64,000 nucleotides of DNA from Methanobacteriota archaeon (lineage in GTDB: Archaea; Thermoplasmatota; Poseidoniia; Poseidoniales; Poseidoniaceae), in contig JAAZXA010000068.1 in assembly GCA_014240385.1 (NCBI GenBank), forward strand, positions 29,090-93,089, read 5' to 3'. Positions within the stretch are counted from its first letter, which is position 1. Every line of letters starts with the position of its first letter. Under the pieces are notes generated by a model, which was given only the letters and a program-made list of their open reading frames with translations, had not been told where the DNA came from and searched no databases. This document shows positions 1 through 64,000 of the stretch, piece by piece. The translations under genes and the position numbers were made by a program.

Positions 1-152
1 TTTCCAGTTATGGTCGGTAGGTCTACTCGTTCCAACGGAGTCCATTCTGGTTTCCTGCGCTGTAATTCATTGATGAGGTGTTCATCTGAGTATCTTTTCA
101 ATCTCTTCCGGTCACCCTGACTGAGACCTCTAATTTTGTGCTGTTTAGTCAT
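1..152 (-). CDS. hypothetical protein, N-terminal part only (C-terminus lies beyond window start)
   Basis: PM-ATG at 150-152; frame MTKQHKIRGLSQGDRKRLKRY... stays open to position 1. Confidence 0.6.
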   Translation of the reverse strand, partial: MTKQHKIRGLSQGDRKRLKRYSDEHLINELQRRKPEWTPLERVDLPTITG

Positions 153-163
153 GAGCGGTTCAA

Positions 164-379
164 TCATTCAGGGGAGATGGTCTTTGCCCAGCGGATTAGT
201 GCAAGTTCTCTTGCAACTTTGTCGCTGAGTAACATGCACCCAATGTATTGGTCTAGGGCTTGAAATTCCTCTTTTGCTTTTTCACAAAATAATTCATTTT
301 CCTTATTGCCTGCACAGATCGTTCTTATTTTGTGTAGGCTGTAGCGTAAATCAATCACTTCTTCCTCGATTTCCTTCAT
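164..379 (-). CDS. hypothetical protein (71 aa)
   Basis: track ORF 164..625 trimmed to PM-ATG at 379. Confidence 0.7.
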   Translation of the reverse strand: MKEIEEEVIDLRYSLHKIRTICAGNKENELFCEKAKEEFQALDQYIGCMLLSDKVARELALIRWAKTISPE

Positions 380-387
380 GAGCGGTT

Positions 388-1104
388 TCAATTGGGTTTC
401 ATTTGAATCCAATTGTAGAGTCTCAAGAACTCGTACATCACATTTCCAGTTGGGTTTTCTGGATCGTGTGTTGAGGTTCCTTTGATTCCAAAATATTTCT
501 TCACATCCTTCACCCTCCAATTTGAGTTTGGTTGGATATGTGGCCCACCTGGACGGATTTCCTCCGTTTTGGGGTCGTAGCCAGTCCATAGGGACAGGTC
601 TCGGTGACTGATTATGAGGTTCCACATGGCTCCCCCCATTGGGTTGCCATTGACGGAAAGGATGTCTTCGCCGTTTTGACGGGCTATCATTTCCTTTTCG
701 AACTGTTCCATGAAAGGGCTTACGCGCATTTCATGGGTTAGGGGTGTTGCATCATCTTCTTCTCGGGGATCTTTCCCGTTAAAGTGATATTCAATGTGTT
801 CATCCGTTAGTTCGTCGTAGAAATCGTAGGTTCTCCATGTTGCTGTAATTACCAGCCCCATGAACCACCCATCTTTTTCGTCATCATAACATTCATGTTC
901 CCACCAAGTAATGAGATTCTTCCGATACAGACAACTTAGAATTGTGTCCATCTGTTCTTCGGTTTTGTTCATATTGGTAGGCATATCGTGACCGAAGACA
1001 TCGGAGTAATAGGGTTCTCCGATGCCCCAGTTGTACCATCCTGTCTCCTTGAGCCAATCTAGTGTTTCTTTTTCTGCTTCCGTAAGGTGCATTTTGTTTT
1101 TCAT
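388..1104 (-). CDS. hypothetical protein (238 aa)
   Basis: track ORF 388..1329 trimmed to PM-ATG at 1104 (MKNKMHLTEAEKE...). Confidence 0.75.
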   Translation of the reverse strand: MKNKMHLTEAEKETLDWLKETGWYNWGIGEPYYSDVFGHDMPTNMNKTEEQMDTILSCLYRKNLITWWEHECYDDEKDGWFMGLVITATWRTYDFYDELTDEHIEYHFNGKDPREEDDATPLTHEMRVSPFMEQFEKEMIARQNGEDILSVNGNPMGGAMWNLIISHRDLSLWTGYDPKTEEIRPGGPHIQPNSNWRVKDVKKYFGIKGTSTHDPENPTGNVMYEFLRLYNWIQMKPN

Positions 1105-1231
1105 GAGCGGTTTGTTGATAGACCGGCTACCTTTGTTGAAGGTTGCCGGATATAATGTCACCTCCAAGTGAAGGGGGGCAGGGGGATTTCCGGTGAGGCT
1201 TGGGTGGCCTCCCTCTACCCCCTGTCTCCAC

Positions 1232-1429
1232 TTATTCTTCATAGCGTTCTTCATAATCATGAATCTTCCAAGAGCCAACGGTATTTCCGTTGATATCTTT
1301 GATTCTTCCTTCCCCGTGTCCGTTGGCAATCATATCGCAGATGTCTGCGAAAATGCGCCTTGTCTCTGGTAAAGGGGTTTCATTGAACGCTGCGTTGTCT
1401 ATGTTGTATTCGATTTCAATTTTCGACAT
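1232..1429 (-). CDS. hypothetical protein (65 aa)
   Basis: track ORF; PM-ATG at 1429. Confidence 0.7.
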   Translation of the reverse strand: MSKIEIEYNIDNAAFNETPLPETRRIFADICDMIANGHGEGRIKDINGNTVGSWKIHDYEERYEE

Positions 1430-1601
1430 GAGCGGTGGATGGTGTGTAGGTCTGACATGAAGACAAATGTTCCCATACTATCTTCAATATTTTGATTTTC
1501 ATTTCTTTCCTGATGGATCTGTTATTCTGGACATAGTCTCGAATCTCATCCCATCTGCTTTCGTTTTTCCCTAGTTTGTTTCTAGCGTGTTGTTCTAGCA
1601 T
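1416..1601 (-). CDS. hypothetical protein (61 aa)
   Basis: track ORF 1416..1667 trimmed to PM-ATG at 1601 (variant CATGAGCGGA). Confidence 0.65.
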   Translation of the reverse strand: MLEQHARNKLGKNESRWDEIRDYVQNNRSIRKEMKIKILKIVWEHLSSCQTYTPSTAHVEN

Positions 1602-1608
1602 GAGCGGA

Positions 1609-1773
1609 TTAGACATCCCAACAAAGGGGCGTTCGGTTCTCCTTTGCAATTCTCCTGCAAGTTGCACAGGGGATTTTTCCCCCGTCTTTGACTATCTTTC
1701 GTTCCTTCTTGCTAAGATATGAAGTAAACGGTTTCTCTCTGTTGCATATTGAACAGTTGTACCATCGTGGCAT
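1609..1773 (-). CDS. zinc-ribbon protein (54 aa), below track cutoff
   Basis: PM-ATG at 1773; MPRWYNCSICNREKPF...CATCRRIAKENRTPLCWDV; two CxxC pairs; stop abuts next PM. Confidence 0.6.
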   Translation of the reverse strand: MPRWYNCSICNREKPFTSYLSKKERKIVKDGGKIPCATCRRIAKENRTPLCWDV

Positions 1774-2011
1774 GAGCGGTAATGATGGATCGACTTGTCA
1801 TGAAGGAGATCGCAGCGTTTAAGGGTTGCAGACTATCCGATTGTCATAGGCTTCTCGAATAGTCGAGAGCGAATCATCTTCTTGGCCCTCCTTTCCTTGA
1901 CTTAATATCCTGCATCTTACCCAGCTACTAATTACTGAGATTACTCGCTTTGGTGTCGTCCAAGGATTGGACACCTATTGCTTCAATCCGTTCATATTCG
2001 CTGTGAGCGGT
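1774..2011 (-). ncRNA. non-coding island A (candidate structured RNA or operon boundary)
   Basis: no ORF; opens with TGA-ACACCGCTCACAG (2003-2011), conserved hairpin at 1952-1975, closes with PM-ATG at 1773. Confidence 0.4.
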
Positions 2012-2013
2012 GT

Positions 2014-2382
2014 TCAGATGTAGTCATCTGAACCTTCTTCTCTGATGCCCCATCGACCAACTTCAATCTTAATTGAAGGTAGGTAATGTTCATGGCAATT
2101 CTGTATCTCGAATGCAAGCATTCCATCGGGTTCGGAATCATAAGCACCATATTTGCGCCAGACAGACAATAATGCTCGCATTTGTGTCTGTAGGCTCTTT
2201 GCAAGAAGTATTGCATTCTCTGTGTCGATATCATATCCCAAGTTGGTGGTTGCCTCGCTGTAGGTGTCCTTCGCCATGATGGTGAAAGATTCACTCAACA
2301 TTGCTCCTACTGTTTCACAATCCATGCTTGCAGTATACAGTTGCCATGTTTGGGCATCTAGTTTACACTTGTAGTGTTTCAT
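2014..2382 (-). CDS. hypothetical protein (122 aa)
   Basis: track ORF; PM-ATG at 2382. Confidence 0.75.
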   Translation of the reverse strand: MKHYKCKLDAQTWQLYTASMDCETVGAMLSESFTIMAKDTYSEATTNLGYDIDTENAILLAKSLQTQMRALLSVWRKYGAYDSEPDGMLAFEIQNCHEHYLPSIKIEVGRWGIREEGSDDYI

Positions 2383-2393
2383 GAGCGGTGTTG

Positions 2394-2900
2394 TTATGGT
2401 CCTTCCACATCAACTGTGTCGTTCCAAGTGCAACTGGTAATGTGGTCCCATTCAACTCTTTCAGCGTCTTCACCATCAACATTCCAGGTATGCTCCGTTA
2501 GAGCATTTCTGAAATCGTAGGATGCATACGATAGAGCGTTGTAAGCTTCTTCGGTAGCATCGCTGTTGGCTTTCACGCCTTTGGCGTTCGCATCTCCACT
2601 GCAGTACAGGCGACTTAACGCCCTGAATAGTAAGATTTCCAACGGTGATGGTGTCCAACTCATTGCTCGTTGGATCTCTTCTTCTATCTCTAACTCTGCT
2701 TCGTTGCGGCTGTGCGGTGAGCCTGTTTCGTTGTGGGCGACATGCAGTTGCCAGTCGTTGAGCGCCTCTAGCGCATCAGCGGGTCTATCTTTTTCTCCTA
2801 AGATGTCGCTTAATCTGTTCAAGGCCTCAGTCAAACTTGGAATCGTATGATTCGCAAGATGTTGTCCTGCCCTTGTGTTTAACCAATTTCTATTAGTCAT
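2394..2900 (-). CDS. hypothetical protein (168 aa)
   Basis: track ORF 2394..2957 trimmed to PM-ATG at 2900. Confidence 0.75.
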   Translation of the reverse strand: MTNRNWLNTRAGQHLANHTIPSLTEALNRLSDILGEKDRPADALEALNDWQLHVAHNETGSPHSRNEAELEIEEEIQRAMSWTPSPLEILLFRALSRLYCSGDANAKGVKANSDATEEAYNALSYASYDFRNALTEHTWNVDGEDAERVEWDHITSCTWNDTVDVEGP

Positions 2901-2908
2901 GAGCGGTT

Positions 2909-3856
2909 TCATGTGGGTCCATTGGATTCTCCGTATGCGCCACTTGGTAGAGTCCATCCTCCCCTGGAACGAATCAATTGTCTTTCTTCAATCCATGCCT
3001 CGACGAGGTATGTGACGCCTTCGTATGGTGTTCCTTTCTCTACCAATTCTCGGACACTCACGCCTTGCTTGATTGTAAAACCGAATTCTTCTTCGTATTT
3101 CGCAATCTTCTCCACCATTGCTGGATAGAGTTCGGCGGCTGATGCCCATTGATTCGCATTTCCGAATATGCAGGTAATGCATGACAGTCTGCCCCATCCT
3201 AGCCAGTATGCTGGATGAGCCATGATTCTGTGTTTTTCCATGATTTCCCACACTTGTTTTTCTGTCCAATCGTGAATTGGCCTCCAATGATGCACCGTTC
3301 TCAATTTTCCATGACAACGGTGATTCTCGAAGGTGTTGTAGTTGGATCGTGATTTGCTTTCTCCTGCTCTCTCACCAGTCACAACAAGGGTCTTCTTGCC
3401 CTTGAATCGTTCTTGGTTGTTGATTGCTGCGCTCATCACATCGATTTTCAAATAGGCACTGCACCATCTTACCCGCAGATCTGCGGAGACTTGTGGAAAC
3501 TTGCGCCTTGTACCATCAGGGCCTTTACCCCCTGATGAATCGATTGTTCCGTCTGGGTTCTCCCAGAACACCTTGCCTGTCGGGCTGTTATCTCGTAGCA
3601 TCTCTTGCTCGAATCCGCCATCTCTCCAACTGAAGTAGATGGGAACATTGAATTCCTTTGCGAATTCCCGACAGTAATCTTCTGTTATCGGCCAATCCAT
3701 GAATGGATCGCTTCCTGGCGCACCATCAATGAGATGGTGCCACAGTTCTATTTTCTCTTTGTCAACACCGTTGTCTAGCAGGTCAAGGAAACAAGCTGTT
3801 GAGTCCTTTCCTCCGCTAAAGGCAACGATGATGTAATCGTATTCATTTAGGTTCAT
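2909..3856 (-). CDS. PAPS reductase-family PP-loop ATPase
   Basis: PM-ATG; N-terminal PP-loop IIVAFSGGKDSTACFL; C-terminal Cys pair LSCITCIFG typical of the phage PAPS-reductase-like family. Confidence 0.75.
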   Translation of the reverse strand: MNLNEYDYIIVAFSGGKDSTACFLDLLDNGVDKEKIELWHHLIDGAPGSDPFMDWPITEDYCREFAKEFNVPIYFSWRDGGFEQEMLRDNSPTGKVFWENPDGTIDSSGGKGPDGTRRKFPQVSADLRVRWCSAYLKIDVMSAAINNQERFKGKKTLVVTGERAGESKSRSNYNTFENHRCHGKLRTVHHWRPIHDWTEKQVWEIMEKHRIMAHPAYWLGWGRLSCITCIFGNANQWASAAELYPAMVEKIAKYEEEFGFTIKQGVSVRELVEKGTPYEGVTYLVEAWIEERQLIRSRGGWTLPSGAYGESNGPT

Positions 3857-3892
3857 GAGCGGTTCATTCCGACAAGGGAATTTCCTTGTTGG

Positions 3893-4126
3893 TTATTGTA
3901 GTTGTGAAACTGTTGTTACTGCGCGTTCGCCTTTAATCACCTTCTGTAAAGCATGAAGGCTGATTACAAGGGGGATGTAGGTTTGCCCATCCCCTGTTGT
4001 GTATGTTTCACAGTTTCCCATTTCGTTTACATTGATGGAGATCTTGATTGCTCCACCTTGGTTGCTTCTTCGGGCGTAGCCCACTAGCCTAGCGGGTGCC
4101 GTATCATCTTTTTCTTCAATAGACAT
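3893..4126 (-). CDS. hypothetical protein (77 aa)
   Basis: track ORF 3893..4165 trimmed to PM-ATG at 4126. Confidence 0.7.
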   Translation of the reverse strand: MSIEEKDDTAPARLVGYARRSNQGGAIKISINVNEMGNCETYTTGDGQTYIPLVISLHALQKVIKGERAVTTVSQLQ

Positions 4127-4136
4127 GAGCGGTAAA

Positions 4137-4586
4137 TCACATTTCGAATTTAGTGATGCCATCATCTTCCGATAATCTCACTTTACGGCCAATCATTGTA
4201 GCCTGTTTTCGAAGTGCTTTGATTTTAGCGTGTTGTTCTAGCAGTCCTTCTCCATCTAGCATTGCTATGATTTGGAAGGCTTTTTTGTGCGAACGAATAC
4301 TATCCAGAATATCGTCAATCTTCGACAATAGTTCCCACATCTCGGGGCTTATCGTCATCTTGACTGCAGTTCTGTAATCGTCTGCACAGAATCCCTTTCC
4401 ATTAGTTTCTCTTCCTTTGACGAAGTGTCCGTGGCCGATGTGACCGGGGACTGGGAGTTTCGCAAAAATATTCTCTCTAAGGGTTGAGTCGTTTCTGCAT
4501 ATACAGAGGGGATTAGCCCTCATTCTCTCTCTCCCGCCAATACTCCAAGAAGCGGGGGAGAACTGTAGTGTAAATTCAGTTTTCAT
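4137..4586 (-). CDS. hypothetical protein (149 aa)
   Basis: track ORF; PM-ATG at 4586. Confidence 0.75.
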   Translation of the reverse strand: MKTEFTLQFSPASWSIGGRERMRANPLCICRNDSTLRENIFAKLPVPGHIGHGHFVKGRETNGKGFCADDYRTAVKMTISPEMWELLSKIDDILDSIRSHKKAFQIIAMLDGEGLLEQHAKIKALRKQATMIGRKVRLSEDDGITKFEM

Positions 4587-4597
4587 GAGCGGTCCCT

Positions 4598-4849
4598 TTA
4601 GGCTAGGGGATTTAATCCTTCTTTCCTGATTATTTCAGTCACTTGAAATTGGTGCCGGTGTTTGGTACAGGTTTCGTTAAGAAGGGGTTCCCAATGGGGT
4701 GCTAAAAGGGCGTTTTTGTTTCCTGGACATACTCCAGTATGTCCTTTGGTAATATTCTCTAATTCTTCCTCTGTTGCCCAGCCTTCTTCGGGCCAGGTGT
4801 GCTCTGCTTTACAGAACTTGCATCGGAAGATTGCTTTTATCTCTGCCAT
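4598..4849 (-). CDS. Cys-containing small protein (83 aa)
   Basis: track ORF; PM-ATG at 4849; CKFCKAEH...CPGN. Confidence 0.7.
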   Translation of the reverse strand: MAEIKAIFRCKFCKAEHTWPEEGWATEEELENITKGHTGVCPGNKNALLAPHWEPLLNETCTKHRHQFQVTEIIRKEGLNPLA

Positions 4850-4856
4850 GAGCGGT

Positions 4857-5087
4857 TCAATTTGTTACTTGCCAAATTGATTCTTTCCATCGTCGGCCTC
4901 TGTCGTAACATCTCTTTGTTTCGACCTTGACGAACTCTGGGTTCTTTCCCAAGACATTGTTCAATGTTTGGATTGAGGTTCCTTCTTTGGTATTCATATT
5001 GATGTGCTCAAGTATCTCATGTGTTGAGGCATTTCCTTTCTCTTGCACATACTCTATTGCCATTTTCTTGATTCTAATGGAGACCAT
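4857..5087 (-). CDS. putative winged-helix DNA-binding protein (76 aa)
   Basis: track ORF 4857..5156 trimmed to PM-ATG at 5087; wHTH call is pattern-level only. Confidence 0.6.
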   Translation of the reverse strand: MVSIRIKKMAIEYVQEKGNASTHEILEHINMNTKEGTSIQTLNNVLGKNPEFVKVETKRCYDRGRRWKESIWQVTN

Positions 5088-5095
5088 GAGCGGTT

Positions 5096-5251
5096 CTATT
5101 CGGGCTGTAGAATTTTGTATTGTAACAGGCCCACTTTCAGGAAGTGCCTGATACAATCTGATCTAGATAACCCGTGCGTATCTGCGATTTCATCAATTTG
5201 TTTCAATTGACCTTTGCTTATTCTGAGACTCACCATCCCTTTTGTTGTCAT
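5096..5251 (-). CDS. ribbon-helix-helix (CopG/Arc-like) protein (51 aa), below track cutoff
   Basis: PM-ATG at 5251; MTTKGMVSLRISKGQLKQIDEIADTHGLSRSDCIRHFLKVGL fits a strand-helix-helix pattern. Confidence 0.55.
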   Translation of the reverse strand: MTTKGMVSLRISKGQLKQIDEIADTHGLSRSDCIRHFLKVGLLQYKILQPE

Positions 5252-5260
5252 GAGCGGTGT

Positions 5261-5470
5261 TCAGGAAAAGTCTGCTCCGCAATTGTAGCATTGATCTATT
5301 CCTGTGTTTGCATGGTGGTCGCAACATTTCGGGCAGATTTCATTTTCTGCACAAGGGCAACCGTTCAAGATTCTTCGCATCTCTTTAATCCAGCAATTTA
5401 CCAAATAGCGTTGGGTTTCTGTAGTAAAGGTGTCGATGTTGTTTTCCATGTCTTCAAGTATTGTTTCCAT
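5261..5470 (-). CDS. Cys-rich zinc-finger protein (69 aa)
   Basis: track ORF 5261..5494 trimmed to PM-ATG at 5470; CPCAENEICPKCCDHH...CYNCG. Confidence 0.7.
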   Translation of the reverse strand: METILEDMENNIDTFTTETQRYLVNCWIKEMRRILNGCPCAENEICPKCCDHHANTGIDQCYNCGADFS

Positions 5471-5478
5471 GAGCGGTT

Positions 5479-6354
5479 TCAAACTGGAACCCATAGTTTC
5501 CTGCCATTAGATGAACAGGCTCGGACTAGAGAGGCTGCAGCACTTGGAGAATTGAAGGTCACATCTCGAGTAAATCGTAAATGTTTGCCGTCTTCAATTA
5601 TTGCTCCTTTTTCAAGGAGTTCTTTTCTCCATCTTTGCTCGCTTAACCTCCATGAGTCTCGGGGTTGCTTGTTTGCTGTAGATCCACGAAATACCACGAA
5701 CTTCTCGTTGCGGTATTGGCCTGTTGCTTCAACACCATTTGTTAGTGCAAGCTTCAGCATATCGTTGTCCCAGTATTCTTCTGATAGCCAGTTTCCCTTG
5801 TTATCCATGCATAGAACCTGCTTACCGCCGGCTCCTTCCCATGGACTGTTTGAAAATACGACTGATACTGACGGCCATCTTGACGCTCCGCCCTTAACAT
5901 GTGCAGGGCCGGTGAAGTCAAGTCTCCCTTTGAAGAAAACCAAATGCGAAGCATGAGGAAAAATCCAATTATGCCACATCAGGGTTTCACAGTTGGTAGG
6001 TCGGATTAGCAAGACGACGATTTCTGCATCGCCATTCTGCACAGAATCAAATGCCTTCTTTACGAACGGTTTGATTCCGTGGCTTGTTTTGCTGGAGTAT
6101 GGCGGGTTGCACCATACTATTCCTTCCCACTTCTGTTCTAGGGAGTCCATCTCAATATCGTAGTAATTCTCGCATAGGGCGTTTTCTTCGCTTGCAGCCG
6201 CATCCAATGTGAATGGGCCGAATCTGGCATTTAGAGAATCGAATATTGCTGTCGGAGTGCGCATGTCGTTTTCATCGCTATTCTTCTGCTTTCGATTCTT
6301 ATGCCAGGAGCGAACTTCCTCTGGCGTCATTTCAATTGATATCTTTTCAGACAT
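5479..6354 (-). CDS. DNA N6-adenine methyltransferase (phage Dam family) with extra C-terminal domain
   Basis: PM-ATG; FTLDAAASEENALCENYY...VWCNPPYS signature; C-terminal FNSPSAAASLVRACSSNGRKLW resembles a DUF4357-type domain (from memory). Confidence 0.8.
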   Translation of the reverse strand: MSEKISIEMTPEEVRSWHKNRKQKNSDENDMRTPTAIFDSLNARFGPFTLDAAASEENALCENYYDIEMDSLEQKWEGIVWCNPPYSSKTSHGIKPFVKKAFDSVQNGDAEIVVLLIRPTNCETLMWHNWIFPHASHLVFFKGRLDFTGPAHVKGGASRWPSVSVVFSNSPWEGAGGKQVLCMDNKGNWLSEEYWDNDMLKLALTNGVEATGQYRNEKFVVFRGSTANKQPRDSWRLSEQRWRKELLEKGAIIEDGKHLRFTRDVTFNSPSAAASLVRACSSNGRKLWVPV

Positions 6355-6361
6355 GAGCGGT

Positions 6362-6652
6362 TCAAGGAGGGGAAGGCCATGTTGGGCAATGTTCTCTCAA
6401 CATTGCTGCCAATATCTCAGTAGCCTCTGAAGCTACTTCTCGGCTAATCCCTCGTTCAGTCCATTGGTCGTAATTGCCTTCTAGATTTTCGTAGTCCAGA
6501 AGTTTCAAGCATTCGTATGCTGCAATTGCAACGCTTTGATCATATTTGCATGTACCCTGTAATCCACAGCATGGACAACAGACGCACATTCCTTCACCAC
6601 CATTCCATGTGGCTGCTCCGCAAGTGCAGGGGTATGTTTTCTTTTTTGTCAT
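6362..6652 (-). CDS. Cys-rich protein (96 aa)
   Basis: track ORF; PM-ATG at 6652; CTCG...CVCCPCCG. Confidence 0.7.
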   Translation of the reverse strand: MTKKKTYPCTCGAATWNGGEGMCVCCPCCGLQGTCKYDQSVAIAAYECLKLLDYENLEGNYDQWTERGISREVASEATEILAAMLREHCPTWPSPP

Positions 6653-6758
6653 GAGCGGTGTCCTCGATTATGAGGATGATTTCGGTTATTTCTCCGTTGT
6701 TGTCTCTCTTTACATCATGTGGTGTGCAAAGTCCGTATTTGGGGTGCATGTAATGCAT
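6594..6758 (-). CDS. possible small protein (54 aa) reading through the next PM
   Basis: PM-ATG at 6758; frame runs across the PM at 6650 out of frame and overlaps the next gene by 59 nt. Confidence 0.35.
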   Translation of the reverse strand: MHYMHPKYGLCTPHDVKRDNNGEITEIILIIEDTAHDKKENIPLHLRSSHMEWW

Positions 6759-6766
6759 GAGCGGTT

Positions 6767-7237
6767 TCATTCATCGAATGAAAGTTTGTCAAAACCGAAG
6801 TTCATCGTGTAGTAGTAACCATCATAAATCTCACCATATCCCTCGATGACAACTATGTCACCAATGGACATTGATGTGTGTCCGACTTCGTTTTCACTCA
6901 TCCAGTTCTGTCCGAATCTTGGATTATCTGGTTCGAGCGGTATTGCGTTGTCGAACTCGTCATAGCAGTTAATCCTGCCTTTGCCGTCCCAATTACGATA
7001 TTCTTCTGCAAGTGGGTTTGTTGCGTATGAGTTCATTCTTCGGAAGATGGCTTCAAGGGTGATTTTTGGTTCGTTATCCTGTGAAGGAACCAAGCACAAG
7101 CCGTCTTCCTCAAGGTTGAATACGACCCAACTGGGCAACTCAGCCCATTGTTCTTCGATTTCTTGCTTTGTTTGTAGTTTCCTGTCTCGGAACATAAATT
7201 CACAGTTCCTCTTTCCGTACAAGATCTTAATCTTCAT
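6767..7237 (-). CDS. hypothetical protein (156 aa)
   Basis: track ORF; PM-ATG at 7237. Confidence 0.75.
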   Translation of the reverse strand: MKIKILYGKRNCEFMFRDRKLQTKQEIEEQWAELPSWVVFNLEEDGLCLVPSQDNEPKITLEAIFRRMNSYATNPLAEEYRNWDGKGRINCYDEFDNAIPLEPDNPRFGQNWMSENEVGHTSMSIGDIVVIEGYGEIYDGYYYTMNFGFDKLSFDE

Positions 7238-7246
7238 GAGCGGTAT

Positions 7247-8152
7247 TCAGTCTCGGTAATTCGGGAACTTGTAGTACATAAGCCACCATGTTCCTCTAAT
7301 CTCATCGCCACAATTACTGCAGCATTGAGCCTTGCCGATACTTTTCTTCGTTTGTGTTCCGTAACAGTAATCGATTGGTTCTCCTGCTTCGCTACGGAAT
7401 AGTTTCTCGATAACTGACTTTGGAATATCATTTTCAGCCCATTTGAACACAAGTGTTCCATTGGTTTTCAATAATCTCCATAGTTCTCGGAATCCCTTAG
7501 CGAGGTTTTCTTGCCAATCATGTCCTAGATACCCATACTTCATTGTGATGAATCCTGTGCCTTTCTTTTTCACATGGGGTGGATCCCATACGATGTGATT
7601 GAAGGTCTCGTCATCAAATTGAGGTAAGTAGGTGAAGTCCCCCAGAATATCTGGTTTGCATTCCCATCCGGGTTGGGATGGTATAGGCACACCGTCTGGG
7701 TCTTTTCGAGGCATCATTACTCCTTGAGAGCCTTCGCCTTTGACTTCTATCCTTTGATCTAGGAACAATACATTCGGATTGTTTTTGTGGTTTTTGTGCC
7801 AAATCGACCTTGAACCTGCTGTTGCATCGAGGATCAATAATTCATTGGCAGTTGGTATAATGGTTGAGTTGATGGTGATTCTCCACCATCCTCTGTCTAA
7901 ACCATCTTTTTCCACATCTCCTTTTCCTTTCAAGGAACCAAGTGCTGTTCTTACTCGGTGTTTCCATTCGGGTTGATTAGTTCCACATGTGCAGCATTGG
8001 CTGCAGAGATAATCGTCATCGCATAGGTGAGGGAAAGAATCCTTCACATATTCGTAAATGACGGTTATTTTGTGGATTCCCTCTGGAACCACTTTCGTTA
8101 TTCCACCGTCCATTAGTTCCTTTTGCAATTTTCTGTGTTGCAATTGTTGCAT
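7247..8152 (-). CDS. DNA methyltransferase (N6-A/N4-C type) with Cys-rich N-terminal domain
   Basis: track ORF 7247..8209 trimmed to PM-ATG at 8152; motif I ILDATAGSRS and motif IV VWDPPH. Confidence 0.7.
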   Translation of the reverse strand: MQQLQHRKLQKELMDGGITKVVPEGIHKITVIYEYVKDSFPHLCDDDYLCSQCCTCGTNQPEWKHRVRTALGSLKGKGDVEKDGLDRGWWRITINSTIIPTANELLILDATAGSRSIWHKNHKNNPNVLFLDQRIEVKGEGSQGVMMPRKDPDGVPIPSQPGWECKPDILGDFTYLPQFDDETFNHIVWDPPHVKKKGTGFITMKYGYLGHDWQENLAKGFRELWRLLKTNGTLVFKWAENDIPKSVIEKLFRSEAGEPIDYCYGTQTKKSIGKAQCCSNCGDEIRGTWWLMYYKFPNYRD

Positions 8153-8162
8153 GAGCGGTTCC

Positions 8163-9002
8163 TCAGTTCCATCGCATTGCAAACCTGATAAGGTACTTGC
8201 GTTTTGCACATGAGGTCCTTATTGTAACAAACATAGTTCCATATCCGTTAGGATGGCCGTCGTTGACGGTTAGGTCTGTTGGACAATAGATTTCGATTCG
8301 GGCATTGTTCAATACCCAATTCGGCATTTTTGCTAATTGATCTAAGCGGTAAGCTTCTAGCGTCCCCGACATCTTAATTCCCCCTGGGTTATCAATGGGA
8401 ATAATGACGGTGTTGCTTTCCGATTCGCCTGCGGTTCTGCTTAATTTGAATTCGTTCTCATCAATTGCAAATTGTGTTTGCTGGAATGATTGTGCCAATG
8501 ATTTCAATTTCATCTTCAAGTTTTTGTCTTGGATAGTGAAATTCCTATTAGGCCCCCTCATCCTCTCGAGTTTGGGGTTCATCAAGGATTGAGATGAAAA
8601 ATCGTTGCGGGAATTTTTCCATTTGGAGTTGTTTCCCCAACGCATGGTGAATTCACCATCTTCATCTTCTAATTCAACGGTTGATTTGCCTGCAATTGAG
8701 GCTCCACTCATTCCTTTGAATGTTTTCCATTGCGTCTTGGAGAAATTTCTTCCAACTTCTCCATTGGCAATTTCGTGATTAGAATAGTCAATCCGGTTCA
8801 AACTGAGAAGTGGCATTATCTCTTCATTGCCTATACTCCACCATTCATGCTCCTGTGAATTGGGGTCAATTACAGGTGCCGTTGATGAAAGGAGGAGGCC
8901 TTGTTCACAAAATCCGATTCTAATCGAATCCTCGTTTCCAATTAAGCGATTGGCTATGCCAATTATCTGTCTATTTGCTGTAGCATCTAGTGTTGCTTTC
9001 AT
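8163..9002 (-). CDS. hypothetical protein (279 aa)
   Basis: track ORF; PM-ATG at 9002. Confidence 0.75.
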   Translation of the reverse strand: MKATLDATANRQIIGIANRLIGNEDSIRIGFCEQGLLLSSTAPVIDPNSQEHEWWSIGNEEIMPLLSLNRIDYSNHEIANGEVGRNFSKTQWKTFKGMSGASIAGKSTVELEDEDGEFTMRWGNNSKWKNSRNDFSSQSLMNPKLERMRGPNRNFTIQDKNLKMKLKSLAQSFQQTQFAIDENEFKLSRTAGESESNTVIIPIDNPGGIKMSGTLEAYRLDQLAKMPNWVLNNARIEIYCPTDLTVNDGHPNGYGTMFVTIRTSCAKRKYLIRFAMRWN

Positions 9003-9008
9003 GAGCGG

Positions 9009-9107
9009 TCAAATGATTTTTCCACATTTCTGACAAGACTGGGGGTGAACCCCTGAATGTCTAGGACATGGGTTTTCGCAAATACAATCTTCTGATTCAT
9101 CAGTCAT
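9009..9107 (-). CDS. Cys-rich micro-protein (32 aa)
   Basis: PM-ATG at 9107; MTDESEDCICENPCPRHSGVHPQSCQKCGKII; stop TGA directly precedes the next PM. Confidence 0.5.
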   Translation of the reverse strand: MTDESEDCICENPCPRHSGVHPQSCQKCGKII

Positions 9108-9133
9108 GAGCGGTTTAGGATTACGAGTGTATT

Positions 9134-9376
9134 TCAACTCTTGGGGCGAAAATGTGCCTCGACTCCAGCCCAAATCCATACGGTTTCATGATCTCCATAA
9201 GTGACGATTACTATGTCTTGGGGTTTGTACCCGTCTTGCAATAAATGCTCAATGTTTTCGTCTGGTCCGCTTGAGGCGAACATTTTGAATCCAGGGTAGG
9301 GTGGATCTAGTTCATCTCTTGCGTTCCATAAGACGGTTTCACAAAACCAGCCTTCTACTCTATCTATTTCGGTCAT
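9134..9376 (-). CDS. hypothetical protein (80 aa)
   Basis: track ORF; PM-ATG at 9376. Confidence 0.7.
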   Translation of the reverse strand: MTEIDRVEGWFCETVLWNARDELDPPYPGFKMFASSGPDENIEHLLQDGYKPQDIVIVTYGDHETVWIWAGVEAHFRPKS

Positions 9377-9384
9377 GAGCGGTC

Positions 9385-9951
9385 CTATTGTTCAATCCAA
9401 TGCCCATCAGAATCGTATTCCTTTGGGTCAATGGTTGTCTTTTCATAGGCTTTGTGTGGGTTGATGTACCAGAATGATTCTTTGTTGATGTAAATCACGG
9501 CTTGTTCTAGTTGCCTTCCTTTCTCAGAGTTTCCTCGTAAGATTTCTTCCGGCCTCCAGGTATGTCCATGTTCATCAACCATAGAATCATCACCATGTTT
9601 CGAACGGTGGTCTGAAAGTAAATGGTAGCTTAGGTTCACGGCAAATTGCATTTCACTATGCCAACCTGCAGCGTTTGTGCTCCATCCTGCTTCTTTCATT
9701 CTTTCAATCAATTCGATGGTGACGAATTCTGGTAGTTTCTGTCCTTCACCAAAAGTTGGTGATTCCTTATCGTAATCTTTGTTGAAGTTAGGCCAAACAA
9801 TCTTGAGTCTGTTCAAAAACACAAGAGGGTCTCGGCAGTCCCCGCAACCTGTTACTGCACTGACGCTTCCAAGAGTATATCCGCAAGCGAATCCAATTTC
9901 TTCGTCAGTAAAGTTTTCTTTATCCATATAGTATCCTACTAGTAGTGGCAT
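9385..9951 (-). CDS. hypothetical protein (188 aa)
   Basis: track ORF; PM-ATG at 9951. Confidence 0.75.
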   Translation of the reverse strand: MPLLVGYYMDKENFTDEEIGFACGYTLGSVSAVTGCGDCRDPLVFLNRLKIVWPNFNKDYDKESPTFGEGQKLPEFVTIELIERMKEAGWSTNAAGWHSEMQFAVNLSYHLLSDHRSKHGDDSMVDEHGHTWRPEEILRGNSEKGRQLEQAVIYINKESFWYINPHKAYEKTTIDPKEYDSDGHWIEQ

Positions 9952-9958
9952 GAGCGGT

Positions 9959-10222
9959 TTATTCGTGGATCCAGAATACCCTGATTATGTGCGTTTCTGC
10001 ACTTGTTTCATCTGGTTCAAGGTGTATCTTGGTTATTGTCCTCATTCTTTTGGTTCTCTTTGCTCCTGAATATGTTTCAAGTGACTTTTCTTCCATGTGA
10101 ATAATTTTCCAACGGGAATAGATGTCGAGAAGCCCGTGCTTCTTGCTGCTCATCTTTTTCCTTAGAGTGCTTGAAGCTACCTTTCCTCCAATTTTGGGGT
10201 TTTTCAGTGGTTCAATCTTCAT
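9959..10222 (-). CDS. hypothetical basic protein (87 aa)
   Basis: track ORF; PM-ATG at 10222. Confidence 0.7.
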   Translation of the reverse strand: MKIEPLKNPKIGGKVASSTLRKKMSSKKHGLLDIYSRWKIIHMEEKSLETYSGAKRTKRMRTITKIHLEPDETSAETHIIRVFWIHE

Positions 10223-10409
10223 GAGCGGTTTCTCCTAAATCTATTATTCCAAGTTCGACTGCAGCAAGTTCAATTGCCACATCTAGCGGCAGTATGTTGC
10301 CGCCTACGCAGTGTCTGTTGTGTTCCATGTAAATGGAGACAACTCGTGAACTGAATTCTGGGGTGTGATTTTCTTCAACTAATTTTCTTGCTTTTGTTGC
10401 TAAATCCAT
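10212..10409 (-). CDS. hypothetical protein (65 aa)
   Basis: track ORF 10212..10475 trimmed to PM-ATG at 10409. Confidence 0.65.
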   Translation of the reverse strand: MDLATKARKLVEENHTPEFSSRVVSIYMEHNRHCVGGNILPLDVAIELAAVELGIIDLGETAHED

Positions 10410-10422
10410 GAGCGGTTTCTTT

Positions 10423-10593
10423 TCAGTAGTCCCAATACCACCTATCATTGCCTGCCGCCAGATATTCTGCGCCACGCACAGCCGTATCGAACTTTCGTTC
10501 TAATTCGATTATCCGTTCTTCTAGTTTTTGGATTAAGGCGAGTAATTGGGTTTCTCTATCAATATCTTGCTTTTCAGCATGTTTTGATTTCAT
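10423..10593 (-). CDS. hypothetical coiled-coil protein (56 aa)
   Basis: track ORF 10423..10608 trimmed to PM-ATG at 10593. Confidence 0.65.
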   Translation of the reverse strand: MKSKHAEKQDIDRETQLLALIQKLEERIIELERKFDTAVRGAEYLAAGNDRWYWDY

Positions 10594-10600
10594 GAGCGGT

Positions 10601-10807
10601 TTATTCACTTCGGACGAAGGAGTCGCCTCCCATGATGCCGAATACCCATTTGGGTGGACACCACGAACCGTTTTCTTCTGATTCTGGCTTCAATAGCAAA
10701 TACATCTGCATTGCGCCTACAAGGAAATCGGCTTCACTAACAAGTGAGCCGTTCTTGTGCCTTGCAGACAATACTTCGATGATTTTTTCTTGTATTTCTT
10801 GTTCCAT
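10601..10807 (-). CDS. hypothetical protein (68 aa)
   Basis: track ORF 10601..10825 trimmed to PM-ATG at 10807. Confidence 0.65.
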   Translation of the reverse strand: MEQEIQEKIIEVLSARHKNGSLVSEADFLVGAMQMYLLLKPESEENGSWCPPKWVFGIMGGDSFVRSE

Positions 10808-10814
10808 GAGCGGT

Positions 10815-11144
10815 TCATTCCGCATTCCAAAGATGGGGGTTTCCTGAACGAATTATCGTCAGTATTTCCCACCTTTGGAATGTTATGTCGTTAATTGTTA
10901 GTTGTTCGGGTATCTTCTTCATGTCTGGCCTGTATGTAGGAACAGTTCCATTTTCCAACCTTGTCCGAGTCATTAGATCTCCAAAGTGTTCTTCTGCGAA
11001 ATTCTTCCTAATCGCACCGTTCCTTGCGGAACGATAGTATAGGGTTTCGTCTGAATCTCGCATTTTTCCCATTAGAGTTGTCCAATATTCAGGATCGTTC
11101 CAGACTTCAATGTCCATTCCGAGTTCTCTGTTAATTAGAGTCAT
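10815..11144 (-). CDS. hypothetical protein (109 aa)
   Basis: track ORF; PM-ATG at 11144. Confidence 0.75.
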   Translation of the reverse strand: MTLINRELGMDIEVWNDPEYWTTLMGKMRDSDETLYYRSARNGAIRKNFAEEHFGDLMTRTRLENGTVPTYRPDMKKIPEQLTINDITFQRWEILTIIRSGNPHLWNAE

Positions 11145-11389
11145 GAGCGGTTAGGCCATTTACATCTCTTCCTTCTGTCCATGTTTCTCTGAACTCAAAC
11201 TCCTACCATCAGGTCGTCCGAACTGCGGATTTGCTCCTGTCTCGTTCAATGTAGGTTCTCAAGCAAAGGCCATTTTGGACTAGGTAATTATGTTCCATTG
11301 GCCGTCCCCCGGCTACTTGTTGACTTTGCGTTGGTGCCGTCCAAGGATAGGACACCTTTTGCTTATCGTCGTATTGAGCCGTGAGCGGT
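11145..11389 (-). ncRNA. non-coding island B
   Basis: opens with ACCGCTCACGG (11381-11389), conserved hairpin at 11333-11356, closes with PM-ATG at 11144; only shadow ORFs. Confidence 0.4.
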
Positions 11390-11405
11390 TGGCCGAAGTT
11401 GATAT

Positions 11406-11702
11406 TCAAGCCATAGGTGGCGAGACAATCTTGTTGCACTTCGCCGGTATCTTCGTGCAGCGCAAAAAGTCAACATTCTTCTCGGGCATCATAAAGGGGG
11501 CTGTCGTATATGTTGTGCGCTTGTATTCCTTCACGCCATCATGTCCGATGATTAATGCTCCCTCTTCGTTCTTATGCTTCTCAAACCATTCTTTGCATTT
11601 TGCTTCCAATGTCTTGATGTCTTCTTCCATTGCTTTCTTAGCTTCTTTCATTTTTGCCAAATGTACGAATTTATCTCGTATTCTTTTAGGTGCTTTTGCC
11701 AT
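11406..11702 (-). CDS. hypothetical Lys-rich protein (98 aa)
   Basis: track ORF 11406..11789 trimmed to variant PM ACCCCTC-ATG at 11702 (MAKAPKRIRDKF...). Confidence 0.65.
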   Translation of the reverse strand: MAKAPKRIRDKFVHLAKMKEAKKAMEEDIKTLEAKCKEWFEKHKNEEGALIIGHDGVKEYKRTTYTTAPFMMPEKNVDFLRCTKIPAKCNKIVSPPMA

Positions 11703-11780
11703 GAGGGGTGGGAGACAGGTGGATCCTATAGGGATGGGATGCCAACAGGAGGTTGTGAACACCTGTCCCCCGTGAGCGGT
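11703..11780 (-). promoter_or_regulatory. structured leader (long stem-loop between ACCGCTCAC and the start codon)
   Basis: GGGAGACAGGTG (11710-11721) pairs with CACCTGTCCCCC (11760-11771), one mismatch, 38-nt loop; the stem abuts the start codon. Confidence 0.5.
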
Positions 11781-11785
11781 TTCTA

Positions 11786-12142
11786 TCACAACTTCATCAA
11801 CTTTCCCCGAAGGGATTCGAATTTGATGATCCTTTTGATAGCGTTTTGAAATTCCTTGTTCAGTTTTTCATCATCTGATTCAGATAGATGGAATTCAGGG
11901 TTTTTCATATTCAGTAATTTGTATCTCATCACAGAATTGACGAGGAATTTCTGTTCTTCTTCACTCAATTCAGACCTTGGGCGGTTGATTTTGTAATTGT
12001 TAATCAGCCGTTCCAGAACAAACATTTGTTCTCTATGGTCGTATGAGCATGTTTCAAGCCATTGTTTTGCTTCGATTCGTAATTGCTTTCGAAGATCAAT
12101 AACCCTTTCAGTTTTTTTCCTCAAGTGGGTTAGGTTCGTCAT
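11786..12142 (-). CDS. hypothetical protein (118 aa)
   Basis: track ORF; variant PM ACCACTC-ATG at 12142. Confidence 0.7.
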   Translation of the reverse strand: MTNLTHLRKKTERVIDLRKQLRIEAKQWLETCSYDHREQMFVLERLINNYKINRPRSELSEEEQKFLVNSVMRYKLLNMKNPEFHLSESDDEKLNKEFQNAIKRIIKFESLRGKLMKL

Positions 12143-12419
12143 GAGTGGTTAAGTCCCATACGCACACTTGATATCCACCTGATAGGATTCCTCCTCTAAA
12201 GGCGGAACCAACCTTCTTGAAACGCTTGTCTTTGGACAAACAGTTGCCGAGTTGTTGGCTTGTCGTCCCGTGCCTCATGGTTTCATTGATGTAATCTTGA
12301 ATTGCATAAGTTGGCTGGGGGCCGTTATCTTCTAGGTACTGGACTATCTTGATTCGTATTCTTTGTGTCTTCATGGAAATCACCCTACGGGGGTTCCCTT
12401 GATGAAGTCTTTGCTTCAT
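12108..12419 (-). CDS. putative winged-helix protein (103 aa)
   Basis: track ORF 12108..12473 trimmed to PM-ATG at 12419; IVQYLEDNGPQPTYAIQDYINE-type helix pattern. Confidence 0.6.
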   Translation of the reverse strand: MKQRLHQGNPRRVISMKTQRIRIKIVQYLEDNGPQPTYAIQDYINETMRHGTTSQQLGNCLSKDKRFKKVGSAFRGGILSGGYQVCVWDLTTHDEPNPLEEKN

Positions 12420-12429
12420 GAGCGGTAAT

Positions 12430-12684
12430 TTATGCCAGCATTCCTCCCAGCATCTTATCGAGTTCCATATCATCTTTCACAGTAACCCAATGGGCTGATT
12501 CTGTGCAGTATCTCTTGAGTACATTGGTTGGATAGCCGATTATGTCTACAATCTTCCATTTCGGTCCATCAAAATTTACCCAGAATAGAGCTTCTTCCGC
12601 ATCTATTCTGGTTTTGATGGCTTTTCCCGAAGGGAGTGTGTAGATCATTTGGTTTCCATTTGAGATTGCATACTTTGCTTTCAT
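12430..12684 (-). CDS. hypothetical protein (84 aa)
   Basis: track ORF; PM-ATG at 12684. Confidence 0.7.
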   Translation of the reverse strand: MKAKYAISNGNQMIYTLPSGKAIKTRIDAEEALFWVNFDGPKWKIVDIIGYPTNVLKRYCTESAHWVTVKDDMELDKMLGGMLA

Positions 12685-13075
12685 GAGCGGTGTTTTTTAC
12701 CTCATGGTAATAGATGATGTAATGCTCTGCGTAAAGCATCAATTCACCTTTCTTCCAAGACTCGTATTCATCTTTTGTTGGCTCCATCCATCCTCCGTTT
12801 TGGGCTTCGGAATGGTCTGCAACTGTTTTTGTTGTCTGTAAAGTCCAGCGTTCGAATTCGTCGTCTTCCTTTTGTTTATCTTGATGATAGTCTACGAGTT
12901 CATCGGACAAGTTGTGGTGTGCTTTCAGATATGTAAGCATCGTTGGGATGTTGGGGAAATTTCTCCCAATTGCCCAAGTTGCTCCGCATCCCGTGTACTT
13001 TCCTTCTCCTTCTTCCCATGTGTCTTCGTAAATTTCAGACATTATGCTAGTGCAATGAAATAATTTCTTTTCCAT
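12569..13075 (-). CDS. hypothetical protein (168 aa) reading through the next PM
   Basis: track ORF 12569..13111 trimmed to PM-ATG at 13075; no stop before the PM at 12682, overlaps the next gene by 116 nt. Confidence 0.6.
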   Translation of the reverse strand: MEKKLFHCTSIMSEIYEDTWEEGEGKYTGCGATWAIGRNFPNIPTMLTYLKAHHNLSDELVDYHQDKQKEDDEFERWTLQTTKTVADHSEAQNGGWMEPTKDEYESWKKGELMLYAEHYIIYYHEVKNTAHESKVCNLKWKPNDLHTPFGKSHQNQNRCGRSSILGKF

Positions 13076-13082
13076 GAGCGGT

Positions 13083-13268
13083 TTAATCGTATTCAAGTTC
13101 GTAATAGCCATGTTCTTTGATCTTCTCGAAGATGATTTTCAACTTCTTGACTTCTCTGCGAACATCGTGATAATCTTGTTTGGATAGAATACGACCATAG
13201 TACATTCTTGCTACTACTTCGAAGAGTATCTCAAAAGCCTCTTCTTCCGTAGGTATTTCTTCATCCAT
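13083..13268 (-). CDS. hypothetical protein (61 aa)
   Basis: track ORF; PM-ATG at 13268. Confidence 0.7.
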   Translation of the reverse strand: MDEEIPTEEEAFEILFEVVARMYYGRILSKQDYHDVRREVKKLKIIFEKIKEHGYYELEYD

Positions 13269-13280
13269 GAGCGGTTCCCA

Positions 13281-13733
13281 TCAAATGTGGGGGGACTGTG
13301 TATCTCCATCGATTGGCATCGGTTGAATGCTAATCCATTTCTCAGTCCTGTAATGCATGTGGTCGTATAGCCATTCTTTCAATGGCGTAATACCTTTGCC
13401 GTAGACTGAAAGGGAATATTGTTGCAAGATAAATCGCTTGCGTTCCTCTGCAGCCTTGAGGTCTGGCAGTAATTCGTTCCAGTAGCCAGCCTTCGCATCA
13501 CCCCATTCGAGGATGTAACCTCCAAATGGTTTGTCGATACGCCAGGCTACAATTCGAGTCCACATATTCCCAAATTCATGTTCGTTGTTTTCAATAGTAA
13601 ATATCACTGGACCCTCGACATCGTGGCCTCCTTCTCTTAGTGTTCGAAGTTCTGTATCTCGCAGATTGAGGTTTTCGTCTGGTGTTCCTGTGTATTCGTT
13701 TATTTCCATCGGTTTATTTGGTCTTTTAACCAT
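13281..13733 (-). CDS. hypothetical protein (150 aa)
   Basis: track ORF; PM-ATG at 13733. Confidence 0.75.
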   Translation of the reverse strand: MVKRPNKPMEINEYTGTPDENLNLRDTELRTLREGGHDVEGPVIFTIENNEHEFGNMWTRIVAWRIDKPFGGYILEWGDAKAGYWNELLPDLKAAEERKRFILQQYSLSVYGKGITPLKEWLYDHMHYRTEKWISIQPMPIDGDTQSPHI

Positions 13734-13740
13734 GAGCGGT

Positions 13741-13923
13741 TCAATAACATCTACATATAATGCATGTAGTTGAAAAATATTCGACTACTGGGCATTCAGG
13801 TAAGCATCTTTGCTCATCTGCGTTTAGATTGCCCCAGCAGTGTTCTTCTGCATATTCTAGGACTGTTTCGTAGTCATATCCCTCATCTCCATTAATGATG
13901 AGCCAGTCGTCTTTGTTTTGCAT
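13741..13923 (-). CDS. hypothetical Cys-containing protein (60 aa)
   Basis: track ORF 13741..13953 trimmed to PM-ATG at 13923. Confidence 0.65.
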   Translation of the reverse strand: MQNKDDWLIINGDEGYDYETVLEYAEEHCWGNLNADEQRCLPECPVVEYFSTTCIICRCY

Positions 13924-13931
13924 GAGCGGTT

Positions 13932-14006
13932 TCATTCGTAGGCACAATCGCATGTAGGATATCCTTCATCGTCGTACTCTTCTTCGCAGATTAGGCACCA
14001 GACCAT
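13932..14006 (-). CDS. Cys-rich micro-protein (24 aa)
   Basis: PM-ATG at 14006; MVWCLICEEEYDDEGYPTCDCAYE; stop TGA abuts the next PM. Confidence 0.45.
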   Translation of the reverse strand: MVWCLICEEEYDDEGYPTCDCAYE

Positions 14007-14015
14007 GAGCGGTGT

Positions 14016-15149
14016 TCAACTTGTCGAGACCCGATGAAAATTGGTAATCAGTCCTGCTTGAGAACTCCCTGTTCGAGCGTTCCAAGCCTTCTCTAATATC
14101 TTCTTATTCATTGAATGGTGGTAACTTGTCCTGTTCCATTGTTTCATGATGTGCTTGTAAAGCCCATCCGGGTCGTCATTGTAAGTTGAGAGTTCAAGAG
14201 CATCTTGATCCTGTTCCCAGACATTGTGTAATCCCCTGGCACTAGTTCCCCCAGCACCATCGGAACGAAGTAAATCCATCATTTCCTTGAAGGTAAATCC
14301 TGCAGCCTTACTGAATGGGTATGAATCTGTATTCCAGACCTTCTTCATGTGGTTTGCTGCCCAAGGCTTGTGTAGGTTGTTTTTCTTTCCAACTTTGATA
14401 AATCTTCCAGATTCACAATCCATAAGTTGCCGTAGCATGGCATTGAGTCTCCAACTAGTTGCATCTACGCATTTAGCACCAAGCATTGATGCTACCTTGG
14501 TTGCGTTCATTCCACCTGCGCCAAGAAGGAAGAAGTCTTTGTCTGCTTCTCTTAATTCTTGACTGGTGTTTAGAACGACATTCCAAAGTTTCGCCTTTGA
14601 GACGATGGTAGTTTCATTCTTGATGTCGGCATTTCCAATGCGATCCATTACTCTAAAAGTTGATTGAGCCAAATTACTACCGTAGCCAACCATAATGTCG
14701 TTGTCTATGTCGTATTGGTTCAAATGATGGATTGCTTCTTCTGCGTTCCTTCCGTGAATTACGGGTATTGTCTGCGGAATCTCTTCGTGCATCTCGCTAA
14801 ACCAGTCGCAACTTGTCTGTTGCCGTTCCACTACCTCATTTTCGGTGAGGCCTGTGAATCTCGGTATCGGGAAATCTGCTGCAATGATGATGTCATTGTC
14901 TTTGATTCCGATTCTCCTATGGTTTGCGACTAGATCTTCAACTTTGAATGTTGAAGCTAGTTCGGGATTCTGTAGGAAATTGAATCCTCCTGAATCCTTA
15001 GCGACTTGATGCTTTGTTGTGAACTCTTGATGGCTAAAGCCATCTCCGATTCTATCATTTATTGTGATGAGCATACTGTCGGTCAATTCCCTAACATCGT
15101 AGGGTCGTTTACCGATGTATTCTGCGTTTTCACTTGTAAAATTCTGCAT
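14016..15149 (-). CDS. tRNA-guanine transglycosylase-fold protein (DpdA-like, candidate DNA 7-deazaguanine transglycosylase)
   Basis: PM-ATG; FFLLGAGGMNATKVASMLGAKCVDATSWRLNA aligns by eye to the TGT motif LMGVGKPEDL..GIDMFDCV.PTRNA; IPVIHGRNAEEAI matches the TGT I.QG pattern. Confidence 0.55.
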   Translation of the reverse strand: MQNFTSENAEYIGKRPYDVRELTDSMLITINDRIGDGFSHQEFTTKHQVAKDSGGFNFLQNPELASTFKVEDLVANHRRIGIKDNDIIIAADFPIPRFTGLTENEVVERQQTSCDWFSEMHEEIPQTIPVIHGRNAEEAIHHLNQYDIDNDIMVGYGSNLAQSTFRVMDRIGNADIKNETTIVSKAKLWNVVLNTSQELREADKDFFLLGAGGMNATKVASMLGAKCVDATSWRLNAMLRQLMDCESGRFIKVGKKNNLHKPWAANHMKKVWNTDSYPFSKAAGFTFKEMMDLLRSDGAGGTSARGLHNVWEQDQDALELSTYNDDPDGLYKHIMKQWNRTSYHHSMNKKILEKAWNARTGSSQAGLITNFHRVSTS

Positions 15150-15157
15150 GAGCGGTA

Positions 15158-15550
15158 TTATTGTTCATACACGATCCATTCGTTCTGTTCTGTAGACCAA
15201 ACCCAATACTGGCCGTAGCCCTGCATGTGCCATTGCCCTGAACCGGGCGGCATTTCAAAGGGTTCCCCCCAACCTGTCTGTCCAACTGTCGAAGGTTGTT
15301 CGAACTGTTGCGCAGGTGCAGGGGTTAGATCTACTGTTCTTCGGCTTGGTATTGTTACTAGTACTGGTAGCCAGCACCAGACCGTTATCAACAGGTAAAC
15401 TCCGTAGAATACAGGAGAATGAACCCATTGGGGTAGGTCGAATTGTGGTATGTTGTAATTTTGTGTGTTTGCATAGTAGTATGCAATTCCGAGCAACACC
15501 AATATGATGCCCGATATTCTGCGAACTGCCATTCCAATTATGTTCGTCAT
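15158..15550 (-). CDS. membrane protein (130 aa, 2-3 TM)
   Basis: track ORF; PM-ATG at 15550; hydrophobic ILVLLGIAYYYA and VFYGVYLLITVWCWLPVLV segments. Confidence 0.7.
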   Translation of the reverse strand: MTNIIGMAVRRISGIILVLLGIAYYYANTQNYNIPQFDLPQWVHSPVFYGVYLLITVWCWLPVLVTIPSRRTVDLTPAPAQQFEQPSTVGQTGWGEPFEMPPGSGQWHMQGYGQYWVWSTEQNEWIVYEQ

Positions 15551-15576
15551 GAGCGGTGCGGGGTGGTTCGACTACT

Positions 15577-15912
15577 TCAAACCCCTGCGATTGCTTCTTG
15601 TATCAACTCCATTCTTTCAGCGAGGAGTTCTCTTGCGTCTATATCCACAATTGCTGATACATCGACCTTGCCACCTTCAACTATTGTTAATCTGGTTCTC
15701 GGTTTGATGTACAGTTTTTCGTCATCGTTTATTTCAACATGGAAATCACCTGATGTCGTCAATAATGCAATTGCTTGTTTCTTGTTATTCGCTAGGTCTT
15801 CAAACTCAAAGCGGATGTCGGTTCCGCAAGTAGATAGAAGGTATTCTTGCAGTTCCCTTTCGGAACCGTTCCATTCAATGATTTCGTCTCCTTCGATGTA
15901 TTTCAAGTCCAT
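15577..15912 (-). CDS. hypothetical protein (111 aa)
   Basis: track ORF 15577..15963 trimmed to PM-ATG at 15912. Confidence 0.7.
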   Translation of the reverse strand: MDLKYIEGDEIIEWNGSERELQEYLLSTCGTDIRFEFEDLANNKKQAIALLTTSGDFHVEINDDEKLYIKPRTRLTIVEGGKVDVSAIVDIDARELLAERMELIQEAIAGV

Positions 15913-15919
15913 GAGCGGT

Positions 15920-17191
15920 TCATTCCAGTATTTTCTGCATCTCCTTTTCGAGCAAAGCATCATTTCTTCGTGCTATGTGCTCTTTCATGGAGTATCGCAG
16001 ACCGTCATACTTGAGGCTGTTCAGCGTAGCCTTGCCAAGATTGGCAACAGGCTTACGCTCATACCAGTCTTTTCGCTTCATCATCTCGCCTGTAACGGGA
16101 TGAGGAACGATTTCATTTCCTTCTGGGCTTTCAGCGAGTTTCAACCATTGGAAGGGCATCAATTTCCATGCGCCTATCTTCTCAGTATATGGCTTGAATT
16201 CTTTCTTGTAGCCCGAAAGTCCTGATTTCTTATCGGGTTCTGGTGTCATCTTGTAAACATGAGTACAGTTAGGATCTTCGCACCATCCACTAGCCATAGG
16301 AGTCCTATGGTAGCCTCGGTTGCATCTACCTCCCTTGTTGAGAGGCATTCCATCTCTGTGCCATTTCTCATGCTTGTCTTCTGAGTAGAAGCGTTCTTCG
16401 ATTCCTAGAGCTTCTTGCAGCCCTATACCATCAGCGTCAATCAAACGGTCAACTTCCCATTCTTTGCAGAATGGACACCACATGCATGAACTCTTCTGGA
16501 CTGGGGAGCCATCTCCCCTGTAATCCCATCCAAGTATCTGCAACATGGCGAGGCATTCTTTCCTATTCATGTCCAATTCCTGGAGAGGATAGGAGTATTC
16601 ATGCCCTTTGACTTTGTTTTGACCGTGGTTTGCTGTGAATCTGTCAGTTCTTCCACCTTCGTTGGCTTCGATGCCAAGCATCCACCATTTTTCCGATACA
16701 GTATGGTCTCCAAAGGTTTCTTCTGCCCATTTCTGTTGGACATTTCCCTTGAATCTCATGCTGCAGGTATGTTGTTGTCCTCCAATTACTGGAAGCATTC
16801 CTCCATCCATCAACCATTCATAGATCTTGTAGACCTTTTCTCCCTTGGTGTAATCATCCTTCTCTGATTTGGGCAAACTTCTCCATTCTTCATAGCGGAG
16901 TTCTTCGCCTGTATCATTGTGATGATAAACGGGGATTGTGTGTCTAACGGTAACTACTGGCAAGCCTACTTCTGCGCATCGCTTCTCTGCGTATGCAAGG
17001 TTTTCGTAGGTTTCAGGCCATTCGCTACCGGGATCCGAGAATACGGCTGCAACGAATGGAGGAAACTTTTCGTCTAGTTCTTGTCGAGTTATCCCCAACG
17101 CTTCGGCTGAGGTGTCTCTGTCTAAGTGCATGGCTAGAAGGGCTGTTGAATCAACCCCTACGCCAAATGATAACAAGTCTATTCGTTTCAT
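15920..17191 (-). CDS. PAPS reductase-like protein with degenerate PP-loop (423 aa)
   Basis: track ORF trimmed to PM-ATG at 17191; LLSFGVGVDSTALL in place of SGGKDS; SSCMWCPFC Cys cluster as in phage PAPS-reductase/DndC-like proteins. Confidence 0.55.
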   Translation of the reverse strand: MKRIDLLSFGVGVDSTALLAMHLDRDTSAEALGITRQELDEKFPPFVAAVFSDPGSEWPETYENLAYAEKRCAEVGLPVVTVRHTIPVYHHNDTGEELRYEEWRSLPKSEKDDYTKGEKVYKIYEWLMDGGMLPVIGGQQHTCSMRFKGNVQQKWAEETFGDHTVSEKWWMLGIEANEGGRTDRFTANHGQNKVKGHEYSYPLQELDMNRKECLAMLQILGWDYRGDGSPVQKSSCMWCPFCKEWEVDRLIDADGIGLQEALGIEERFYSEDKHEKWHRDGMPLNKGGRCNRGYHRTPMASGWCEDPNCTHVYKMTPEPDKKSGLSGYKKEFKPYTEKIGAWKLMPFQWLKLAESPEGNEIVPHPVTGEMMKRKDWYERKPVANLGKATLNSLKYDGLRYSMKEHIARRNDALLEKEMQKILE

Positions 17192-17198
17192 GAGCGGT

Positions 17199-17954
17199 TT
17201 ATTCCATAGATGCAATCTTTTGCTCTATGGCTGTGTGCTTTCGAAAGATGCTTAGGCATCTAATTCGTGTGTTTGGGCCACAGGTGATTGATACCACACC
17301 ACATCTTGTTGCCCCTTTGGGCTGAATGTAAACCAAATGGTGTAAGGCGAGGAGATATCCTCCTGGCTTTAGCACCCTGATGGCTTCTTTGACCCATGAA
17401 TAGGGCTTGATGTATTCTGTTTTCCATAACTTGTCGGAGTAATCTATCTTGACTCCGTCTGTTGTTTGCATGTCGTAAGGTGGATCTGCAATAACCATGT
17501 CGTATGAATCAGTTTCAATAGGGAACTGTTGTCTGGCATCAGCTACGAATGTAGGATTATTCGCTTCGCTAATGTCCATTGTGTCTTCATTCTCCCTTCC
17601 TTGGATGCTTCCCGAGAATAGGTGTAATACCTTGGTTTCATCGGTGACTTCCATTAGGGCGTCTACTCTACGAAGGAACCCATTTGGGTAGGCTCCCTTG
17701 TATTTCGCCATTGGTCGGCCACAAGCCCACCCTAGACGGAGTGATTTTTCCGTCATGTGGGTCAATGAGGCGTCTTTCTGTTTCAATTTGTTGTAATGCC
17801 TAGCGATTCGATGAATCGTCCCTTTCGAAACTGTTTCACCAATCCTATCGCCTGCCATCTTAGCAGCATCGTCATACGAGTTATTGCTAAGATCGTTGAT
17901 TACTTGCATATGGTCTAGCAATTCAACCTTTCTTCCTTTCAATGTTAAGGACAT
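17199..17954 (-). CDS. DNA methyltransferase (N6-A/N4-C type) with N-terminal HTH
   Basis: PM-ATG; motif I VLHLFSGS, motif IV MVIADPPYD. Confidence 0.75.
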   Translation of the reverse strand: MSLTLKGRKVELLDHMQVINDLSNNSYDDAAKMAGDRIGETVSKGTIHRIARHYNKLKQKDASLTHMTEKSLRLGWACGRPMAKYKGAYPNGFLRRVDALMEVTDETKVLHLFSGSIQGRENEDTMDISEANNPTFVADARQQFPIETDSYDMVIADPPYDMQTTDGVKIDYSDKLWKTEYIKPYSWVKEAIRVLKPGGYLLALHHLVYIQPKGATRCGVVSITCGPNTRIRCLSIFRKHTAIEQKIASME

Positions 17955-17961
17955 GAGCGGT

Positions 17962-18249
17962 TCAGTCTTTCATATCTTCGACTGCTGCTATCATTTGATA
18001 GAAGCGAGCATTCCTTTGATTGGGGCTCCCCATACCATACTCGTGTCCGTAGATTAGAGGGGTACAGGCCTTGTGCGTATCAGTTAGATGTTTTTCAATT
18101 TCATCAAGAGATACCCCTGCTTCCAATAGGAACTCGGTCCAGTTGCTAAATCTTTCATAACCATCGTGCTTTCTCAACATTCTCAATGATTGTTTCCATC
18201 GTTTCAGATCTGCTTCTTTGTCATCTGTCGTCATTTCTATTTCTGCCAT
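17962..18249 (-). CDS. hypothetical protein (95 aa)
   Basis: track ORF; PM-ATG at 18249. Confidence 0.7.
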   Translation of the reverse strand: MAEIEMTTDDKEADLKRWKQSLRMLRKHDGYERFSNWTEFLLEAGVSLDEIEKHLTDTHKACTPLIYGHEYGMGSPNQRNARFYQMIAAVEDMKD

Positions 18250-18256
18250 GAGCGGT

Positions 18257-18532
18257 TCAGTAATATTTTCTGTTTTGTATCAACCATTCCCATACGAGGG
18301 GTATTCTTTCCCTCATTTGTGGGTTTTTGCCGAATTTAGCGAGGTATTCAATGTATTCTTCAAGGTATGGGATTAGGTCGCTTCTTTCAATCCCTGCGTC
18401 TTGTAGAAGTTCCTCTACTCCTTCCAATATTGTGATTAGTGATTTGTAGCATCCCACTTGTTTCAAGTAGGTAATTGCCTTCTTTGTCTCACCAACCGGT
18501 TTAATGGTTGCTGCGGTCATAAATTCTGCCAT
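18257..18532 (-). CDS. hypothetical protein (91 aa)
   Basis: track ORF 18257..18679 trimmed to PM-ATG at 18532. Confidence 0.7.
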   Translation of the reverse strand: MAEFMTAATIKPVGETKKAITYLKQVGCYKSLITILEGVEELLQDAGIERSDLIPYLEEYIEYLAKFGKNPQMRERIPLVWEWLIQNRKYY

Positions 18533-18543
18533 GAGCGGTGGGG

Positions 18544-19476
18544 TTATTCTGTTCCACATTGGTTCGGGCATACCCCGCAAGTTGTTACGCATCCGATAGC
18601 CCATGAGTCCTTCTCTCGATAGGGATCCCCATGGAAATACAATGCTCCTGCGGTTTCTTTCCGACTTTTCTTGCTCCAATCCGCATAACTGTGGGCCTTA
18701 TCGTAGGCAGTTTTGTCTACATACGGCCATCTTGGGTCATTAGGTTCCATCTTCCATGGTGTTTCAATAATTCTCCAATTGTTCTTCTTTGCGGTGTCTG
18801 CAAAATATTCCTGTGCTTCCCAGAGTAGCCTTCCTTCTTCTTGATTTGCATCGAATAAGAAGGTACACAATCTAATGAAAGTGTTTTCGTGTTTTGTCAT
18901 TCGATTGAACTTCTGCAGTGTCTGGATAATTCGCCTTGATCTCGATGAGACTTCGGGGTGTTCATCATATCCAGGAATGACCGACCAGTGTATTTTTACA
19001 CCTGCGATAGCCATTCGTGTCAATGTTTCTTCCGAGGGTATTTTCCAAAATTTTGTGATTACAACGGGAGTTAACCCAGTCTCGGCAATTATTTCTGCCG
19101 TTGCTGCGGTCAAGTCCCAATCAAATGATGGATCACCCATTACCCCGATTCTAACCCATCGGATTTTCGGTTCGTTCCAAATTAACTGCATACAATCCCA
19201 TCGAAGTAAGGCGGGATTCAGGATTTGCGATACTGGTATGTCGAAATCAATTCTCCCGAACATTACTCCTTGAGAATTCTTTGCGTAACAACCAGAACAT
19301 CTTCCTGCGCATCCCTTAACCGTATCACAGATGTTGGCATCTGTCTTTGTGTTGCCCCCAAGTCTGATTTCCTTTGCTTCATAGGGCCGTAGTGGCGCTC
19401 CTGTTGAAGTGTGGGTTTTTCTTGGACTGAGGGCAATTTTCGGTCCAAATCTTCGTTTGGTTTTCTGTATAGCCAT
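18544..19476 (-). CDS. CxxxCxxC (radical-SAM-like) enzyme (310 aa)
   Basis: PM-ATG; VKGCAGRCSGCYAKN carries C-x3-C-x2-C; family assignment not verifiable here. Confidence 0.45.
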   Translation of the reverse strand: MAIQKTKRRFGPKIALSPRKTHTSTGAPLRPYEAKEIRLGGNTKTDANICDTVKGCAGRCSGCYAKNSQGVMFGRIDFDIPVSQILNPALLRWDCMQLIWNEPKIRWVRIGVMGDPSFDWDLTAATAEIIAETGLTPVVITKFWKIPSEETLTRMAIAGVKIHWSVIPGYDEHPEVSSRSRRIIQTLQKFNRMTKHENTFIRLCTFLFDANQEEGRLLWEAQEYFADTAKKNNWRIIETPWKMEPNDPRWPYVDKTAYDKAHSYADWSKKSRKETAGALYFHGDPYREKDSWAIGCVTTCGVCPNQCGTE

Positions 19477-19491
19477 GAGCGGTTTGTTGGT

Positions 19492-19716
19492 TCAGCAATG
19501 GACATAGCCCTTGCGAACCTTTTCCTCTACTTTCTTCTCGATGAAGCTGAGAGCTTCTTCTGCAGTTCCGAAGTTTCGGGGTTTGGCCTTTTGGCCTTTG
19601 CTGCCGATTCTCCCCCATGATACCCACACAATATCTTCGAGTGTGGTTTCATTGTCTGCTTGCCAGAACTTGTGGGAGTTCTCTTCTTCATCATGGTATT
19701 CCATGTATACTCGCAT
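19492..19716 (-). CDS. WGR-domain protein (74 aa)
   Basis: PM-ATG; HKFWQADNE...VWVSWGRIGSKGQKAKPRNFGTAEEALSFIEKKVEEKVRKGY matches the WGR pattern (FW...WGRIG..GQ...A...F....K..KGY). Confidence 0.6.
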   Translation of the reverse strand: MRVYMEYHDEEENSHKFWQADNETTLEDIVWVSWGRIGSKGQKAKPRNFGTAEEALSFIEKKVEEKVRKGYVHC

Positions 19717-19768
19717 GAGCGGTGTCGATTCTCATTATTACTGAGTTGCAATAGTGCCATGAGCGGGC

Positions 19769-20035
19769 TTAATCATCGTAGCCTCTATCTGAATTGTAAA
19801 TGCTAGCGAACTCGCTGAATATTCTTTCGGTATCTCCTAGATCTCCAAAGTGCATCAGCAAGTTCCATGCATTCCATACTTCACCTGAAGGAGAATTGTT
19901 GATTGCTCCCCCAATTTGTTTTACTTCGATTTCGCCATTCTCGGCTGCTTTGATGCCAGCCGCTAGAAAGTCCTCGACCAAATCAACGGCTTTCTCTAGC
20001 GAATCCTCTTCCAATTTTCCAATGTTCAATGACAT
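19769..20035 (-). CDS. hypothetical protein (88 aa)
   Basis: track ORF; PM-ATG at 20035. Confidence 0.7.
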   Translation of the reverse strand: MSLNIGKLEEDSLEKAVDLVEDFLAAGIKAAENGEIEVKQIGGAINNSPSGEVWNAWNLLMHFGDLGDTERIFSEFASIYNSDRGYDD

Positions 20036-20045
20036 GAGCGGTGAT

Positions 20046-20486
20046 TCATTTGCGAATCAGCCAGTTGAAGAATAACTTCTCGTCGTCTGCCAAGTGATAT
20101 TGGCATACGGTGAGGAATCTGTCGTGTCCTTCAAACCATCTTCGATATTGTTCTTGAATCCAAGTGTCAGAAGCGCAAGCGATAATTTCGCTTCGGTTCT
20201 GCTTTGCGTATTTCCAAAGATTCTTGGGTTTCATGTCCACGAAGTTATCGTCTGTTATCATAATCACGATTTCAGCGAATGGAAAGAGTGTTAGGGATTT
20301 AATGCTTACCATTTCCTCGAGTGTTCGTTCATCAAATCGGCAGGCTGGGTGAGTTGCATAGAACTCAGCAAAACCAGCCGAACCATTATTCATGTGCCAT
20401 TTCTCAATGAGCATTTCTAACGACTTGTAGATTACTCTGTCGAGCAGTTTTCCTGCTTCTTGTATTTGTTCAACGAATGTTGTCAT
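20046..20486 (-). CDS. hypothetical protein (146 aa)
   Basis: track ORF 20046..20516 trimmed to PM-ATG at 20486. Confidence 0.75.
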   Translation of the reverse strand: MTTFVEQIQEAGKLLDRVIYKSLEMLIEKWHMNNGSAGFAEFYATHPACRFDERTLEEMVSIKSLTLFPFAEIVIMITDDNFVDMKPKNLWKYAKQNRSEIIACASDTWIQEQYRRWFEGHDRFLTVCQYHLADDEKLFFNWLIRK

Positions 20487-20512
20487 GAGCGGTTGTTTTT
20501 GCCGAGGGTATT

Positions 20513-21271
20513 TCAAGCCTTCTTCTCAACCCAGTTAGCGAGTTCACGCATCATTTCGTTCCTAACGCTGTTCAGGGCGGCATTTACCACCCTGATTCCG
20601 GTTTTCAAACTCTTCCGGTGCGCCTCGCTGTTAAATGTGTTATCTGCAGCCTGTAGTTGAGTTTCAAGAACTCTTGATATTTGGGACTCCAAAGCCCCAT
20701 TGAGTGTTGAGTACCCTTGGGCTTCGTAAGTTGAGCCAAAGGGGTTTACTTCTTCTCGGTTTTCCCTAACACGAAATGTGGCTTCCTTACGATTTCTACT
20801 GATTTCTTGTTTGATCCAGTCTATATCGTTGTACCAAACATCTCGGTTTTGCCTGCCATTAATGAACAGGCGAGGGTACCAACGGTGGCCGTATTGTGAT
20901 ATTATTTCAACTTCACAATATTCTCGGTGGTTTTCGTTGTTTTTATCATAGCCCCACCTTTTCCATTCTTTTCGGAAATTGGGTAGGTGTCTGCTGACAC
21001 CCCCTCCAAAACCTGAGTCTTTGGTTGAATAGGATAGGCTGCTCAAATATCGTTCTTGATCCGTTCTAGCCACGCTAATTCTGGCGTAGTTAGAGCGGCC
21101 AAATGATTTTGGGTATTTGATTTCGTAAACATCCGGGTTCAGGTAAACACCATGCTTGTTGTAGGTATGGTATTTCGTATTCGTACAACCTTCCTCTTTC
21201 AAATTCTTTTCGAAAGGGCAGGTGTATGGGATTACTCCCTCAACCGGTAATTTCCATTGCATTTCTGCCAT
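20513..21271 (-). CDS. hypothetical protein (252 aa)
   Basis: track ORF; PM-ATG at 21271. Confidence 0.75.
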   Translation of the reverse strand: MAEMQWKLPVEGVIPYTCPFEKNLKEEGCTNTKYHTYNKHGVYLNPDVYEIKYPKSFGRSNYARISVARTDQERYLSSLSYSTKDSGFGGGVSRHLPNFRKEWKRWGYDKNNENHREYCEVEIISQYGHRWYPRLFINGRQNRDVWYNDIDWIKQEISRNRKEATFRVRENREEVNPFGSTYEAQGYSTLNGALESQISRVLETQLQAADNTFNSEAHRKSLKTGIRVVNAALNSVRNEMMRELANWVEKKA

Positions 21272-21280
21272 GAGCGGTGT

Positions 21281-21832
21281 TTATTCCTCTTTTGAGAGGA
21301 TTGTTGTTGTTGAGTTCACCCAGTCTTGCCAGTTGTCGTCAAAAACGACTGTTCTCTCGACTGCGTTAACACAAACATATCCGTGAACGCTTGATTCTGT
21401 AGCGAATCCTCCGTATTCAGCGTAGATTTGTTGTGCAAACAAGTTTCTAACCTCCGTGGGTTCTTCCATTTCTTCTGGTGGAATTTTTCTGTAAGAGCCA
21501 TTCTCACCGTTGAAATCGTATGTGCGAACTGCTCCGTTGTCTTCATCATAGTCATCAGTTCCAATTAGAATCACCAAGTCTTGCTTGAGTGTTGGCATTC
21601 CATCTTTCTGTTCCCATTTCTTAGTCTCGGGGTTTAGATATGTTCCTTCTCCAACGACCAAGCCCTCTTTGAAGGTCTTGTGACCTTTGCCGATTATAGC
21701 TTGGATGTCGTCACAATATCCTTCATCGTGACCTCCGTTGAAATTAACGGTTATCTGTTCGTAGCCTAATTCTGTCATTCTGTCCATTAGGGCATTCCAA
21801 TCTTCTTCTGGTATCACACTTTTTGTGTTCAT
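21281..21832 (-). CDS. hypothetical protein (183 aa)
   Basis: track ORF 21281..21856 trimmed to PM-ATG at 21832. Confidence 0.75.
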   Translation of the reverse strand: MNTKSVIPEEDWNALMDRMTELGYEQITVNFNGGHDEGYCDDIQAIIGKGHKTFKEGLVVGEGTYLNPETKKWEQKDGMPTLKQDLVILIGTDDYDEDNGAVRTYDFNGENGSYRKIPPEEMEEPTEVRNLFAQQIYAEYGGFATESSVHGYVCVNAVERTVVFDDNWQDWVNSTTTILSKEE

Positions 21833-21842
21833 GAGCGGTGTC

Positions 21843-22385
21843 TCATCCAAAGACAACTTTTCCCATTGTTATGCATTGAAGCATTACATCGGAAGTAATT
21901 GCATCGCCAGATTCGCTGACGAAATCTTCGAAGTGCCTTTGGTAACTTTCAGACATTGTTTGAAGTCCAGATTCAATGGTCTGTTGATTGACAACTCCGA
22001 GAACCTCTGCGTATATCCAGTCATCCTTCTCTTCACTCCATTCTCTCGATTCTAAGTCGTAAATGGTGATCTCGCCTCCCAAGAATGGGATTTGGTGATG
22101 GTAGATGTATCGCTTATTTTCTCTAAGCCAGTCGAAATCTTCTTCACACTTCTTTCCGTAAGGTAAGAAATTAGTTTCTTGGTGGTGTGAATTTTTATGC
22201 TCAACTAATCGTCTTGCGTTCTCCTCTTTGATTAGAGGGTCTCCATGATTGATTCGTGCGCATCCTGCGTGGTTTGTTACGCTTGATCTAGCCCAGTAAC
22301 CTGAGCCTCCTTCAAACGCACCACTAAGGCACGACCATGTATCTCTGTCTTCAACTTCTTTTTCGATAGTAACATTGTACTTCAT
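21843..22385 (-). CDS. hypothetical protein (180 aa)
   Basis: track ORF; PM-ATG at 22385. Confidence 0.75.
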   Translation of the reverse strand: MKYNVTIEKEVEDRDTWSCLSGAFEGGSGYWARSSVTNHAGCARINHGDPLIKEENARRLVEHKNSHHQETNFLPYGKKCEEDFDWLRENKRYIYHHQIPFLGGEITIYDLESREWSEEKDDWIYAEVLGVVNQQTIESGLQTMSESYQRHFEDFVSESGDAITSDVMLQCITMGKVVFG

Positions 22386-22400
22386 GAGCGGTATATGGTT

Positions 22401-22904
22401 TCATTCTGTGTTTGGTTCCCAATCGTCGAAGGTAACCTTTGTCGGTTGGCTTTCGCTCCATGATTCACCATGAACCTCAATCTTGATATCTTCAATCTTG
22501 ATATGTTCTAGGTTTGATTGGACGCACCAAACACCGTGGACTCCCATGTTCTCCGTGATACTGACTCTCCACAATTTATTGTGTAGTTTCACAATGTATT
22601 CGTAGGATTCGTGTATTGAATCTTCAACTGGGGGGAATCTGTCTGTGCTTGTGAAGCTTAGACTGCTTTCGCAGTTCCATGCGTTGTGTAGCACAAGGAA
22701 CTCTTCTTCACCGATATTATCGGATGATGAGAAGGTCCAAGGTATGAGTTCATCATATTCTTCTCCTGCCCACTCCCATTCTGGGTCATTTTTTTCATAT
22801 GGGTTGGGGCATCCCTCATACCATATCTTTCCTTCATGTCGGTAGTGGGTTCTTCCCGGGTAGTATTCGTTCAGAAGTTCTTCTTCTGCTGGTGTATATT
22901 CCAT
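22401..22904 (-). CDS. hypothetical acidic protein (167 aa)
   Basis: track ORF; PM-ATG at 22904. Confidence 0.75.
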   Translation of the reverse strand: MEYTPAEEELLNEYYPGRTHYRHEGKIWYEGCPNPYEKNDPEWEWAGEEYDELIPWTFSSSDNIGEEEFLVLHNAWNCESSLSFTSTDRFPPVEDSIHESYEYIVKLHNKLWRVSITENMGVHGVWCVQSNLEHIKIEDIKIEVHGESWSESQPTKVTFDDWEPNTE

Positions 22905-22948
22905 GAGCGGTGTTATTTGGATCAGTTATTCTAGATCTTCGGTGGTTC
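22902..22948 (-). repeat. 47-nt gene-junction repeat, copy 1
   Basis: CATGAGCGGTGTTATTTGGATCAGTTATTCTAGATCTTCGGTGGTTC; near-identical to 27797-27843. Confidence 0.85.
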
Positions 22949-23137
22949 CAGCCCGTACACTACATGAGTAATCCTGATTTGGATTTCTCCTTCACAGTTG
23001 TTGCAGAAGTAGTAGTAGGTGTCGTGTTCGACGCTCTCCGTGTCTAGATCGCCGTCATCTTTGCACCAGGGGCATTCTCCGAATCCTTGCGGATCCAGTT
23101 CTTCTCCCACTTTGATGCTAATCTCTTTTGATGTCAT
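22931..23137 (-). CDS. zinc-ribbon protein (68 aa)
   Basis: track ORF; PM-ATG at 23137; CPWC...CNNC. Confidence 0.7.
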   Translation of the reverse strand: MTSKEISIKVGEELDPQGFGECPWCKDDGDLDTESVEHDTYYYFCNNCEGEIQIRITHVVYGLEPPKI

Positions 23138-23160
23138 GAGCGGTGTTTTGAGTCTAAACT

Positions 23161-23349
23161 CTAAACAATGTAGGTGCCTAGGGCTACTGCTGCAGTAAGT
23201 ACAACGAAATTTATCGCTACCATGAGGGCGAGAAACGATCCACTTCGGGCTGTCTTCTTTTCCTCAATGTACTCATTCAATGCTGTTGTGTTTCCCTTCA
23301 CGATTAGGTTGAAGGTTTCTGTTGGCATACAAACTGTTTTGTCAGTCAT
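23161..23349 (-). CDS. small membrane protein (62 aa, C-terminal TM)
   Basis: track ORF 23161..23370 trimmed to PM-ATG at 23349; FLALMVAINFVVLTAAVALGTYIV. Confidence 0.65.
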   Translation of the reverse strand: MTDKTVCMPTETFNLIVKGNTTALNEYIEEKKTARSGSFLALMVAINFVVLTAAVALGTYIV

Positions 23350-23366
23350 GAGCGGTAGTCGTCCCG

Positions 23367-24494
23367 TCACTTGAGTTCGGTTACAGCGTGAAGGCTGACC
23401 GTGTTCAAATTTGTAGTTTCATGGTACAATATTAGTTGCTTCGATTTGAAGCCTAACCATAATTGTCCCTTTCTGTCTGTAGGGGCGATTAAATCATTCA
23501 GCGTGTCTGTACACACGGACAACGATGAAACCTTCTTTCTGATGGCAACTTCGTCGGTGTCGAATTTCAATCTGAATACTTCGCCATCCTTCTTGCTGCC
23601 ATTGTAGGCTACCATTGTAAGTTCTCCGTTTTGTGTTCCCTCGAAGTAAACCCTCGAGGTCAAGGACGCTGCTGTTTTCACATGTCCAGCAAATTCTTTC
23701 AAATCAAGGATTTCAACATTGTAATCCTCTTCGTCAAATGTTGGAATTTCAACCCTATAGCCCTTATTGGCGTAGGTTGTCGAGTAAGGTTCATATTTGA
23801 CCTTCTCTGATTCCATCGAAAAAGTGTATTCGATTCTGTCGCCGGTTTCCTCTTTGAGGTGGAATGTCAATTCCTTTGAGTTCCTGGCAGCTTCAGCAAT
23901 TTTCTTGTTGCTTGATTCTGCGCCGGTACTTAACCGGAATGGCATGTTTTCAATAACAACGGGTGTGCTATCCTCTGCCGCACATGTTAATCTCCACTCA
24001 AGTGCTGATGTGGATCTGTAGTGCGATGTCTTGGATTGCTTCCCAATGCCATTGAAGTCCATTATTGAATCTGCGGCGTATTCTCCTGCGGATAATTTCT
24101 TATCAATGATTGTGAATCGTTTAACCGATTCGGAATCGAGTGTTATTGCGAATGATTTGGTTGAATTAGGGGTCATCCCGGCACTATCCCTACGGGCGGC
24201 GGCGGGGTGTTTTGGTCTATATTCAACCGGTTCTTCGTCATCCTCTTCATCCTCTTCATCATCTTCTTCATAGATGTCTGAGTCATTGATTTGTTCCCAT
24301 TCTTCATCCGTGATTAATATTGAGTCATCTTCTTCATGTTCATCATCTTCTTCGGATAAGGAGTCATTAACTCCTGTGAATGATTCTGGATCTGTGTCCT
24401 GTTCTGTCTCTGATTCACTTGCGCCCAGTTTCTCTTCCGATACTCCTAGTGATTCGGCAAGTAATCTTCGGGTTGTTTCCCAATCTAGAGTCAT
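23367..24494 (-). CDS. hypothetical protein with poly-acidic N-terminal region (375 aa)
   Basis: track ORF 23367..24587 trimmed to PM-ATG at 24494; EEDDEEDEEDDEE run. Confidence 0.75.
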   Translation of the reverse strand: MTLDWETTRRLLAESLGVSEEKLGASESETEQDTDPESFTGVNDSLSEEDDEHEEDDSILITDEEWEQINDSDIYEEDDEEDEEDDEEPVEYRPKHPAAARRDSAGMTPNSTKSFAITLDSESVKRFTIIDKKLSAGEYAADSIMDFNGIGKQSKTSHYRSTSALEWRLTCAAEDSTPVVIENMPFRLSTGAESSNKKIAEAARNSKELTFHLKEETGDRIEYTFSMESEKVKYEPYSTTYANKGYRVEIPTFDEEDYNVEILDLKEFAGHVKTAASLTSRVYFEGTQNGELTMVAYNGSKKDGEVFRLKFDTDEVAIRKKVSSLSVCTDTLNDLIAPTDRKGQLWLGFKSKQLILYHETTNLNTVSLHAVTELK

Positions 24495-24705
24495 GAGCGG
24501 TACAGTATCTTTCCCCCGGTTGCGCAGGACATATTTCCAATTCAACCGTGTCGGTATCAAATCTGTGTTCTCTGCCACAATGTCCACATTCCAAACGCCA
24601 GTCTACATCGTAGATTTCAGCTCCCAGTATTCTTGGGTGTTTGATTTTGGATAATGGCACCCATATTGTAGGAAGTCTTGCTTGCAGGATATCTAATTTG
24701 TCCAT
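24415..24705 (-). CDS. zinc-ribbon protein (96 aa) reading through the next PM
   Basis: track ORF; PM-ATG at 24705; CGHCGREH; overlaps the next gene by 80 nt. Confidence 0.6.
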   Translation of the reverse strand: MDKLDILQARLPTIWVPLSKIKHPRILGAEIYDVDWRLECGHCGREHRFDTDTVELEICPAQPGERYCTAHDSRLGNNPKITCRITRSIGRETGRK

Positions 24706-24717
24706 GAGCGGTGCGTG

Positions 24718-25596
24718 TTAAACGCGTCTTTTGATAGCCTCATTAACTGACTTCAACCTTTCAAGGAAAGTGTCGAGGTTTTCGATTGTGTCGTCAAATT
24801 CGTTCACAATCTCGATAATTTTCCTCTCCATCTTTTTCTCCTTTACGAAGATGCTTACCATTTCAGGGGGGTCTTCACTTTGCTGGACTTGTGCTGGCAC
24901 AGGTCCTGTGGATTTCTTTCCCTTTTCTTTGCGGTGTTCAGTAAACGGTTCTATTCCGTCTTCATCTACCCAAATGGTTTCCTTCTCGGTATGCAGGATA
25001 TCCGTTTCAATGAGTCCTTCGTACATCGGCTTTTCATCGTCGTATTCTTCGATTAACTCATTTTGTAGTTCGGATTCTAATACATCCACGAAGTTTGAAT
25101 CTAATTCACGAACTTCTGTGGTTTCTTCGGTTTCCTCTGCATCTGGAACGGGTTCGGAGCAATCGAAATTACTTGAGATGTAGTCTAGCATTGCTTGTTT
25201 GGGGTCTTTCCCCTCAGCAATTGCTTTTCCTGCTACATCGAAAATATTCTCTGAATTCTCTAGTACCTGTTCGTTGTCCTTGACCCATTCCAATGCCAAT
25301 ACTTCTTGCATTAATTCTACAATGTCGGCTGGAGGGTCTTCGGGCTCTTCGGTAGTAGGTTCCTCTTCGGTTTCAGTCTCAACCTTGACTTTTGGTTCTG
25401 AAAACTTGGCTGTAAGGTAGGACGCCATTTCAAATCTCCTCTTCTGGGATGAATCGATGTCGTTAAACTGTCCTCCATCGATTGCATTGTTGAGGTAATC
25501 TTCGGCGGCTACCATGTGCCGGTCTCTCCACCCTTCGTCTGTTAGGTCGGTTAATTTGTTTATCACATAGTTCATATCATCTATGATCTCTTGCAT
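24718..25596 (-). CDS. hypothetical highly acidic protein (292 aa)
   Basis: track ORF; PM-ATG at 25596. Confidence 0.75.
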   Translation of the reverse strand: MQEIIDDMNYVINKLTDLTDEGWRDRHMVAAEDYLNNAIDGGQFNDIDSSQKRRFEMASYLTAKFSEPKVKVETETEEEPTTEEPEDPPADIVELMQEVLALEWVKDNEQVLENSENIFDVAGKAIAEGKDPKQAMLDYISSNFDCSEPVPDAEETEETTEVRELDSNFVDVLESELQNELIEEYDDEKPMYEGLIETDILHTEKETIWVDEDGIEPFTEHRKEKGKKSTGPVPAQVQQSEDPPEMVSIFVKEKKMERKIIEIVNEFDDTIENLDTFLERLKSVNEAIKRRV

Positions 25597-25606
25597 GAGC
25601 GGTTCA

Positions 25607-25813
25607 TTATTCCATTATCCTCACGAAACTTCCGAATGGTTTGCGGCATTTAGCGTGAATCCAAAGGTTCTTGGTGATGCTCAATTGGCTTCCGGGCTTA
25701 TTCTTCATTGAAATTGCCCTTTCTCCTTTTGTCATCAATTCTCCACACCATACGCAAATTTGTTGTTCTGTTTGTGAGGTTCTCCATACAATTCTGTCGT
25801 GTATTTGGGTCAT
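25607..25813 (-). CDS. zinc-finger protein (68 aa)
   Basis: track ORF 25607..25879 trimmed to PM-ATG at 25813; CVWCGE...HAKC. Confidence 0.65.
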   Translation of the reverse strand: MTQIHDRIVWRTSQTEQQICVWCGELMTKGERAISMKNKPGSQLSITKNLWIHAKCRKPFGSFVRIME

Positions 25814-25823
25814 GAGCGGTTGT

Positions 25824-26096
25824 CTATGGCAATGGTGCAACCATTTGAGCCATAGGTGGGCTTGGCGGAACAATCTCAATTAATCCTTCAATGCCTGTTG
25901 CAAGGGCTAAGAGGACCTTTCGGTGGATGGTTAAGCGGTGGATTAATTCGTCCAATACATCTGCGCCTTCCAACTCTGCTATGTTTTCCGCCAGACCATT
26001 AGTTGGATTCCACCTGTCTTGGTGCTTTTCCATTAGGTCTGCTTCGTATTTCACTAGGTCAATTCCTAGTAATTCGTGTTGATATTCTTCTAACAT
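25824..26096 (-). CDS. hypothetical protein (90 aa)
   Basis: track ORF; PM-ATG at 26096. Confidence 0.7.
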   Translation of the reverse strand: MLEEYQHELLGIDLVKYEADLMEKHQDRWNPTNGLAENIAELEGADVLDELIHRLTIHRKVLLALATGIEGLIEIVPPSPPMAQMVAPLP

Positions 26097-26340
26097 GAGC
26101 GGTTCTTTTCATTCCAGCGGGGGATGTTTCGTCACCTTGAACTTGAGCCGACCCCCATCACTTGATTCTTGCCTACAAGCAGTGGGGAGGTATCTTTCAG
26201 TGGTGGGCGAGTATCGAGCCCCTTGTTTCAAAGAACCCGGTTATATCATTGGTTGTCTCCTTTCGAGTTTCTTCGGTGTCGTCCAAGGATTGGACACCTA
26301 CTTTCTCTACTTTGGACTGCAATAAGTCCCCGTGAGCGGT
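26097..26340 (-). ncRNA. non-coding island C
   Basis: opens with TGA-ATACCGCTCACGG (26332-26340), conserved hairpin at 26275-26298, closes with PM-ATG at 26096. Confidence 0.4.
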
Positions 26341-26342
26341 AT

Positions 26343-26711
26343 TCACAAATCTCTGTCCAGCAGTAAGGACCTTAATTCACTCCAACAGTCTTGGATTGCT
26401 CCAGGGTCGGTATGTCCTTCAATTGGCCTTACTTCTGCTAAGATTGTGCTGATTAGGTCTCTTACTCGTTCATAATCTACAGTTTTGATTTCATTGTATG
26501 CATCGGCAATCTCATTTTGAATCGACTCATCGATAAACGATGATGTTGCGTCCATAGCGAGCGTTTGCAATATTATCTCTGCTGCTGATTCGGGTAAAAT
26601 CCAAATCGTTTTGGCGTGTCTTTTGCCGAGGTCGATGTAATCGACTCCTTCCTCTAGTTCATCTAGTCTTTTGGCAAATTCTTTTCCATCTACAAGATCT
26701 TCTCTTGGCAT
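26343..26711 (-). CDS. hypothetical protein (122 aa)
   Basis: track ORF 26343..26750 trimmed to PM-ATG at 26711 (CATGAGCGGA). Confidence 0.7.
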   Translation of the reverse strand: MPREDLVDGKEFAKRLDELEEGVDYIDLGKRHAKTIWILPESAAEIILQTLAMDATSSFIDESIQNEIADAYNEIKTVDYERVRDLISTILAEVRPIEGHTDPGAIQDCWSELRSLLLDRDL

Positions 26712-26753
26712 GAGCGGATTACACAAGTTAGGTGTTTCAAACTGGGGCATCGT

Positions 26754-27338
26754 TCATCCTCCACGGATGCACTCCAGTTCGCACCTTTCCCATGCTTTCT
26801 CTGAGATTCCGAGTTCCATAGCCTTCTTTCGGCTCTTTTCCTCATCCATCTCCCATTCATCTTCGTTGTGCCATACGATGTAATCTGACATGTTTCCGTC
26901 TTCTACTTCTTCTCCGTTTACCCACCAACCCCAGAAATCCATGCCGGCTTCCATAAAGGAAGCATCGACTTCGAATCCGTTGTTGTATAGGTGTTCATAG
27001 ATTGGGAAGGTAGGACTCCATGCTGAATCAAATCTGATTTCCAGTATGTTTTCGTCTGGGTCTAAATGGCAATGAGTCCGTCCGTAGTTGTTTTCGTCAA
27101 CTTCTGCGGGTATGGCCCATTTGGTTCCCCAATTGTTCACATTCCAATTTCTCCACCAAGTCGGGTCGCTATGAAGCTCCTGCTGTGATGTTTCATATTC
27201 ATCACGGTAAGCAGGTGTGTCCGGCGGTGGGATTAGGAATTGGAACAATCCAGTTTCCTTTGTTGCTTTTTCTATTTCAATTAATTTCTGTCTATCATCG
27301 TGTTTGATGATGACATGGTTGTTTGTCCAATTAGGCAT
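26754..27338 (-). CDS. DUF1281/Api92-like protein (194 aa)
   Basis: PM-ATG; MPNWTNNHVII...NWGTKWA pattern recalled from the MPNW...WGTKW plasmid/phage family (from memory). Confidence 0.55.
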   Translation of the reverse strand: MPNWTNNHVIIKHDDRQKLIEIEKATKETGLFQFLIPPPDTPAYRDEYETSQQELHSDPTWWRNWNVNNWGTKWAIPAEVDENNYGRTHCHLDPDENILEIRFDSAWSPTFPIYEHLYNNGFEVDASFMEAGMDFWGWWVNGEEVEDGNMSDYIVWHNEDEWEMDEEKSRKKAMELGISEKAWERCELECIRGG

Positions 27339-27346
27339 GAGCGGTT

Positions 27347-27799
27347 CTAAATGATGAGTTCTGCAATTTTGATAATTTCATGTTGTAAATCAACTTGATT
27401 GTTGATTTCCAAGACTTCTTCCTCGTGAATTATTCGGTCAGTCTTTGCTTTGAGGGCTTGAAGGGATTGGTCTGCTAAAACCAAACCAATCTTCAAAGCC
27501 TCAACTTCTGGGAATCCATATTCCTTCAAGTAGCCTGTAATCCAAACGACACTTCGGTTGAGGTCGTGATTTAGAGAATTGCAATAAACCATATCTGAGT
27601 ATTGTTCTAGGGATAGGTTCAAAGCTTCTCTTTTTGACAGACAGACATCTTTCATGATGAGTTCACCATCAATTATGTCATCTTCCTCTGTGTGCATGAT
27701 TTTCTCATTCCAGTAATCTTGGTAGTTTTCTTCGCCTTTTTCGTGTAAGCCGATCCAAGCGCCATACCATTCATCGATTTCTCCGGTTTCGTTTTCCAT
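27347..27799 (-). CDS. hypothetical protein (150 aa)
   Basis: track ORF; PM-ATG at 27799. Confidence 0.75.
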   Translation of the reverse strand: MENETGEIDEWYGAWIGLHEKGEENYQDYWNEKIMHTEEDDIIDGELIMKDVCLSKREALNLSLEQYSDMVYCNSLNHDLNRSVVWITGYLKEYGFPEVEALKIGLVLADQSLQALKAKTDRIIHEEEVLEINNQVDLQHEIIKIAELII

Positions 27800-27843
27800 G
27801 AGCGGTGTATTTGGATCAGTTATTCTAGATCTTCGGTTGGTTC
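27797..27843 (-). repeat. 47-nt gene-junction repeat, copy 2
   Basis: CATGAGCGGTGTATTTGGATCAGTTATTCTAGATCTTCGGTTGGTTC; covers the stop region in a different reading frame from copy 1. Confidence 0.85.
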
Positions 27844-28146
27844 GATTTCTACGATGTAGATTTCGATGCCTTTGGCCTCCAACCAGTCTAATGTGTCGTC
27901 AAAACTCCGATGGTCTTGTTTGAACTCTTCTGTCAAATCAACCATCATGCCTTGCATACATTCATGTGCAATTGCATCAGAGTTGAACGACCAATCCATA
28001 TCTCTCCAACCCATTCCGAATCCAGAACCACCATCGGTCATGTATTCGTCATATTTGTTGGCTATCTCATCCATTCGTTTGCTACGGTTGCTGAAAGTCT
28101 CGATGTTTCCATCGTCCTTCCATCTGAGCATTACTCTGTATTCCAT
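27820..28146 (-). CDS. hypothetical protein (108 aa)
   Basis: track ORF; PM-ATG at 28146. Confidence 0.75.
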   Translation of the reverse strand: MEYRVMLRWKDDGNIETFSNRSKRMDEIANKYDEYMTDGGSGFGMGWRDMDWSFNSDAIAHECMQGMMVDLTEEFKQDHRSFDDTLDWLEAKGIEIYIVEIEPTEDLE

Positions 28147-28155
28147 GAGCGGTTT

Positions 28156-28443
28156 TTAGAACTCGTTTGTAGTTCCTGTTTTGAGTAATGTGATGATTAT
28201 CCGATTAACGGCAATCATCCTATTTGTAATCGCCTTATCGTCAAAATTCTCAAAGTAAGCCATGAGCATTTCATAGTGAGGCATGTTCCATTGATGTGTC
28301 GGTAAAATAAGTTTTTCAACTGCTTCTACATCTGTTGGTTTCAAATTGTCTGATTGTCTGAGGATAGTTGAAGGGAGTTGTCCTGTTTGGTCGTTGAAAC
28401 CCCATGTTGCTTCTAACATCTTTCTAATCCATTTATCTTCCAT
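28156..28443 (-). CDS. hypothetical protein (95 aa)
   Basis: track ORF; PM-ATG at 28443. Confidence 0.7.
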   Translation of the reverse strand: MEDKWIRKMLEATWGFNDQTGQLPSTILRQSDNLKPTDVEAVEKLILPTHQWNMPHYEMLMAYFENFDDKAITNRMIAVNRIIITLLKTGTTNEF

Positions 28444-28449
28444 GAGCGG

Positions 28450-28515
28450 TTAATCCTCTTCGTATTCTTCGAAGATGTATTCTTCTGTTTCAATGCGTAA
28501 TATCAATGTCGGCAT
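28450..28515 (-). CDS. acidic micro-protein (21 aa)
   Basis: PM-ATG at 28515 (CATGAGCGGC); MPTLILRIETEEYIFEEYEED; stop TAA abuts the next PM. Confidence 0.4.
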   Translation of the reverse strand: MPTLILRIETEEYIFEEYEED

Positions 28516-28530
28516 GAGCGGCTCAAACCA

Positions 28531-28797
28531 TCAAGATGGTTTGTAGCAGTTTGATTCGTTTGTTGTTATTCTGATTGTTGAATCTGATATTGACTCGAGC
28601 AATACATCTCCATCATCCTTGACCTTAATTACTATGCAGAAATCTCCGGGCTCGATTATCTCGTCCTCGCTATTTGTTTCTGCAGCATAAAGGCTCACGA
28701 AGTCTCCGACTTCGAAGTTGTTTTGTGAAGTTGTGTAGTTCTGTTCGTATGCGTCTTCAATCAGTTTCTTTAACCGGGTTGCTACTCTTCTTCCCAT
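28531..28797 (-). CDS. hypothetical protein (88 aa)
   Basis: track ORF; PM-ATG at 28797. Confidence 0.7.
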   Translation of the reverse strand: MGRRVATRLKKLIEDAYEQNYTTSQNNFEVGDFVSLYAAETNSEDEIIEPGDFCIVIKVKDDGDVLLESISDSTIRITTNESNCYKPS

Positions 28798-28806
28798 GAG
28801 CGGTGT

Positions 28807-29073
28807 TCATTCTTCTTCAAGATCATCCCAGTGGATAAAATCTCTTTTCATTGTCCTTCTTTTGAATTTAGGGGTGTTTTCTACAAATGGGTCGGGTATT
28901 GTATTTGTCTCTTCTGGTTTGCCAAAAATATAGGCGAACCAGAAATACATCAATATCCCCATAAGAATTATCGTATAGGGGTCTTGCAGCCATTCGTAGA
29001 TGAGTGCGCATAGCAATCCTGTGCAAATTGCTGCTAGTGCGTTTCTTACATTCAATTCAATGTATTGTTCCAT
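28807..29073 (-). CDS. membrane protein (88 aa, 2 TM)
   Basis: track ORF; PM-ATG at 29073; AAICTGLLCALIY and IILMGILMYFWFAYIF. Confidence 0.7.
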   Translation of the reverse strand: MEQYIELNVRNALAAICTGLLCALIYEWLQDPYTIILMGILMYFWFAYIFGKPEETNTIPDPFVENTPKFKRRTMKRDFIHWDDLEEE

Positions 29074-29378
29074 GAGCGGTTTGTACCGGCATACTCTTGC
29101 TTAGACTGTTCGCTGGACAGTTGGCCTGTGAATCTAACTGCAACACTCCGTCTTCCCGTTTCTGTCTCCGTAGATACAATTGAGGGAAGCTGCGGGTTTG
29201 TCAATTGACTCGATGGCATCGTGGCCGAAGCCGCAGGATGCCCTAAGCAGTATCTTACCGTAGGTACTTACCCGACTCGCCAATTAGGGGTCACACCATC
29301 CATGACTGTTGGTGCCGTCCAAGGATTGGACACCGTAAGCGTATTGGTTCTGCCCCGGTTAGGTCTGTCGTGAGCGGT
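29074..29378 (-). ncRNA. non-coding island D
   Basis: opens with TAA-ACCGCTCACGA (29370-29378), conserved hairpin at 29311-29334, closes with PM-ATG at 29073. Confidence 0.4.
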
Positions 29379-29585
29379 TTAATCATTTCTAACAAGGTTG
29401 TAGACATATTCGAATAAATCTCTTCCTTGTTCTGTGAAGCCAGATGGATCATCGTCGTTTTCAACGATGTTTCCTTCTGCATCTAGGTTGTATAGTAACT
29501 TGCGTTCAATAAGTCCTTCATCAATTAAATATTCGATTACTGAATCTCCTGCATCGCAAGCTTCTCCTATGTTGTTTTCTTCCAT
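29379..29585 (-). CDS. hypothetical acidic protein (68 aa)
   Basis: track ORF; PM-ATG at 29585. Confidence 0.7.
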   Translation of the reverse strand: MEENNIGEACDAGDSVIEYLIDEGLIERKLLYNLDAEGNIVENDDDPSGFTEQGRDLFEYVYNLVRND

Positions 29586-29592
29586 GAGCGGT

Positions 29593-30459
29593 TTATGTCC
29601 AAAGACTCCTCGTCATCCTCCATATCCCTGCTTTTGCGAAGTCAGGGTGTTTTTCTATCCCTACTGCGTGTCGCCCTGTGAGCATCGCAGCCAATCCTAG
29701 GCTGTATGATCCTGCAAACGGGTCGAGCACTACATCTCCAGGATAAGTGGAGAAGCGAATAAGTTCAATCAAGAGTTCAACAGGCTTTTCTGTCTGGTGA
29801 ACCTTCTTCCTACCCATCATTCTAGAGTGGGTTTGAACATCTGCTATGCTGTTATTGATTCTTCTGCGCTTCCCTTTCGAGAAGAACAGAATTAGTTCGT
29901 GTCGTGGCCGACCATTGTAGCCAAGTGATATGACTTTCTTATCCCATACCCATTGGCTATTGAATGTGAAACCTGCGGCTTCTGCAATCTTGATTTGATT
30001 GTAGATGTAGTCGTAGGTGTCGTGCTTTGCTGCAGGCATGAAGCAAAAGAAGTGTCCATTGGGCTTCAAGACCCTAAGCATCTCCGAATACAAATCCGAA
30101 TCGATGTCTTTGGTCTCAAAATCCCATCCCTTCTTGAGATTCCTTGCTCGGGTAGTTCCCGTCTGCATTTGAGCATTCAAGATTGAATACGGAGGATCTG
30201 TGATGATAGCATCGAAGCTGTTATCTTCTAACTTTGCTAATTCATCCCAACTGTCTCCTTCAATCAAAGCGCATTGTGTGTCGCCAACTGTGGCGATGTA
30301 TATGCCTCTTGATACTCTGCGAAAGCACTTGTCTATGTTTTCATTGAGTCTTCCACGAATTGTTGTTTCCTTTTCATCAGGCAATGCTTCGTATATCTCC
30401 TTGAGATTCGATTCATTGTCTGCTAGAAATTCAACCAATCTTTCTTTCAATGTTTTCAT
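29593..30459 (-). CDS. DNA methyltransferase (beta-class N4-C/N6-A, DPPY) with N-terminal wHTH
   Basis: track ORF 29593..30480 trimmed to PM-ATG at 30459; IITDPPYS then C-terminal VVLDPFAGSYS. Confidence 0.8.
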   Translation of the reverse strand: MKTLKERLVEFLADNESNLKEIYEALPDEKETTIRGRLNENIDKCFRRVSRGIYIATVGDTQCALIEGDSWDELAKLEDNSFDAIITDPPYSILNAQMQTGTTRARNLKKGWDFETKDIDSDLYSEMLRVLKPNGHFFCFMPAAKHDTYDYIYNQIKIAEAAGFTFNSQWVWDKKVISLGYNGRPRHELILFFSKGKRRRINNSIADVQTHSRMMGRKKVHQTEKPVELLIELIRFSTYPGDVVLDPFAGSYSLGLAAMLTGRHAVGIEKHPDFAKAGIWRMTRSLWT

Positions 30460-30480
30460 GAGCGGTTCAGTTTGGGTCAA

Positions 30481-30774
30481 CTAATCTTCAGTTTGATGAG
30501 ACCAGTTTTCGGGTTGTTTGAGCCAAAGTCCAAAAAGCACCTGGGCTCCGTAGTAGGTTCCGAAAGTTTCCAAATCCGATTCCTCGTAGCCGTCTTTTGA
30601 TTCGTGAATGACATAGAACAATTGTTCCATGGTTAGATCTTCTGGTATTTTCCATTCATCTCCGTAATCGTCATTACATTCCAACAAATCGTCGTTTGCG
30701 ATTTTATCTGAGGGTGCTTCCTTAACGATTCCCGATATTGGGTTCCAGAAAGTTCCTGATATTGTTTTAGTCAT
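30481..30774 (-). CDS. hypothetical protein (97 aa)
   Basis: track ORF; PM-ATG at 30774. Confidence 0.7.
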   Translation of the reverse strand: MTKTISGTFWNPISGIVKEAPSDKIANDDLLECNDDYGDEWKIPEDLTMEQLFYVIHESKDGYEESDLETFGTYYGAQVLFGLWLKQPENWSHQTED

Positions 30775-30783
30775 GAGCGGTGT

Positions 30784-30858
30784 TCAAATTTCGTGACAAC
30801 AAGCCATGCACTTGTTTCTGCACATGGCGTATAGTCTGCATACTCTGCATTGTTCCAT
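30784..30858 (-). CDS. Cys-rich micro-protein (24 aa)
   Basis: PM-ATG at 30858; MEQCRVCRLYAMCRNKCMACCHEI; stop TGA followed by the next PM. Confidence 0.45.
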   Translation of the reverse strand: MEQCRVCRLYAMCRNKCMACCHEI

Positions 30859-30865
30859 GAGCGGT

Positions 30866-31207
30866 TTATTCACCATGATGCCATTTGAGAGCCTTTTCAT
30901 CCCAAGGCCCCCAATGCAGGTGATTTAGTACATTCTCAATTACTTCTTCATAGGTGTATTCAATAATCTCATCGGGATTGATTTTTCCTCGTCTGAAGTA
31001 AATCTCCCATGCCATCTTCACCATTCCATTTGGCCCCGATGGGTCAAAAACCCATTCGGTTAGCCATTCATCTGTGAATCTGACAAAGGCGTGGCCGTAT
31101 CGAATTCCTTCGATTTCTCCCTCGCCTGTTACTTCGGCGTGGACTAATCGGTATTCTGGATTCTCTTGAGCCAATTGAGCTGCTAATCGATAGCATTCTC
31201 CTTTCAT
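30866..31207 (-). CDS. hypothetical protein (113 aa)
   Basis: track ORF; PM-ATG at 31207. Confidence 0.75.
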   Translation of the reverse strand: MKGECYRLAAQLAQENPEYRLVHAEVTGEGEIEGIRYGHAFVRFTDEWLTEWVFDPSGPNGMVKMAWEIYFRRGKINPDEIIEYTYEEVIENVLNHLHWGPWDEKALKWHHGE

Positions 31208-31214
31208 GAGCGGT

Positions 31215-31502
31215 TCAGAATGGAAGATCTAATGCAATCTGCTTTGCGTGTTCTGGTGCATGTTTCGCTATTACTTCCCAAAATGGGCTTTCTGTAATTG
31301 CGTCTTTGCCTCCCGTATCACTCCAAGTTGGAGGAAGGGTTGTTTGGTTTCCATTCTTGTCGAGAAGCCATGCTTGAATGAAATAACTTGTTTCGCCTGT
31401 TATTCCCCCACGGTCAAATCCGTAGGCGAGGTTCCAGTTTTGCTGTTCTTCTATGTTTTTCAATACATTCAGGTTCTCTGCATATCCTAGATATCTAGTC
31501 AT
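31215..31502 (-). CDS. hypothetical protein (95 aa)
   Basis: track ORF 31215..31571 trimmed to PM-ATG at 31502. Confidence 0.7.
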   Translation of the reverse strand: MTRYLGYAENLNVLKNIEEQQNWNLAYGFDRGGITGETSYFIQAWLLDKNGNQTTLPPTWSDTGGKDAITESPFWEVIAKHAPEHAKQIALDLPF

Positions 31503-31509
31503 GAGCGGT

Positions 31510-31581
31510 TCATTGGTTCGGGCATTTGCCGCATCCATTGTCTGGACAATCGTTGCATGTCCTTGCTTCATCTTCTTCCAT
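31510..31581 (-). CDS. Cys-rich micro-protein (23 aa)
   Basis: PM-ATG at 31581; MEEDEARTCNDCPDNGCGKCPNQ; stop TGA abuts the next PM. Confidence 0.45.
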   Translation of the reverse strand: MEEDEARTCNDCPDNGCGKCPNQ

Positions 31582-31589
31582 GAGCGGTT

Positions 31590-32003
31590 TTACCAGTCAT
31601 ACACCTCAATGATGTTCTTGACTGCGTGTGATTTCATCGTTGTGAAACTGTTTGGGTCAAGATTCTCTTCAAGTGTTTCGACCAATAATCCAAGTAGTTT
31701 GTTGGTGTCCTCTCTCAACTTGTTACTGCGTCTTTTGAGAGCAATATTGATTTCGTCAATCTCATGTTGAGGGCGTGGCCTCCATGCTTGTGCCTTTCTG
31801 AGTTGTTCCTTGAGCGACTCGACTTCAACTTGTAGTTCGTAAATCGGGTTGCCTTCGTCCAACGGTTCACCGTAGTTTTGAGTTGTTAGTTTCTCTTCGA
31901 GCCTTTGCTCAGCGTCTTCAACCCAACTTGGATCTTCTTCCTTTTGGCCTAATGCATTTGCATCAGGGTTTAGTCCTTCAATCTGTTCTTTCAATGATTG
32001 CAT
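31590..32003 (-). CDS. hypothetical coiled-coil protein (137 aa)
   Basis: track ORF; PM-ATG at 32003. Confidence 0.75.
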   Translation of the reverse strand: MQSLKEQIEGLNPDANALGQKEEDPSWVEDAEQRLEEKLTTQNYGEPLDEGNPIYELQVEVESLKEQLRKAQAWRPRPQHEIDEINIALKRRSNKLREDTNKLLGLLVETLEENLDPNSFTTMKSHAVKNIIEVYDW

Positions 32004-32011
32004 GAGCGGTT

Positions 32012-32368
32012 CTAAGGCGTCAACTCTATTTTCTTTGAGAGTTTTTCTGCACCATTAGTCATCCAAGGTTCAGGTTTGACTGATTGTAGCCACTTATCGG
32101 GAGTTGGAATGAATCCAAAGTCTTCCATAAGGTGCTGTTCAACAATCAACCTCGTCAATACCTGCTTGCCGTTGCTGTTTTCGATTGTTAATCCGAATAT
32201 AGCTTCAGCGTCTCCTATCGCTAAGGTGCTGTGCCTAAATATTCTAGACACGAAATGCCATCTGTGTTCTTTGGGAGCATCTATCCATTTGTGGATATCG
32301 ATGTAATCTTCCATTTTTCCTCCGTATTTTCTTGCTGATGATTCAGCATGATGTACATAAGTTGCCAT
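32012..32368 (-). CDS. hypothetical protein (118 aa)
   Basis: track ORF 32012..32509 trimmed to PM-ATG at 32368. Confidence 0.7.
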   Translation of the reverse strand: MATYVHHAESSARKYGGKMEDYIDIHKWIDAPKEHRWHFVSRIFRHSTLAIGDAEAIFGLTIENSNGKQVLTRLIVEQHLMEDFGFIPTPDKWLQSVKPEPWMTNGAEKLSKKIELTP

Positions 32369-32726
32369 GAGCGGTAAATAGGCATTACACCATTGCGCCA
32401 GCACAAGGCCTGCACTTATCCTAGACTTTCTGAGATGTTGAGGCCAAACCGACCAGTTCATCATCGAGGGCTTTCGGGGGGGCGTGTCGACTTCCTTGCT
32501 TGGAGCCACTTTACCCTAGCCCACCGATTTGGGAACGGTATGTCCTGTTCATGCCTTTAGCCGTCCAAATGGAACTAACTGCCGATCCGTAGATGGGTCT
32601 GGGCTTTGGCAATCCTTTGGATTCCGTCATTCCACTCAGCGTGGGTCTAGTGAGAGGTAAGTTGGGGGAAACCAAAAAGAAAACCCAACCGCCGTTGCAG
32701 TTGGGTTTGTTTGATTTGTGAGCGGC
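32369..32726 (-). ncRNA. non-coding island E (terminator plus about 300 nt of unassigned sequence)
   Basis: opens with GCCGCTCACAA (32718-32726), then a terminator-like hairpin; lacks the conserved 24-nt hairpin; closes with PM-ATG at 32368. Confidence 0.35.
32669..32716. terminator. hairpin with T-rich tails on both strands
   Basis: AACCCAAC (32682-32689) pairs with GTTGGGTT (32700-32707); minus-sense tail TTTTCTTTTTGG; shares a CCCAACCGC core with the 37463 hairpin. Confidence 0.55.
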
Positions 32727-32735
32727 TCTTATGCC

Positions 32736-33203
32736 TTATGCCATTATCTCGCTTGGGTCGTCTTCCCATCGGTTACTCATCGCAATGATTCCTTCAAGAG
32801 GAACGCCATGGACATTTGACTCGAATAAGAATTGGTCTGTAATGTCGTGGCCTTGTTTCTTCCTGTATTGGTTCGTGTTGACGATTTTCACTCGATAGTC
32901 AAAGATCTTAGCGAGTTTAGCGTGATTTTCATATTCCCATCTTTGAGTGTTGGTGTTGTCTACAACGATGTATTCGTCGCCAGAGGCTAGAGCATCGATG
33001 AAGGAGCCCCAACATGATTGATGGGCCATAGGGATTTGCCAGGGGACAAAGTTGTAATTGCCGTCCTTGTCCTCGAAATAGAAATCTGCAGAATGCCAAC
33101 TGGTAGTTGCATTTGCTAGGTCTGTTTTCAAGCGCAAGTAGTGTTTAGCGTAGTAACTTTTGCCGGTTCCGGGTTTTCCCCTAAGAATTAATACTTCTTT
33201 CAT
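32736..33203 (-). CDS. P-loop kinase (AAA_33 / polynucleotide-kinase-like)
   Basis: PM-ATG; Walker A LRGKPGTGKSYYA; IVVDNTNTQRWEY motif typical of PNK-type kinases. Confidence 0.6.
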   Translation of the reverse strand: MKEVLILRGKPGTGKSYYAKHYLRLKTDLANATTSWHSADFYFEDKDGNYNFVPWQIPMAHQSCWGSFIDALASGDEYIVVDNTNTQRWEYENHAKLAKIFDYRVKIVNTNQYRKKQGHDITDQFLFESNVHGVPLEGIIAMSNRWEDDPSEIMA

Positions 33204-33228
33204 GAGCGGTTCTTATCGGGTGTTTGCA

Positions 33229-33525
33229 CTATTCGAATTGTGCAATCAAGTTGGTAAACCCATCATTCTGATCCCCATCAACAGTCCTTACGGCGTTGAT
33301 GAATCGTAGTCCACAAGATTGAGCATACCAATCCTTCAATTGTAGGAGGGCTGATTCAACACCAATAGATTCGATGCGAATCAAGGGATCATAACCGTAT
33401 GATTCCATCTGTTGATGTTGTCCTTCGTCCTGTAAGACATAGATCTTGTGACATGTATCGAATGCTATCGATACAGCGTCTTCCAATGTCTTTTCAATTG
33501 CTTTCCAAGTTTTCTTGTTTGGCAT
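33229..33525 (-). CDS. hypothetical protein (98 aa)
   Basis: track ORF 33229..33573 trimmed to PM-ATG at 33525. Confidence 0.7.
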   Translation of the reverse strand: MPNKKTWKAIEKTLEDAVSIAFDTCHKIYVLQDEGQHQQMESYGYDPLIRIESIGVESALLQLKDWYAQSCGLRFINAVRTVDGDQNDGFTNLIAQFE

Positions 33526-33535
33526 GAGCGGTAAA

Positions 33536-33910
33536 TTATATCCACGACATGTGGTTATTCTCAACCCATTCAAACAAAACCGAGTTATGCGGACCTTCTA
33601 ATCCGTCTAAGTCGGTGGCCTTTACGCCGTGTCTGATGTCGTTGATTCCAATCCAAGCCGGGGTTTTGTCATCTCGGGTCAGCATAACTGACCTGAGAAC
33701 TAGCCTGACTTGGCTATGATAGCCTCCGATGTCGATTCTGTCGGCTACGACTCGTTGCCCTATTGAAAGGGCCGCATCCAGGGGATGTGCTTCGTATACG
33801 ACTTTCTTTTGTTCCGAATCCCATCTCTTTGAGCCGGTGTAGCGGAGAGTAAATCTCCCTTCATGGCGTCCAATCTGGTGTCCGAATGCTTCTACAATGT
33901 TTGTAGTCAT
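33536..33910 (-). CDS. hypothetical protein (124 aa)
   Basis: track ORF; PM-ATG at 33910. Confidence 0.75.
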   Translation of the reverse strand: MTTNIVEAFGHQIGRHEGRFTLRYTGSKRWDSEQKKVVYEAHPLDAALSIGQRVVADRIDIGGYHSQVRLVLRSVMLTRDDKTPAWIGINDIRHGVKATDLDGLEGPHNSVLFEWVENNHMSWI

Positions 33911-33919
33911 GAGCGGTTC

Positions 33920-34651
33920 TCAGAAGTTCAACTTCGAGATTCGTCCGTGTTCATCGCATTGCTGCTTGATACGGAGCAATTCGCAGGCACCACGCCTTAT
34001 CCAAGCGTAGGCCTTCTTGCCCATACTCTCGCCATGAGGGATGTCAAGTTCACTCCACTCAGGCCAGTCCCAAGCGTCAAGTCCTTCGACTTGCGGCTTT
34101 AGGAAATCTGGTATGGTGGTTTTTCCTTGTTCATCCATAGCTGAAAGTTGGTGAGCATTCATGTGCTCCGCTACAATCCAAAGGATTGCATCGTACCCTG
34201 AAGAATCATCTCCGAGGTGTTCTAATGCTTCCTCAAGCATCTTTGCAGATGCCTTGTCGTGTCCAAATGCAGTGCTTTGTGGCGTTCCATCCGGCCATGT
34301 CTTCTTCGGGCTGTCCTTTAATGTGGACAACTTTCCAAGATCCGACCAGAAAATAGCCATCTCAAGAATGTGGTATTTACTCCACTCATTATCCATAAGG
34401 ATAACAGGCGTATCTTCCAGATGTTGAAGCATCCCGATGATGTGGTTGTAAAGCCAACCTTCCTCGTGGTGCTCGTTGTTCTGGAAACAGTAGAGCGTCT
34501 CGGTGTCAAACACCAATCCGTCAATACTTGCCTTTCCGTTCTCGAGTAAGACGATCTCAGTAGTGTGTAGGTGCTTGTTGATAGCACCAATCACTTCTTC
34601 GATTTCTGTTCTTTCAATTCTGCCCGTAGGCAGACAATTTTTTTCTAACAT
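33920..34651 (-). CDS. possible HD-type phosphohydrolase-like protein (243 aa)
   Basis: PM-ATG; TAFGHDKASAKMLEEALEHL...ILWIVAEHMNAH resembles the GHD...H helical region of HD/CCA-enzyme C-terminal domains; weak. Confidence 0.4.
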   Translation of the reverse strand: MLEKNCLPTGRIERTEIEEVIGAINKHLHTTEIVLLENGKASIDGLVFDTETLYCFQNNEHHEEGWLYNHIIGMLQHLEDTPVILMDNEWSKYHILEMAIFWSDLGKLSTLKDSPKKTWPDGTPQSTAFGHDKASAKMLEEALEHLGDDSSGYDAILWIVAEHMNAHQLSAMDEQGKTTIPDFLKPQVEGLDAWDWPEWSELDIPHGESMGKKAYAWIRRGACELLRIKQQCDEHGRISKLNF

Positions 34652-34681
34652 GAGCGGTCTTTTTGCGTAGTCCTATTTGAA

Positions 34682-34882
34682 CTATGCAAGATATCCTCGT
34701 CCCATGAAATGCTTTCTACAGCCTCGAAAGCCGCACTTGTGGCATTCGCCAGGGTCGTGGGTATCTGGCTCTTGAGTTCCTTTTGGGACGAGTGGATCAT
34801 CATCATTGTGAATTGTAATGTTCTGCGTCCCGCAATGGGGGCAGTGCATTCTTGGTGGTTCGATGAATATTATCTGATTCAT
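34682..34882 (-). CDS. zinc-ribbon protein (66 aa)
   Basis: track ORF 34682..34894 trimmed to PM-ATG at 34882; CPHCG...CHKCG. Confidence 0.7.
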   Translation of the reverse strand: MNQIIFIEPPRMHCPHCGTQNITIHNDDDPLVPKGTQEPDTHDPGECHKCGFRGCRKHFMGRGYLA

Positions 34883-34890
34883 GAGCGGTT

Positions 34891-35118
34891 TCAATTCTTG
34901 ATAGGCATCAGCTTAAATCTGCAGCCTAGCATCAATTCATACATTACACCCCAATAAGGATGGGGTCTCCGTAGAGTCCACCATATATCGCAAAAGCGTT
35001 CAACCCCGACTGATTCAAGCCACTTTATTGCGGCTTTGCTGTTCTTGAATTTCGGGGATTTGAATCGGATTCTCTTTCGATCCTTGTAAAGGTGGATTGT
35101 GTATCTCTTTTCGGGCAT
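34891..35118 (-). CDS. hypothetical basic protein (75 aa)
   Basis: track ORF; PM-ATG at 35118. Confidence 0.7.
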   Translation of the reverse strand: MPEKRYTIHLYKDRKRIRFKSPKFKNSKAAIKWLESVGVERFCDIWWTLRRPHPYWGVMYELMLGCRFKLMPIKN

Positions 35119-35126
35119 GAGCGGAT

Positions 35127-35408
35127 TTAATCCAGTGGATGTTCAGCCTTCGTGTTAAGGATCCATTCCAGCGTCTTGACTACGCCCCGAAGGGCATTGT
35201 AGTTTCGGACTGCTTCGCTGAATTTCTTCTCACGGGGGCTTACTCTCATCTCTTTCAGTTTATGGAGGTGGTTCAACCACCAATCCCTTCGTTCCTTCGC
35301 TTCGTGATACATTTCAATAATGTCATCCCAATTGCGATTAAAATCGAAGGGTGAACTTACTTGGGTCAGTCTGGGAGTTGTCATCATGGGTGGCGCATCA
35401 ATTCTCAT
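35127..35408 (-). CDS. hypothetical protein (93 aa)
   Basis: track ORF 35127..35441 trimmed to the first ATG (35408), 7 nt downstream of ACCGCTCAC (35416-35424). Confidence 0.6.
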   Translation of the reverse strand: MRIDAPPMMTTPRLTQVSSPFDFNRNWDDIIEMYHEAKERRDWWLNHLHKLKEMRVSPREKKFSEAVRNYNALRGVVKTLEWILNTKAEHPLD

Positions 35409-35428
35409 ATTTGATGTGAGCGGTGTGT

Positions 35429-35842
35429 TCACGACCAGCAATTAAACTGGTCGATGCGAACACGCTTTTGGTCCTTATCGGCTCCACGCCCGATAGAATC
35501 GGGTGTGGGGACAGTCGAAACAACAGGGTAGCCATAGGCTTCTGCTGCGACTGCTGAACCAACTACAAGTACTCCTTCGGGGACAGTTGCTAGGAAAGCA
35601 AGTCCATCCTCTCGGGGTAGCTTCGTTGGTGTTACGAAATCGACATCCACTTCAACCTCAAGGTCGAGCGGGTTCCCTCCAAAATCTGCATTCAGCATAA
35701 CTCCAGAAGGCTCTACTTCGGTTTCATCCTCAAAGATGAACGAATGCCATGTTGTGCTAAGCACTTTGACTCCGTTACTCAAGGTGTAAACCATGCTGTC
35801 GTCGTATTCGTTTGTTTTCTCCATATTATTGTCTGTTGACAT
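35429..35842 (-). CDS. hypothetical protein (137 aa)
   Basis: track ORF 35429..35896 trimmed to PM-ATG at 35842. Confidence 0.75.
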   Translation of the reverse strand: MSTDNNMEKTNEYDDSMVYTLSNGVKVLSTTWHSFIFEDETEVEPSGVMLNADFGGNPLDLEVEVDVDFVTPTKLPREDGLAFLATVPEGVLVVGSAVAAEAYGYPVVSTVPTPDSIGRGADKDQKRVRIDQFNCWS

Positions 35843-35865
35843 GAGCGGTATATTCCTTTCGGAAT

Positions 35866-36765
35866 TCAACTGAACACAGTCAAGAGTTCCTTCCACTCCT
35901 TTGGAGCACCCATTCTTAGCCGAATTGCCCTGTCGAGGGTTCGGAATGTAACGGCATCGCCATTGGCGTGAGTCTCTTTCAAATGTTTCAATACGCCCCT
36001 TTTGATGTTAATATCAACGCCAGGGTACATATTGGGTAGAATTGTGTTCATTCGTTCAAAAACCTCTGTAGTTGTAAGAACAACAGGGACCAACCAAGAC
36101 CTGTCGACCAGGGGTTGAGGCATTTCATGTTCCATCTTGTTTGTGATGAAGATTACCTGTCCCTTGAAATCGAACTTTCTCGGTAGTCCGTTGTTATCAG
36201 CCCATGAACTGTTCCATGAGATGACTCTTTGTCCATATGAGTCAAGTGCAGCCTTGCACAGTTCCATCATAGTCTCCCCAGACCAGATATCCACATCGTC
36301 TAGCACTAGCACTCCACCTTCTTGGCGGTCGTGCATAGCGGTGTAGACTCCGGTAGGAGCAATGTGTCCGGCAACCCAAGTGAATCCTTGCTTGCCTTTC
36401 TTGTCCTCTACGAGGTTCATTCGCTTGAGTGCTTCCTTTACCATGTGAGATTTTCCTAGTCCGCCTGTTCCACAGACGATTACTGAGGGACTAAATCTTC
36501 GAATTACCATCAACACAATTGATTCCATCATTTCGAATCTTTTGTTGACTGAGTGTTTGCTCATTTTATCGGTAATCGATTGGTTTCGCGCTTTCATTTC
36601 TCGGATTTTGGTATTTTCCTCGATTGATTGCGTTTCTGCTGTTGTTGCTGTACTTGCAATTGGTGTTACAACTTCGTTAGTCACACTTGAGGGGTTCGTA
36701 AAATTGATGTTCTCAAGTGTGCCGTTTTTGATATTTGTTTCTCCTTGCAAGTTATTCGTTTGCAT
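35866..36765 (-). CDS. P-loop NTPase (AAA/SF3-helicase-like)
   Basis: PM-ATG; Walker A VIVCGTGGLGKSH, Walker B GGVLVLDDVD. Confidence 0.6.
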   Translation of the reverse strand: MQTNNLQGETNIKNGTLENINFTNPSSVTNEVVTPIASTATTAETQSIEENTKIREMKARNQSITDKMSKHSVNKRFEMMESIVLMVIRRFSPSVIVCGTGGLGKSHMVKEALKRMNLVEDKKGKQGFTWVAGHIAPTGVYTAMHDRQEGGVLVLDDVDIWSGETMMELCKAALDSYGQRVISWNSSWADNNGLPRKFDFKGQVIFITNKMEHEMPQPLVDRSWLVPVVLTTTEVFERMNTILPNMYPGVDINIKRGVLKHLKETHANGDAVTFRTLDRAIRLRMGAPKEWKELLTVFS

Positions 36766-36776
36766 GAGCGGTGTGT

Positions 36777-37151
36777 TTAGAACACGGGGCAGTCATTCCA
36801 TTCTGCCCAAAAGGCAGACGATTCATCCTTTGCCAGCACAGGGCCGACTAGGACTTTGAATATCTCAAAGCGCATTCCCTCCAATTTTAATGGCAGGGTA
36901 ACATACCTGAGTATTGGAATTGCCTCACGGCCTTCATTCAGGGTATACCTTCTTTGAATAGCCATTAGTGATGATATCAACACTCGGCCTACAACCTTAG
37001 ATGCCGATTCATCGCTGGTGCTGCTTTGATGGGCAGTCCACGCTTTCCAAATCGGGATCCATAGGTAGTCATCCGTGTGTTCATCTGGTTGTATTGACCT
37101 CAACTTAGAGAAGAGGCTGTCTGCAACCGGGTCATTTGTTTGTTCTTGCAT
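36777..37151 (-). CDS. hypothetical protein (124 aa)
   Basis: track ORF 36777..37169 trimmed to PM-ATG at 37151. Confidence 0.7.
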   Translation of the reverse strand: MQEQTNDPVADSLFSKLRSIQPDEHTDDYLWIPIWKAWTAHQSSTSDESASKVVGRVLISSLMAIQRRYTLNEGREAIPILRYVTLPLKLEGMRFEIFKVLVGPVLAKDESSAFWAEWNDCPVF

Positions 37152-37162
37152 GAGCGGTTGGA

Positions 37163-37429
37163 TTAGCAAATTTCAAGCCATGCTTGTGTAGCCATTTCGG
37201 CTTCCTTTTTGCTAATCGCTATCCGGTTTCCACCCTTTGTGGTGGATGTGAGGACTGTTCCTCCTTTAGCCCATTCTTGGGCCTGTCTTTGTGCGTTTTT
37301 CTTGGCCTTTCGACCTCGTTTTCCATTTTCATGGATTTGTGTTGCTGTATCTTCGTAATATTGAGTCGTTCTGTTGAAATCTATTGAGCCTGTTTTGCGG
37401 CTGATTTTCCACGGAAAGATCCTAGACAT
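37163..37429 (-). CDS. hypothetical basic protein (88 aa)
   Basis: track ORF; variant PM ACCCCTC-ATG at 37429, first gene after a terminator. Confidence 0.65.
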   Translation of the reverse strand: MSRIFPWKISRKTGSIDFNRTTQYYEDTATQIHENGKRGRKAKKNAQRQAQEWAKGGTVLTSTTKGGNRIAISKKEAEMATQAWLEIC

Positions 37430-37447
37430 GAGGGGTGCAAAATGGGT

Positions 37448-37497
37448 AATTCAAAACAAAACGCCCAACCGCATTGTCGCGGTTGGGCTTTTTGAAT
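37448..37497. terminator. 10-bp GC-rich hairpin with T-rich tails on both strands
   Basis: GCCCAACCGC (37463-37472) pairs with GCGGTTGGGC (37479-37488); plus-sense tail TTTTTG, minus-sense tail GTTTTGTTTTG. Confidence 0.65.
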
Positions 37498-37695
37498 ATG
37501 ACTTTGCGTGGGGGGTGCTCGAGATTTTTACTAGCCGCCTGCCTGCTGTATGGCTCTCGAGGGTCCGTGAGGACACGGCTCCTAACACAACTGATTTCCT
37601 TCTTCAAGATCCAGTTGGCCTCATCCCTGAATTAGGGATTACATTCCTCATTACCTATTGAAGCCGTTTCCGGCCTCTGCTGTAATTTTTTCGTA

Positions 37696-37782
37696 CATGT
37701 GGGGTTATCGTTATGTCCATCTCGATTCATGGCTCCATTGCCGACCTCTAATAGGCGGAGCGGGATTTTTTTCGGTGTGTTG
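37696..37782 (-). repeat. 87-nt promoter/leader-like repeat, copy A
   Basis: near-identical to 40303-40390 (2 substitutions plus a 1-nt indel); ends in ACCCCACATG; contains an A7 run and CCTATTAGAGG. Confidence 0.85.
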
Positions 37783-37788
37783 AAAGGT

Positions 37789-38067
37789 TCAACGCTTTGC
37801 CTTGAGCATTTCTAGTTGCTGCAAGTGCTGGTTGTCTCTGAGTTGTTGCGCTGCATCCTTCATAACGAGTATTGTTGTCTGGGCATTTCCAATCACTCTA
37901 TCGATTGCTGCCTTTGACGCCTCGTCAATGAGAAGTTGCTCAACGCAATTACTTGCTTCCCTTGCTATCATCTTAATCTCTGATTTTTCACAGTTTTTGA
38001 TGTTTCGGGGGCGACGGTTTCGCTGGTTTCCTTTTCCTTTTCTTGGTTTTATACATTTATCGTGCAT
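37789..38067 (-). CDS. hypothetical basic protein (92 aa)
   Basis: track ORF; PM-ATG at 38067. Confidence 0.7.
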   Translation of the reverse strand: MHDKCIKPRKGKGNQRNRRPRNIKNCEKSEIKMIAREASNCVEQLLIDEASKAAIDRVIGNAQTTILVMKDAAQQLRDNQHLQQLEMLKAKR

Positions 38068-38082
38068 GAGCGGTTTGCTTTG

Positions 38083-38128
38083 GAACGGGAGCCCCGCTCA
38101 ATATCCGCAGATATTGGGCGGGGCGTTC
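38083..38128. promoter_or_regulatory. 14-bp-arm inverted repeat inside an operon
   Basis: CCCCGCTCAATATC (38092-38105) / GATATTGGGCGGGG (38110-38123), one mismatch, flanked by GAACG/CGTTC. Confidence 0.6.
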
Positions 38129-38144
38129 TAGATTTTGAACTCGT

Positions 38145-39071
38145 TCATACTCCGACGGATTTTGCTTTCTTGCTGTTTGTGATTGTTACAGCCAAGTTTG
38201 GTAATCCATCTTCATCTGTGCGTAGGTCAATGAAGTAGCCACGGATGCTTTCGTTGCAATCTAATGCTAAACGCCAGACACTTTGTTTTCCTGTTGGAGG
38301 TGCGGCAATTGGTATGCCTGCTCCCTCAACTAGGGTGTGAACAGAGTAATCAGCCTCATTCATTGGGTTTGAAGCTGCTCGTCCGGACAAGATGTAACCA
38401 GGGGTGATTCCCTGTCCATCATGGCGGGTTAGGCTCATCAAGTTGGCTGGACCGTTTAGGTCGCCAAGAAAGTTGATGAGCCCGATTCCGATTTGTCCTC
38501 GAGTAACTTTCCCATTTGATTGTGGGGTTGAGTCCTGTCCTTCCATGAAAAATGGAATAGATCTGATGCGTAGAGCACTATTGATTAGTGCAACGAATCC
38601 TTGAACCATGTTCAGACTGTTGGAGTTGTAAAGCTGCCATCTGCTGAGGCCATCCACTGATGGGGTAGGCCAGTAGTCCAATTTTTCGTGATACTCACAT
38701 TCTGCCATTCGCACGAATACCGTGTTCAGCCCGATGATTGTTGGGCTTGGTGCGGTTACGATGTCTGAGATGATTCCTGCATCTTTGAGGATGCTGAGTT
38801 CATCAACGAGGGCTTGCTTATCAAGTCCGAAGGCCAGCATGTCGCATCTGACTTCGTAGACTGGTCCGTCTCCGTCAGTATTTGGGACATAGATGAAGCG
38901 AGTTCCACCGTTTACAATGTATCGGGTGAAGTTCTTCTTTCCTTTTTGCTTGGTCTTCCTTGTGACTTCTACTCCTTCCAAGTGTTGTTCTGCTGCTTGG
39001 AGGGTATTGATTAAGTCCTCTGGGTCTATCTTTTCGTTCGTTTTGGTTTCTGTTTGCATGTTTGTTTGCAT
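38145..39071 (-). CDS. hypothetical protein (308 aa)
   Basis: track ORF; PM-ATG at 39071. Confidence 0.75.
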   Translation of the reverse strand: MQTNMQTETKTNEKIDPEDLINTLQAAEQHLEGVEVTRKTKQKGKKNFTRYIVNGGTRFIYVPNTDGDGPVYEVRCDMLAFGLDKQALVDELSILKDAGIISDIVTAPSPTIIGLNTVFVRMAECEYHEKLDYWPTPSVDGLSRWQLYNSNSLNMVQGFVALINSALRIRSIPFFMEGQDSTPQSNGKVTRGQIGIGLINFLGDLNGPANLMSLTRHDGQGITPGYILSGRAASNPMNEADYSVHTLVEGAGIPIAAPPTGKQSVWRLALDCNESIRGYFIDLRTDEDGLPNLAVTITNSKKAKSVGV

Positions 39072-39095
39072 GAGCGGTTGATAGTTGAGTTAAAC

Positions 39096-39422
39096 TCAAC
39101 GGTATGCACCATACTTCAAACCGGGGATTGGGTGGTTTCCGGCTCCACGACGCCTCATTGTGGCAATCATGGAATGAAGGACTTGGTTCGCACGGAACGC
39201 AAGTTCATTTGGTCCCTTTGAAGGATCCAAATTTCCTTTGAAGTCGAATGCACCTGCTTCTTGAATGTCTGTCTCGCATAGGAGGCAGAGCCATTCAGGA
39301 GCTTTTCCAATTGTTAGCACCTTGCGGTGTCCAACAGAGGAGAACTCCTCGCTGTTCAGGTTGCAGTTGCATATAGCGCATGTTCTTGTTATCAATTTCT
39401 GCTTCGTTTGTGTTTGTAGCAT
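39096..39422 (-). CDS. zinc-finger protein (108 aa)
   Basis: track ORF; CAICNCN...CLLCE; start context CACACCACACATG (no exact PM). Confidence 0.65.
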   Translation of the reverse strand: MLQTQTKQKLITRTCAICNCNLNSEEFSSVGHRKVLTIGKAPEWLCLLCETDIQEAGAFDFKGNLDPSKGPNELAFRANQVLHSMIATMRRRGAGNHPIPGLKYGAYR

Positions 39423-39821
39423 GTGTGGTGTGTGCGGTTTGGGTTCTGGCAGAGCATTACCTTCACCTACTACGGTCTCGATTCTCCCTTGTTTCTCAAA
39501 TCCTAACCGGAAAGTCCGGTAGTCGGGTAGGTTAAATCCACCTATGATGGTGAATTAGTCCTCTTAATTGAGAATCGGCCTGCGTGGAACTCTGCTTCCT
39601 CTACGGCCATGGGGGAGTCGGCTCTAAGCAACATCAAGTCAAAGTAAGCATCCCCGATGGATTGCTCCATCTTCGTCTGCTTAGATCATGCTATGATATC
39701 GTTCGTAGCGACGCTTTGACTTGAATCGGCTTCGAGCTATCGATTCAGTAGTTGGTGGCCTCTACCACTGCTCGCTATCCGTTAAGGATGAGCATGTGGT
39801 TTTGGCCGTTATACGAGCGGT
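39423..39821 (-). ncRNA. non-coding region F (about 400 nt, structured, unassigned)
   Basis: follows the stop of 39841..40305; opens with AACCGCTCGTA (39815-39821 core); several local hairpins, e.g. ACCGGAAAGTCCGGT; no credible ORF. Confidence 0.3.
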
Positions 39822-39840
39822 TGCGTAAACATTGGCAATC

Positions 39841-40305
39841 TCATTGAGCGACCTGCCGCTTTCGTCTTGCTAAAGGAACTGGTGTTCTTTTGGGCTTGAC
39901 GGTTTTAGCGGCAGGTTGTACTCGGCTTCTGGACGCCTGATTAAACAGGTTAGTCGCAGATGATGTTCTTGCCTTATTCTTCTGCCCCTTGAACTGGGAT
40001 TTCTTGGCATGTGGCTTTGACGCCTTTGCCTTGACAGTTTTCATGTGCTTTCTCCAAGCCTTGATGTGATTATCATAGATTGGATCTGCGAAAACTGCTT
40101 CTGGCACATACCGAGAGACCATACTTCCGATTCGATTCCAGCCACCAAAACTCAATGAATCATTCATTGCGTTTTTGATTTTGGAAACATAGGATGCTGG
40201 AGCATTCTTATTCAGTTTGCTCCAGTGTTCGGAACCCATCTTGGTAACCCAAGTTGGGATGTAGAGTTCTTGCGGGGTTTCGATGTTCTTATTTTGCATA
40301 TTCAT
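39841..40305 (-). CDS. hypothetical protein with Lys/Arg-rich C-terminal tail (154 aa)
   Basis: track ORF; start follows the 88-nt repeat copy B. Confidence 0.7.
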   Translation of the reverse strand: MNMQNKNIETPQELYIPTWVTKMGSEHWSKLNKNAPASYVSKIKNAMNDSLSFGGWNRIGSMVSRYVPEAVFADPIYDNHIKAWRKHMKTVKAKASKPHAKKSQFKGQKNKARTSSATNLFNQASRSRVQPAAKTVKPKRTPVPLARRKRQVAQ

Positions 40306-40390
40306 GGGGGGTTATCGTTATGTCCATCTCGAATCATGGCTCCATTGCCGACCTCTAATAGGCGGAGCGGGATTTTTTTCGGTAGTGTTG
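40303..40390 (-). repeat. 87/88-nt promoter/leader-like repeat, copy B
   Basis: near-identical to 37696-37782; ends at the start codon of 39841..40305. Confidence 0.85.
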
Positions 40391-40400
40391 ATGGGAGAAT

Positions 40401-40778
40401 TTAGTCCTCAGCGATTGTGGGATCTTGAAGCGAATCATTTGCTTCTGCTGTTCCCTTTGCTGGGGACAGAACTTTGGACTCATTGAAGGTCCAACCTAAT
40501 TCCATCATCATGGATAGAATCCATTCAGGTGCTTGACTCCAGTTGCCATGGAACTTGATGTTGCACATGTTGGCGAATTCAATTATCTCGCTTTCTAATG
40601 TGCTTTGTGTTTTGCCATGGGTTGCTGCTGTCGCTGCAATTGCCTGATTAATGGATGCTCCAGATGCTTCTACTTCGAGCAATACTGTGTCCCAAAGGGT
40701 CATCATTGCTGAGTATAGGCTCAGGTATATTCGTTCTGCCATCGTGCTTGTTTGCTTGCTAACTTGTGTGTGTTGCAT
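40401..40778 (-). CDS. hypothetical protein (125 aa)
   Basis: track ORF; start context ACCCCACATG preceded by hairpin GGAAGAC-AAA-GTCTTCC and repeat module copy 1. Confidence 0.7.
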   Translation of the reverse strand: MQHTQVSKQTSTMAERIYLSLYSAMMTLWDTVLLEVEASGASINQAIAATAATHGKTQSTLESEIIEFANMCNIKFHGNWSQAPEWILSMMMELGWTFNESKVLSPAKGTAEANDSLQDPTIAED

Positions 40779-40800
40779 GTGGGGTATGGGAAGACTTTGT

Positions 40801-40841
40801 CTTCCTCATTAGCATAGGTCATAGGGGCCGTAGGCCCTGAC
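40801..40841 (-). repeat. 41-nt promoter-like module, copy 1
   Basis: CTTCCTCATTAGCATAGGTCATAGGGGCCGTAGGCCCTGAC; contains the GGGCC-GTA-GGCCC hairpin and, in minus sense, CCCTATGACC. Confidence 0.8.
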
Positions 40842-41034
40842 CGTTTTAGTCATGTTTTGGTGCTAAGTTTTATTCTACCTCTCGATAGAAACGGCGCAAA
40901 GCAACCTTTGGACTCCTCCCGTAAAGGGTGGTGTGTGTGGTGTTACGGGTGTCCATGGGTCTCTCTCGCCAATAAAGCGAGTTGTAGGCGTACTCCAACG
41001 CCTCGTTGTTCGTCAATGATTTGACTACACCTCA

Positions 41035-41168
41035 TGGTGGACCGTGCTGGATTCGAACCAGCGGCCTCCTAAGACAGACAACTTCGACTCCTTCCGTCCT
41101 GCCCGGGACAGTTCGGTTTTTGTCTTATTCTGTTTCTTAGGCGCTCTTCCTGACTGAGCTAACGGCCC
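41035..41168 (-). tRNA. tRNA-like gene with a 57-nt insertion in the anticodon loop and encoded CCA; identity unresolved
   Basis: reverse complement folds as GGGCCGT/TA/GCTC-AGTCAGGAA-GAGC/G/CCTAA-[64 nt]-TTAGG/AGGCC/GCTGG-TTCGAAT-CCAGC/ACGGTCC/A/CCA. Confidence 0.75.
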
Positions 41169-41193
41169 GTAACGGTGTTTTGAGGAAGTATTT

Positions 41194-41234
41194 CTTCCTC
41201 ATTGGTATAGGTCATAGGGGCCGTAGGCCCTGAC
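41194..41234 (-). repeat. 41-nt promoter-like module, copy 2 (upstream of the tRNA)
   Basis: CTTCCTCATTGGTATAGGTCATAGGGGCCGTAGGCCCTGAC; 3 mismatches to copy 1; followed in minus sense by hairpin GAGGAAG-AAATA-CTTCCTC. Confidence 0.8.
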
Positions 41235-41376
41235 CCATTTGTGTGTGGTTTTTGTGTGTTTGTGAGCGGTTTAGCCTGATTTCCAATCCATACTGACGAA
41301 CTTCCTCGTAAACCAATTCTGGCCTTTCGGCACTCTCGGTTTGCGTAAGAGAGCGAGATCGTTCCCCGTGAGGGGC

Positions 41377-41646
41377 TTAGATCTTCGTAGCTCGCCTTCT
41401 GTTCACCTGGAACCATTGCTGGTACAGGTGCTCTCCAATAACTACTGCTGCAGGGTCGAGCATCGGGTTTCCGCTTGCTAGTGGACGGTCAAAAGACCAA
41501 TCCATGTGCTTACGGTGTTGCCGATATTGCTGTCGCCTGTAACTCAAATAGGGGTGTCCTTCACCGTCAAAGCGGTGTCGGTAACGATATTTTCTTATTT
41601 TTCCCCTCTTCCCAGCATTGGAAATCGTTTGTTGGCTAATTTGCAT
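41377..41646 (-). CDS. possible very basic protein (89 aa)
   Basis: track ORF only; Arg/Tyr/Gln-rich; no PM or SD seen. Confidence 0.4.
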   Translation of the reverse strand: MQISQQTISNAGKRGKIRKYRYRHRFDGEGHPYLSYRRQQYRQHRKHMDWSFDRPLASGNPMLDPAAVVIGEHLYQQWFQVNRRRATKI

Positions 41647-42044
41647 TTATCATACAAGCCCTGAACTACCTCATGTCCGTGGGGCTAATCCACATTGTCC
41701 TTTCGGAGCGTAGAATCACCTAAGCAGCAACCAGCCGCTTTTGCTTCGTAACATATCGGACCAACTGACTAATGCCAGTAGTGATTAAGTCACCAACGAG
41801 GTCTTTTCGTCAATGTTACGGTTTTCGGTGGACTACATGGGAAAGGAGCGATGATAGTCGCTACTTTCTCTCAATGTATATCCGTTAGCCGAGAAGAGGC
41901 ACCAAAAGGTGCGGGTATCTCTATTTCTCGACCCGGTGTCTCGGTGAAGTCCTCTTTCGAGGGATCCTCCGCCTTATCCCCTATCTCTAGGGTTTAGCAG
42001 ATACTTCGTGTAGGCCCTTGAGCCAACCGAGAGAGGGCATTCCT

Positions 42045-42084
42045 GTCCTCATTAGATGAGGTCATAGGAGCCCTAGGCCTTGCC
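42045..42084 (-). repeat. 41-nt promoter-like module, degenerate copy 3
   Basis: GTCCTCATTAGATGAGGTCATAGGAGCCCTAGGCCTTGCC; faces the ORF-free 41650-42040 stretch. Confidence 0.6.
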
Positions 42085-42097
42085 GTAGCAAGGTGGT

Positions 42098-42563
42098 GTG
42101 TGGTATAATTTCTTCGTGGTTTTAGGCCACAGGAGGTATATGAATAGGCCCTTTTACTCTCTTTCCTTTGGATCTAGAGGCCTCAAGCTGCTACTCTTGG
42201 CCTCTTTCTCTAGAAAGAGTGTATTTTGGGTATTTCTTCATGTTCTCCACTGTATTGTGCCACAGGGGGTATATGAATAGGCCACTTGCAGTCAATTTCA
42301 AGATCGCTGAAAGGGCATGATTAGCTTCTCATGCCTTCGCTTTCAATTATTGCTTCAATATGGGTATTTCTTCATGTTCTCCACTGTATTGTGCCACAGG
42401 GGGTATATGAATAGGCCATATTTCGGTAACATCTCCAGATCTCTCCTTCGAAAGCTACTCCTGGCATGGCCGTAGGCCAAACAGGGTGAAATATGGGTAT
42501 TTCTTCATGTTCTCCACTGTATTGTGCCACAGGTGTTATTTGGCAAGGCCGTTTCCGTTAACC
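42098..42563 (+). promoter_or_regulatory. four tandem promoter-like repeats at about 133-bp phasing; the last drives the TFB-like gene
   Basis: TGGGTATTTCTTCATGTTCTCCACTGTATTGTGCCACAGGGGGTATATGAATAGGCC at 42227 and 42360; degenerate copy at 42098; copy at 42493 ends GGTGTTATTTGGCAAGGCC, 28 nt before ATG 42564. Confidence 0.75.
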
Positions 42564-43694
42564 ATGGCGAGTAATGACGATACGGCCAATCAGATGGGGG
42601 CGACTGCTGATTTTTCGTCAATATCGTCTGTCCTTTGTCCTGCATTCGAACAGCCGCCTGGGTGTGCCGTCTCCCTTGCCAAGCAACAAAACTTTGATTC
42701 TTTGTCAGTCGACTCTATGACTGGGAGGGCGTATTGCGGATCATGCGGCGTGGAATTCGTTGTTGACCGTTATCAGGTTAGTCATGAGCAGAAAAAGAGT
42801 GATGATGGGATAGAAACCTACGGATCTGTTCTCTCCAAGTCTGGGAAGCAACGGAATAGGGAACAATCCTTTGACCGCCTGGGCTATCTTTGTATTAGCA
42901 AGTTGGACTTATCTCAAAGTGTGTTGGCACAAGCTACCCGCTACCTGTACGATATGATGGAAGGTGGAGCCGCTAAAGGAGGTCGGGGTTTTCCCCAACT
43001 CGAAGTGGTTGCGGCTTATGTGGCAGGTAGAATGCATAATCAATCCCTTACTCTCGAACATGTTGTTAATATCCATCGAGATTGGATTACAGAAGAAGGG
43101 GAGTTCAAATCGATAAAGGCGGCATCTATGAAATCAGTTAATCGATTGCTGCAGAATATGACTAGGGAAAACATTCTGCCTTACCCCCGCCCTTCTGCAG
43201 ATGATATCATTGGTTCTAATTCGTGGTGCTTGGCTAATCTAGATGAAGTCATTATTCAGAATGCTAAGGAGTTGTCTAATTGCGGAGTCCAAGGTTCCCC
43301 CGATTCTATTGCTGCAGCATCGGTGATGGTGGCTGCGAAGAATAAGCGTGTTGTGAAACCCGGAGATGACTTATCGCGGCCACGAACACAAATGGCCGGA
43401 GAGGAAGATGGGCAGCGTTTAACGCTCGAAGTGATTGCCAAATTGTTTCCTGGCACTACTGCTAGAACTGTAAGGCGAAGAATGAAAGAGATTAGGGATG
43501 TTTTGGAACTTAGGCTACCTCTAACACGAGAGCAAGTAGAGGTTCTTGAAAATCCTGATCCCCGCAAGGTGCGTGTCCGTAATACTGTTGAGGAAGTATT
43601 CAGTCAATTGGATTCGGAATTGGAAGGAAAGATACCATTGACTTCTAAGGATGTAGCAATTCTACGAAAATTGAAAGATTCAAACAAGAGGTAA
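42564..43694 (+). CDS. TFB/TFIIB-like transcription factor (376 aa)
   Basis: track ORF 42486..43694 trimmed to MASNDD. N-terminal Cys pairs (CPAF..GC, CGSCG). Two cyclin-like repeats: RGFPQLEVVAAYVAGRMHNQSLTLEHV and GSPDSIAAASVMVAA...LTLEVIAKLFPGTTARTVRRRMKEI. Confidence 0.7.
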   Translation: MASNDDTANQMGATADFSSISSVLCPAFEQPPGCAVSLAKQQNFDSLSVDSMTGRAYCGSCGVEFVVDRYQVSHEQKKSDDGIETYGSVLSKSGKQRNREQSFDRLGYLCISKLDLSQSVLAQATRYLYDMMEGGAAKGGRGFPQLEVVAAYVAGRMHNQSLTLEHVVNIHRDWITEEGEFKSIKAASMKSVNRLLQNMTRENILPYPRPSADDIIGSNSWCLANLDEVIIQNAKELSNCGVQGSPDSIAAASVMVAAKNKRVVKPGDDLSRPRTQMAGEEDGQRLTLEVIAKLFPGTTARTVRRRMKEIRDVLELRLPLTREQVEVLENPDPRKVRVRNTVEEVFSQLDSELEGKIPLTSKDVAILRKLKDSNKR

Positions 43695-44135
43695 TGTGAT
43701 TTCCCTTTTGGTTTTCTTGGAATCTTTTCTGTATTGCAACAGAACATAATGGATGTCTCTGCGATTGTAGCTTCCGTTTTCATCTGGTTCTGCGGACCAA
43801 CAGGCATACCTTAGTGAGCGGTTTTCTTCCTGCATTAGTTCCAACATGGTTTCAGGGCCAACGCTGTACACTTCCTTGACTTCTCTGAGAGATAATTGCT
43901 CATCTGGAACTAATCGCCAAAGTGTTCGTCTGTATTCTCCTGTTCCATCCTTTGTTCTTTCAACACCTGCTGGATCAAACCTTTCTGGGTATGATGAAAG
44001 GATCCCAGCAATTACTGATTTCCGTTCTTTACCCATTTTGTCTAGTATTCGGTCAAAAGGGAGAATTTCATCTTTGGACTCATGGAAGATTTTCTCAATC
44101 TTTGGGACAAGGCGGTTTTTTGCCTTCCTTGCCAT
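43680..44135 (-). CDS. putative winged-helix protein (151 aa)
   Basis: track ORF; GAGG-type SD upstream of ATG 44135; contains an internal sense-strand AAACCGCTCAC at 43814-43822. Confidence 0.6.
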   Translation of the reverse strand: MARKAKNRLVPKIEKIFHESKDEILPFDRILDKMGKERKSVIAGILSSYPERFDPAGVERTKDGTGEYRRTLWRLVPDEQLSLREVKEVYSVGPETMLELMQEENRSLRYACWSAEPDENGSYNRRDIHYVLLQYRKDSKKTKREITLPLV

Positions 44136-44428
44136 CAGGCCTCATCCCCCTCGTCCTTCCTAAGTTGTGTGAGTTCTTGCACCAGCCGCCAGACTATGTC
44201 GTCCATTGTCTCGCCCCTGTTGCCGAGGCTATTCAAGATTTCATGCGTTCTTTGCTTAACATTGATGTGTTTCAACTTTGAGCCGTCTGCCGCAATGTTC
44301 CCCATGAGACCAACTGTGTGTATCTGTCGTATAAGCGACTCGGAGGGATTGGGATGGGATGTGAAAGGCTGTGATACTTGGGCAAGAGGGGAGAGAGTTT
44401 ATGCACCGTGCGCTGAAAGGCGCCCATA

Positions 44429-44635
44429 ATGAAAGCAGAAGATCCTCTAGTGCAAACCTTACTCAAGACCCTGATGGAGTTAGAAAAGGTGGATGAAAAA
44501 GACTTGAGACACATGATTGAAGTTGCTGGACAACTATGTACCCAACTCGAGCGGCCGGAGAGTATTGCGGCCTTGATGTTTCAGGTGATGGATGTTTCCA
44601 AAGCGGTTGATTCCTCGATTACTGGTTATGCCTGA
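44429..44635 (+). CDS. hypothetical protein (68 aa)
   Basis: track ORF; TTTATGCACC box begins 31 nt upstream of the ATG (leaderless-type spacing). Confidence 0.6.
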   Translation: MKAEDPLVQTLLKTLMELEKVDEKDLRHMIEVAGQLCTQLERPESIAALMFQVMDVSKAVDSSITGYA

Positions 44636-44639
44636 ATCC

Positions 44640-44654
44640 TTCATACGACTGAAC
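44640..44654 (+). promoter_or_regulatory. promoter-like box P1 TTCATACGACTGAAC
   Basis: ATACGACTGAAC begins exactly 27 nt before ATG 44670. Confidence 0.6.
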
Positions 44655-44669
44655 ACCTTCGGCTCTCAC

Positions 44670-47111
44670 ATGAGAGTAGGTTTTCTCCTGTTAGGCAACG
44701 CCCCGTTTTACTTGACTGGGTATGGTACGCAATTGAAAATTCTAGGCGACAAATTAATTGAAGAGGGTTACCCTGTAGGTCATGTTGTTGACTTTGGATA
44801 TGCTGGACAACATATGGAATGGGAAGGGCGAACTGTTTACCCCCATGATAAGTTGCCAGGAACTCTGACTGCTGATACAATGAAATCGCACATCCTGTCT
44901 TTTCAACATAAACACGGTTTAGATCAAGTCGTTGTTTGGTCTTTGGGTGATACATGGAAATTGAGTAAGTTGAATCAAGCCATCAAGCACCCGTATTGGA
45001 TTTGCATGACTCCTGTTGATTCGGATAGGATGGATGGCGGTTCAATTACCGCTCACAATAATTCATGGTTGCAAGCCGCAATATCGAAACATGGTGTTGA
45101 AATTATGAGGGCTGCTGGATTAACTGGCATCAATTACCTCCCCCACATGGTCGGAGATTCCTTTGTGCCAATAAATCAAGAGTATGCTAGAGCCGCATGT
45201 GGTTTGCCTCAAGATCCCTTTGTCGTTGGTTTCTTTGGAGACATGAGTATGCGTAAATGCCCTCATGAGAATCTAGAGGCTTTTGCAATTTTCAAGCAGT
45301 CCGTACCGAACTCCCTCCTCTTCATCAAGACTAGTAACCATGTCCAACAGGTTCAATTCCATGAATTAATTCATAGGCTGGGTTTGCAGAATTCGGTTAT
45401 CACAATTCCCCCCTATGATTCCCTTCTAGGGCTAACGGATTATGAGATGGCACGAGCCCTCTCCAGTTTGGATGTGCTTCTTCATGTGAGTTCCCAAGAG
45501 GGTTTTGGAATCATACAAGTTGAAGCCCAAATGTGCGGAGTACCTGTTATCAACATGGATTTTGGTTCCCAAAGAGAGCTTCAAGGAAATCCCGAACTGT
45601 TGGTTCCTGTGGAACAGATGAATCGTGTTGATGGTGGAATGAAGGTTCCATTTGCGGCACCTGAGAAGATAGCGGAGAAGTTGATGTCTGTTTACAACCA
45701 TCTCAATAAAGTCAGCAGTCTTTCCGATGGTTTTATCGTCAAAAGGGCAATCGAACATGCAGAAACATACAGGGTTGATAAGGTGTGGGACGAGTATTAC
45801 AAGCCATTCCTCAAAGGGATGATTGGATCTATTGATGCGGTTTCTAGAGTTGTTATTCCCCCCCGTTCATTGAAGAAGGTGGGCATTGTTTCTACATTCG
45901 ATACTGAATGTGGAATTGCTACTTACACCCACATGCTTGCTACAAAATTGGTAGAGCAGGGAATGGAAGTTGTTGTCTTTTCGGAAACAGACGGTGAGTT
46001 TGAAGAAGTTCTTGAACATGAAGGTATTCGGCACCATCGATGTTGGAATCGAATGAATCCAAACACCAAATTATTCCGTGAACTTGTTGAGAGGGAGGGT
46101 TGCGATATTATCCACTTCCAGCACGAATGGCAGTTGTTCAAGAGTACGGGGTTGATTGAGGAACTTCGAGATGTACAAGTTAAGAAAGCCATCACATATC
46201 ATACCCCTCAGCCCGACCAAATGCGTAAATTGCTAAGGATTACTGATTCAACCGTTGATGCCCACATAACGCACTGGCCGGAGACTACCCAGTTGTTGCC
46301 AATGGTTTGTGAACATGGGATGTTGAATGGTGTCCAAACCATCAAACATGGTGTCCTTGAGCATTCACTTGTCCAGGACAAGTCTGTTCTGGGCATTCCT
46401 GAAAAGGTTCCAGTATTCTTCACCTTTGGTTTTGCTTCTTCAAGCAAGGGGTTGGATTATTTCATTGATGCGGCCATCCAAGCTTCTAAGAATCCAAATT
46501 GCCGGTACTTCGAAGTTGTAATTGCAATGTCCTATCATCCCGATTGGGATATGAGCGACTTGGCGAAGGAGATTAGAGCGAAGGCTGGTTCTGTTGATTT
46601 CATTACGCTTATTGAAGGATGGATGGATGATGATTCACTTGATGTTCATGCGGCTGCTAGTGACTACCTTGTTTTCCCCTACCGTTGGTACCAACAGATC
46701 CATAGTGCGTCTGGCGCAGTTAGACGCGTTTTGGGTCATGGTAAGCCCGTCTTGGTTACAGATGAGGGAAGGCTTCGAGATTTGACTGGAGGCGTACACG
46801 GTTGGAAGTTCGGCCAATACGATGTAGATGGCTTCGCTGCTGCTATTGTTGATGCGTCTTCATTACTTGGCAGTCCTCGGTATCAAAAGATGGCCCAAGC
46901 GGTCAAGGATTACTCTTCTTTGACCTCGTGGGATAATATTGCTGCGCAACACATTCAACTTTACGATAAGGTCTGTGGCTTGTGGTCGGTGGTTCCAGAG
47001 GGTATGTCACGAGCCCAAAGAGTTGAGATTGATTTACCATTCCCAGAATTACTTGATTCGGATGTTCAAGTGGATCGTTGGCATTTGCATAGGGGTGACG
47101 AAGAAGAATGA
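44670..47111 (+). CDS. large two-domain glycosyltransferase (GT-B, GT4-like; 813 aa)
   Basis: track ORF 44592..47111 trimmed to MRVGFLLLG; VSSQEGFGIIQVEAQMCGVPVI E-x7-E region; second Rossmann-like half begins KVGIVSTFDTECGIATY. Confidence 0.8.
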   Translation: MRVGFLLLGNAPFYLTGYGTQLKILGDKLIEEGYPVGHVVDFGYAGQHMEWEGRTVYPHDKLPGTLTADTMKSHILSFQHKHGLDQVVVWSLGDTWKLSKLNQAIKHPYWICMTPVDSDRMDGGSITAHNNSWLQAAISKHGVEIMRAAGLTGINYLPHMVGDSFVPINQEYARAACGLPQDPFVVGFFGDMSMRKCPHENLEAFAIFKQSVPNSLLFIKTSNHVQQVQFHELIHRLGLQNSVITIPPYDSLLGLTDYEMARALSSLDVLLHVSSQEGFGIIQVEAQMCGVPVINMDFGSQRELQGNPELLVPVEQMNRVDGGMKVPFAAPEKIAEKLMSVYNHLNKVSSLSDGFIVKRAIEHAETYRVDKVWDEYYKPFLKGMIGSIDAVSRVVIPPRSLKKVGIVSTFDTECGIATYTHMLATKLVEQGMEVVVFSETDGEFEEVLEHEGIRHHRCWNRMNPNTKLFRELVEREGCDIIHFQHEWQLFKSTGLIEELRDVQVKKAITYHTPQPDQMRKLLRITDSTVDAHITHWPETTQLLPMVCEHGMLNGVQTIKHGVLEHSLVQDKSVLGIPEKVPVFFTFGFASSSKGLDYFIDAAIQASKNPNCRYFEVVIAMSYHPDWDMSDLAKEIRAKAGSVDFITLIEGWMDDDSLDVHAAASDYLVFPYRWYQQIHSASGAVRRVLGHGKPVLVTDEGRLRDLTGGVHGWKFGQYDVDGFAAAIVDASSLLGSPRYQKMAQAVKDYSSLTSWDNIAAQHIQLYDKVCGLWSVVPEGMSRAQRVEIDLPFPELLDSDVQVDRWHLHRGDEEE

Positions 47112-47335
47112 CTGAATGGAAGAAGGAAGATGTTGGCAAGGAAACTCCCGTTTTTATCGAGGGAGTGAAGGTGATTGATATGATTGTTGAAGTAATGTTG
47201 CCAGATGGGCAGGTTATTATTGGGCCTCAATTGGCGTGTGCTCATATTTTTGCTCGTTATTCAATGGTTCCTGCAATGGAGATGGTTAGCGAAGCTACAC
47301 AGAAAACAATTGAAAGCATGGAGGGGGATGCATGA
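47108..47335 (+). CDS. hypothetical protein (75 aa)
   Basis: track ORF; ATGA overlap with the glycosyltransferase stop. Confidence 0.65.
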   Translation: MTEWKKEDVGKETPVFIEGVKVIDMIVEVMLPDGQVIIGPQLACAHIFARYSMVPAMEMVSEATQKTIESMEGDA

Positions 47336-47418
47336 CGCCAGGAGTGGTATACAAGTGTGTGAAATGTGGTGTTTGGAGTATGGGTACTCACAAATGCGTT
47401 CAAGAGGAGGAAGAGTAG
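47332..47418 (+). CDS. zinc-ribbon micro-protein (28 aa)
   Basis: MTPGVVYKCVKCGVWSMGTHKCVQEEEE; GGAGGGGGA SD; ATGA overlap upstream, stop abuts ATG 47419. Confidence 0.45.
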   Translation: MTPGVVYKCVKCGVWSMGTHKCVQEEEE

Positions 47419-48177
47419 ATGTTATCCGTAATCTGTTGTACTGCCCGTCAAGAGGCAGGTATCAAAGAGATGTTGAAGAGTTTGGAAAAGCAGACGCATA
47501 CTGATTTCGAGTTTGTTTTGGTTGATAAGGCATGGGAATCTCGCAACGGGGCTTTCATCCTGATGCTGGATAATTCGTCGGTTAATTGCAAATACATCAA
47601 AGACGAATCCAAACATGGATTTGTTTCGATTGCCTCTGCTCGGAACCTAGCAGTTGAGTCCTCCGATGGAGATTGGATCGTTTCAGTTGATGATAGGACG
47701 CTGTTCTACCCCGATACCTTGGAACTACATGCGCAAGCATTTGAGGAAGGTTGGGATGGTATGGCGGGTTTTTCTGATTTCCACCACGAAGGCGTTTTTG
47801 CTGAGAAAGAACCAGACAAAGAGGATGAGAGGGGAGATAACCCCCAGTCAGGACATGGGAAATATGCATCAAGTAATTTCTTTGGCTATCACATGGGGTT
47901 CTCGAAGAAGGCTTGGGCTAAGGTCCGGGGTTTCGATGAGAACTATGATGGTGTTTACGGGTGGGAAGATTGTGATTTTGGTTTGAGGCTCGGTAATGCG
48001 GGAGCGGTTGTGAAATTGGGAACCCAATGTCGTGTGCTGCAGATTCGAGACGCTGCACATGGCGAGGTTTTCCAGAAGGATGATGCGCCACATGCAATTA
48101 CTGGAGGTCACATCAGATGGCGTAATGACCGAATGTATAGGCTCACATTAATGAACAGGGGCAGGTGCAGGTGGTAA
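47419..48177 (+). CDS. family-2-like glycosyltransferase (252 aa)
   Basis: track ORF; LSVICCTARQEAGIKEMLKSLEKQTHTDFEFVLVD N-terminal GT-A pattern, VSVDD acidic motif; GAGGAGGAAG SD. Confidence 0.7.
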   Translation: MLSVICCTARQEAGIKEMLKSLEKQTHTDFEFVLVDKAWESRNGAFILMLDNSSVNCKYIKDESKHGFVSIASARNLAVESSDGDWIVSVDDRTLFYPDTLELHAQAFEEGWDGMAGFSDFHHEGVFAEKEPDKEDERGDNPQSGHGKYASSNFFGYHMGFSKKAWAKVRGFDENYDGVYGWEDCDFGLRLGNAGAVVKLGTQCRVLQIRDAAHGEVFQKDDAPHAITGGHIRWRNDRMYRLTLMNRGRCRW

Positions 48178-48178
48178 T

Positions 48179-48313
48179 ATGAAAACAAATGGACGCAGAT
48201 ATCGCAGATTAATGGCGGCTTGGAAGAAGAATAGAAGAGGGCGTTCGAAGCCTGTAGCTTCTAAGCGTCAAGGCCGTCCGGTAAGCAAGAAGAGAACCCC
48301 TCGGAGGAGATGA
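48179..48313 (+). CDS. highly basic micro-protein (44 aa)
   Basis: MKTNGRRYRRLMAAWKKNRRGRSKPVASKRQGRPVSKKRTPRRR fills the gap between neighbouring genes exactly. Confidence 0.45.
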   Translation: MKTNGRRYRRLMAAWKKNRRGRSKPVASKRQGRPVSKKRTPRRR

Positions 48314-48314
48314 A

Positions 48315-48950
48315 ATGGTTGATGGTCTTCTGCAGCATGATGAATATTCTGATGTTTGTCCAATCTGCAAGGAAATTGTCACCGAAGAAGAATGGCCTGT
48401 GCCGATTTCGAGAATGGAAGAACGGACAGGGCAGAAGTTTCCCCCTTGCGTAGTATGTGGTTCTGATGAAGACATCCATTACAATTACCTGACTATGCCT
48501 CAGAAGGATGGAAGAGGATTCAATCACAATCTTTTGCTGTGGTGCGAATCCTGCGGAAGTGGTACGCAACATGATGGGTTTGATGTATTGACAGGTAAGC
48601 CCAAGATCGCCCTGCGATTACCGAATGAGTTTTCCAATGATTCGATGGAGAAGGCGAAGGAACGGCTTGAAGCGGCTTTGGCCGCAGGTGAACAGGATGA
48701 AGAACTCGCCCAGGAGATCCAAGCAATGTTAGTCATGCGTGGTTTTTTCCGAGTCCACCATTACCCTTGCTTAGATGATGGTTGGGATGCGATGGGGCAT
48801 GGAGTCCGACCACTAGAAAGAAACGAGATTATGAAGAGGTTCTATGAATGGTCTAATGATGAGGCCATAGGTGTGGCCGAACTGTCTGACAATCCTTTGA
48901 CGAAGAATAAATCTCCTAGGACTCGAAAGCGTGGGAAGCGTTGGTGGTAA
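48315..48950 (+). CDS. multi-zinc-finger protein (211 aa)
   Basis: track ORF; GGAGGAG SD; CPICKE, CVVCGS, CESCGS. Confidence 0.7.
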   Translation: MVDGLLQHDEYSDVCPICKEIVTEEEWPVPISRMEERTGQKFPPCVVCGSDEDIHYNYLTMPQKDGRGFNHNLLLWCESCGSGTQHDGFDVLTGKPKIALRLPNEFSNDSMEKAKERLEAALAAGEQDEELAQEIQAMLVMRGFFRVHHYPCLDDGWDAMGHGVRPLERNEIMKRFYEWSNDEAIGVAELSDNPLTKNKSPRTRKRGKRWW

Positions 48951-48958
48951 CGAACTGA

Positions 48959-48973
48959 TTATATGACTGAACC
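48959..48973 (+). promoter_or_regulatory. promoter-like box P2 TTATATGACTGAACC
   Basis: ATATGACTGAAC begins exactly 27 nt before ATG 48988. Confidence 0.6.
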
Positions 48974-48987
48974 ACTTGAACCAAATC

Positions 48988-49146
48988 ATGCGAGACCCAA
49001 CCTACAAAATCGCCCTAGTCTTTGAAGATGCAGAAGGAAACAATGTTACTCTGGCAACAGATGTACCTGAGAACCAAGTCGGATTGGCACATGCTTCAAT
49101 GTTGAAGCTTGCTGCTGGACTCAAAGGCAAGAGCGACGACGAGTGA
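48988..49146 (+). CDS. hypothetical protein (52 aa), below track cutoff
   Basis: MRDPTYKIALVFEDAEGNNVTLATDVPENQVGLAHASMLKLAAGLKGKSDDE; start positioned by box P2. Confidence 0.5.
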   Translation: MRDPTYKIALVFEDAEGNNVTLATDVPENQVGLAHASMLKLAAGLKGKSDDE

Positions 49147-49189
49147 TTAAAAGCGTAAATGCTAAGGGGCAGAGCCTCTTCGCCTGTTC

Positions 49190-49729
49190 ATGCTCAGCCA
49201 ACCGCATTCTGCTGTAAATCACATGAATTACAGTATTCTTGGTTCACATACTGTTCAAGATGCGGCCAATAATGCGAAGAATAATTTCTCTCCTTCGCAG
49301 AGATCTAGACATGCTCGAACCGCATATCAGAATAATCATCAGAATCTAATGCAACCGGCTATTGCTAACAATCCTCATCTTGCAGATGTTTTGAGAGGTT
49401 CTCAAGATCCAATGGGCGCCTCTTGGAATACTGGCGCTTTTCTCATCGCCGCAGGCGTGGGTGGGTTATTGTCGGTGGTGTCGTCGTCGAAGGACTTGAA
49501 GAGTTTTGGGAAATCGAAGAAGACACAAAGGAGAAACATTACCATTGGTACTATGATTGCTGCTTGTGGGCTGCTTGCAGTTGGATATTCGAAGAATTCT
49601 GAATTAATTCCCGCAGGTATCGGACTTCTTTCTGGCAATGTGGTTGGCAACAACTTGTGGTCTATCGGCTCCCGCGATTCTGGATTCGACTTTACGCCTT
49701 CGAAGTCCCTATTTGAGTTGGACTACTAG
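49190..49729 (+). CDS. membrane protein (179 aa; start uncertain, alternative ATG 49223)
   Basis: track ORF; TM segments GAFLIAAGVGGLLSVV and IGTMIAACGLLAVG. Confidence 0.65.
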   Translation: MLSQPHSAVNHMNYSILGSHTVQDAANNAKNNFSPSQRSRHARTAYQNNHQNLMQPAIANNPHLADVLRGSQDPMGASWNTGAFLIAAGVGGLLSVVSSSKDLKSFGKSKKTQRRNITIGTMIAACGLLAVGYSKNSELIPAGIGLLSGNVVGNNLWSIGSRDSGFDFTPSKSLFELDY

Positions 49730-49739
49730 ATGGGAATGG

Positions 49740-49754
49740 TTCAAACGGCTGAAC
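49740..49754 (+). promoter_or_regulatory. promoter-like box P3 TTCAAACGGCTGAAC
   Basis: AAACGGCTGAAC begins exactly 27 nt before ATG 49770. Confidence 0.6.
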
Positions 49755-49769
49755 CGGCTGGCATTGTCT

Positions 49770-50195
49770 ATGTCGGCAGAAGATGACTCGCACACATTAC
49801 GCATCTTTGGGTTACTTTTCGTAAACTCATTTCTGATTGGTGCGGCAGTTGGGATCCACCAGCAGGGGCTTTGGTTCCCTGAAGAAAGTAATTGGGCTAA
49901 GATTGCAGGCCTCTATATGATGAGTGCTACATTTATTCAAATGGTTGCATTTATGATTTACAAATTGTTCTTCCAGGAGCGACTTGAAGATCAATCGTAT
50001 ATTCAAGGGCTTCATTCCTCTATGCGTCGTAGTATGAAGAAAATTAATGCGGAGACTCAACAATTCCAAGTGGGTCTCGAATTGGAAGCTAAGAGAGCCC
50101 AACAGCAGAAGCAGATGCAATTGCTACGAAATAAGGTCATGGAAGATGATGATGAGTCTGGCCTTAGCGAGAAGATGATGATTGAACTTCGGTGA
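49770..50195 (+). CDS. membrane protein with C-terminal coiled coil (141 aa)
   Basis: track ORF 49638..50195 trimmed to the ATG set by box P3; TM segments LLFVNSFLIGAAVGI and LYMMSATFIQMVAFMIY. Confidence 0.65.
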   Translation: MSAEDDSHTLRIFGLLFVNSFLIGAAVGIHQQGLWFPEESNWAKIAGLYMMSATFIQMVAFMIYKLFFQERLEDQSYIQGLHSSMRRSMKKINAETQQFQVGLELEAKRAQQQKQMQLLRNKVMEDDDESGLSEKMMIELR

Positions 50196-50204
50196 GGCTA
50201 CCTT

Positions 50205-50414
50205 ATGCGAGGGCTTCTTTTTCCAAGTGAATCTGCTCATCAAGCAGAGATAATGGCTGAGGCTTTTGCCAATAAATCGATATGGGACATGCGATGGTAC
50301 AAATTCAAACTTTGGTTCTACACTAGCGTAACTGCTTTCATCTTCATGTTCTTTACATCCCTTATTGAATGGTTCTTTGATTTCAGTCTTTTCAAGTGGA
50401 TGTTCGGGCTGTAG
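50205..50414 (+). CDS. small membrane protein (69 aa)
   Basis: track ORF; GGTGAGG SD; TM segment FYTSVTAFIFMFFTSLIEWFF. Confidence 0.65.
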   Translation: MRGLLFPSESAHQAEIMAEAFANKSIWDMRWYKFKLWFYTSVTAFIFMFFTSLIEWFFDFSLFKWMFGL

Positions 50415-50416
50415 GT

Positions 50417-50431
50417 TTCATACGGCTGAAC
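50417..50431 (+). promoter_or_regulatory. promoter-like box P4 TTCATACGGCTGAAC
   Basis: ATACGGCTGAAC begins exactly 27 nt before ATG 50447. Confidence 0.6.
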
Positions 50432-50446
50432 CGTCTCACATTGTCC

Positions 50447-51211
50447 ATGACGCTAAGCGGATTCATTGCAATGCCTCGAAAACCGGGGAAAACAAAGATT
50501 GGGCAGATCCTCAAGAATATTGGATTCAAGGATAAGGGAGCAGCAGGAAATATGTGGGTCTTTGGTAAGACTCGGTTCCGTGTAGATGTGGTTGATTTTA
50601 GGGATGATTTGAGAGATCATGACGCTGAATGGGTTGAAGAAGTTGGATGGGATGATAATTGGGCCGTCCGTATTGCTGTCAATCATTCTAACAGAACAGA
50701 TGAAAATTACATCTTGTGGCATTCGATTCTAGTCATAGCCGCTGAGTGCTTAGGCGTTAGAGAAATTTGGTTAGATGGCGGCACAGGCATTCCACAGCAA
50801 CCGTACACACTTCGAGAGTTGTTTCCTGAATTGAAATCTGATGAAGGAGAAGACTTGATTGAAGAATCCGAAGCCGCCCCTGTTCTAGTCGACAAGGCAG
50901 AAGTCTTGGAGCTTCCAGATATTGAAACACCTGCTGAGCCTGTTTTGGTTCCATCTGAGCCTGAGCCTGAGCCTGAGCCTGAACCTGTGCCTGAGCCTCA
51001 AACAGAATCGTCCGAAGAGGATTACGATTCCTGGGGATGGGATGAGGATGAGGATGAGGATGAGGATGAGGATGAGGATGAGGACGATTCATGGAATGAG
51101 GATGAGGATGAGGATGAGGATGAGGATGAGGACGAGGATGAATCCGAAGAAGAGAATGAATCCGAAGAGAATGAATCCGAAGAAGGTGTTGATGTAATCA
51201 CTGAATGGTGA
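50447..51211 (+). CDS. protein with (EP)n and (DE)n low-complexity C-terminal half (254 aa)
   Basis: track ORF 50396..51211 trimmed to the ATG set by box P4. Confidence 0.7.
   Translation: MTLSGFIAMPRKPGKTKIGQILKNIGFKDKGAAGNMWVFGKTRFRVDVVDFRDDLRDHDAEWVEEVGWDDNWAVRIAVNHSNRTDENYILWHSILVIAAECLGVREIWLDGGTGIPQQPYTLRELFPELKSDEGEDLIEESEAAPVLVDKAEVLELPDIETPAEPVLVPSEPEPEPEPEPVPEPQTESSEEDYDSWGWDEDEDEDEDEDEDEDDSWNEDEDEDEDEDEDEDESEEENESEENESEEGVDVITEW
50957..50998 (+). repeat. hexanucleotide tandem repeat (GAGCCT)x7, imperfect
   Basis: read directly; encodes EPEPEPEPEPVPEP. Confidence 0.9.
51041..51142 (+). repeat. two runs of (GATGAG)n hexanucleotide repeat
   Basis: 51041-51085 and 51096-51142; encode DEDEDE... 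tracts. Confidence 0.9.
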
Positions 51212-51948
51212 GTTCTTTGGTTGAAGGGGGTGCAATGGCGTGGGGAGGCCTCCTTTACCTCAAGCACCTTTGGGATTCTTGGAAAAGTCACCGAATAGGA
51301 ATATATGGCCTGTGGGCGTGTGGTAAGACCACCCTGAATCGTTATTTGAATACCTCTGGGGATCTCGAAGAAGATACTGCCCGTATGACTAGCACCGCTC
51401 ACCCCTATGATAAGAAGAAGAAGCAGTATGTTCCACCAAATGCAACCCGCAAGAGAATTCATGTTTTGTCCGAAGCAAATCAGTCATTCCGTAGAACCAT
51501 TCTCTCGTCTGATATTGGAGGCCAGTCCGAATATTTCAATCTCTGGGTTCGAGATTTGGTGTTGCGTGATGTTGAAGTAATCATCTATCTGGTTGATTCA
51601 AGGGATGATCCAGATGGGCTTCAAGAGGCAACATTTCGAGACTTTACGAGAATTATTGCCGAGAGAGATTTCCGTTTTACTGAACGAAAATTGAGGAAAA
51701 AGGCCAGAAATTATCAGCCGAAGGTGGTAGCCCTTGTTGCCAATAAATCGGACCTTTGGCTCAATCCAGACGAACGGGCGTATTACGAGGGGTCTGGCAT
51801 TGGCAGGCATCCAATTTTTGATGCTTACAGGCCGCACTTGGTACGGCTACAGAGAGCCGGTATTCCTACTTTGAAGCGAAGTATTTCAGCCCTCCATGGG
51901 TATGATGTGGAGCGATTAATATGGGATTGCTTGAAGGCGAAGTCGTGA
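51205..51948 (+). CDS. Arf/Arl/Sar-like small GTPase (247 aa; alternative start ATG 51235)
   Basis: G1 GLWACGKTT, G3 DIGGQSEYFNLW...IIYLVDSRD, G4 ANKSD, G5 SAL; hydrophobic N-terminal helix MAWGGLLYLKHLWDSW, as in Arf. Confidence 0.75.
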   Translation: MVSSLVEGGAMAWGGLLYLKHLWDSWKSHRIGIYGLWACGKTTLNRYLNTSGDLEEDTARMTSTAHPYDKKKKQYVPPNATRKRIHVLSEANQSFRRTILSSDIGGQSEYFNLWVRDLVLRDVEVIIYLVDSRDDPDGLQEATFRDFTRIIAERDFRFTERKLRKKARNYQPKVVALVANKSDLWLNPDERAYYEGSGIGRHPIFDAYRPHLVRLQRAGIPTLKRSISALHGYDVERLIWDCLKAKS

Positions 51949-51959
51949 TATGACTAAAC
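51945..51959 (+). promoter_or_regulatory. promoter-like box P5 GTGATATGACTAAAC
   Basis: ATATGACTAAAC begins exactly 27 nt before ATG 51975. Confidence 0.55.
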
Positions 51960-51974
51960 CACTTGGCAACTACC

Positions 51975-52748
51975 ATGTCGATGTTTGGCGATGAGGCTTC
52001 GAGTGGTCTGGAGGATTCTCATTTTATGTCGAATGTGAGGTTCACCTTCGATGACAATCCGGATCCATACAAACGAAGAAAGATAAATATGAAAAACGCG
52101 TATGGCGTTTTGAAACCAAAGCGTAGATGGAGGATTGGTTCCCCCGTCCATAACAATGCAGGACAATGTTGTGTTACTGGTATTGATTTGAGGGCTTTGG
52201 GTGCTGAAGCTTACAACAGGGCTTTACTTGACCCGCATACCCTGCAGCCTGTGGATGATGGTCGAACATTGATGACTGAGTTCTTTCTAGATCATTTGAC
52301 GGGCAAACCAGTTCAGTTTGCGGCTCAATCTGGAGTTACTACTGGTTTGCCGCTTCGTTCGTCTTATTGTCCAGGATTATTGCAGATTTATTGGTTGTAT
52401 ACTCAATGGAAATATGAAACCGATATGGAAGAACAGGGTAGGAATAGTTCATTCCTTAGAAGTAGAGGTATTGAATTAAAGCCTTTGAGAAGAAAGGATG
52501 TCAAAAAGCGCAATAGACCCTTGTTAGTCGATGAAATTGAGCCTTTTTTTGCTAAGGTCAAAATGCATGAAGGGCAGGGCATAACCATTGTTGAGTATTC
52601 TAATCCTGATGAAAATTCTAACTTCTTCGGAGAGATTGATTTAGTACACATAACATTGGATTTGCGGAAGATGCGAAGCGAGGAATTAAATAGGGAAAAG
52701 ACAAAGGGGGGCAACCCCTCCGATAATCAAAGCGAGGTTATACCATGA
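51975..52748 (+). CDS. hypothetical protein (257 aa)
   Basis: track ORF 51963..52748 (TTG) trimmed to the ATG set by box P5. Confidence 0.7.
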   Translation: MSMFGDEASSGLEDSHFMSNVRFTFDDNPDPYKRRKINMKNAYGVLKPKRRWRIGSPVHNNAGQCCVTGIDLRALGAEAYNRALLDPHTLQPVDDGRTLMTEFFLDHLTGKPVQFAAQSGVTTGLPLRSSYCPGLLQIYWLYTQWKYETDMEEQGRNSSFLRSRGIELKPLRRKDVKKRNRPLLVDEIEPFFAKVKMHEGQGITIVEYSNPDENSNFFGEIDLVHITLDLRKMRSEELNREKTKGGNPSDNQSEVIP

Positions 52749-53449
52749 GCTTCTACAATCCAAACCCCACACCACAAAATACGAACGCTAATGTCGGTAA
52801 TCCGTTCTCTAAGGCACCTCCAGTGCCAACTGGAGCACCAATGGGTATGCAGGGTATGCAGCCAATGGGACAACAAAACCCCTATGGTATGTATCAACCA
52901 ACGCCACAGGCTTTGTGGGCTCAACTTGGTTATCAAACCGAGCCCTCTTTGGTTGAACTCATTCGAGATTTAGTTGTACAGAATTCTTTGGATTCTGCGC
53001 GATTCGCCGTTGAGGGGGGTTTCTTCGCTGATATTGCAATTATGGAGCAACTGATTGATTATCGCTTGAAGGAGTTCTTCACCAATTTCCGATTAGAAAT
53101 ACACCAAGACGCTACGCAAGAAGGTGCTATGTTCATCAAACCTGCTCCAGAGCAGCCTACGGATGAAGGAAAGAGATTGGCAACCCTCACCCAAAGTGAT
53201 TTGACTGCGAAGGTTGAGGAAATCAAGGGTGCAATTCGAGATAATCTATTGCAGACTGCGGATCAGAAAATTGAGTTGCATATCCAGGCGTCTGCTTTGG
53301 CTACGCAACAAGGATTCATGGGCTCTCTTCTAGCAGAGGACGCTAATGGGCAAAGAGGCGGCATTCTTTCTGCTACTGCAGGAGTTGCAGGAGGCATTCT
53401 AAGATCTGCTGCAGGTCTTCCACCTGCGCCAAAACCACCGGGGGCTTGA
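52745..53449 (+). CDS. hypothetical protein with Q/P/M/N-rich N-terminus (234 aa)
   Basis: track ORF; GAGGT SD; ATGA overlap with the upstream stop. Confidence 0.7.
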   Translation: MSFYNPNPTPQNTNANVGNPFSKAPPVPTGAPMGMQGMQPMGQQNPYGMYQPTPQALWAQLGYQTEPSLVELIRDLVVQNSLDSARFAVEGGFFADIAIMEQLIDYRLKEFFTNFRLEIHQDATQEGAMFIKPAPEQPTDEGKRLATLTQSDLTAKVEEIKGAIRDNLLQTADQKIELHIQASALATQQGFMGSLLAEDANGQRGGILSATAGVAGGILRSAAGLPPAPKPPGA

Positions 53450-53453
53450 TTAA

Positions 53454-53753
53454 ATGAGTGTTGAAAGAGTTGATGAATTGCTAACAGAGATGGCGTCCGG
53501 TTCGAAGTCAAGAAAGAAAGAAATAGATGTTTATTCGATTATGGATGATTGGTTTCAACCTAAATCAGAATTGATGAAGCATGTGATTATTATTCAAATG
53601 ATTGCTTGTATTATCGTATCGATGTTCCTTTTGATTACTGTCGGAGATTCTCTGAGTAGTGAGGGCTTGCTCTTTGCAGTCATGGCTTTCATGTTGTTTG
53701 TTGGCGGATCCTTCCAATTTTACAATCGAATGACGGGTGGAGGGAGATACTGA
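53454..53753 (+). CDS. membrane protein (99 aa, 2 TM)
   Basis: track ORF; VIIIQMIACIIVSMFLLITV and LLFAVMAFMLFVGG. Confidence 0.65.
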   Translation: MSVERVDELLTEMASGSKSRKKEIDVYSIMDDWFQPKSELMKHVIIIQMIACIIVSMFLLITVGDSLSSEGLLFAVMAFMLFVGGSFQFYNRMTGGGRY

Positions 53754-53914
53754 TGCCTTCGGCTAACCATCCTGCATTGTTGATTCCCAAGGTTGCACCA
53801 GTAGCACCTATGAGCCTTTCACTATACTACCTCTACAAACGACCATCAGATTGGAAGGTTGCAGTATCTACGCTGATATTTTCATCGGCCTTGTTGGTTG
53901 CAGGTCTAAGGTGA
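53753..53914 (+). CDS. small membrane protein (53 aa), below track cutoff
   Basis: GGAGGGAGA SD; TGATG overlap; MPSANHPALLIPKVAPVAPMSLSLYYLY...STLIFSSALLVAGLR. Confidence 0.5.
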   Translation: MPSANHPALLIPKVAPVAPMSLSLYYLYKRPSDWKVAVSTLIFSSALLVAGLR

Positions 53915-53918
53915 GGTT

Positions 53919-54029
53919 TTGATACATTGTACCCAAGTTTGCCCTGAATGTGGCAAAGTTGCATGTGTTGGGCATATGCGATGTCATTCATGCGGGTATT
54001 TTCTTCGCGTTGAAGATCTAGTTCGGTAG
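53919..54029 (+). CDS. possible zinc-ribbon micro-protein (36 aa, TTG start)
   Basis: GGTGAGG precedes the TTG; CPECG...CHSCG; overlaps a convergent gene end; weak. Confidence 0.3.
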   Translation: MIHCTQVCPECGKVACVGHMRCHSCGYFLRVEDLVR

Positions 54030-54995
54030 TCCATATTCCAGAACTTCATCTAGAAGCTTCTCGTAATCAGCATCATACTCTTCTGCGTCTGGCCTTCCCT
54101 TTCTGCCGCTATTGACGAAATACACACCGTAAGGAACACGGCCTTGAGATACCATGTATTCTGCGACTCTGTGATTAGAGAGCAGCAAAGCAAATGAATG
54201 TGTTAAACCCGCATTGCGTCCCATCGTTTTATTGAAGCGAGGGCCTTTTGGCCGTCCCCTTGTATTTTTCTCCAACTTACGAACCCAATTTTGGTATGAA
54301 GTGTAACGAACATAGGGAATCCCTCGTTCTTTGATCTGCTCAATCACTTCCCAACAAGAGCCAAAACCATGATTTGAGACTCGGGTATCATCATAACCGT
54401 AAGTAACTGAAAAATCATTCCGCCCAGGGGCTATCTCAATGTTAGAATTCAAAACTTGACCGCCATGAGTTCTGGATTCAACTTTGACCCATTCTCCCTT
54501 AATTTGCTTTGGACGGCCATGAGCAGTCCAACACCACAACGAAAAAGGAGTCCTATGCATTTCATTGATACTTGGATCTCTTTTGTAATCCTTCCAATCC
54601 TTGAATCTGCAAAGAACGGTGATGTCGCCCCCATTGACCGCTCTATCAAACGAGTTTGCTTGAATAGAGATTAACGCCCGAGTAAATCCGAGTTCTTCTT
54701 CATATCGAGGCGTAGTTCTTGGTTCTCGATTATTGAATGGCCCCCGATTAAGTCGAACTGGGTGCTCATCAGGAAGATGGCCGATGAAATTTGATGCTTC
54801 CACATCAGGTTTGAGCAACATGGATATTGTACCCACGCGCTTGTTGATTTCCAATCTCACTTTTTCTTCGCCATCCCATGTAGGGTTGCGCTTAGGACAA
54901 CAGTAGCAAGCAACAGTGGCTCTACTCAGCCCGTCCAAACACCATTCAAATTCCCAATCGTCATTTCCTTCTAATTCACGCACTATTACTCGCAT
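54018..54995 (-). CDS. hypothetical protein (325 aa)
   Basis: track ORF; minus-sense TTTATGAGCC box (55019-55026) begins 31 nt upstream of the ATG. Confidence 0.7.
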   Translation of the reverse strand: MRVIVRELEGNDDWEFEWCLDGLSRATVACYCCPKRNPTWDGEEKVRLEINKRVGTISMLLKPDVEASNFIGHLPDEHPVRLNRGPFNNREPRTTPRYEEELGFTRALISIQANSFDRAVNGGDITVLCRFKDWKDYKRDPSINEMHRTPFSLWCWTAHGRPKQIKGEWVKVESRTHGGQVLNSNIEIAPGRNDFSVTYGYDDTRVSNHGFGSCWEVIEQIKERGIPYVRYTSYQNWVRKLEKNTRGRPKGPRFNKTMGRNAGLTHSFALLLSNHRVAEYMVSQGRVPYGVYFVNSGRKGRPDAEEYDADYEKLLDEVLEYGLPN

Positions 54996-55190
54996 AAGGA
55001 AAATAAGGGTGGTCTCGGCTCATAAACCCCACGATGGGGGAAGACTAAACCGAATGATCCCCGTAGGGCCAAGTGGACGGCAGGAGGGGCATCGGAGAGG
55101 TCGACACACGCAAATGTGCAGACTCCGATACTCCTGTCGTCCACCTGAGCATTAGAAATAAATGGCGGCGGTATATGTGATCTTCGCTGA

Positions 55191-55200
55191 CCCCCCCCCC
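55191..55200. repeat. C10 homopolymer tract in an intergenic region
   Basis: read directly (gctga cccccccccc atgaaag). Confidence 0.9.
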
Positions 55201-55297
55201 ATGAAAGTGAAAGTGTTGAATATGAATTGAGCCCCGGCGATACTGAGGGTATATGAACTATGCATAGTGGAAGAATTTCCTTGCGGCAGTAATGAAG

Positions 55298-55371
55298 CGG
55301 CCCCACGGGGATTTGAACCCCGGTTACTGGTTCCGCAAACCAGTGTGATATCCAAGCTACACTATGGGGCC
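55298..55371 (-). tRNA. tRNA-Arg (anticodon GCG), no encoded CCA
   Basis: GGCCCCA/TA/GTGT..TCAC/A/CTGGT-TTGCGGA-ACCAG/TAAC/CGGGG-TTCAAAT-CCCCG/TGGGGCC/G. Confidence 0.85.
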
Positions 55372-55839
55372 TTAATCTTCCCATTCATCTTCTCTGTAGT
55401 GGCATTCTACGGAATAGTTGTCCATTTCTATGTCGTCGATCTCCGCCTTCTCGCGTTCCTCTACCAATTTTTGCGTTAGGGCTACGGCCAATACGCCATC
55501 ATCCATAGAGAATCTCCAGAACATTGTTACAAGGCTTACCTTTCCCGGCCCTCCAACCATAGGTACAAGTTCTAGATTGTGTCCTTCGTATTGTTCTTCC
55601 CACCCTGGCACTAATTTCTGAATTTCACCCATTACAGATTCAGCATTGCCGAGGCCGTCAACTTCGAAGGTCACTTCAACCATCCAACATCTTAGGTTGG
55701 AAAGTTCCTCTTGTACAATTTCTGCTAATTCATTAGACAGTTTTTCATTATCTATCTTAATCTCGGTTGAGTCGCAGTTCGGACATTCCTTTTGTCCATC
55801 GACCCATGGTTTTCCACATATTGCACATTTCTTTTTCAT
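55372..55839 (-). CDS. protein with N-terminal zinc ribbon (155 aa)
   Basis: track ORF; CAICGK...CPNC; its stop codon (55372-55374) directly abuts the tRNA-Arg 5' end. Confidence 0.7.
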   Translation of the reverse strand: MKKKCAICGKPWVDGQKECPNCDSTEIKIDNEKLSNELAEIVQEELSNLRCWMVEVTFEVDGLGNAESVMGEIQKLVPGWEEQYEGHNLELVPMVGGPGKVSLVTMFWRFSMDDGVLAVALTQKLVEEREKAEIDDIEMDNYSVECHYREDEWED

Positions 55840-55840
55840 C

Positions 55841-55966
55841 TTAATCCGCCTCGTATTGGTGGTGTCCGCATTGGAGGCAGATTACAATTACCCCCGCCCC
55901 ACAGAACTGGTTGCTCGGAACCTCATTCATAATTACATCCATTGATTCGCACTCCCTACACCGCAT
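55841..55966 (-). CDS. zinc-ribbon micro-protein (41 aa)
   Basis: MRCRECESMDVIMNEVPSNQFCGAGVIVICLQCGHHQYEAD fills the gap between neighbouring genes exactly. Confidence 0.5.
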   Translation of the reverse strand: MRCRECESMDVIMNEVPSNQFCGAGVIVICLQCGHHQYEAD

Positions 55967-55971
55967 TGGGA

Positions 55972-56559
55972 TCACGACTTCATCAATTTCTTGATTTCTC
56001 GTACCCCATCTTCCATGTTATGAGGTTCCCAATCGCCATATTTCCATGTGAAGTCTTTCACTATGGCCCCTTGACGATTTCTCTTGTCCACCTTGACCCA
56101 GAGGATCTTAGCGAAGCAGAAGGGGTATTTTCCGTATTCTTCGAAATATTTACTGATGTACCAGAAAGCAGTCTCTGGGTCTTTGGTGATAGCTTCGATG
56201 CCGAAGTTCACGCCTTCTCTCCTGGTAGGACATTTTTTCAAATGACAATATACAGGTAGATTGTGATTGTAGACAATGAATAAATTGTCGGTTTTTCGTC
56301 TGAATATCGCTTTCCAAAACGGCATCTTTGGGGCTTCTTCCTTCATGCCATCGAGCGCATTCTGTAGTTCTCTTTTGTGAAAATCTTTGAGTTTTCGGAT
56401 TTCCCGCTCATGGCTATTTTTCATTTCTTGGTCTCTTTTTTGCAGGGCCATTTCTCTTTCGAGAGATGTTCCGTCATTCACCAATGGAAGGTTTGCCTTC
56501 GCTTTTTCGTTCATATCTCTATGTTTTTGTTTTCTGCCTTCGGAACGCTTTTCGCCCAT
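55972..56559 (-). CDS. hypothetical protein (195 aa)
   Basis: track ORF; GAGGTGA SD 5 nt upstream. Confidence 0.7.
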   Translation of the reverse strand: MGEKRSEGRKQKHRDMNEKAKANLPLVNDGTSLEREMALQKRDQEMKNSHEREIRKLKDFHKRELQNALDGMKEEAPKMPFWKAIFRRKTDNLFIVYNHNLPVYCHLKKCPTRREGVNFGIEAITKDPETAFWYISKYFEEYGKYPFCFAKILWVKVDKRNRQGAIVKDFTWKYGDWEPHNMEDGVREIKKLMKS

Positions 56560-56568
56560 TTCTTCACC

Positions 56569-56739
56569 TCATTTTCTTTGTGTTAGCAAGTCGGTTACAG
56601 TAAGAGCAACAAGGCCGAATCCGAATACCACTAGGGATCTTTGCATGATTCCTGTTTCCAACATCATGCCCAATCCTGCGCAGAGCATTCCAATTAGTGC
56701 TGCCCTTCTCTTGAATGCGTTTTCTATTGTTTCAATCAT
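56569..56739 (-). CDS. small membrane protein (56 aa, 2 TM), below track cutoff
   Basis: AGGTGGGACA-ATG SD; MIETIENAFKRRAALIGMLCAGLGMMLETGIMQRSLVVFGFGLVALTVTDLL. Confidence 0.55.
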   Translation of the reverse strand: MIETIENAFKRRAALIGMLCAGLGMMLETGIMQRSLVVFGFGLVALTVTDLLTQRK

Positions 56740-56747
56740 TGTCCCAC

Positions 56748-57239
56748 CTATTGGAATTTCTTGTCCCAGTCTCGAATCTCTACAGTCTTAACGAACTTGG
56801 TTCCTTTGCCCTTGCATACATGGCATGAGCCCTTGTAATGTTGGTGGCCTTTGCATTCAGGATAGGTTGAGCATACGAATACCTTCTTTACAGTCCACAC
56901 TGGTTCTTGGTATTCTTTGAAAGCCATGGGCAATAATAGAAATGCCCATTGGTTGCCAAAGAAATCTTTGTGTTCATCGTTAAGATCTGATGGCGGCATT
57001 GTTCGGGCGTGTGTTGAGCGTTCAAAGGGGCCGAATGCTGCCTCTTTCCGTTCTAAATGGCCCAATGTAGAGATGCCGTATGGGGTTTTCTTGCTTATTT
57101 CATCAACTATTTCTTTCATCATCTTCTCTACATTCTCTACTGTTCTTTCGTCTGAATCTTCGATGGATTTGTTCAGGTTGATGGCCCAATGCATCTTCAA
57201 CTCAGGTTTTTCCTTTTGTTGGTTTTTTCTTACAGTCAA
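56748..57239 (-). CDS. protein with C-terminal DnaJ-type CxxCxGxG zinc finger (163 aa, TTG start)
   Basis: track ORF; GAGGAGGA SD 6 nt before the TTG; CHVCKGKG. Confidence 0.65.
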   Translation of the reverse strand: MTVRKNQQKEKPELKMHWAINLNKSIEDSDERTVENVEKMMKEIVDEISKKTPYGISTLGHLERKEAAFGPFERSTHARTMPPSDLNDEHKDFFGNQWAFLLLPMAFKEYQEPVWTVKKVFVCSTYPECKGHQHYKGSCHVCKGKGTKFVKTVEIRDWDKKFQ

Positions 57240-57547
57240 GCTTCATCCTCCTCTTGGTTTAGAACTTCTGTGTCGTTAAGTGTGATTTTCCCATCTCCAT
57301 CGTTGTCTTCAAGAGATAGTATGCCTGTTGGAGACCCCATCGTTAGACGCCATATTTTCTCATTTACAATAATATCCCCAGCAATGGTTGGCCCTTCGAA
57401 TATTGTGATAACCCACCAGCCTACGGTTCCTCCGATAATTATCAGTCCTAGGTAATTTATGGGCGTTGATGGGTCAAATATGATGAAACATAGCATCGTA
57501 GCAATAATTGAAGCGAATATTGGCCTACCTAGATCTCGGTTATTCAT
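57236..57547 (-). CDS. membrane protein with EF-hand-like Ca-binding loop (103 aa)
   Basis: track ORF; 2 TM segments; DNDGDGKITLND fits DxDxDGxIxxxD/E. Confidence 0.65.
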   Translation of the reverse strand: MNNRDLGRPIFASIIATMLCFIIFDPSTPINYLGLIIIGGTVGWWVITIFEGPTIAGDIIVNEKIWRLTMGSPTGILSLEDNDGDGKITLNDTEVLNQEEDEA

Positions 57548-57563
57548 GTGCTCACCGAACCTT

Positions 57564-58385
57564 CTACTCTTCCTCAGTCGCTTGATTGTTTTGGAAAGGA
57601 ATGGTTATTTCAGGTTCGGCCACAAGGGTTGGATGTATGCCTTCTACTACCTCTCCATCAACATCCATCATGCCATAGATGTACAAATTCTTTTTCTCGA
57701 GAATGTTCTTGATTGTCTGTCTGTGCCAGACCACCTTTCCCTTCCTTGTTTTGATGGCTTTTGTTGCTAGTTCATTGATTATGTCGGATATTGTGTAGCC
57801 TTGAGTTTCCATATTGAAGATTATGTTTACTACGCTTGCTTCTTCTTCGTTTGGTACAAGCAAACCTTTCTTGGATCTCTTTCCTGTATCATCGATTTCA
57901 ATATTCATGTCATACCCATAGGGGGGTGTTCCAAGCCAAATTCCTTTCAACTTTGCACCTGCCATGCCCATTTTGACTCTTTCTTTGATTTCATTTCGCC
58001 TTAGTTCAGCCAATGCTGCGAATACTATGTAGAAGAAGCGGCCTTGAACCGTTGTAGTGTCCATTTGTTCAGAGATACATGCAATATGGCAGTTGTTTGT
58101 ATCAATTGTGTTTACAAATTCAATTGCGTTCATGGTGTTGCGATGAAACCGGTCTAGTTTGTAACCAACTACTGCGTCCCATTCTTCGCCCATGGTTTCC
58201 ATCATCGCACCATATCCAGGCCTGTTGTCTGTGAATCCACCTGATCCTGTATCTGAGTAGCTTCGAATGTAAGTCCAACCTTGCATTTCGATGTAGTTCT
58301 GGCAAAGCCTCAACTGTTCCTCTAGGCTGTGGCCTTTTGCTTCTTGCTTCTCGGTTGAAACTCTTGTGTAGATTATTGCTCGCAT
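57564..58385 (-). CDS. serine recombinase (resolvase/invertase catalytic domain plus C-terminal extension)
   Basis: MRAIIYTRVSTEKQ...GHSLEEQ...YSDTGSGG...RPGY; canonical N-terminal Ser-recombinase motifs. Confidence 0.85.
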   Translation of the reverse strand: MRAIIYTRVSTEKQEAKGHSLEEQLRLCQNYIEMQGWTYIRSYSDTGSGGFTDNRPGYGAMMETMGEEWDAVVGYKLDRFHRNTMNAIEFVNTIDTNNCHIACISEQMDTTTVQGRFFYIVFAALAELRRNEIKERVKMGMAGAKLKGIWLGTPPYGYDMNIEIDDTGKRSKKGLLVPNEEEASVVNIIFNMETQGYTISDIINELATKAIKTRKGKVVWHRQTIKNILEKKNLYIYGMMDVDGEVVEGIHPTLVAEPEITIPFQNNQATEEE

Positions 58386-58703
58386 TTACTCTTCCTCTCC
58401 CCTGTCCCAATTTTGGAAGTCAACTGGAGCACCGTTTGATTCAATAAGGGGGGTGTCGGACTCGCTCTTGAAAACTGCTTGAAGGCGTAAATGTTGCCGC
58501 CATACCCTCATTTGGTCGTTTTCGATGGGTATAGGCTCATCACATTCACATTCAGGGGCAGGCACATCCAAATAGTCTGCTGTTGCCATCACGCAATCAG
58601 CGATTAGGTCAATTTTCCCGTTGATCTGGTCGATTGATGATTTGATTATCCAGAAAAAGATTGATGCAAAAATAATTGCAACTGTCAAGTGAATTTCGTG
58701 CAT
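58386..58703 (-). CDS. hypothetical protein with N-terminal TM (105 aa)
   Basis: track ORF; its stop TAA abuts the recombinase ATG. Confidence 0.65.
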   Translation of the reverse strand: MHEIHLTVAIIFASIFFWIIKSSIDQINGKIDLIADCVMATADYLDVPAPECECDEPIPIENDQMRVWRQHLRLQAVFKSESDTPLIESNGAPVDFQNWDRGEEE

Positions 58704-59082
58704 GGTTCGTTCACCATAACCTTGGTTAATTGTCGCTATGAAGGGTCAGTCGTATTACACCTTCGCCCTGTGAACCGAATTATCACCCGTTTAACACGCT
58801 ATTCCCCCCCACATAGGGGGTATGTTGACGATGAAGGAGTTCCTTTGCGCTCAACCCCCCCACCTTCATAGTCAAAAACGGGTATTTTTCACCTCATAAC
58901 TTCTCATTGAATCGCAAGTCCTCACATCACATCTCAATTGTAAGGTTGGGGTGGAATGAACCTCATGTGGTTCTGCGCTTCTAACCTTCGTTCACAGGCA
59001 ATTCCAATTCCTATCTACACATTAGGGGTGAATTACCTACTTCGTGCAACAAGGGATCTAGATGAAACAATAGGAAACAAGG

Positions 59083-59156
59083 CGGGTCATGCAGGGTTCG
59101 AACCTGCGGCCTACTGGTTAAGAGCCAGTCGCTCTACCTGACTAAGCTAATGACCC
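59083..59156 (-). tRNA. tRNA-Lys (anticodon CUU)
   Basis: GGGTCAT/TA/GCTT-AGTCAGGTA-GAGC/G/ACTGG-CTCTTAA-CCAGT/AGGCC/GCAGG-TTCGAAC-CCTGC/ATGACCC/G. Confidence 0.9.
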
Positions 59157-59263
59157 AGTTGTTAGTGTGGTGTCCGACTTCGCAGAAGTCATAGGGTTAG
59201 TATGGTGTGAGGACCGTTGTTCGCTCCATCGGACGGACCAAGCGAAGTGTTTTAGTCGGATAA

Positions 59264-59572
59264 TCATTTCCAAGGATTTAGGCTATTTATGTTGTAATCA
59301 ACCAACAGATCAGTCTTCTTCGAAGAGGATTTGTCGTTGATGTACCAACCGAGGGCGGTGCAAGCAAAGTCTCCAAGGATGTTTAGGGCTGTGTCTTTGG
59401 AGTTATCGGGGAATACGCTGCTGAGTTTTTCCTTGAGGTAGTAATTTTCAAGCAGTTCGAAGGCAGTATGGAGAACCAATGTGGTTCCAAGAGTTAGGCC
59501 TACCCCTCTGGCGATTACGCCCATGGCAGCGTGTCCGATTGAGTATGGATCAATGAAGCCCTGGTTGCTCAT
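59264..59572 (-). CDS. hypothetical membrane-associated protein (102 aa)
   Basis: track ORF 59264..59680 trimmed to the ATG with AAGGAGGGAGATTA SD (TAATG overlap with the upstream stop). Confidence 0.65.
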   Translation of the reverse strand: MSNQGFIDPYSIGHAAMGVIARGVGLTLGTTLVLHTAFELLENYYLKEKLSSVFPDNSKDTALNILGDFACTALGWYINDKSSSKKTDLLVDYNINSLNPWK

Positions 59573-60015
59573 TAATCTCCCTCCTTGAATTTCAATAATG
59601 GTGTACCGTAGGAGCTTTCCCGGAATACATCCAGGTCTTTGTGCCTCAGTAGTGCTCCACTGCCCATCTTGGAGTACCACATTCCCTCAATCTTTCTAGA
59701 TCCATGCTTTACCGTGATGTCGCCTATGGCGTTAATTTCTCCGTATATGCAAACTGTGGCTTTATCGTCCTCAAAGGTAGGGGTATAACCGTGTTTTTTG
59801 TAAAACCTGATGAACTCTAGATAAGATGATGTTCCATCTTTGTTAAGATCTATTTCATTCCATACCCATCTGTCCTTTACACCGATGGTGAATGCTATGC
59901 AATTGTAGGCTTTGGTGTATCTATCGATTACCTCGTATTTGAGGTGTGGGAATTGGTTTCTGTAAGTTGTGAGCAACCGGGGTCGATGTGGATGAGGCCC
60001 TCTCAGTTCATGCAC
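59572..60015 (-). CDS. hypothetical protein (147 aa)
   Basis: track ORF. Confidence 0.65.
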   Translation of the reverse strand: MHELRGPHPHRPRLLTTYRNQFPHLKYEVIDRYTKAYNCIAFTIGVKDRWVWNEIDLNKDGTSSYLEFIRFYKKHGYTPTFEDDKATVCIYGEINAIGDITVKHGSRKIEGMWYSKMGSGALLRHKDLDVFRESSYGTPLLKFKEGD

Positions 60016-60026
60016 TTAGAGGCCCC

Positions 60027-60656
60027 CTAGAATCCATACGGTTGCCCTAGTAGCCCTCTCGCATTACTGTGTCCGTCTAGGTTAGTGTATCTTCGTCTCG
60101 ATATCTCAACGAATTTCAAGAATATTGTTCCTGTTGTCTGGAGGTTTTGAACCTTCAAACGGATTCTATGCCTGTATGGCCTAAGACCTCGGAACATTGC
60201 TACTTTGAGTGTGGCTGTATCTTTCTTCAAGAACCAATTTCCATACTGCTCAGGCATTCCTAAATCAGATACATCTTCAAGGATGATTCCTTGGTATGAT
60301 GATGATGATGTCGTGTCGTAATGGCTTTCCAATCCGCCTTGAGCGAATCCGTCTAATTGTAAGAAGACTGCGAGTTTCTCAGGGTTTGCAGGGGTGCTTC
60401 CGTCTGGAAGGTCGCCTGCATCTGCTGTAGCTTGAATAATCACATAGTTCAATTCCCCGGATTCTCTGTCATCGAGAATTGTTAGGGTTTCGCCAGCCGC
60501 TATTTCGATTTTGTTTCTGCGGATGGTGATGTCTCGAAGATCTTGTTGGTCTGCTCTGCCGCCATCCATACCTGCCATCGGATCTATGATTAGAGGTATT
60601 TCCATTGGCGGTGCTGAGTCAATTATATCGCTAATTCCATCTGGTTCGTGTTCCAT
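60027..60656 (-). CDS. hypothetical (probably virion-associated) protein (209 aa)
   Basis: track ORF; TGATG overlap with the upstream fibre-like gene. Confidence 0.65.
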   Translation of the reverse strand: MEHEPDGISDIIDSAPPMEIPLIIDPMAGMDGGRADQQDLRDITIRRNKIEIAAGETLTILDDRESGELNYVIIQATADAGDLPDGSTPANPEKLAVFLQLDGFAQGGLESHYDTTSSSSYQGIILEDVSDLGMPEQYGNWFLKKDTATLKVAMFRGLRPYRHRIRLKVQNLQTTGTIFLKFVEISRRRYTNLDGHSNARGLLGQPYGF

Positions 60657-63511
60657 CAGTAATCCCTCCGATGTGTTGAGCGTGGGTCTCTGCGTTGTTT
60701 ATGCCTTCTCCTGGATGTGCCGTTAAGGATTACTTCTGTCTGAGGTGTTATTTGGTTCGTGGCATTGTCGAACTCTTGTTTGTTCATTGGAGTTCCTTTG
60801 TGGTTCCTTACATGCTCATGCCAACCCTCAGCAGGTCCAGCAGGCCCAGCAGTTCCTCTACCGAGTCCTTGTTTCTTGTATGCATCTAGAGCGTGTGGGA
60901 TTACTTCGTATTTGAATCCGCCAGATCTCTTAGTCATTCGTCTGACTTCTGGGTCTGGGACTGGTCGAAGTTTGTATTTGTAGCCAACAATGGTGAGCAC
61001 AGGATCTAAGATGTCTTCATCATTACCTGCAATCTGGAATTCGGGTAGGTTCTCTTCACCAACTCCGACCCAGAGCATGTAGGTTGGGTTCGGAGCAATT
61101 GCTGGAGATTCATTGGCTGTTATCCATCCTGTTTTGTTAATCATCAGGGCATCATTGTTATCCATTCCTACATCGTCTCTGAATGCTACTCCTTGAGCCG
61201 CGAACTTTGGTACTCCTTTTGGTTGGTATACTCGAAGTCTTGCGCTTGTGTAGCCAACGAATGTTTTCTGCATTTTCCCTCGAGTTGTTGTTGGTGCAGT
61301 CCAGTCGCATTGGTAGGCTGTTCCGTTGTCTGGTAGTTTACCAAGTTGGTCTCTCATGACACCTCCGAAATGCGTTGATTTAGGACCTGTTTCGGTAGTC
61401 CCAGCATTGAGGACAGTTAATTGTTCATCAGTATCAAAAAGGTATGTTGTTGGGGAGAAGGGTACATCGCTTCGGGTAGCCTTGGCGAAACCACCTGCTG
61501 CAGTAATGAATTTGGGTGTGTGATTCAAACCAACGCCTACATGATATACGACTGACTTGTCTTTTTTGGATAAGGTGTCCAATATTGTGGCTTGGAATTT
61601 GTTTAGCATTGTTTGCGTTCCTGCGGCTTCTGAACCAGCATGTCCAGGAATGAATTGGATTCGAACAGGATCTCCTGCTACGAATCCTTGGTGAGTAAGG
61701 GCTGCTGTGGTGAAAGTACCTTGTTTGTTGCTCAATGTAACTGCCCCTGTAATTTTTGCTACCTCACGGACGGCTCCGTTTTGCCCTCCAAATATGATGT
61801 CGGTTCCTACAGGTATTACGAGGCTGTCCCATGAGCTTCCAGCAATGGCCTCATTTTCTGTTACATTGATTACAAATGATGTCATCCCTACATTCAATGA
61901 AACCAATTCTGCCTCGAGACCCACTGGGAGTGCAACCGTCAATGAATCAACGCCGGTTACCCTGTGTAACCCTGCGCCCGTCATTACCAATTGTCCTGGC
62001 ATCAACTTCTGCGGGACTCTTCCTCCTTGAGCGAGGGCGGCTCCTGCTGGTTTTGTGTTGGGTGCGGTCTTCCTCGTTACTTTGATGGTTTGGAGACCTC
62101 CTCGAGTCACTACTGCATTCTTGTTGTAGTTGTTCAATGTTGAAGTGGCTGTTGCCTTGGTTGATGAGCCACCTCCAGTGAATGTGATTGGGGGCGGGGT
62201 TCCATAACCTGCTCCGGGATTGGTAATATCAACTGATTCAACAGTTGTTGAGGTTAATGTGGCGGTCATGGTTTCTGCGGCGCCACAGTTGGCTTGACCT
62301 GCTAGGAGCGCAGTAGATGAGGCAATTGCGTATGCTCCCGTTCCGCCTGAATCTGCTGCTATGGGAAGGACTGCTGCCCCGAACTGGTCGCAGAATGGAT
62401 CTGCTGGTAATACAGTTAATGTCGGGGGTGCGGTGTAACCTGCTCCTGGCGTTGATACTGTAACTGAAGCTATTGTGGTTGGAATGAGGCTGGCGACTGC
62501 AGTGGCACCGCTTCCTGCAAACCCCGTAAGGCCTGATAAGTCGATGGTGGGTGCTGATGTGTAACTTCCACCTGCTGATGTTATGGTTACTACTGTGATT
62601 GTATTGCCTGCGACATCTACTGTTGCAGTACCAGATCCACTTACTGTAATGCTTAGGCCGGTCCCATTGGTTAGGCCTGTTCCTGCATTGGTGATTGTAA
62701 TTCTTCCTAGAGTGGTTGCGGTTAATACTGGAACACATACTGCTGCAGTTGTTGGTGTGTCGTCATTTGACGGGGTGACTACGAGTGTTGGAACCTTCGT
62801 ATACTTCGCTGTAAGGGCGCTGCCCTCAGAACGGGCTACTGCTGAACCTGCTACGGCGACTGATGCTACGCTAGTGCCTGTTAATTTGGCAACTGCGGTA
62901 GCACCGCCCCCAGTATCAATCCAAGCCTCTGCTTCTGCTGAATAGGTTGGGTCACTTTGAGCACTACTGGAACCTGTTGAATCTGTAAGGGCGACCGTAG
63001 GCGGTGTTGTATACCCACTTCCTCGAGAATTGGCATCGGTTGTATCGCCTTGAGGGAATATGATTTGTTGGATTGTACCATTGCGAATGTAAGCAAATGC
63101 TAGGGCTCCAGAACCTGCGCCTCCGGAGAAGGCGATTTTAGGCCCGATTTCATACCTGCTAGTGGTATCGGGGTTTGTACCCCATGTAGACACCGTAGCA
63201 GACTTTGTAGCGCCCGTGTAATCCGTTATTTCACGGACTTGCCCTGCGCCCGTCCCAGATTCGATGTAAATGTATGCGCCATTGTAGTAATCGTCAGCGG
63301 CATTTGCTGTTCCTGCTAGAACTATTGTAGTTCCGCTTCCGCCTGTTGCCATTCCGTTTGTGTGATTGTCATAGATGAAGCGTCCTGCACCGCTTGAACC
63401 GTCATTGAGGATGTTCAATTTGGTTATGAAGCCCGAAACAACGGCAACTGTCGGAACAGTTTCATAACTGACTCCTGCGCCCGTTATTTCGATTGATTTT
63501 ATACCTGCCAT
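60656..63511 (-). CDS. large fibre/decoration-like structural protein with repeated GxGYTxxPxV modules (951 aa)
   Basis: track ORF. At least four G(S/A)GYT(T/A/S)(P/A)PT(V/L/I) repeats. ADDYYNGAYIYIESGTGAGQVREITDYTGATKSATVS motif common in phage fibre proteins. Gly/Thr/Ala-rich. Confidence 0.6.
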   Translation of the reverse strand: MAGIKSIEITGAGVSYETVPTVAVVSGFITKLNILNDGSSGAGRFIYDNHTNGMATGGSGTTIVLAGTANAADDYYNGAYIYIESGTGAGQVREITDYTGATKSATVSTWGTNPDTTSRYEIGPKIAFSGGAGSGALAFAYIRNGTIQQIIFPQGDTTDANSRGSGYTTPPTVALTDSTGSSSAQSDPTYSAEAEAWIDTGGGATAVAKLTGTSVASVAVAGSAVARSEGSALTAKYTKVPTLVVTPSNDDTPTTAAVCVPVLTATTLGRITITNAGTGLTNGTGLSITVSGSGTATVDVAGNTITVVTITSAGGSYTSAPTIDLSGLTGFAGSGATAVASLIPTTIASVTVSTPGAGYTAPPTLTVLPADPFCDQFGAAVLPIAADSGGTGAYAIASSTALLAGQANCGAAETMTATLTSTTVESVDITNPGAGYGTPPPITFTGGGSSTKATATSTLNNYNKNAVVTRGGLQTIKVTRKTAPNTKPAGAALAQGGRVPQKLMPGQLVMTGAGLHRVTGVDSLTVALPVGLEAELVSLNVGMTSFVINVTENEAIAGSSWDSLVIPVGTDIIFGGQNGAVREVAKITGAVTLSNKQGTFTTAALTHQGFVAGDPVRIQFIPGHAGSEAAGTQTMLNKFQATILDTLSKKDKSVVYHVGVGLNHTPKFITAAGGFAKATRSDVPFSPTTYLFDTDEQLTVLNAGTTETGPKSTHFGGVMRDQLGKLPDNGTAYQCDWTAPTTTRGKMQKTFVGYTSARLRVYQPKGVPKFAAQGVAFRDDVGMDNNDALMINKTGWITANESPAIAPNPTYMLWVGVGEENLPEFQIAGNDEDILDPVLTIVGYKYKLRPVPDPEVRRMTKRSGGFKYEVIPHALDAYKKQGLGRGTAGPAGPAEGWHEHVRNHKGTPMNKQEFDNATNQITPQTEVILNGTSRRRHKQRRDPRSTHRRDY

Positions 63512-63530
63512 CTAGATCACCTTCGTGATC

Positions 63531-64000
63531 TCAGACTGCGAAATCATCTTGCATTGTTCCTGCATGAGGCAGGCCGTAGTCCGTGATGATTTTGTAGTGT
63601 AGCTTCCCGTTGTTCGATGCCCTCATTTCTTCTACCTTTGCTCTGCTTAGAGGCGTTACGCGAATTTTGTAGCCTTCGAGATAGATGACTGGGTCGTAGC
63701 AAACTTCACCCGATACATTCAAAAATCTGAAATTTGGCAAATTGCTCTCGCCTTCGGAAATCCAAATACCAAACGCAGGGTTAGGGTCGTCCTGTGGACT
63801 GTTGTTTACATCAATCCATCCTGTCTTGTCGTCTCCGGGACTCTCATCAGCGGACCATCTTGGGATTCCAGAGGGATGCTGTAGGAAGCAACGGCCTGAG
63901 ATATCTCCGACCTTCATTCTCTGTGCTGCACCTACTGTCTTCAATGCTGCAGAAAGTGTGATTTCAGTTGTGTCGTTAGGGAATCCTACTCCGTTGTAAG
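63531..64000 (-). CDS. structural protein paralog, C-terminal part only (N-terminus beyond window end)
   Basis: frame open to 64000 upstream of the track TTG start; the last ~110 aa align with the C-terminal region of the 951-aa protein. Confidence 0.6.
   Translation of the reverse strand, partial: YNGVGFPNDTTEITLSAALKTVGAAQRMKVGDISGRCFLQHPSGIPRWSADESPGDDKTGWIDVNNSPQDDPNPAFGIWISEGESNLPNFRFLNVSGEVCYDPVIYLEGYKIRVTPLSRAKVEEMRASNNGKLHYKIITDYGLPHAGTMQDDFAV

Follow-up and report, generated by a model that had tools for sequence, protein, structure and literature searches.

What might a phased array of promoter-like repeats be doing directly in front of a gene for a putative basal transcription factor? 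Archaeal viruses and plasmids are thought to depend on the TBP and TFB of their hosts, and the way in which they reprogramme transcription is largely obscure. The locus considered here lies in a 64,000-nt stretch of DNA (the window), and the carrier of the array is probably an archaeal virus or mobile element. The element combines a TFIIB-like protein of its own with a multiplied promoter-like sequence that has an unusual invariant upstream element and stands directly before the gene. An earlier, sequence-only reading had taken three of the repeats for promoters of short hairpin RNAs and the fourth for the promoter of the TFB-like gene, with decoy promoters and origin iterons as alternatives. 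Our own best explanation, to which we would give somewhat less than an even chance, is that the array consists of tandem small-RNA transcription units having their promoter architecture in common with the TFB-like gene.

Four phased repeats and the TFB-like gene

The four direct repeats are real: an invariant GCCACAGG core occurs at 42126, 42259, 42393 and 42526, so that the cores are spaced by 133, 134 and 133 nt. A repeat search of the window returned a 95-nt family at 42190, 42324 and 42457 (spacing 134 and 133 nt) and a 46-nt family that includes a degenerate first copy at 42110 (spacing 133, 134 and 133 nt). The 24-mer TTCTCCACTGTATTGTGCCACAGG occurs three times against 0.00 expected from shuffles, and GGTATATGAATAGGCC three times against 0.39. 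The coordinates reported previously are off by 1 nt at most: 42227 and 42361 (42360 had been given) are the starts of the 57-nt unit, the fourth copy, with its different box TATTTGGC, starts at 42494 (rather than 42493) and the degenerate copy placed at 42098 is present at about 42098–42151. The TATA motifs are found at 42137, 42270 and 42404 and TATTTGGC at 42537; the last box, thought to lie 28 nt before the ATG at 42564, is indeed 27–28 nt away from it.

All four cassettes are oriented along the + strand. Cassette 1 (42098–42151), the upstream half of which is degenerate, is made up of GCCACAGG (42126–42133), the triplet AGG, the octamer TATATGAA (42137–42144) and GGCC (42147–42150). Cassette 2 (42227–42283) carries an imperfect palindrome (ATGTTC..TGTAT) together with GCCACAGG (42259–42266), GGG, TATATGAA (42270–42277) and GGCC (42280–42283), and cassette 3 (42361–42417; GCCACAGG at 42393–42400, TATATGAA at 42404–42411) is identical to it over 57 nt. 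Cassette 4 (42494–42551), the predicted promoter of the TFB-like gene, has the same upstream half and the same GCCACAGG (42526–42533). Its triplet, TGT, is not purine-rich, and its box is TATTTGGC (42537–42544), from which 19 bp lead to the A of the ATG.

The gene itself (42564–43694, + strand) encodes 376 amino acids and is predicted to be leaderless, no Shine-Dalgarno-like sequence being found upstream of its ATG. This ATG is the true start, as the upstream extensions proposed by gene callers in relatives are not conserved and distant homologues start at a methionine aligned with it. The product had been called TFB-like, and this stands: its predicted structure has a TFIIB-like fold, with TFIIB, TFB and Brf as top Foldseek matches (E = 1.7e-7, at TM-scores of only 0.3–0.5 and a mean pLDDT of 67), and Pfam gives a weak TFIIB match (21.7 bits, below the cut-off of 23.6). 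Members of the TFB/TFIIB family have two cyclin-fold repeats and a zinc ribbon at the N terminus. In the protein of the window, residues C25, C34, C58 and C61 are invariant among relatives, the N-terminal region being poorly modelled, and a sequence search with the protein found no match in the PDB. Thaumarchaeal integrative-conjugative elements are also mobile elements with their own TFIIB-family protein; however, their TFB genes lie upstream of parB in conjugative elements and no promoter array has been described for them (PMC6563490). The protein of the window is, moreover, very divergent.

Conservation and promoter-like anatomy of the cassettes

The array is present before the TFB-like gene in 15 of the 15 loci in which a relative of the gene was recovered with sufficient sequence upstream. 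These loci come from independent marine metagenome assemblies, L134 and L136 being near-identical copies of one element, and the proteins are 44–76% identical. Since the array precedes every recovered relative, we consider it a conserved feature. Across relatives it has from two to five copies with a period of 120–135 bp: five copies in L001, L128–L133, L002, L136/L134 and L137, four in L003 and L124, and two in L135. No relatives were found among INPHARED phages or GTDB genomes. When viral contigs were scanned with a DNA pattern of three spaced cores, nearly all of the 120 matches turned out to be collagen-like coding repeats and only one, L009, was real; a stricter core-plus-box pattern recovered the same single IMG/VR contig.

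In an ungapped alignment of 41 distinct copies, GCCACAGG is invariant save for one CCATAGG. The octamer that follows is A/T-rich in all 41 and is fixed at index 10–17 from the core, while its sequence drifts (TATATGAA, TATAAAAA, TACATAAA, TAAATAAA, TTGATAAA and TATTTCAA are found) and is not specific. Between core and octamer, most non-terminal copies have the triplet AGG, AAG, GGG or GAG, and a few have TAA or AAC; these few and the gene-proximal copies, which have CCT, TGT, TGC or CGT, are less purine-rich. In every relative the A of the ATG falls at index 37–38 from the core, that is, 19–20 bp past the octamer, although the bases between them differ. Both the promoter-like character of the repeats and the role of the last one as the promoter of a leaderless mRNA, proposed previously, are supported by this anatomy: a BRE-like GCCACAGG with its purine triplet, a drifting TATA-like octamer and then GGCC, all on the + strand, and a box-to-ATG distance that is fixed in all relatives. 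On the + strand, each cassette can be read as a core promoter of archaeal type, to which TBP and TFB would be expected to bind.

A useful reference is provided by the promoters of M. jannaschii, in which the BRE is purine-rich, extends over 9–10 nt and has a conserved C at -7, and in which 19–24 bp separate the TATA box from the Inr (PMC2602779). The core of the cassettes likewise puts a C at -7, with the reservation that the promoter grammar of the host may be another one. [quoted passage not shown] Their box-to-start distance is 19–24 bp (PMC2602779), and the gene-proximal copy of the array fits a leaderless mRNA. There are also differences: the extended element is an invariant GCCACAGG in the array and MRCCGAAAAG in M. 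jannaschii (PMC2602779), the octamers of the array (e.g. TATATGAA and TACATAAA) are weaker than the boxes of M. jannaschii stable-RNA promoters and, unlike these, the promoter is repeated two to five times head to tail with a period of 120–135 bp.

The same repeats could instead be iterons for a sequence-specific DNA-binding protein at an origin, a partition (centromere-like) or a packaging site, with the core and palindrome bound co-operatively and the A/T box being either incidental or a site that melts easily. The centromeres of plasmids (F sopC and R1 parC, for example) are direct-repeat arrays beside or overlapping a promoter, and their iterons are 11–43 bp long, tightly phased and sequence-specific. 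The present array resembles them in that its direct repeats precede the adjacent gene and extend over that gene's promoter, a layout suited to autoregulation by the encoded DNA-binding protein. It also lies where leftward genes give way to rightward ones, close to the minimum of the cumulative GC skew (which is confounded with gene orientation); its cores are all in one orientation and related core-bearing elements, termed R2, occur at 40818, 41211 and 42061. Furthermore, repeat halves are identical inside one genome and different between genomes, as would be the case for sites co-evolving with their cognate protein. Nonetheless, we find iterons very improbable and, in particular, disfavour the origin iterons proposed earlier. 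There is no AT-rich unwinding region: from 40500 to 43000, each bin of 100 bp has a GC content of 41–55%. The period varies between 120 and 135 bp, out of helical register, and the octamer stays rich in A/T while its sequence drifts as that of a TATA box does. The fixed box-to-ATG distance favours a promoter as well. In contrast to parC and sopC, the array contains an A/T box that drifts and long segments that vary; among its neighbours, no gene for ParA, ParB or ParR was recognised, nor one for an initiator or a terminase.

Taken as tandem small-RNA units, the array might work as follows. The 57-nt repeat would be a core promoter comprising the imperfect palindrome, an extended BRE (GCCACAGG plus three mostly purine bases), an 8-bp TATA box and GGCC. 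We infer that TBP and TFB, either the host's or the element's own, would load RNA polymerase at each repeat, that transcription would start near 42164, 42297 and 42431, some 19–24 bp beyond the box, and that the RNA, whatever its function, would extend across the inter-repeat segment and end at roughly the next repeat, with a length of about 65–85 nt. For the upstream units these start sites, like the RNA ends, are predictions, the positions 19–24 bp past the box having been checked for Y-R dinucleotides. The fourth repeat, with its different proximal BRE and weaker box, would start the leaderless TFB-like mRNA at ATG 42564. Units would be gained and lost by unequal recombination, and gene conversion would homogenise the promoter halves in any one genome. 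That the promoters are shared and yet distinct suggests that the units are co-regulated with, or by, the TFB-like factor. It is tempting to speculate further that the array is a private switch, in which the element's own divergent TFB paralogue recognises the GCCACAGG extended BRE and the cassettes are its targets, making either fast-evolving small RNAs directed against the host or competitors or a self-limiting sink or roadblock that times expression of the factor. The GCCACAGG-type element with its flanking elements recurs in the window only in this hub. We regard such a switch as unlikely; if true, archaea would have in it their first example of a promoter class and regulatory array linked to a basal initiation factor that a virus or plasmid encodes.

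The segments between the repeats

If the upstream cassettes are active, one would look for their products in the three inter-repeat segments of the + strand. The first (42164–42226; predicted start 42164–42169) contains GATC at 42171, AGCT at 42186, the hairpin AGAGGCC/GGCCTCT at 42176–42205 and a terminator-like stem with a T-rich tail at 42202–42229. The second (42297–42360; predicted start 42297–42302) contains GATC at 42302, AGCT at 42323 and the hairpin GGCATGA/TCATGCC at 42314–42335, and the third (42431–42493; predicted start 42431–42436) GATC at 42438, AGCT at 42453 and the hairpin TGGCC-GTA-GGCCA at 42467–42479. The three hairpins named in the sequence-only reading are therefore all present. 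Its description of the roughly 75 nt between repeats as unique applies to the hairpins, which are unit-specific, but not fully to the segments, since all three share GATC, AGCT and an (A/T)AT(A/T)TGGG end. Across relatives, GATC, AGCT and ...ATATGG motifs are kept in every spacer, and AGCT is present in all three units of the window despite being four-fold depleted in the window as a whole.

The claim that the upstream units drive discrete hairpin RNAs fares less well. In the clade of the window, the hairpins are conserved neither in place nor in sequence, and the predicted 76–77-nt + strand transcripts are no stabler than dinucleotide shuffles (z = -0.34, -0.98 and +0.03). Averaged over 40 units, z is -0.64 on the + strand and -0.84 on the - strand. 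Between close strains of this clade the inter-repeat parts are 0.86–0.93 identical, compared with 0.87–0.98 for third codon positions and 0.95–0.99 for the repeats, and among the window, L001 and L002 they mostly stay within about 2–3 sd of the random-alignment baseline. No run of at least five T was seen by eye on the + strand after the units; polymerases are therefore likely to continue into the following cassette and on into the gene. The best hairpin of three short units (units 2 and 3 of L001 and unit 3 of L002) spans the predicted start region.

These observations bring to the fore a cis-acting promoter/BRE array, in which the upstream cassettes act as DNA sites that set or auto-limit expression of the TFB-like gene. 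The decoy promoters of the sequence-only reading, too, are kept as a rival. Strong extended-BRE/TATA sites could soak up TBP/TFB or the element's own TFB-like protein, read-through polymerases could occlude the weaker cassette 4, and 5'-extended read-through mRNAs could be untranslatable as leaderless messages. Repeats that are conserved far better than segments, segments that change about as fast as synonymous sites and have only weak structure, and the lack of visible oligo-T terminators would all be in keeping with this, as would an ATG not preceded by a Shine-Dalgarno-like sequence. The gene-proximal copy always differs from the other copies in proximal BRE and box, as expected of two competing promoter classes, and the change in copy number from two to five among close relatives is reminiscent of a dosage dial. 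We nevertheless judge this explanation rather unlikely. Sites alone do not account for the GATC, AGCT and ...ATATGG motifs in every spacer in the face of genome-wide AGCT depletion, nor for the selection seen in the distant clade (see below), and we know of no archaeal case in which a promoter array serves as a sink for factors.

In the distant clade (L136/L124/L135/L137), the inter-repeat segments behave differently. Those of L136 and L124 are 0.66–0.71 identical against a shuffled baseline of 0.48 +/- 0.03, while four-fold sites between the two are saturated (0.27 identity). Little is conserved downstream of the box until the predicted start, where conservation returns with GAGCTTCRAACAGATCYACA. 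The predicted transcribed part appears clearly to be under purifying selection in this clade. It is this selection, together with conservation resuming at the predicted start, that leaves a functional RNA as the best single reading. The consensus fold of the distant clade is better on the + strand (-13.3 kcal/mol) than on the - strand (-7.1 kcal/mol) and one-sided changes are wobble-compatible only on the + strand; its 22 pairs are 94.9% paired, with covariation not above shuffles (82/500).

Another possibility is that transcripts are laid out differently, either as units on the - strand, with a promoter immediately to the left of each core and the A/T boxes, in reverse complement, serving as T-rich terminators, or as one long + transcript that is a structured leader or a precursor cut as in ToxI or CRISPR. 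The - strand folds of the window units are more stable than dinucleotide shuffles (z = -2.46, -2.32 and -1.66), one ortholog group, G1, folds better on this strand (-36.1 against -25.9 kcal/mol on +), and the boxes in reverse complement read TTTTTATAC or CTTTAT. R2 elements with the same core lie 40–50 nt upstream of leftward genes, and a promoter left of the core seems to hold for those before the leftward tRNA and large RNA. Since + strand terminators are not evident, long + transcripts are plausible too. However, the consensus fold is better on + in four of the five ortholog groups as well as in the distant clade. The purine-rich element is on the + side of the box, and in archaea the BRE sets promoter orientation (PMC2602779). 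The fixed ATG distance also anchors the gene-proximal copy as a + promoter, and a leader would leave the constant 19–20 bp unexplained. As to a precursor, the units are not identical, motifs recur across their spacers, and no gene in the neighbourhood was recognised as cas, Nop-domain or endoribonuclease. Altogether, we consider these layouts improbable.

Several other possibilities were tried and not adopted. The Box 1 palindrome, considered as a covarying RNA hairpin, is 88.6% paired, no better than shuffles (142/500), and was left as an imperfect palindrome. A universal closing stem round the units gave -8.3 kcal/mol for cognate and -7.2 kcal/mol for non-cognate pairs, a marginal difference (p = 0.02) in non-independent data, and the stem is absent from several units. 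Pairing of the A/T box with downstream sequence (alifold, G2/G3) was dropped, as the box changes from TATATGAA to TATAAAAA or TATAAGAA without compensation. A coding repeat or micropeptides do not fit periods of 133/134 and 121–123 bp, which are not multiples of three; nor are the small ORFs conserved, and many copies (TATAAAAA, TACATAAA) lack the ATG of TATATGAA. A search with Rfam 15 over 42090–42570 gave chance-level matches only (E = 3.8 and 6.5), none at gathering score. Antisense matches of the three segments elsewhere in the window were chance-level 11–13-mers, and inspection by eye for C/D-box, H/ACA or anti-Shine-Dalgarno mimicry showed no consistent boxes in the units.

Related repeat systems and the surrounding hub

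Tandem sibling small-RNA genes are represented in bacteria by LhrC1-4 of Listeria and PrrF1/2 of Pseudomonas. Another example is the sibling sRNAs of N. meningitidis (PMC5362039). Such siblings resemble the array in being head-to-tail paralogous units of about 100–130 bp, each with its own promoter (promoter-like in the array), varying in copy number among relatives, homogenised in some lineages and diverged in others. In contrast, bacterial siblings keep their seed and a Rho-independent terminator, whereas the array conserves mostly the promoter, without a clear terminator. Neither a target nor a seed was found for the array, its promoters are of archaeal type, and it resides on a mobile element beside a basal transcription factor gene. 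Should the cassettes be active, they would possibly be the first small-RNA genes known to lie in tandem on a mobile element of archaea, a case of homogenised promoter halves with diverging transcribed parts, and a compact testable system for BRE-specific promoter recognition in archaea.

ToxI, CRISPR and TIGR arrays are likewise direct repeats beside a protein gene, with less conserved segments between them, on viruses or mobile elements. Their repeats are of other sizes: 36 nt in ToxI and about 24–48 nt in CRISPR, compared with 57 nt here. TIGR arrays have edge and loop repeats of 8–12 nt, dual spacers of 9 nt, box C/D motifs and a Tas gene with a Nop domain (PMC12045711). They also have one leader promoter and a dedicated nuclease, whereas the array has a promoter-like element in each 57-nt repeat; unlike theirs, its spacers are homologous to each other and vertically inherited, and its neighbour gene is TFIIB-like. 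We rejected a CRISPR array in view of the repeat of about 57 nt, spacers that share motifs and are orthologous between strains, and the lack of Cas domains in the scanned neighbours. A ToxI-like array of a type III toxin-antitoxin system, in which near-identical short repeats under one promoter precede an endoribonuclease toxin gene, was rejected on account of the 120–135-bp units, which differ from each other in the window, and the TFIIB-like character of the downstream gene. A TIGR array (PMC12045711) differs in unit size and layout, and no C/D boxes by eye and no Nop domain in the scanned neighbours were found.

The region is a hub of RNA genes: a tRNA and an unclassified structured RNA of about 770 nt neighbour the array, which we count in favour of small-RNA units. 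The element as a whole looks unusual too; ACGT is completely absent from it, and ACCGCTC stands directly before the ATG in 82 of its genes. No TATA signal was found upstream of these 82 genes, which therefore offer no reference promoter model. The left bound of the array is R2 element number 3 (42043–42092, not assigned to a strand), which consists of the palindrome CCTCAT-TAG-ATGAGG, the core GTCATAGG and a GC-rich stem, followed by a conserved hairpin, CCTTGC-CGTA-GCAAGG. The palindrome-plus-core layout is common to R2 and the cassettes.

Promoter-like cassettes before the TFB-like gene

Four direct copies of a repeat occupy positions 42098-42563 of the window, immediately before the TFB-like gene. 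A repeat search of the window grouped 42190, 42324 and 42457 in a 95-nt family (spacing 134 and 133); in a further family, of 46 nt, the degenerate first copy is included as well, at 42110, and the spacing is 133, 134 and 133. The TATA-like end GGTATATGAATAGGCC occurs three times versus 0.39 expected. A repeat-derived 24-mer also occurs three times, far above the 0.00 expected from shuffles, so the repeats noticed in the sequence-only reading are real, and the coordinates given for them were correct to within one base. On the + strand, copies of the 57-nt unit begin at 42227 and 42361 and the fourth copy at 42494; the invariant core GCCACAGG lies at 42126, 42259, 42393 and 42526, TATA at 42137, 42270 and 42404, and the box of the fourth copy, TATTTGGC, at 42537, followed by the ATG of the gene at 42564. 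Copies 2-4 agree at every base over 41-57 nt, and their upstream half is of the type usual for the gene-proximal copy in relatives.

The downstream ORF is, judging by its predicted fold, TFIIB-like, in agreement with what had been proposed for it. Its Pfam TFIIB match is below the cut-off (E = 2e-4) and a profile search of PDB sequences gave no match; the solved structures best matching its AlphaFold model (mean pLDDT 67, core about 85) are TFIIB, archaeal TFB and Brf chains (E = 1.7e-7). Protein alignment places the true start at ATG 42564. Public gene calls P0001-P0004 begin 17-26 codons too early, at a GTG or ATG within the last repeat, and these over-long starts translate the repeat itself (..HRPYLARP.., window 42486-42563) into extensions that are not conserved.

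Homologues of the TFB-like protein form two groups, of ~75% and ~45% identity, and the array directly precedes the gene in every recovered metagenomic locus with enough upstream DNA; therefore it is not an assembly artefact. Since both protein groups have it, the array predates their split. Five copies are found in L001 and L128-L133 (spacing 135, 122-124, 120-122 and 122-123 bp), in L002 (131, 132, 123 and 121 bp), in L136 (121-122 bp; identical with L009, and forming with L134 one element in near-identical copies) and in L137 (120-123 bp). There are four in L003 (135, 121 and 123 bp) and L124 (123 bp) and two in L135 (123 bp). One IMG/VR contig of 127.6 kb is related; no relatives were found in GTDB genomes or among the phages and archaeal viruses of GenBank.

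The 41 distinct repeat copies align without gaps. From 5' to 3' they consist of an (A/T)AT(A/T)TGG-type motif, an imperfect palindrome ATGYTN-N4-NARCAT followed by three or four bases, the invariant core GCCACAGG (one exception, CCATAGG), a triplet that in most non-terminal copies reads AGG, AAG, GGG or GAG and in a few TAA or AAC, an octamer, and two or three bases before GGCC (GACC or AGCC in the distant group, L136/L124/L135/L137). The octamer is A/T-rich in all copies and its sequence varies (TATATGAA, TATAAAAA, TACATAAA, TAAATAAA, TTGATAAA, TACTTAAA, TATTTCAA). Read from sequence, this pattern would be expected for a TFB recognition element (BRE) plus TATA box and not for a sequence-specific iteron or an RNA helix. 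Among promoters of Methanocaldococcus jannaschii, the strongest TBP/TFB binders combine a TWTATATA box with a purine-rich BRE that extends over 9-10 nt and has C conserved at -7; 19-24 bp separate their box from the initiator (PMC2602779). The array core likewise has C at -7, with the proviso that the grammar of M. jannaschii may not be that of the array's host.

In every array the gene-proximal copy is unlike the others: its proximal triplet is CCT, TGT, TGC, CGT or GGT and its box TATTTGGC, TATTTGCC, TATATGAC, TATATCAC or TTTATCAC. Because the proximal BRE thus differs between the two cassette classes, the sequences suggest that one class may answer to a host TFB and the other to a TFB of the element. 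In every relative the start-codon A has index 37-38 counted from the core, which puts it 19-20 bp past the box and bears out the leaderless-mRNA spacing claimed earlier for the last box. The bases from box to ATG are not conserved despite this constant distance. The fixed distance, together with the lack of a Shine-Dalgarno-like sequence before ATG 42564, gives a leaderless-mRNA geometry, which fixes the + orientation at least for the gene-proximal copy. The constant distance also speaks against an origin or partition iteron array, as do the TATA-like behavior of the octamer, the varying repeat period and the absence of an AT-rich unwinding stretch; GC skew does shift near the array, but gene orientation shifts there too, and we consider an origin or partition array very unlikely.

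We propose that the array is a + strand tandem of promoter cassettes of the archaeal BRE/TATA type. The last cassette would yield the leaderless mRNA of the TFB-like gene, and those upstream would initiate short non-coding transcripts across the inter-repeat segments. Unequal recombination would change the copy number, as it varies among close relatives (2, 4 and 5 in the L135, L124 and L137 lineage), and gene conversion would homogenize the promoter halves. The parts are of known kinds, namely archaeal core promoters, bacterial tandem paralogous small-RNA genes and mobile-element TFIIB homologues. Archaeal mobile elements with TFIIB homologues have already been reported (PMC6563490). In the literature we found neither a reiterated promoter cassette described before a mobile-element TFB gene nor small-RNA units described in tandem on any virus or plasmid of archaea.

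Inter-repeat segments as candidate RNAs

It is tempting to regard the upstream cassettes as small-RNA genes, a prediction that we hold tentatively and at somewhat below even confidence. The segments are 64-78 nt long; all contain GATC, most contain AGCT and their ends share a conserved ...GTRWAATATGG-type motif, so they are not unrelated spacers. In the window AGCT is four-fold depleted (60 observed, 236 expected) and GATC 1.6-fold. The 19-24-bp rule predicts starts at 42164-42169, 42297-42302 and 42431-42436, and many units have a pyrimidine-purine step in this start window, often in or beside GATC. CRISPR, ToxI-like and TIGR arrays were rejected as candidates for mismatches in unit size, repeat identity, spacer behavior and neighboring genes.

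The upstream units had been thought to drive hairpin RNAs. The three named hairpins exist (42176-42205, 42314-42335 and 42467-42479) and the repeats are promoter-like, but on the + strand the transcripts fold no better than dinucleotide shuffles (z = -0.34, -0.98 and +0.03); on the - strand they fold somewhat better (z = -2.46, -2.32 and -1.66). Averaged over 40 distinct units, z is -0.64 on the + strand and -0.84 on the -, no family in Rfam matches the array, and the segments are unremarkable as RNAs. A closing-stem test of cognate versus non-cognate ends was marginal, and the palindrome shows no covariation above shuffles. Box-to-downstream pairings proposed by alifold do not persist when the box changes between orthologs.

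Rates of change differ between clades. Among close strains of the L001 group, repeats are 0.95-0.99 identical and segments 0.86-0.93, much like third codon positions of the adjacent gene (0.87-0.98). Between the window, L001 and L002, where four-fold sites are saturated (0.33-0.44), best-matching segments reach 0.51-0.65 identity, mostly within 2-3 sd of the shuffled 0.49 +/- 0.03. This neutral-like drift in the window's clade, where folding is also weak and oligo-T terminators are lacking, would suit an array that acts in cis, by titrating factors or interfering with cassette 4, or at least weakly constrained RNAs. The cis-acting array is a possibility that we rate as unlikely. The distant clade shows selection on the transcribed part, which favors a functional RNA. 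Units there are near-identical within each array. Between L136 and L124, segments are 0.66-0.71 identical (four-fold sites 0.27, baseline 0.48 +/- 0.03); the stretch from box to predicted start is poorly conserved, and conservation returns exactly at the predicted start, with GAGCTTCRAACAGATCYACA. The distant-clade consensus folds at -13.3 kcal/mol on the + strand versus -7.1 on the -, and the L136/L124 fold has six pairs with one-sided changes, wobble-compatible on +; covariation in this clade, of two lineages only, is not significant. Four of five ortholog groups in the window's clade also fold better on the + strand.

The non-coding hub and a second repeat family

The array sits in a ~1.8-kb non-coding hub that separates a leftward block of ORFs (from about 41.6 kb to 1) from a rightward one (42564 to about 53.4 kb). 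A second repeat, R2 (TTCYTCCTCATT..ATAGGTCATAGGGGCCGTAGGCCCTGACC), was found by repeat search at 40800-40846, 41193-41240 and 42043-42085, and in relatives at 8171, 8570 and 9438 of L001 and at 2921 and 3044 of L131, the latter two 123 bp apart. Like the array cassettes it carries a palindrome and a core, in R2 the related GTCATAGG, but it has a GC-rich stem instead of the A/T box. Each copy lies 40-50 nt upstream of a leftward gene. This position of a related core, the T-rich tracts that the boxes become on the - strand and the slightly better - strand folding in the window would fit a reading of the array on that strand. Against such a reading or, as another option, one long + leader or precursor speak the side on which purines flank the box, the anchoring of the gene-proximal copy and the tendency of folds elsewhere towards +, and we judge the two, even taken together, quite unlikely.

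R2 copies flank differing cargo: other sequence in L001 and an intron-bearing tRNA gene in the window (41038-41168, - strand, Rfam 48.9 bits), whose anticodon loop carries an insert of 64 nt and whose CCA end is encoded; ARAGORN in bacterial mode missed this gene. This tRNA and the TFB-like gene point to an archaeal host of the element. Between about 41275 and the third R2 copy lies a predicted structured RNA of ~770 nt (about 41275-42035, - strand), with 75-85% nucleotide identity even where the TFB-like protein is only 45% identical. RNAalifold on six sequences predicts 187 pairs, of which 63 show compensatory changes; GNRA loops (GAAA/GCAA) occur on the - strand, and an Rfam search gave no match. 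In it ACAGAAGGCGAGCUA pairs with GAGGAAGUUCGUC, and by eye the two may resemble CR-V and CR-I of RNase P, but in swapped order.

Two hairpins were also seen near R2. One, between the third copy and the first cassette (42077-42092), is conserved, and its changes are compensatory: the window has CCTTGC-CGTA-GCAAGG, L001 has CCTTGC-CTAA-GCAAGG and L136 (about 9425-9446) has CCTGCA-ACAGTG-TGCAGG. The other, GAGCCCCCCGAAGGCCGAAACCTTCGGAGGGGC, is small but strong and lies ~45 nt right of an R2 copy in relatives (L001 8220-8260, L131 3080-3120, and a variant at about 8040-8080 of L136); it is absent from the window.

Gene content and sequence biases of the window

The window is dense with short ORFs, most of whose proteins have no family match. 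Recognizable ones are DNA methyltransferases, glycosyltransferases, a serine recombinase, PAPS-reductase-like proteins and an Arf-family small GTPase-like ORF (51205-51948, + strand, Pfam E = 1.6e-5); matches to virion proteins are weak.

A heptamer, ACCGCTC, is present 93 times on the - strand and three times on the + (window 159-48008). An ATG follows it immediately in 82 cases, usually just past the previous stop codon (- strand examples at 3856, 9002, 21271, 36765 and 39071). It is unlike a Shine-Dalgarno sequence, and these genes have no TATA-like signal upstream. Relatives have ACCGCTC and the variant ACCACTC, the latter in L136. The heptamer may serve a polycistronic block of ~40 kb, either in translation, as an unusual signal for initiation or re-initiation, or in RNA processing.

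Short palindromes are strongly avoided throughout the 64 kb, with ACGT absent (236 expected) and CGCG at 15 of 164, TATA at 72 of 340, GTAC at 87 of 236 and TTAA at 125 of 340 expected. There are at least four DNA methyltransferase genes (5479-6354, 7247-8209, 17199-17954 and 29593-30480). The serine recombinase, a large one, is encoded at 57564-58385 (- strand) between tRNA-Arg (55297-55371) and tRNA-Lys (59081-59156), and a core-like element, GTCATAGGGTTAGTATGG, lies beside the tRNA-Lys gene at 59188.

Follow-up and report, generated by a model that had tools for sequence, protein, structure and literature searches.

The TFB-Like Gene and Its Start Codon

A gene for a 376-aa TFB/TFIIB-like protein lies at 42564..43694 on the plus strand of the window (the whole 64-kb stretch of DNA that was analysed), with its stop codon at 43692-43694. 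The open reading frame as such runs from 42486 to 43694 on the same strand and would encode 402 aa from a GTG, or 376 aa if the ATG at 42564 is used. Public gene callers have recorded the longer form (P0001, 402 aa) and have thereby mistakenly translated a 78-nt upstream box. On sequence grounds, the start is better placed at the ATG at 42564, because conservation among homologues begins at this codon and because the 78 nt that precede it form a conserved promoter-like box. Downstream, a gene for a 151-aa protein (43680..44135, minus strand) is convergent with the TFB-like gene, which its 3' end overlaps by 15 nt.

Homology and Fold of the Core

A sequence-only reading had described the product as a TFB/TFIIB-like factor carried by a virus-like element, and this description is backed by sequence profile, fold, and synteny. 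The peptides that it quoted (CPAF..GC..CGSCG, GGRGFPQLEVVAAYVAGRMHNQSLTLEHV, GSPDSIAAASVMVAA, and LTLEVIAKLFPGTTARTVRRRMKEI) are all present in the ORF, and its hand alignments to TFB motifs were reproduced by HMMER: GGRGF..VAAYVAGR pairs with 'RGRSIESVMAACVYAACR' of Pyrococcus, G.PDSIAAA with the human 'RSPISVAAAAIYMAS', and LTLE..TARTVRRRMKEI with 'RTQREVAEVARVTEVTVRNRYKEL'. The HMM searches that it had proposed as a check gave a mixed answer. Pfam TFIIB (PF00382) matches aa 112-170 of the 376-aa protein with E=2e-4 and 21.7 bits, which falls short of the gathering threshold of 23.6, but three family members pass it (P0010, 23.8; P0011, 29.3; P0019, 29.5). Searches of NCBIfam and the PDB with the single sequence or with a 7-sequence profile gave no match. 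TFB in the PDB was reached only by a 17-sequence family profile, which found Pyrococcus TFB (1d3u_B/1ais_B) with E=8e-13 and human TFIIB with E=4.6e-10, covering residues 104-292 of the latter.

Structure prediction, the other check proposed, produced a model whose top Foldseek matches are all TFIIB/TFB. The two tandem cyclin-like five-helix repeats that make up the core of TFB/TFIIB are present, and both are in the TFB orientation. TFB is by far the best match in structure and in sequence, and the closest relative with a solved structure is an archaeal TFB. From its sequence, the product is a real yet very divergent TFB/TFIIB relative, that is, a non-canonical TFB, and the gene is predicted to be a highly divergent paralogue of that for archaeal transcription factor B.

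Domain Architecture

The domains described below are all encoded on the plus strand. Cyclin-like repeat 1 (aa 94-201; 42843..43166) carries the GGRG motif and the Pfam TFIIB match, and is aligned by HMM to Pyrococcus TFB residues 6-81. Its helices (94-113, 118-133, 143-157, 164-170, and 189-201) are modelled with pLDDT above 90, and a clade-specific beta-hairpin is inserted at aa 173-183. Repeat 2 (aa 212-317; 43197..43514) contains an insertion of ~28 aa (aa 259-287) and ends in a helix-turn-helix (HTH), LTLEVIAKLFPGTTARTVRRRMKEI (aa 288-314; 43425..43505; model helices 288-294 and 300-317), which pairs with the Pyrococcus 'RTQREVAEVARVTEVTVRNRYKEL'. In TFB/TFIIB, the HTH that ends repeat 2 is the BRE-reading element. 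The HTH of the window protein is its counterpart in alignment and model and is predicted to contact DNA: its recognition helix retains the TFB/TFIIB pattern T-[VI]-R-x-[RS]-x-[KR], while flanking positions differ.

Canonical TFB/TFIIB proteins stop at the HTH, whereas the window protein continues into a conserved, family-specific extension of ~60 aa (aa 318-376; 43515..43691) without counterpart in them. An NP(D/P) motif in this extension precedes the amphipathic helix at its end, LTxxDVxxLRxLK; N330, P331, and L367 are invariant or nearly so among the 17 family members, and the model places helices at 322-328, 333-353, and 361-375.

At the other end of the protein, an N-terminal Cys4 module (42636..42746) would represent a modified B-ribbon. 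Its cysteines, C25, C34, C58, and C61 (C-x8-C-x23-C-x2-C), are invariant in the close family and kept in 15 of the 17 wider-family members, where the module reads CPxWExPxxC ... CxxCG. Of the zinc ribbon proposed from the sequence, the four conserved Cys are present, but the first knuckle is C-x8-C instead of the C-x2-C of a canonical zinc ribbon, the match of Pfam Zn_Ribbon_TF to the 376-aa protein (E=0.16) is far under the cut-off, and the module is modelled with poor confidence (pLDDT 50-66). The second knuckle pairs with 'ICPECGLVV' of human TFIIB, at 0.8 bits, which is non-significant alone.

In place of the B-reader/B-linker, a short linker (aa 62-93; 42747..42842) leads to the core. The family-specific motif LSKSGKQRNRE (aa 88-98), conserved family-wide as LSKSGxxRxRE, occupies this place, starting in the linker and extending into the first core helix. 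In the HMM alignment, C61 and R97 of the core 'RN' motif are 36 residues apart, versus ~75 in human TFIIB (C37 to R112); the region is therefore about half the usual length, short of the canonical ~70 aa. Because the ribbon is non-canonical and the B-reader/linker spans only ~36 residues, the protein may not behave as a full general factor.

The same features have to be weighed for a rather unlikely alternative, in which the protein is a decoy that shuts off host transcription: a dominant-negative TFB with an intact TBP/DNA-binding core and a crippled RNAP-activating N-terminus would block the TBP-TATA complex or the RNAP dock. The halved distance between ribbon and core, the altered first knuckle, and the low-confidence N-terminal model all fit such a role, as does the lack of a genome-wide cognate promoter motif in the 64-kb window. 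Pyrococcus TFB2 and Sulfolobus TFB3, which are truncated or B-reader-less paralogues, have reduced or non-canonical activity, and this also counts in favor of a decoy. Against it, the Cys4 module, LSKSGxxRxRE, and the C-terminal tail are strongly conserved at 22-25% identity, which argues for a specific positive function, and the conserved element in BRE position before the gene itself suggests sequence-specific promoter use.

Family Size and Distribution

The family is rare, with 16 cluster representatives in total among 1.8 billion proteins and 7 close relatives among 5.8 billion, all of them metagenomic; the wider family is only 22-25% identical. When 185,579 GTDB species genomes were scanned for patterns, neither the close-family alignment nor the geranylgeranyl reductase of a sister lineage gave a match (the A2 alignment was too divergent for a scan of this kind). 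Similarly, no match was obtained when 20 kb of the window were compared by megablast with 50,697 phage records, or the protein by tblastn with 50,697 phage/virus records, among which magrovirus ON649702 is not included.

The Element and Its Host

The window contains ~100 mostly orphan genes, along with DNA methyltransferases, PAPS reductases, a serine recombinase, and tRNAs, and it contains no housekeeping genes. It covers only about half of an element of ~128 kb and is no proof of a virus by itself. The viral label rests on relatives, namely an IMG/VR contig (IMGVR_UViG_3300020446_000001, 127.5 kb), a relative labelled 'uvMED phage', and recurrent contigs of 125-129 kb, including one of 128,049 bp. 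The element, which the sequence-only reading had called a virus outright, is likely viral from these relatives, but Pfam scans (~49 further proteins) and PHROG scans (20 proteins) of the window revealed no gene for a capsid, terminase, or portal protein. The 951-aa ORF at 60656-63511 has weak PHROG matches to virion proteins.

It is very improbable that the gene encodes an ordinary cellular TFB and lies on a piece of chromosome. TFB is universal in archaea and the window has no identified virion hallmark gene, both of which would suit a chromosomal origin; nevertheless, the 7 close and 16 total relatives are exclusively metagenomic with none in 185,579 species genomes, they occur on an IMG/VR viral contig and on the recurrent 125-129 kb contigs, one of them uvMED phage, and the window consists mostly of orphan genes without housekeeping functions.

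The information-processing signals of the element are of archaeal type. Archaeal TFB is the nearest relative of the factor, the tRNA-Gln has a 57-nt intron at a non-canonical position, TATA-like boxes are found ~25 nt ahead of ATGs, and sister elements encode a geranylgeranyl reductase and a domain-only RpoH-type subunit. Genes are tightly packed and led by Shine-Dalgarno sites, as in prokaryotes; a eukaryotic giant-virus origin was rejected in view of this architecture and of the best match to archaeal TFB. The element is a ~128-kb marine virus-like genome, most probably with an archaeal host, and belongs to an abundant, undescribed group of marine archaeal virus-like genomes of this size in Tara and other ocean metagenomes.

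The gene of the 151-aa neighbour, and no other, adjoins the TFB-like gene in every lineage examined. Its family has 16 members, several of them on 101-129 kb contigs. It has no Pfam or PHROG match, and its profile yielded spurious matches only in the PDB.

No TBP, TFE, or RNAP subunit was found by Pfam among the ~49 other window proteins scanned, which is consistent with dependence on the host for all three; a viral TBP or RNAP subunit could still be encoded in the unseen half of the element. This touches on a further, improbable explanation, according to which the factor serves an RNAP altered by viral subunits. The viral RNAPs of nucleocytoplasmic large DNA viruses work with TFIIB-like factors, and many giant-virus TFIIB homologues are among the BFVD neighbours of the window protein. 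Moreover, in the sister loci L004-L007, the TFB-like gene is followed at a distance of a few genes by one for a 162-aa protein whose C-terminal domain is of RpoH/Rpb5 type, and half of the ~128-kb genome is unseen. On the other hand, the window has no homologue of this RpoH-like gene, no other RNAP subunit was found among the ~49 proteins scanned, and a large RNAP subunit was seen in none of the loci fetched.

Promoter-Like Boxes Upstream of the Gene

The gene-proximal box (42526..42563, plus strand) consists of GCCACAGG in BRE position (42526-42533), TG, the TATA-like TTATTTGG (42536-42543), and CAAGGCC. The TATA-like element lies at -28 to -21 from the ATG, which implies a leaderless or near-leaderless mRNA. 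The same architecture and ATG distance are seen at the homologous loci L001, L002, L003, L004, and L007, although the proteins of L004 and L007 are only ~22% identical; altogether, six loci of three lineages keep RYGCCAYMGG-NN-TATA-like at a constant spacing from the ATG.

Three more tandem units with a period of 133-134 bp precede the proximal box (42100..42525, plus strand; ...TTCTYC..GTG GCCACAGG RGG TATATGAATA GGCC), and the four units span 42100-42563. Tandem copies are present in all lineages examined, with arrays of 2-5 units and periods of 121-138 bp ahead of the orthologous genes in L001-L004. A variant, type B, occurs three times further upstream on the plus strand: at 40800..40847 (TCCTCATTAGCATAG GTCATAGG GGCCGTAGGCCC), where a palindrome replaces the TATA-like element (L001-L003 have conserved boxes of this type); at 41193..41240, which is 25 nt upstream (in minus orientation) of the tRNA-Gln; and at 42043..42090, immediately before the tandem array. 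L001 and L002 share the flank 'AGCCAACCGAGAGAGGGCATTCCTGTCCTCATT' of the 42043 box letter for letter, and in L003 it can still be clearly recognised.

The family of promoter boxes that had been noted next to the gene is therefore present and conserved, but it is confined to 40.8-42.56 kb: no GCCAYMGG box was found in the 64-kb window outside this region directly upstream of the TFB-like gene. This distribution lends no support to the earlier proposal that the factor, like a sigma factor, uses these boxes to redirect RNA polymerase to numerous viral promoters. With the boxes restricted to a 1.8-kb region upstream of the gene, autoregulation or local control is favoured over a sigma-like global switch. 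Genes elsewhere in the window rely on Shine-Dalgarno sites of the ordinary kind, on other leaderless promoters with TATA-like elements, or on an unrelated ACCGCTCATG start motif. The abundant ACCGCTCATG motif was rejected as a promoter of the factor, as the sequence preceding it shows no information content between -20 and -40. ACCGCTC was likewise rejected as a host Shine-Dalgarno sequence, given that other window genes use GGAGG/GGTGA.

The two deep lineages differ jointly in the box and in the recognition helix (CACAGG with ARTVRRR versus CATCGG with RKRINRA), and the candidate target thus appears to co-vary with the helix predicted to read it.

The boxes might also be bound by another protein or act as replication iterons. 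The latter would be expected if the protein were an origin-associated DNA-binding protein of the TFIIB fold acting on the tandem 133-bp units, an explanation to which we give a small chance. Orc6, a subunit with a TFIIB fold, acts at eukaryotic origins, the units lie where gene orientation and GC skew switch, and they may loosely resemble the archaeal ORB element (TCCAsTG ... GGGGG). The GC-skew switch merely tracks gene orientation, however, and TFB is by far the best match in sequence and structure, with both repeats in TFB orientation. Furthermore, each unit has a TATA-like element, and in all lineages the proximal unit has an exact promoter-like spacing to the ATG.

A Possible Alternative Initiation Factor

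The reading that we prefer, with a probability of about one half, is that the protein is an alternative initiation factor that works with the host RNAP and drives its own promoter array. It is inferred to bind TBP, DNA, and RNAP. Its core would dock onto the host TBP-TATA complex, the HTH would read the virus-specific element RYGCCAYMGG, located where the BRE should be and ahead of the TATA-like box, and the modified Cys4 ribbon would bring in the host RNA polymerase. The factor would then drive, and probably autoregulate, transcription from the tandem array in the 40.8-42.6 kb control region; the array would yield the factor's own leaderless mRNA and, possibly, short RNAs starting at the upstream units. 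Should its own box be required, the factor must still owe its first expression to the host TFB.

In cellular TFBs, truncation of the B-reader/linker impairs initiation. Because this region is about half its normal length here, promoter opening and start-site selection would probably be weaker or reliant on another factor. The candidate helper may be host TFE, or else the 151-aa neighbour, which is put forward because it is the only gene always beside the TFB-like gene.

Observations that speak against an initiation factor are that the ribbon is non-canonical and poorly modelled, that the linker is truncated, and that no broad regulon is visible, GCCAYMGG being confined to the upstream region in the 64 kb.

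A bolder version, which we regard as doubtful, makes the protein the specificity subunit of a self-contained viral initiation module that reprograms host RNAP together with the 151-aa protein and, in sister lineages, the RpoH-like subunit. Such a module would be built on a TFB whose ribbon and linker have been re-engineered and whose C-terminal domain is new, and which reads a private GC-rich BRE (RYGCCAYMGG). If true, archaea would have a first counterpart of the sigma or appropriator systems of phages, with the tandem array as an autoregulatory switch or an RNA-producing hub.

Comparison with Known Systems

According to the prevailing view, archaeal viruses rely entirely on the RNA polymerase of their host, and very little is known of how they take over initiation. 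The characterised examples from archaeal viruses are repressors such as ATV RIP. The conserved box array ahead of the gene puts viral control of archaeal transcription initiation within reach of a test. The case is a tractable one, in that the protein is accompanied by a conserved and precisely placed candidate target (an element in BRE position plus a TATA-like box, in tandem) whose sequence seems to change from lineage to lineage along with the recognition helix. In addition, the natural loss of about half of the B-reader/linker would show which parts of TFB are dispensable for recruitment and which for promoter opening.

Compared with the TFB of Pyrococcus woesei/furiosus (1AIS, 1D3U), the window protein differs by its C-x8-C knuckle and its reader/linker of ~36 aa rather than ~70-75, and it adds insertions in both repeats and the conserved C-terminal domain of ~60 aa. 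The archaeal BRE consensus is purine/A-rich, whereas the upstream element here (GCCACAGG) is GC-rich.

Annotations of virus-borne TFB homologues already exist for rudiviruses, Asgard viruses, and magroviruses. Annotated homologues are carried by the rudiviruses MRV1, ARV3, and SSRV1, by the Asgard wyrdvirus WyrdV1 and related MGEs, and by magrovirus YSH_150918, and these viruses otherwise rely on host RNAP. The literature examined on them contains no functional demonstration for the annotated TFBs, and that examined on magroviruses makes no mention of a TFB. The SSRV1 TFB is a structural neighbour of the window protein (Foldseek E=2.6e-5), but no sequence relationship to the TFBs of other archaeal viruses was detectable by tblastn in the 50,697 phage/virus records (magrovirus ON649702 not among them). 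The window family is a separate and very small one, which has its own features at the N- and C-termini, its own promoter array, and conserved synteny.

Among cellular proteins, the multi-TFB families of haloarchaea, Pyrococcus TFB2 (without a conserved B-reader), and Sulfolobus TFB3 provide a second TFB that alters initiation, in the manner of a sigma switch. The concept, a second TFB whose N-terminal or reader regions are altered, may be similar, but these paralogues are chromosomal and clearly alignable to TFB1, whereas the window family is borne by a mobile element and much more divergent. The phage sigma factors T4 gp55 and SPO1 gp28, as virus-encoded factors that re-target host RNAP, would be functional analogues; they belong to another host domain, are only remotely related in structure, and differ in that no dispersed cognate promoters were found in the window.

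The same viral TFIIB fold, with virus-specific promoter recognition, is found in the TFIIB of mimivirus and pithovirus, in the C315R-like protein of ASFV, and in poxvirus VITF-3 (the last described in PMC12917281). Such factors of eukaryotic large DNA viruses are the top BFVD matches of the window protein (E about 1e-6). They serve virus-encoded RNAPs, whereas no viral RNAP was seen in the window; and, in contrast to these viruses, the genome is of prokaryotic type (Shine-Dalgarno sites, tight packing, and leaderless promoters), with archaeal TFB as the nearest relative of the factor.

A divergent member of the TFB/TFIIB family

In single-sequence searches, the protein encoded at 42564-43694 (+) matched Pfam TFIIB through its first repeat only (E = 2e-4, 21.7 bits; the gathering score is 23.6 bits), and no match was found in NCBIfam or the PDB. 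Only seven relatives are present among 5.8 billion proteins, and 16 were recovered from 1.84 billion cluster representatives with a profile. Distant family members also have TFIIB matches in Pfam, three of them exceeding the threshold. A profile made from a 17-sequence alignment of the wider family matched the Pyrococcus TFB core (1D3U/1AIS; E = 8e-13), human TFIIB (E = 4.6e-10, over residues 104-292, which hold both cyclin repeats and the HTH) and yeast TFIIB (E = 5e-3), and these matches settle the homology. Similarly, the top Foldseek hits of a first AlphaFold model (pLDDT 66.8) were exclusively TFIIB/TFB chains (7nvu_M, E = 1.7e-7); a second model, built on the same alignment, reached a pLDDT of 76.7, with a core above 90. 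The TFB/TFIIB fold and family assignment proposed in the sequence-only reading are thus confirmed by profile and structure, HMMER reproduces the motif alignments made there by hand, and the nearest solved relative is archaeal TFB. The gene is single-copy in the window.

Viral TFBs as such are not a new idea: TFB homologues have been annotated in the Italian rudiviruses MRV1, ARV3 and SSRV1, in the Asgard wyrdvirus WyrdV1 and related MGEs, and in the magrovirus YSH_150918, and TFIIB-like factors are commonplace in the giant viruses of eukaryotes and in poxviruses. The SSRV1 TFB is also among the BFVD matches, and tblastn of the window protein against 50,697 viral records gave no match. What is new here is a separate, extremely divergent TFB-like family with non-canonical N- and C-terminal parts, a conserved neighborhood and a conserved, cognate-looking promoter array.

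The proposed zinc ribbon departs from the canonical one. Four cysteines are conserved (C25-x8-C34-x23-C58-x2-C61; family-wide CPxWExPxxC ... CxxCG), but the first knuckle is C-x8-C, Zn_Ribbon_TF matches at E = 0.16, and only the second knuckle and the strand after it align with TFIIB (ICPECGLVV), a short stretch that is not significant alone. The Cys4 region is modelled at pLDDT 50-66. The last cysteine and the core "RN" motif are 36 residues apart, versus approximately 75 in human TFIIB in the same profile alignment; about half of the B-reader/B-linker is missing, with a family-specific LSKSGxxRxRE in its stead. Clade-specific insertions occur in both cyclin repeats (aa 173-183 and 259-287). 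The whole family keeps a C-terminal extension of about 60 aa that contains a (near-)invariant NP motif and ends in a helix, LTxxDVxxLRxLK; canonical TFB/TFIIB have no counterpart to it. The HTH recognition helix has the T-[VI]-R-x-[RS]-x-[KR]-E pattern common to TFB/TFIIB, whereas adjoining positions differ in the window family.

Start site and control region

The ORF at 42486-43694 (+) would encode 402 aa if begun at a GTG. The ATG at 42564 is the better start, because homologue conservation sets in there and because the 78 nt between the two codons form a conserved non-coding box. Both the resulting 376-aa product and every peptide string quoted in the sequence-only reading were recovered in this ORF. 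The public gene call (P0001, 402 aa, 100% identical) wrongly translates this box (42486-42563). The database predictions P0001-P0004 all begin the ORF at an upstream GTG or ATG, so that the promoter box is translated (e.g., 'YGYFFMFSTVLCHR'), and this peptide is repeated in spurious ORFs over the array (42098-42480).

Directly 5' of the gene are four tandem units with a period of 133-134 bp and the core ...TTCTCCACTGTATTGT GCCACAGG GGG TATATGAATA GGCC. The proximal unit reads GCCACAGG TG TTATTTGG CAAGGCC, followed by 13 nt and the ATG; from this codon, the TATA-like element lies at -28 to -21 and GCCACAGG at -38 to -31, apparently in the BRE position. Archaeal TATA boxes are centred about 26 nt upstream of the transcription start, so transcription should begin at or beside the ATG and give a leaderless mRNA. 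The same architecture and spacing were found in the closer relatives L001, L002 and L003 and in the distant sister elements L004 and L007 (there as GCCATCGG/GCCATAGG), and arrays of 2-5 box units are present in all lineages. Variant (type-B) boxes at 40800, 41193 and 42043 carry GTCATAGG and then a GC palindrome, with no TATA; one is 25 nt from the 5' end of a tRNA-Gln gene. To judge from this conservation pattern, the boxes described in the earlier reading are real and under selection. However, they constitute a local control region (40.8-42.6 kb) and not a dispersed promoter family, because the motif has no further occurrence in the 64-kb window. Box sequence and recognition helix differ together between deep lineages, which is suggestive of co-evolution, from two lineages only.

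Between the tRNA-Gln gene and the box array, approximately 800 bp (41240-42040) lack a convincing ORF; this DNA is partly conserved in L001-L003 (e.g., AGCCAACCGAGAGAGGGCATTCCTGTCCTCATT) and matches nothing in Rfam up to E = 1. A second leaderless-type element, GAT(T)ATATGACTRAACCACTTG, at 48950-48990 and 51940-51975 (+), ends about 10-12 nt ahead of the ATGs at 48988 and 51975, pointing to a second class of promoters in this element.

Possible role of the TFB-like protein

From the observed homology, fold, domain differences, and promoter architecture and conservation, we infer, with a probability of about 0.5, that the protein is an alternative TFB. It would bind the host TBP-TATA complex, read a private BRE-position element via its HTH and recruit host RNAP. 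The tandem promoter region of its own gene would be its main visible target, suggesting autoregulation or high early expression; with such a short reader/linker, promoter opening would probably depend on a helper. It is unlikely that the protein instead serves as a dominant-negative decoy in host shut-off. Scans of about 49 other window proteins revealed no TBP, TFE or RNAP subunit. Four sister elements encode a protein with an RpoH/Rpb5 C-terminal domain (RNA polymerase subunit H type; 161-162 aa, the domain N-terminal and followed by an acidic tail; L004 12019-12507, L005 8432-8920, L006 7488-7976, L007 6416-6901), a gene that lends some weight to the quite doubtful alternative that the factor works together with a virus-modified RNAP. 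The window has no such gene, nor the geranylgeranyl reductase (archaeal lipid saturation) of L004-L006 (L004 6122-7315), and the positional equivalent, 49190-49729, is unrelated.

Nature of the element and its neighborhood

The window falls into three blocks of genes. The first, at 1-40.8 kb on the minus strand, holds about 85 small genes, most of them orphans; the genes at 42.5-53.7 kb lie on the plus strand, and those at 54-64 kb again on the minus strand. Genes that could be recognised encode DNA methyltransferases, PAPS-reductase-like proteins, two glycosyltransferases, an Arf-like GTPase, a serine recombinase and three tRNAs; housekeeping genes are absent, and capsid, portal and terminase genes could not be identified in the window. 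One relative lies on the 127.5-kb IMG/VR contig UViG_3300020446_000001 and others on Tara and further marine metagenome contigs. A 151-aa neighbor protein is recorded, identical, on a 128,049-bp contig, and its family occurs on contigs of 101-129 kb, several of them 125-129 kb; one member was deposited as 'uncultured Mediterranean phage uvMED' and another is mis-binned in a Flavobacteriaceae MAG. The best reading is a discrete marine virus-like genome of about 128 kb, and it is highly improbable that the TFB-like gene is cellular.

Several features point to an archaeal host: the TFB affinity, the tRNA-Gln(CTG) intron, TATA-like boxes about 25 nt ahead of several ATGs, and the reductase and domain-only RpoH-like genes of the sister elements. 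The tRNA-Gln(CTG) gene (41038-41168, -), found by Rfam and missed by default ARAGORN, has an encoded CCA end; its intron is 57 nt long and, according to ARAGORN, sits at the non-canonical position 33/34. Genes for the two remaining tRNAs, Arg(GCG) and Lys(CTT), lie at 55297-55371 and 59081-59156, respectively.

Gene order is kept in all lineages, even at about 22% identity of the TFB-like protein: the minus-strand small-gene block, the intergenic control region, the TFB-like gene (+), a 136-151-aa gene (-), a small ORF, a large GT4 glycosyltransferase, a GT2, a 211-aa gene and onward. The 151-aa gene (43680-44135, -) is convergent with the TFB-like gene, overlaps its 3' end by 15 nt and always adjoins it, at 87% down to 24% identity across 16 metagenomic relatives. 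Its product has no Pfam, PHROG or PDB match, looks winged-helix-like by eye and is a candidate functional partner of the TFB-like protein.

A 247-aa protein (51205-51948, +) matches the Arf-family small GTPases of Pfam above cut-off (E = 1.6e-5) and is conserved in L003 (64% identity) and L004 (49%); such a GTPase is unusual in a prokaryotic virus. Within the ORF at 50447-51211, a tandem (GATGAG)n at 51025-51168 (+) encodes a long Asp/Glu-rich tract. A 299-aa protein (35866-36765, -) is a member of phrog_1250 (E = 2e-43) and shows weak P-loop features; tblastn gave matches in 1,305 phage records, most of them from T4-like phages of Proteobacteria, in which the protein is called a 'putative clamp loader' or carries no annotation, and it is a rare link of the element to bacterial jumbo or T4-like phages.

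Start motif and repeats of the minus-strand block

Between 159 and 39078, nearly every gene of the large minus-strand block is directly preceded by ACCGCTCATG (CATGAGCGGT on the plus strand), which is present in 82 exact copies; the minus strand holds 93 occurrences of ACCGCTC and the plus strand three. At about half of the sites, the preceding stop codon abuts the 7-nt spacer. A BRE/TATA promoter is ruled out, because positions -20 to -40 upstream of the motif show no information content, as is a host Shine-Dalgarno sequence, since other blocks use GGAGG/GGTGA; normal Shine-Dalgarno sites precede 15/29 genes there versus 6/87 in the motif block. The motif is kept as ACCRCTCATG in L001 and L003 and is absent from the TFB-like gene and other blocks. 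Its possible function is that of a dedicated signal for translation, re-initiation or RNA processing in one gene class, and it is not in any obvious way a target of the TFB-like factor.

Two direct repeats of 81 nt (37696-37776 and 40303-40383; 98% identity) are found upstream of genes on the minus strand that have ACCCCACATG or ACCCCCCATG as their start context in place of ACCGCTCATG. In larger intergenic gaps of the same block, four copies of a hairpin, GGTGYCGTCCAAGGATWGGACACC (1947-1983, 11328-11364, 26270-26306 and 29306-29342), follow, in minus orientation, a non-ATG variant of the start motif, ACCGCTCAC (2011, 11389, 26340 and 29378), after 25-36 nt; each may represent a small RNA, a terminator or an operon boundary.
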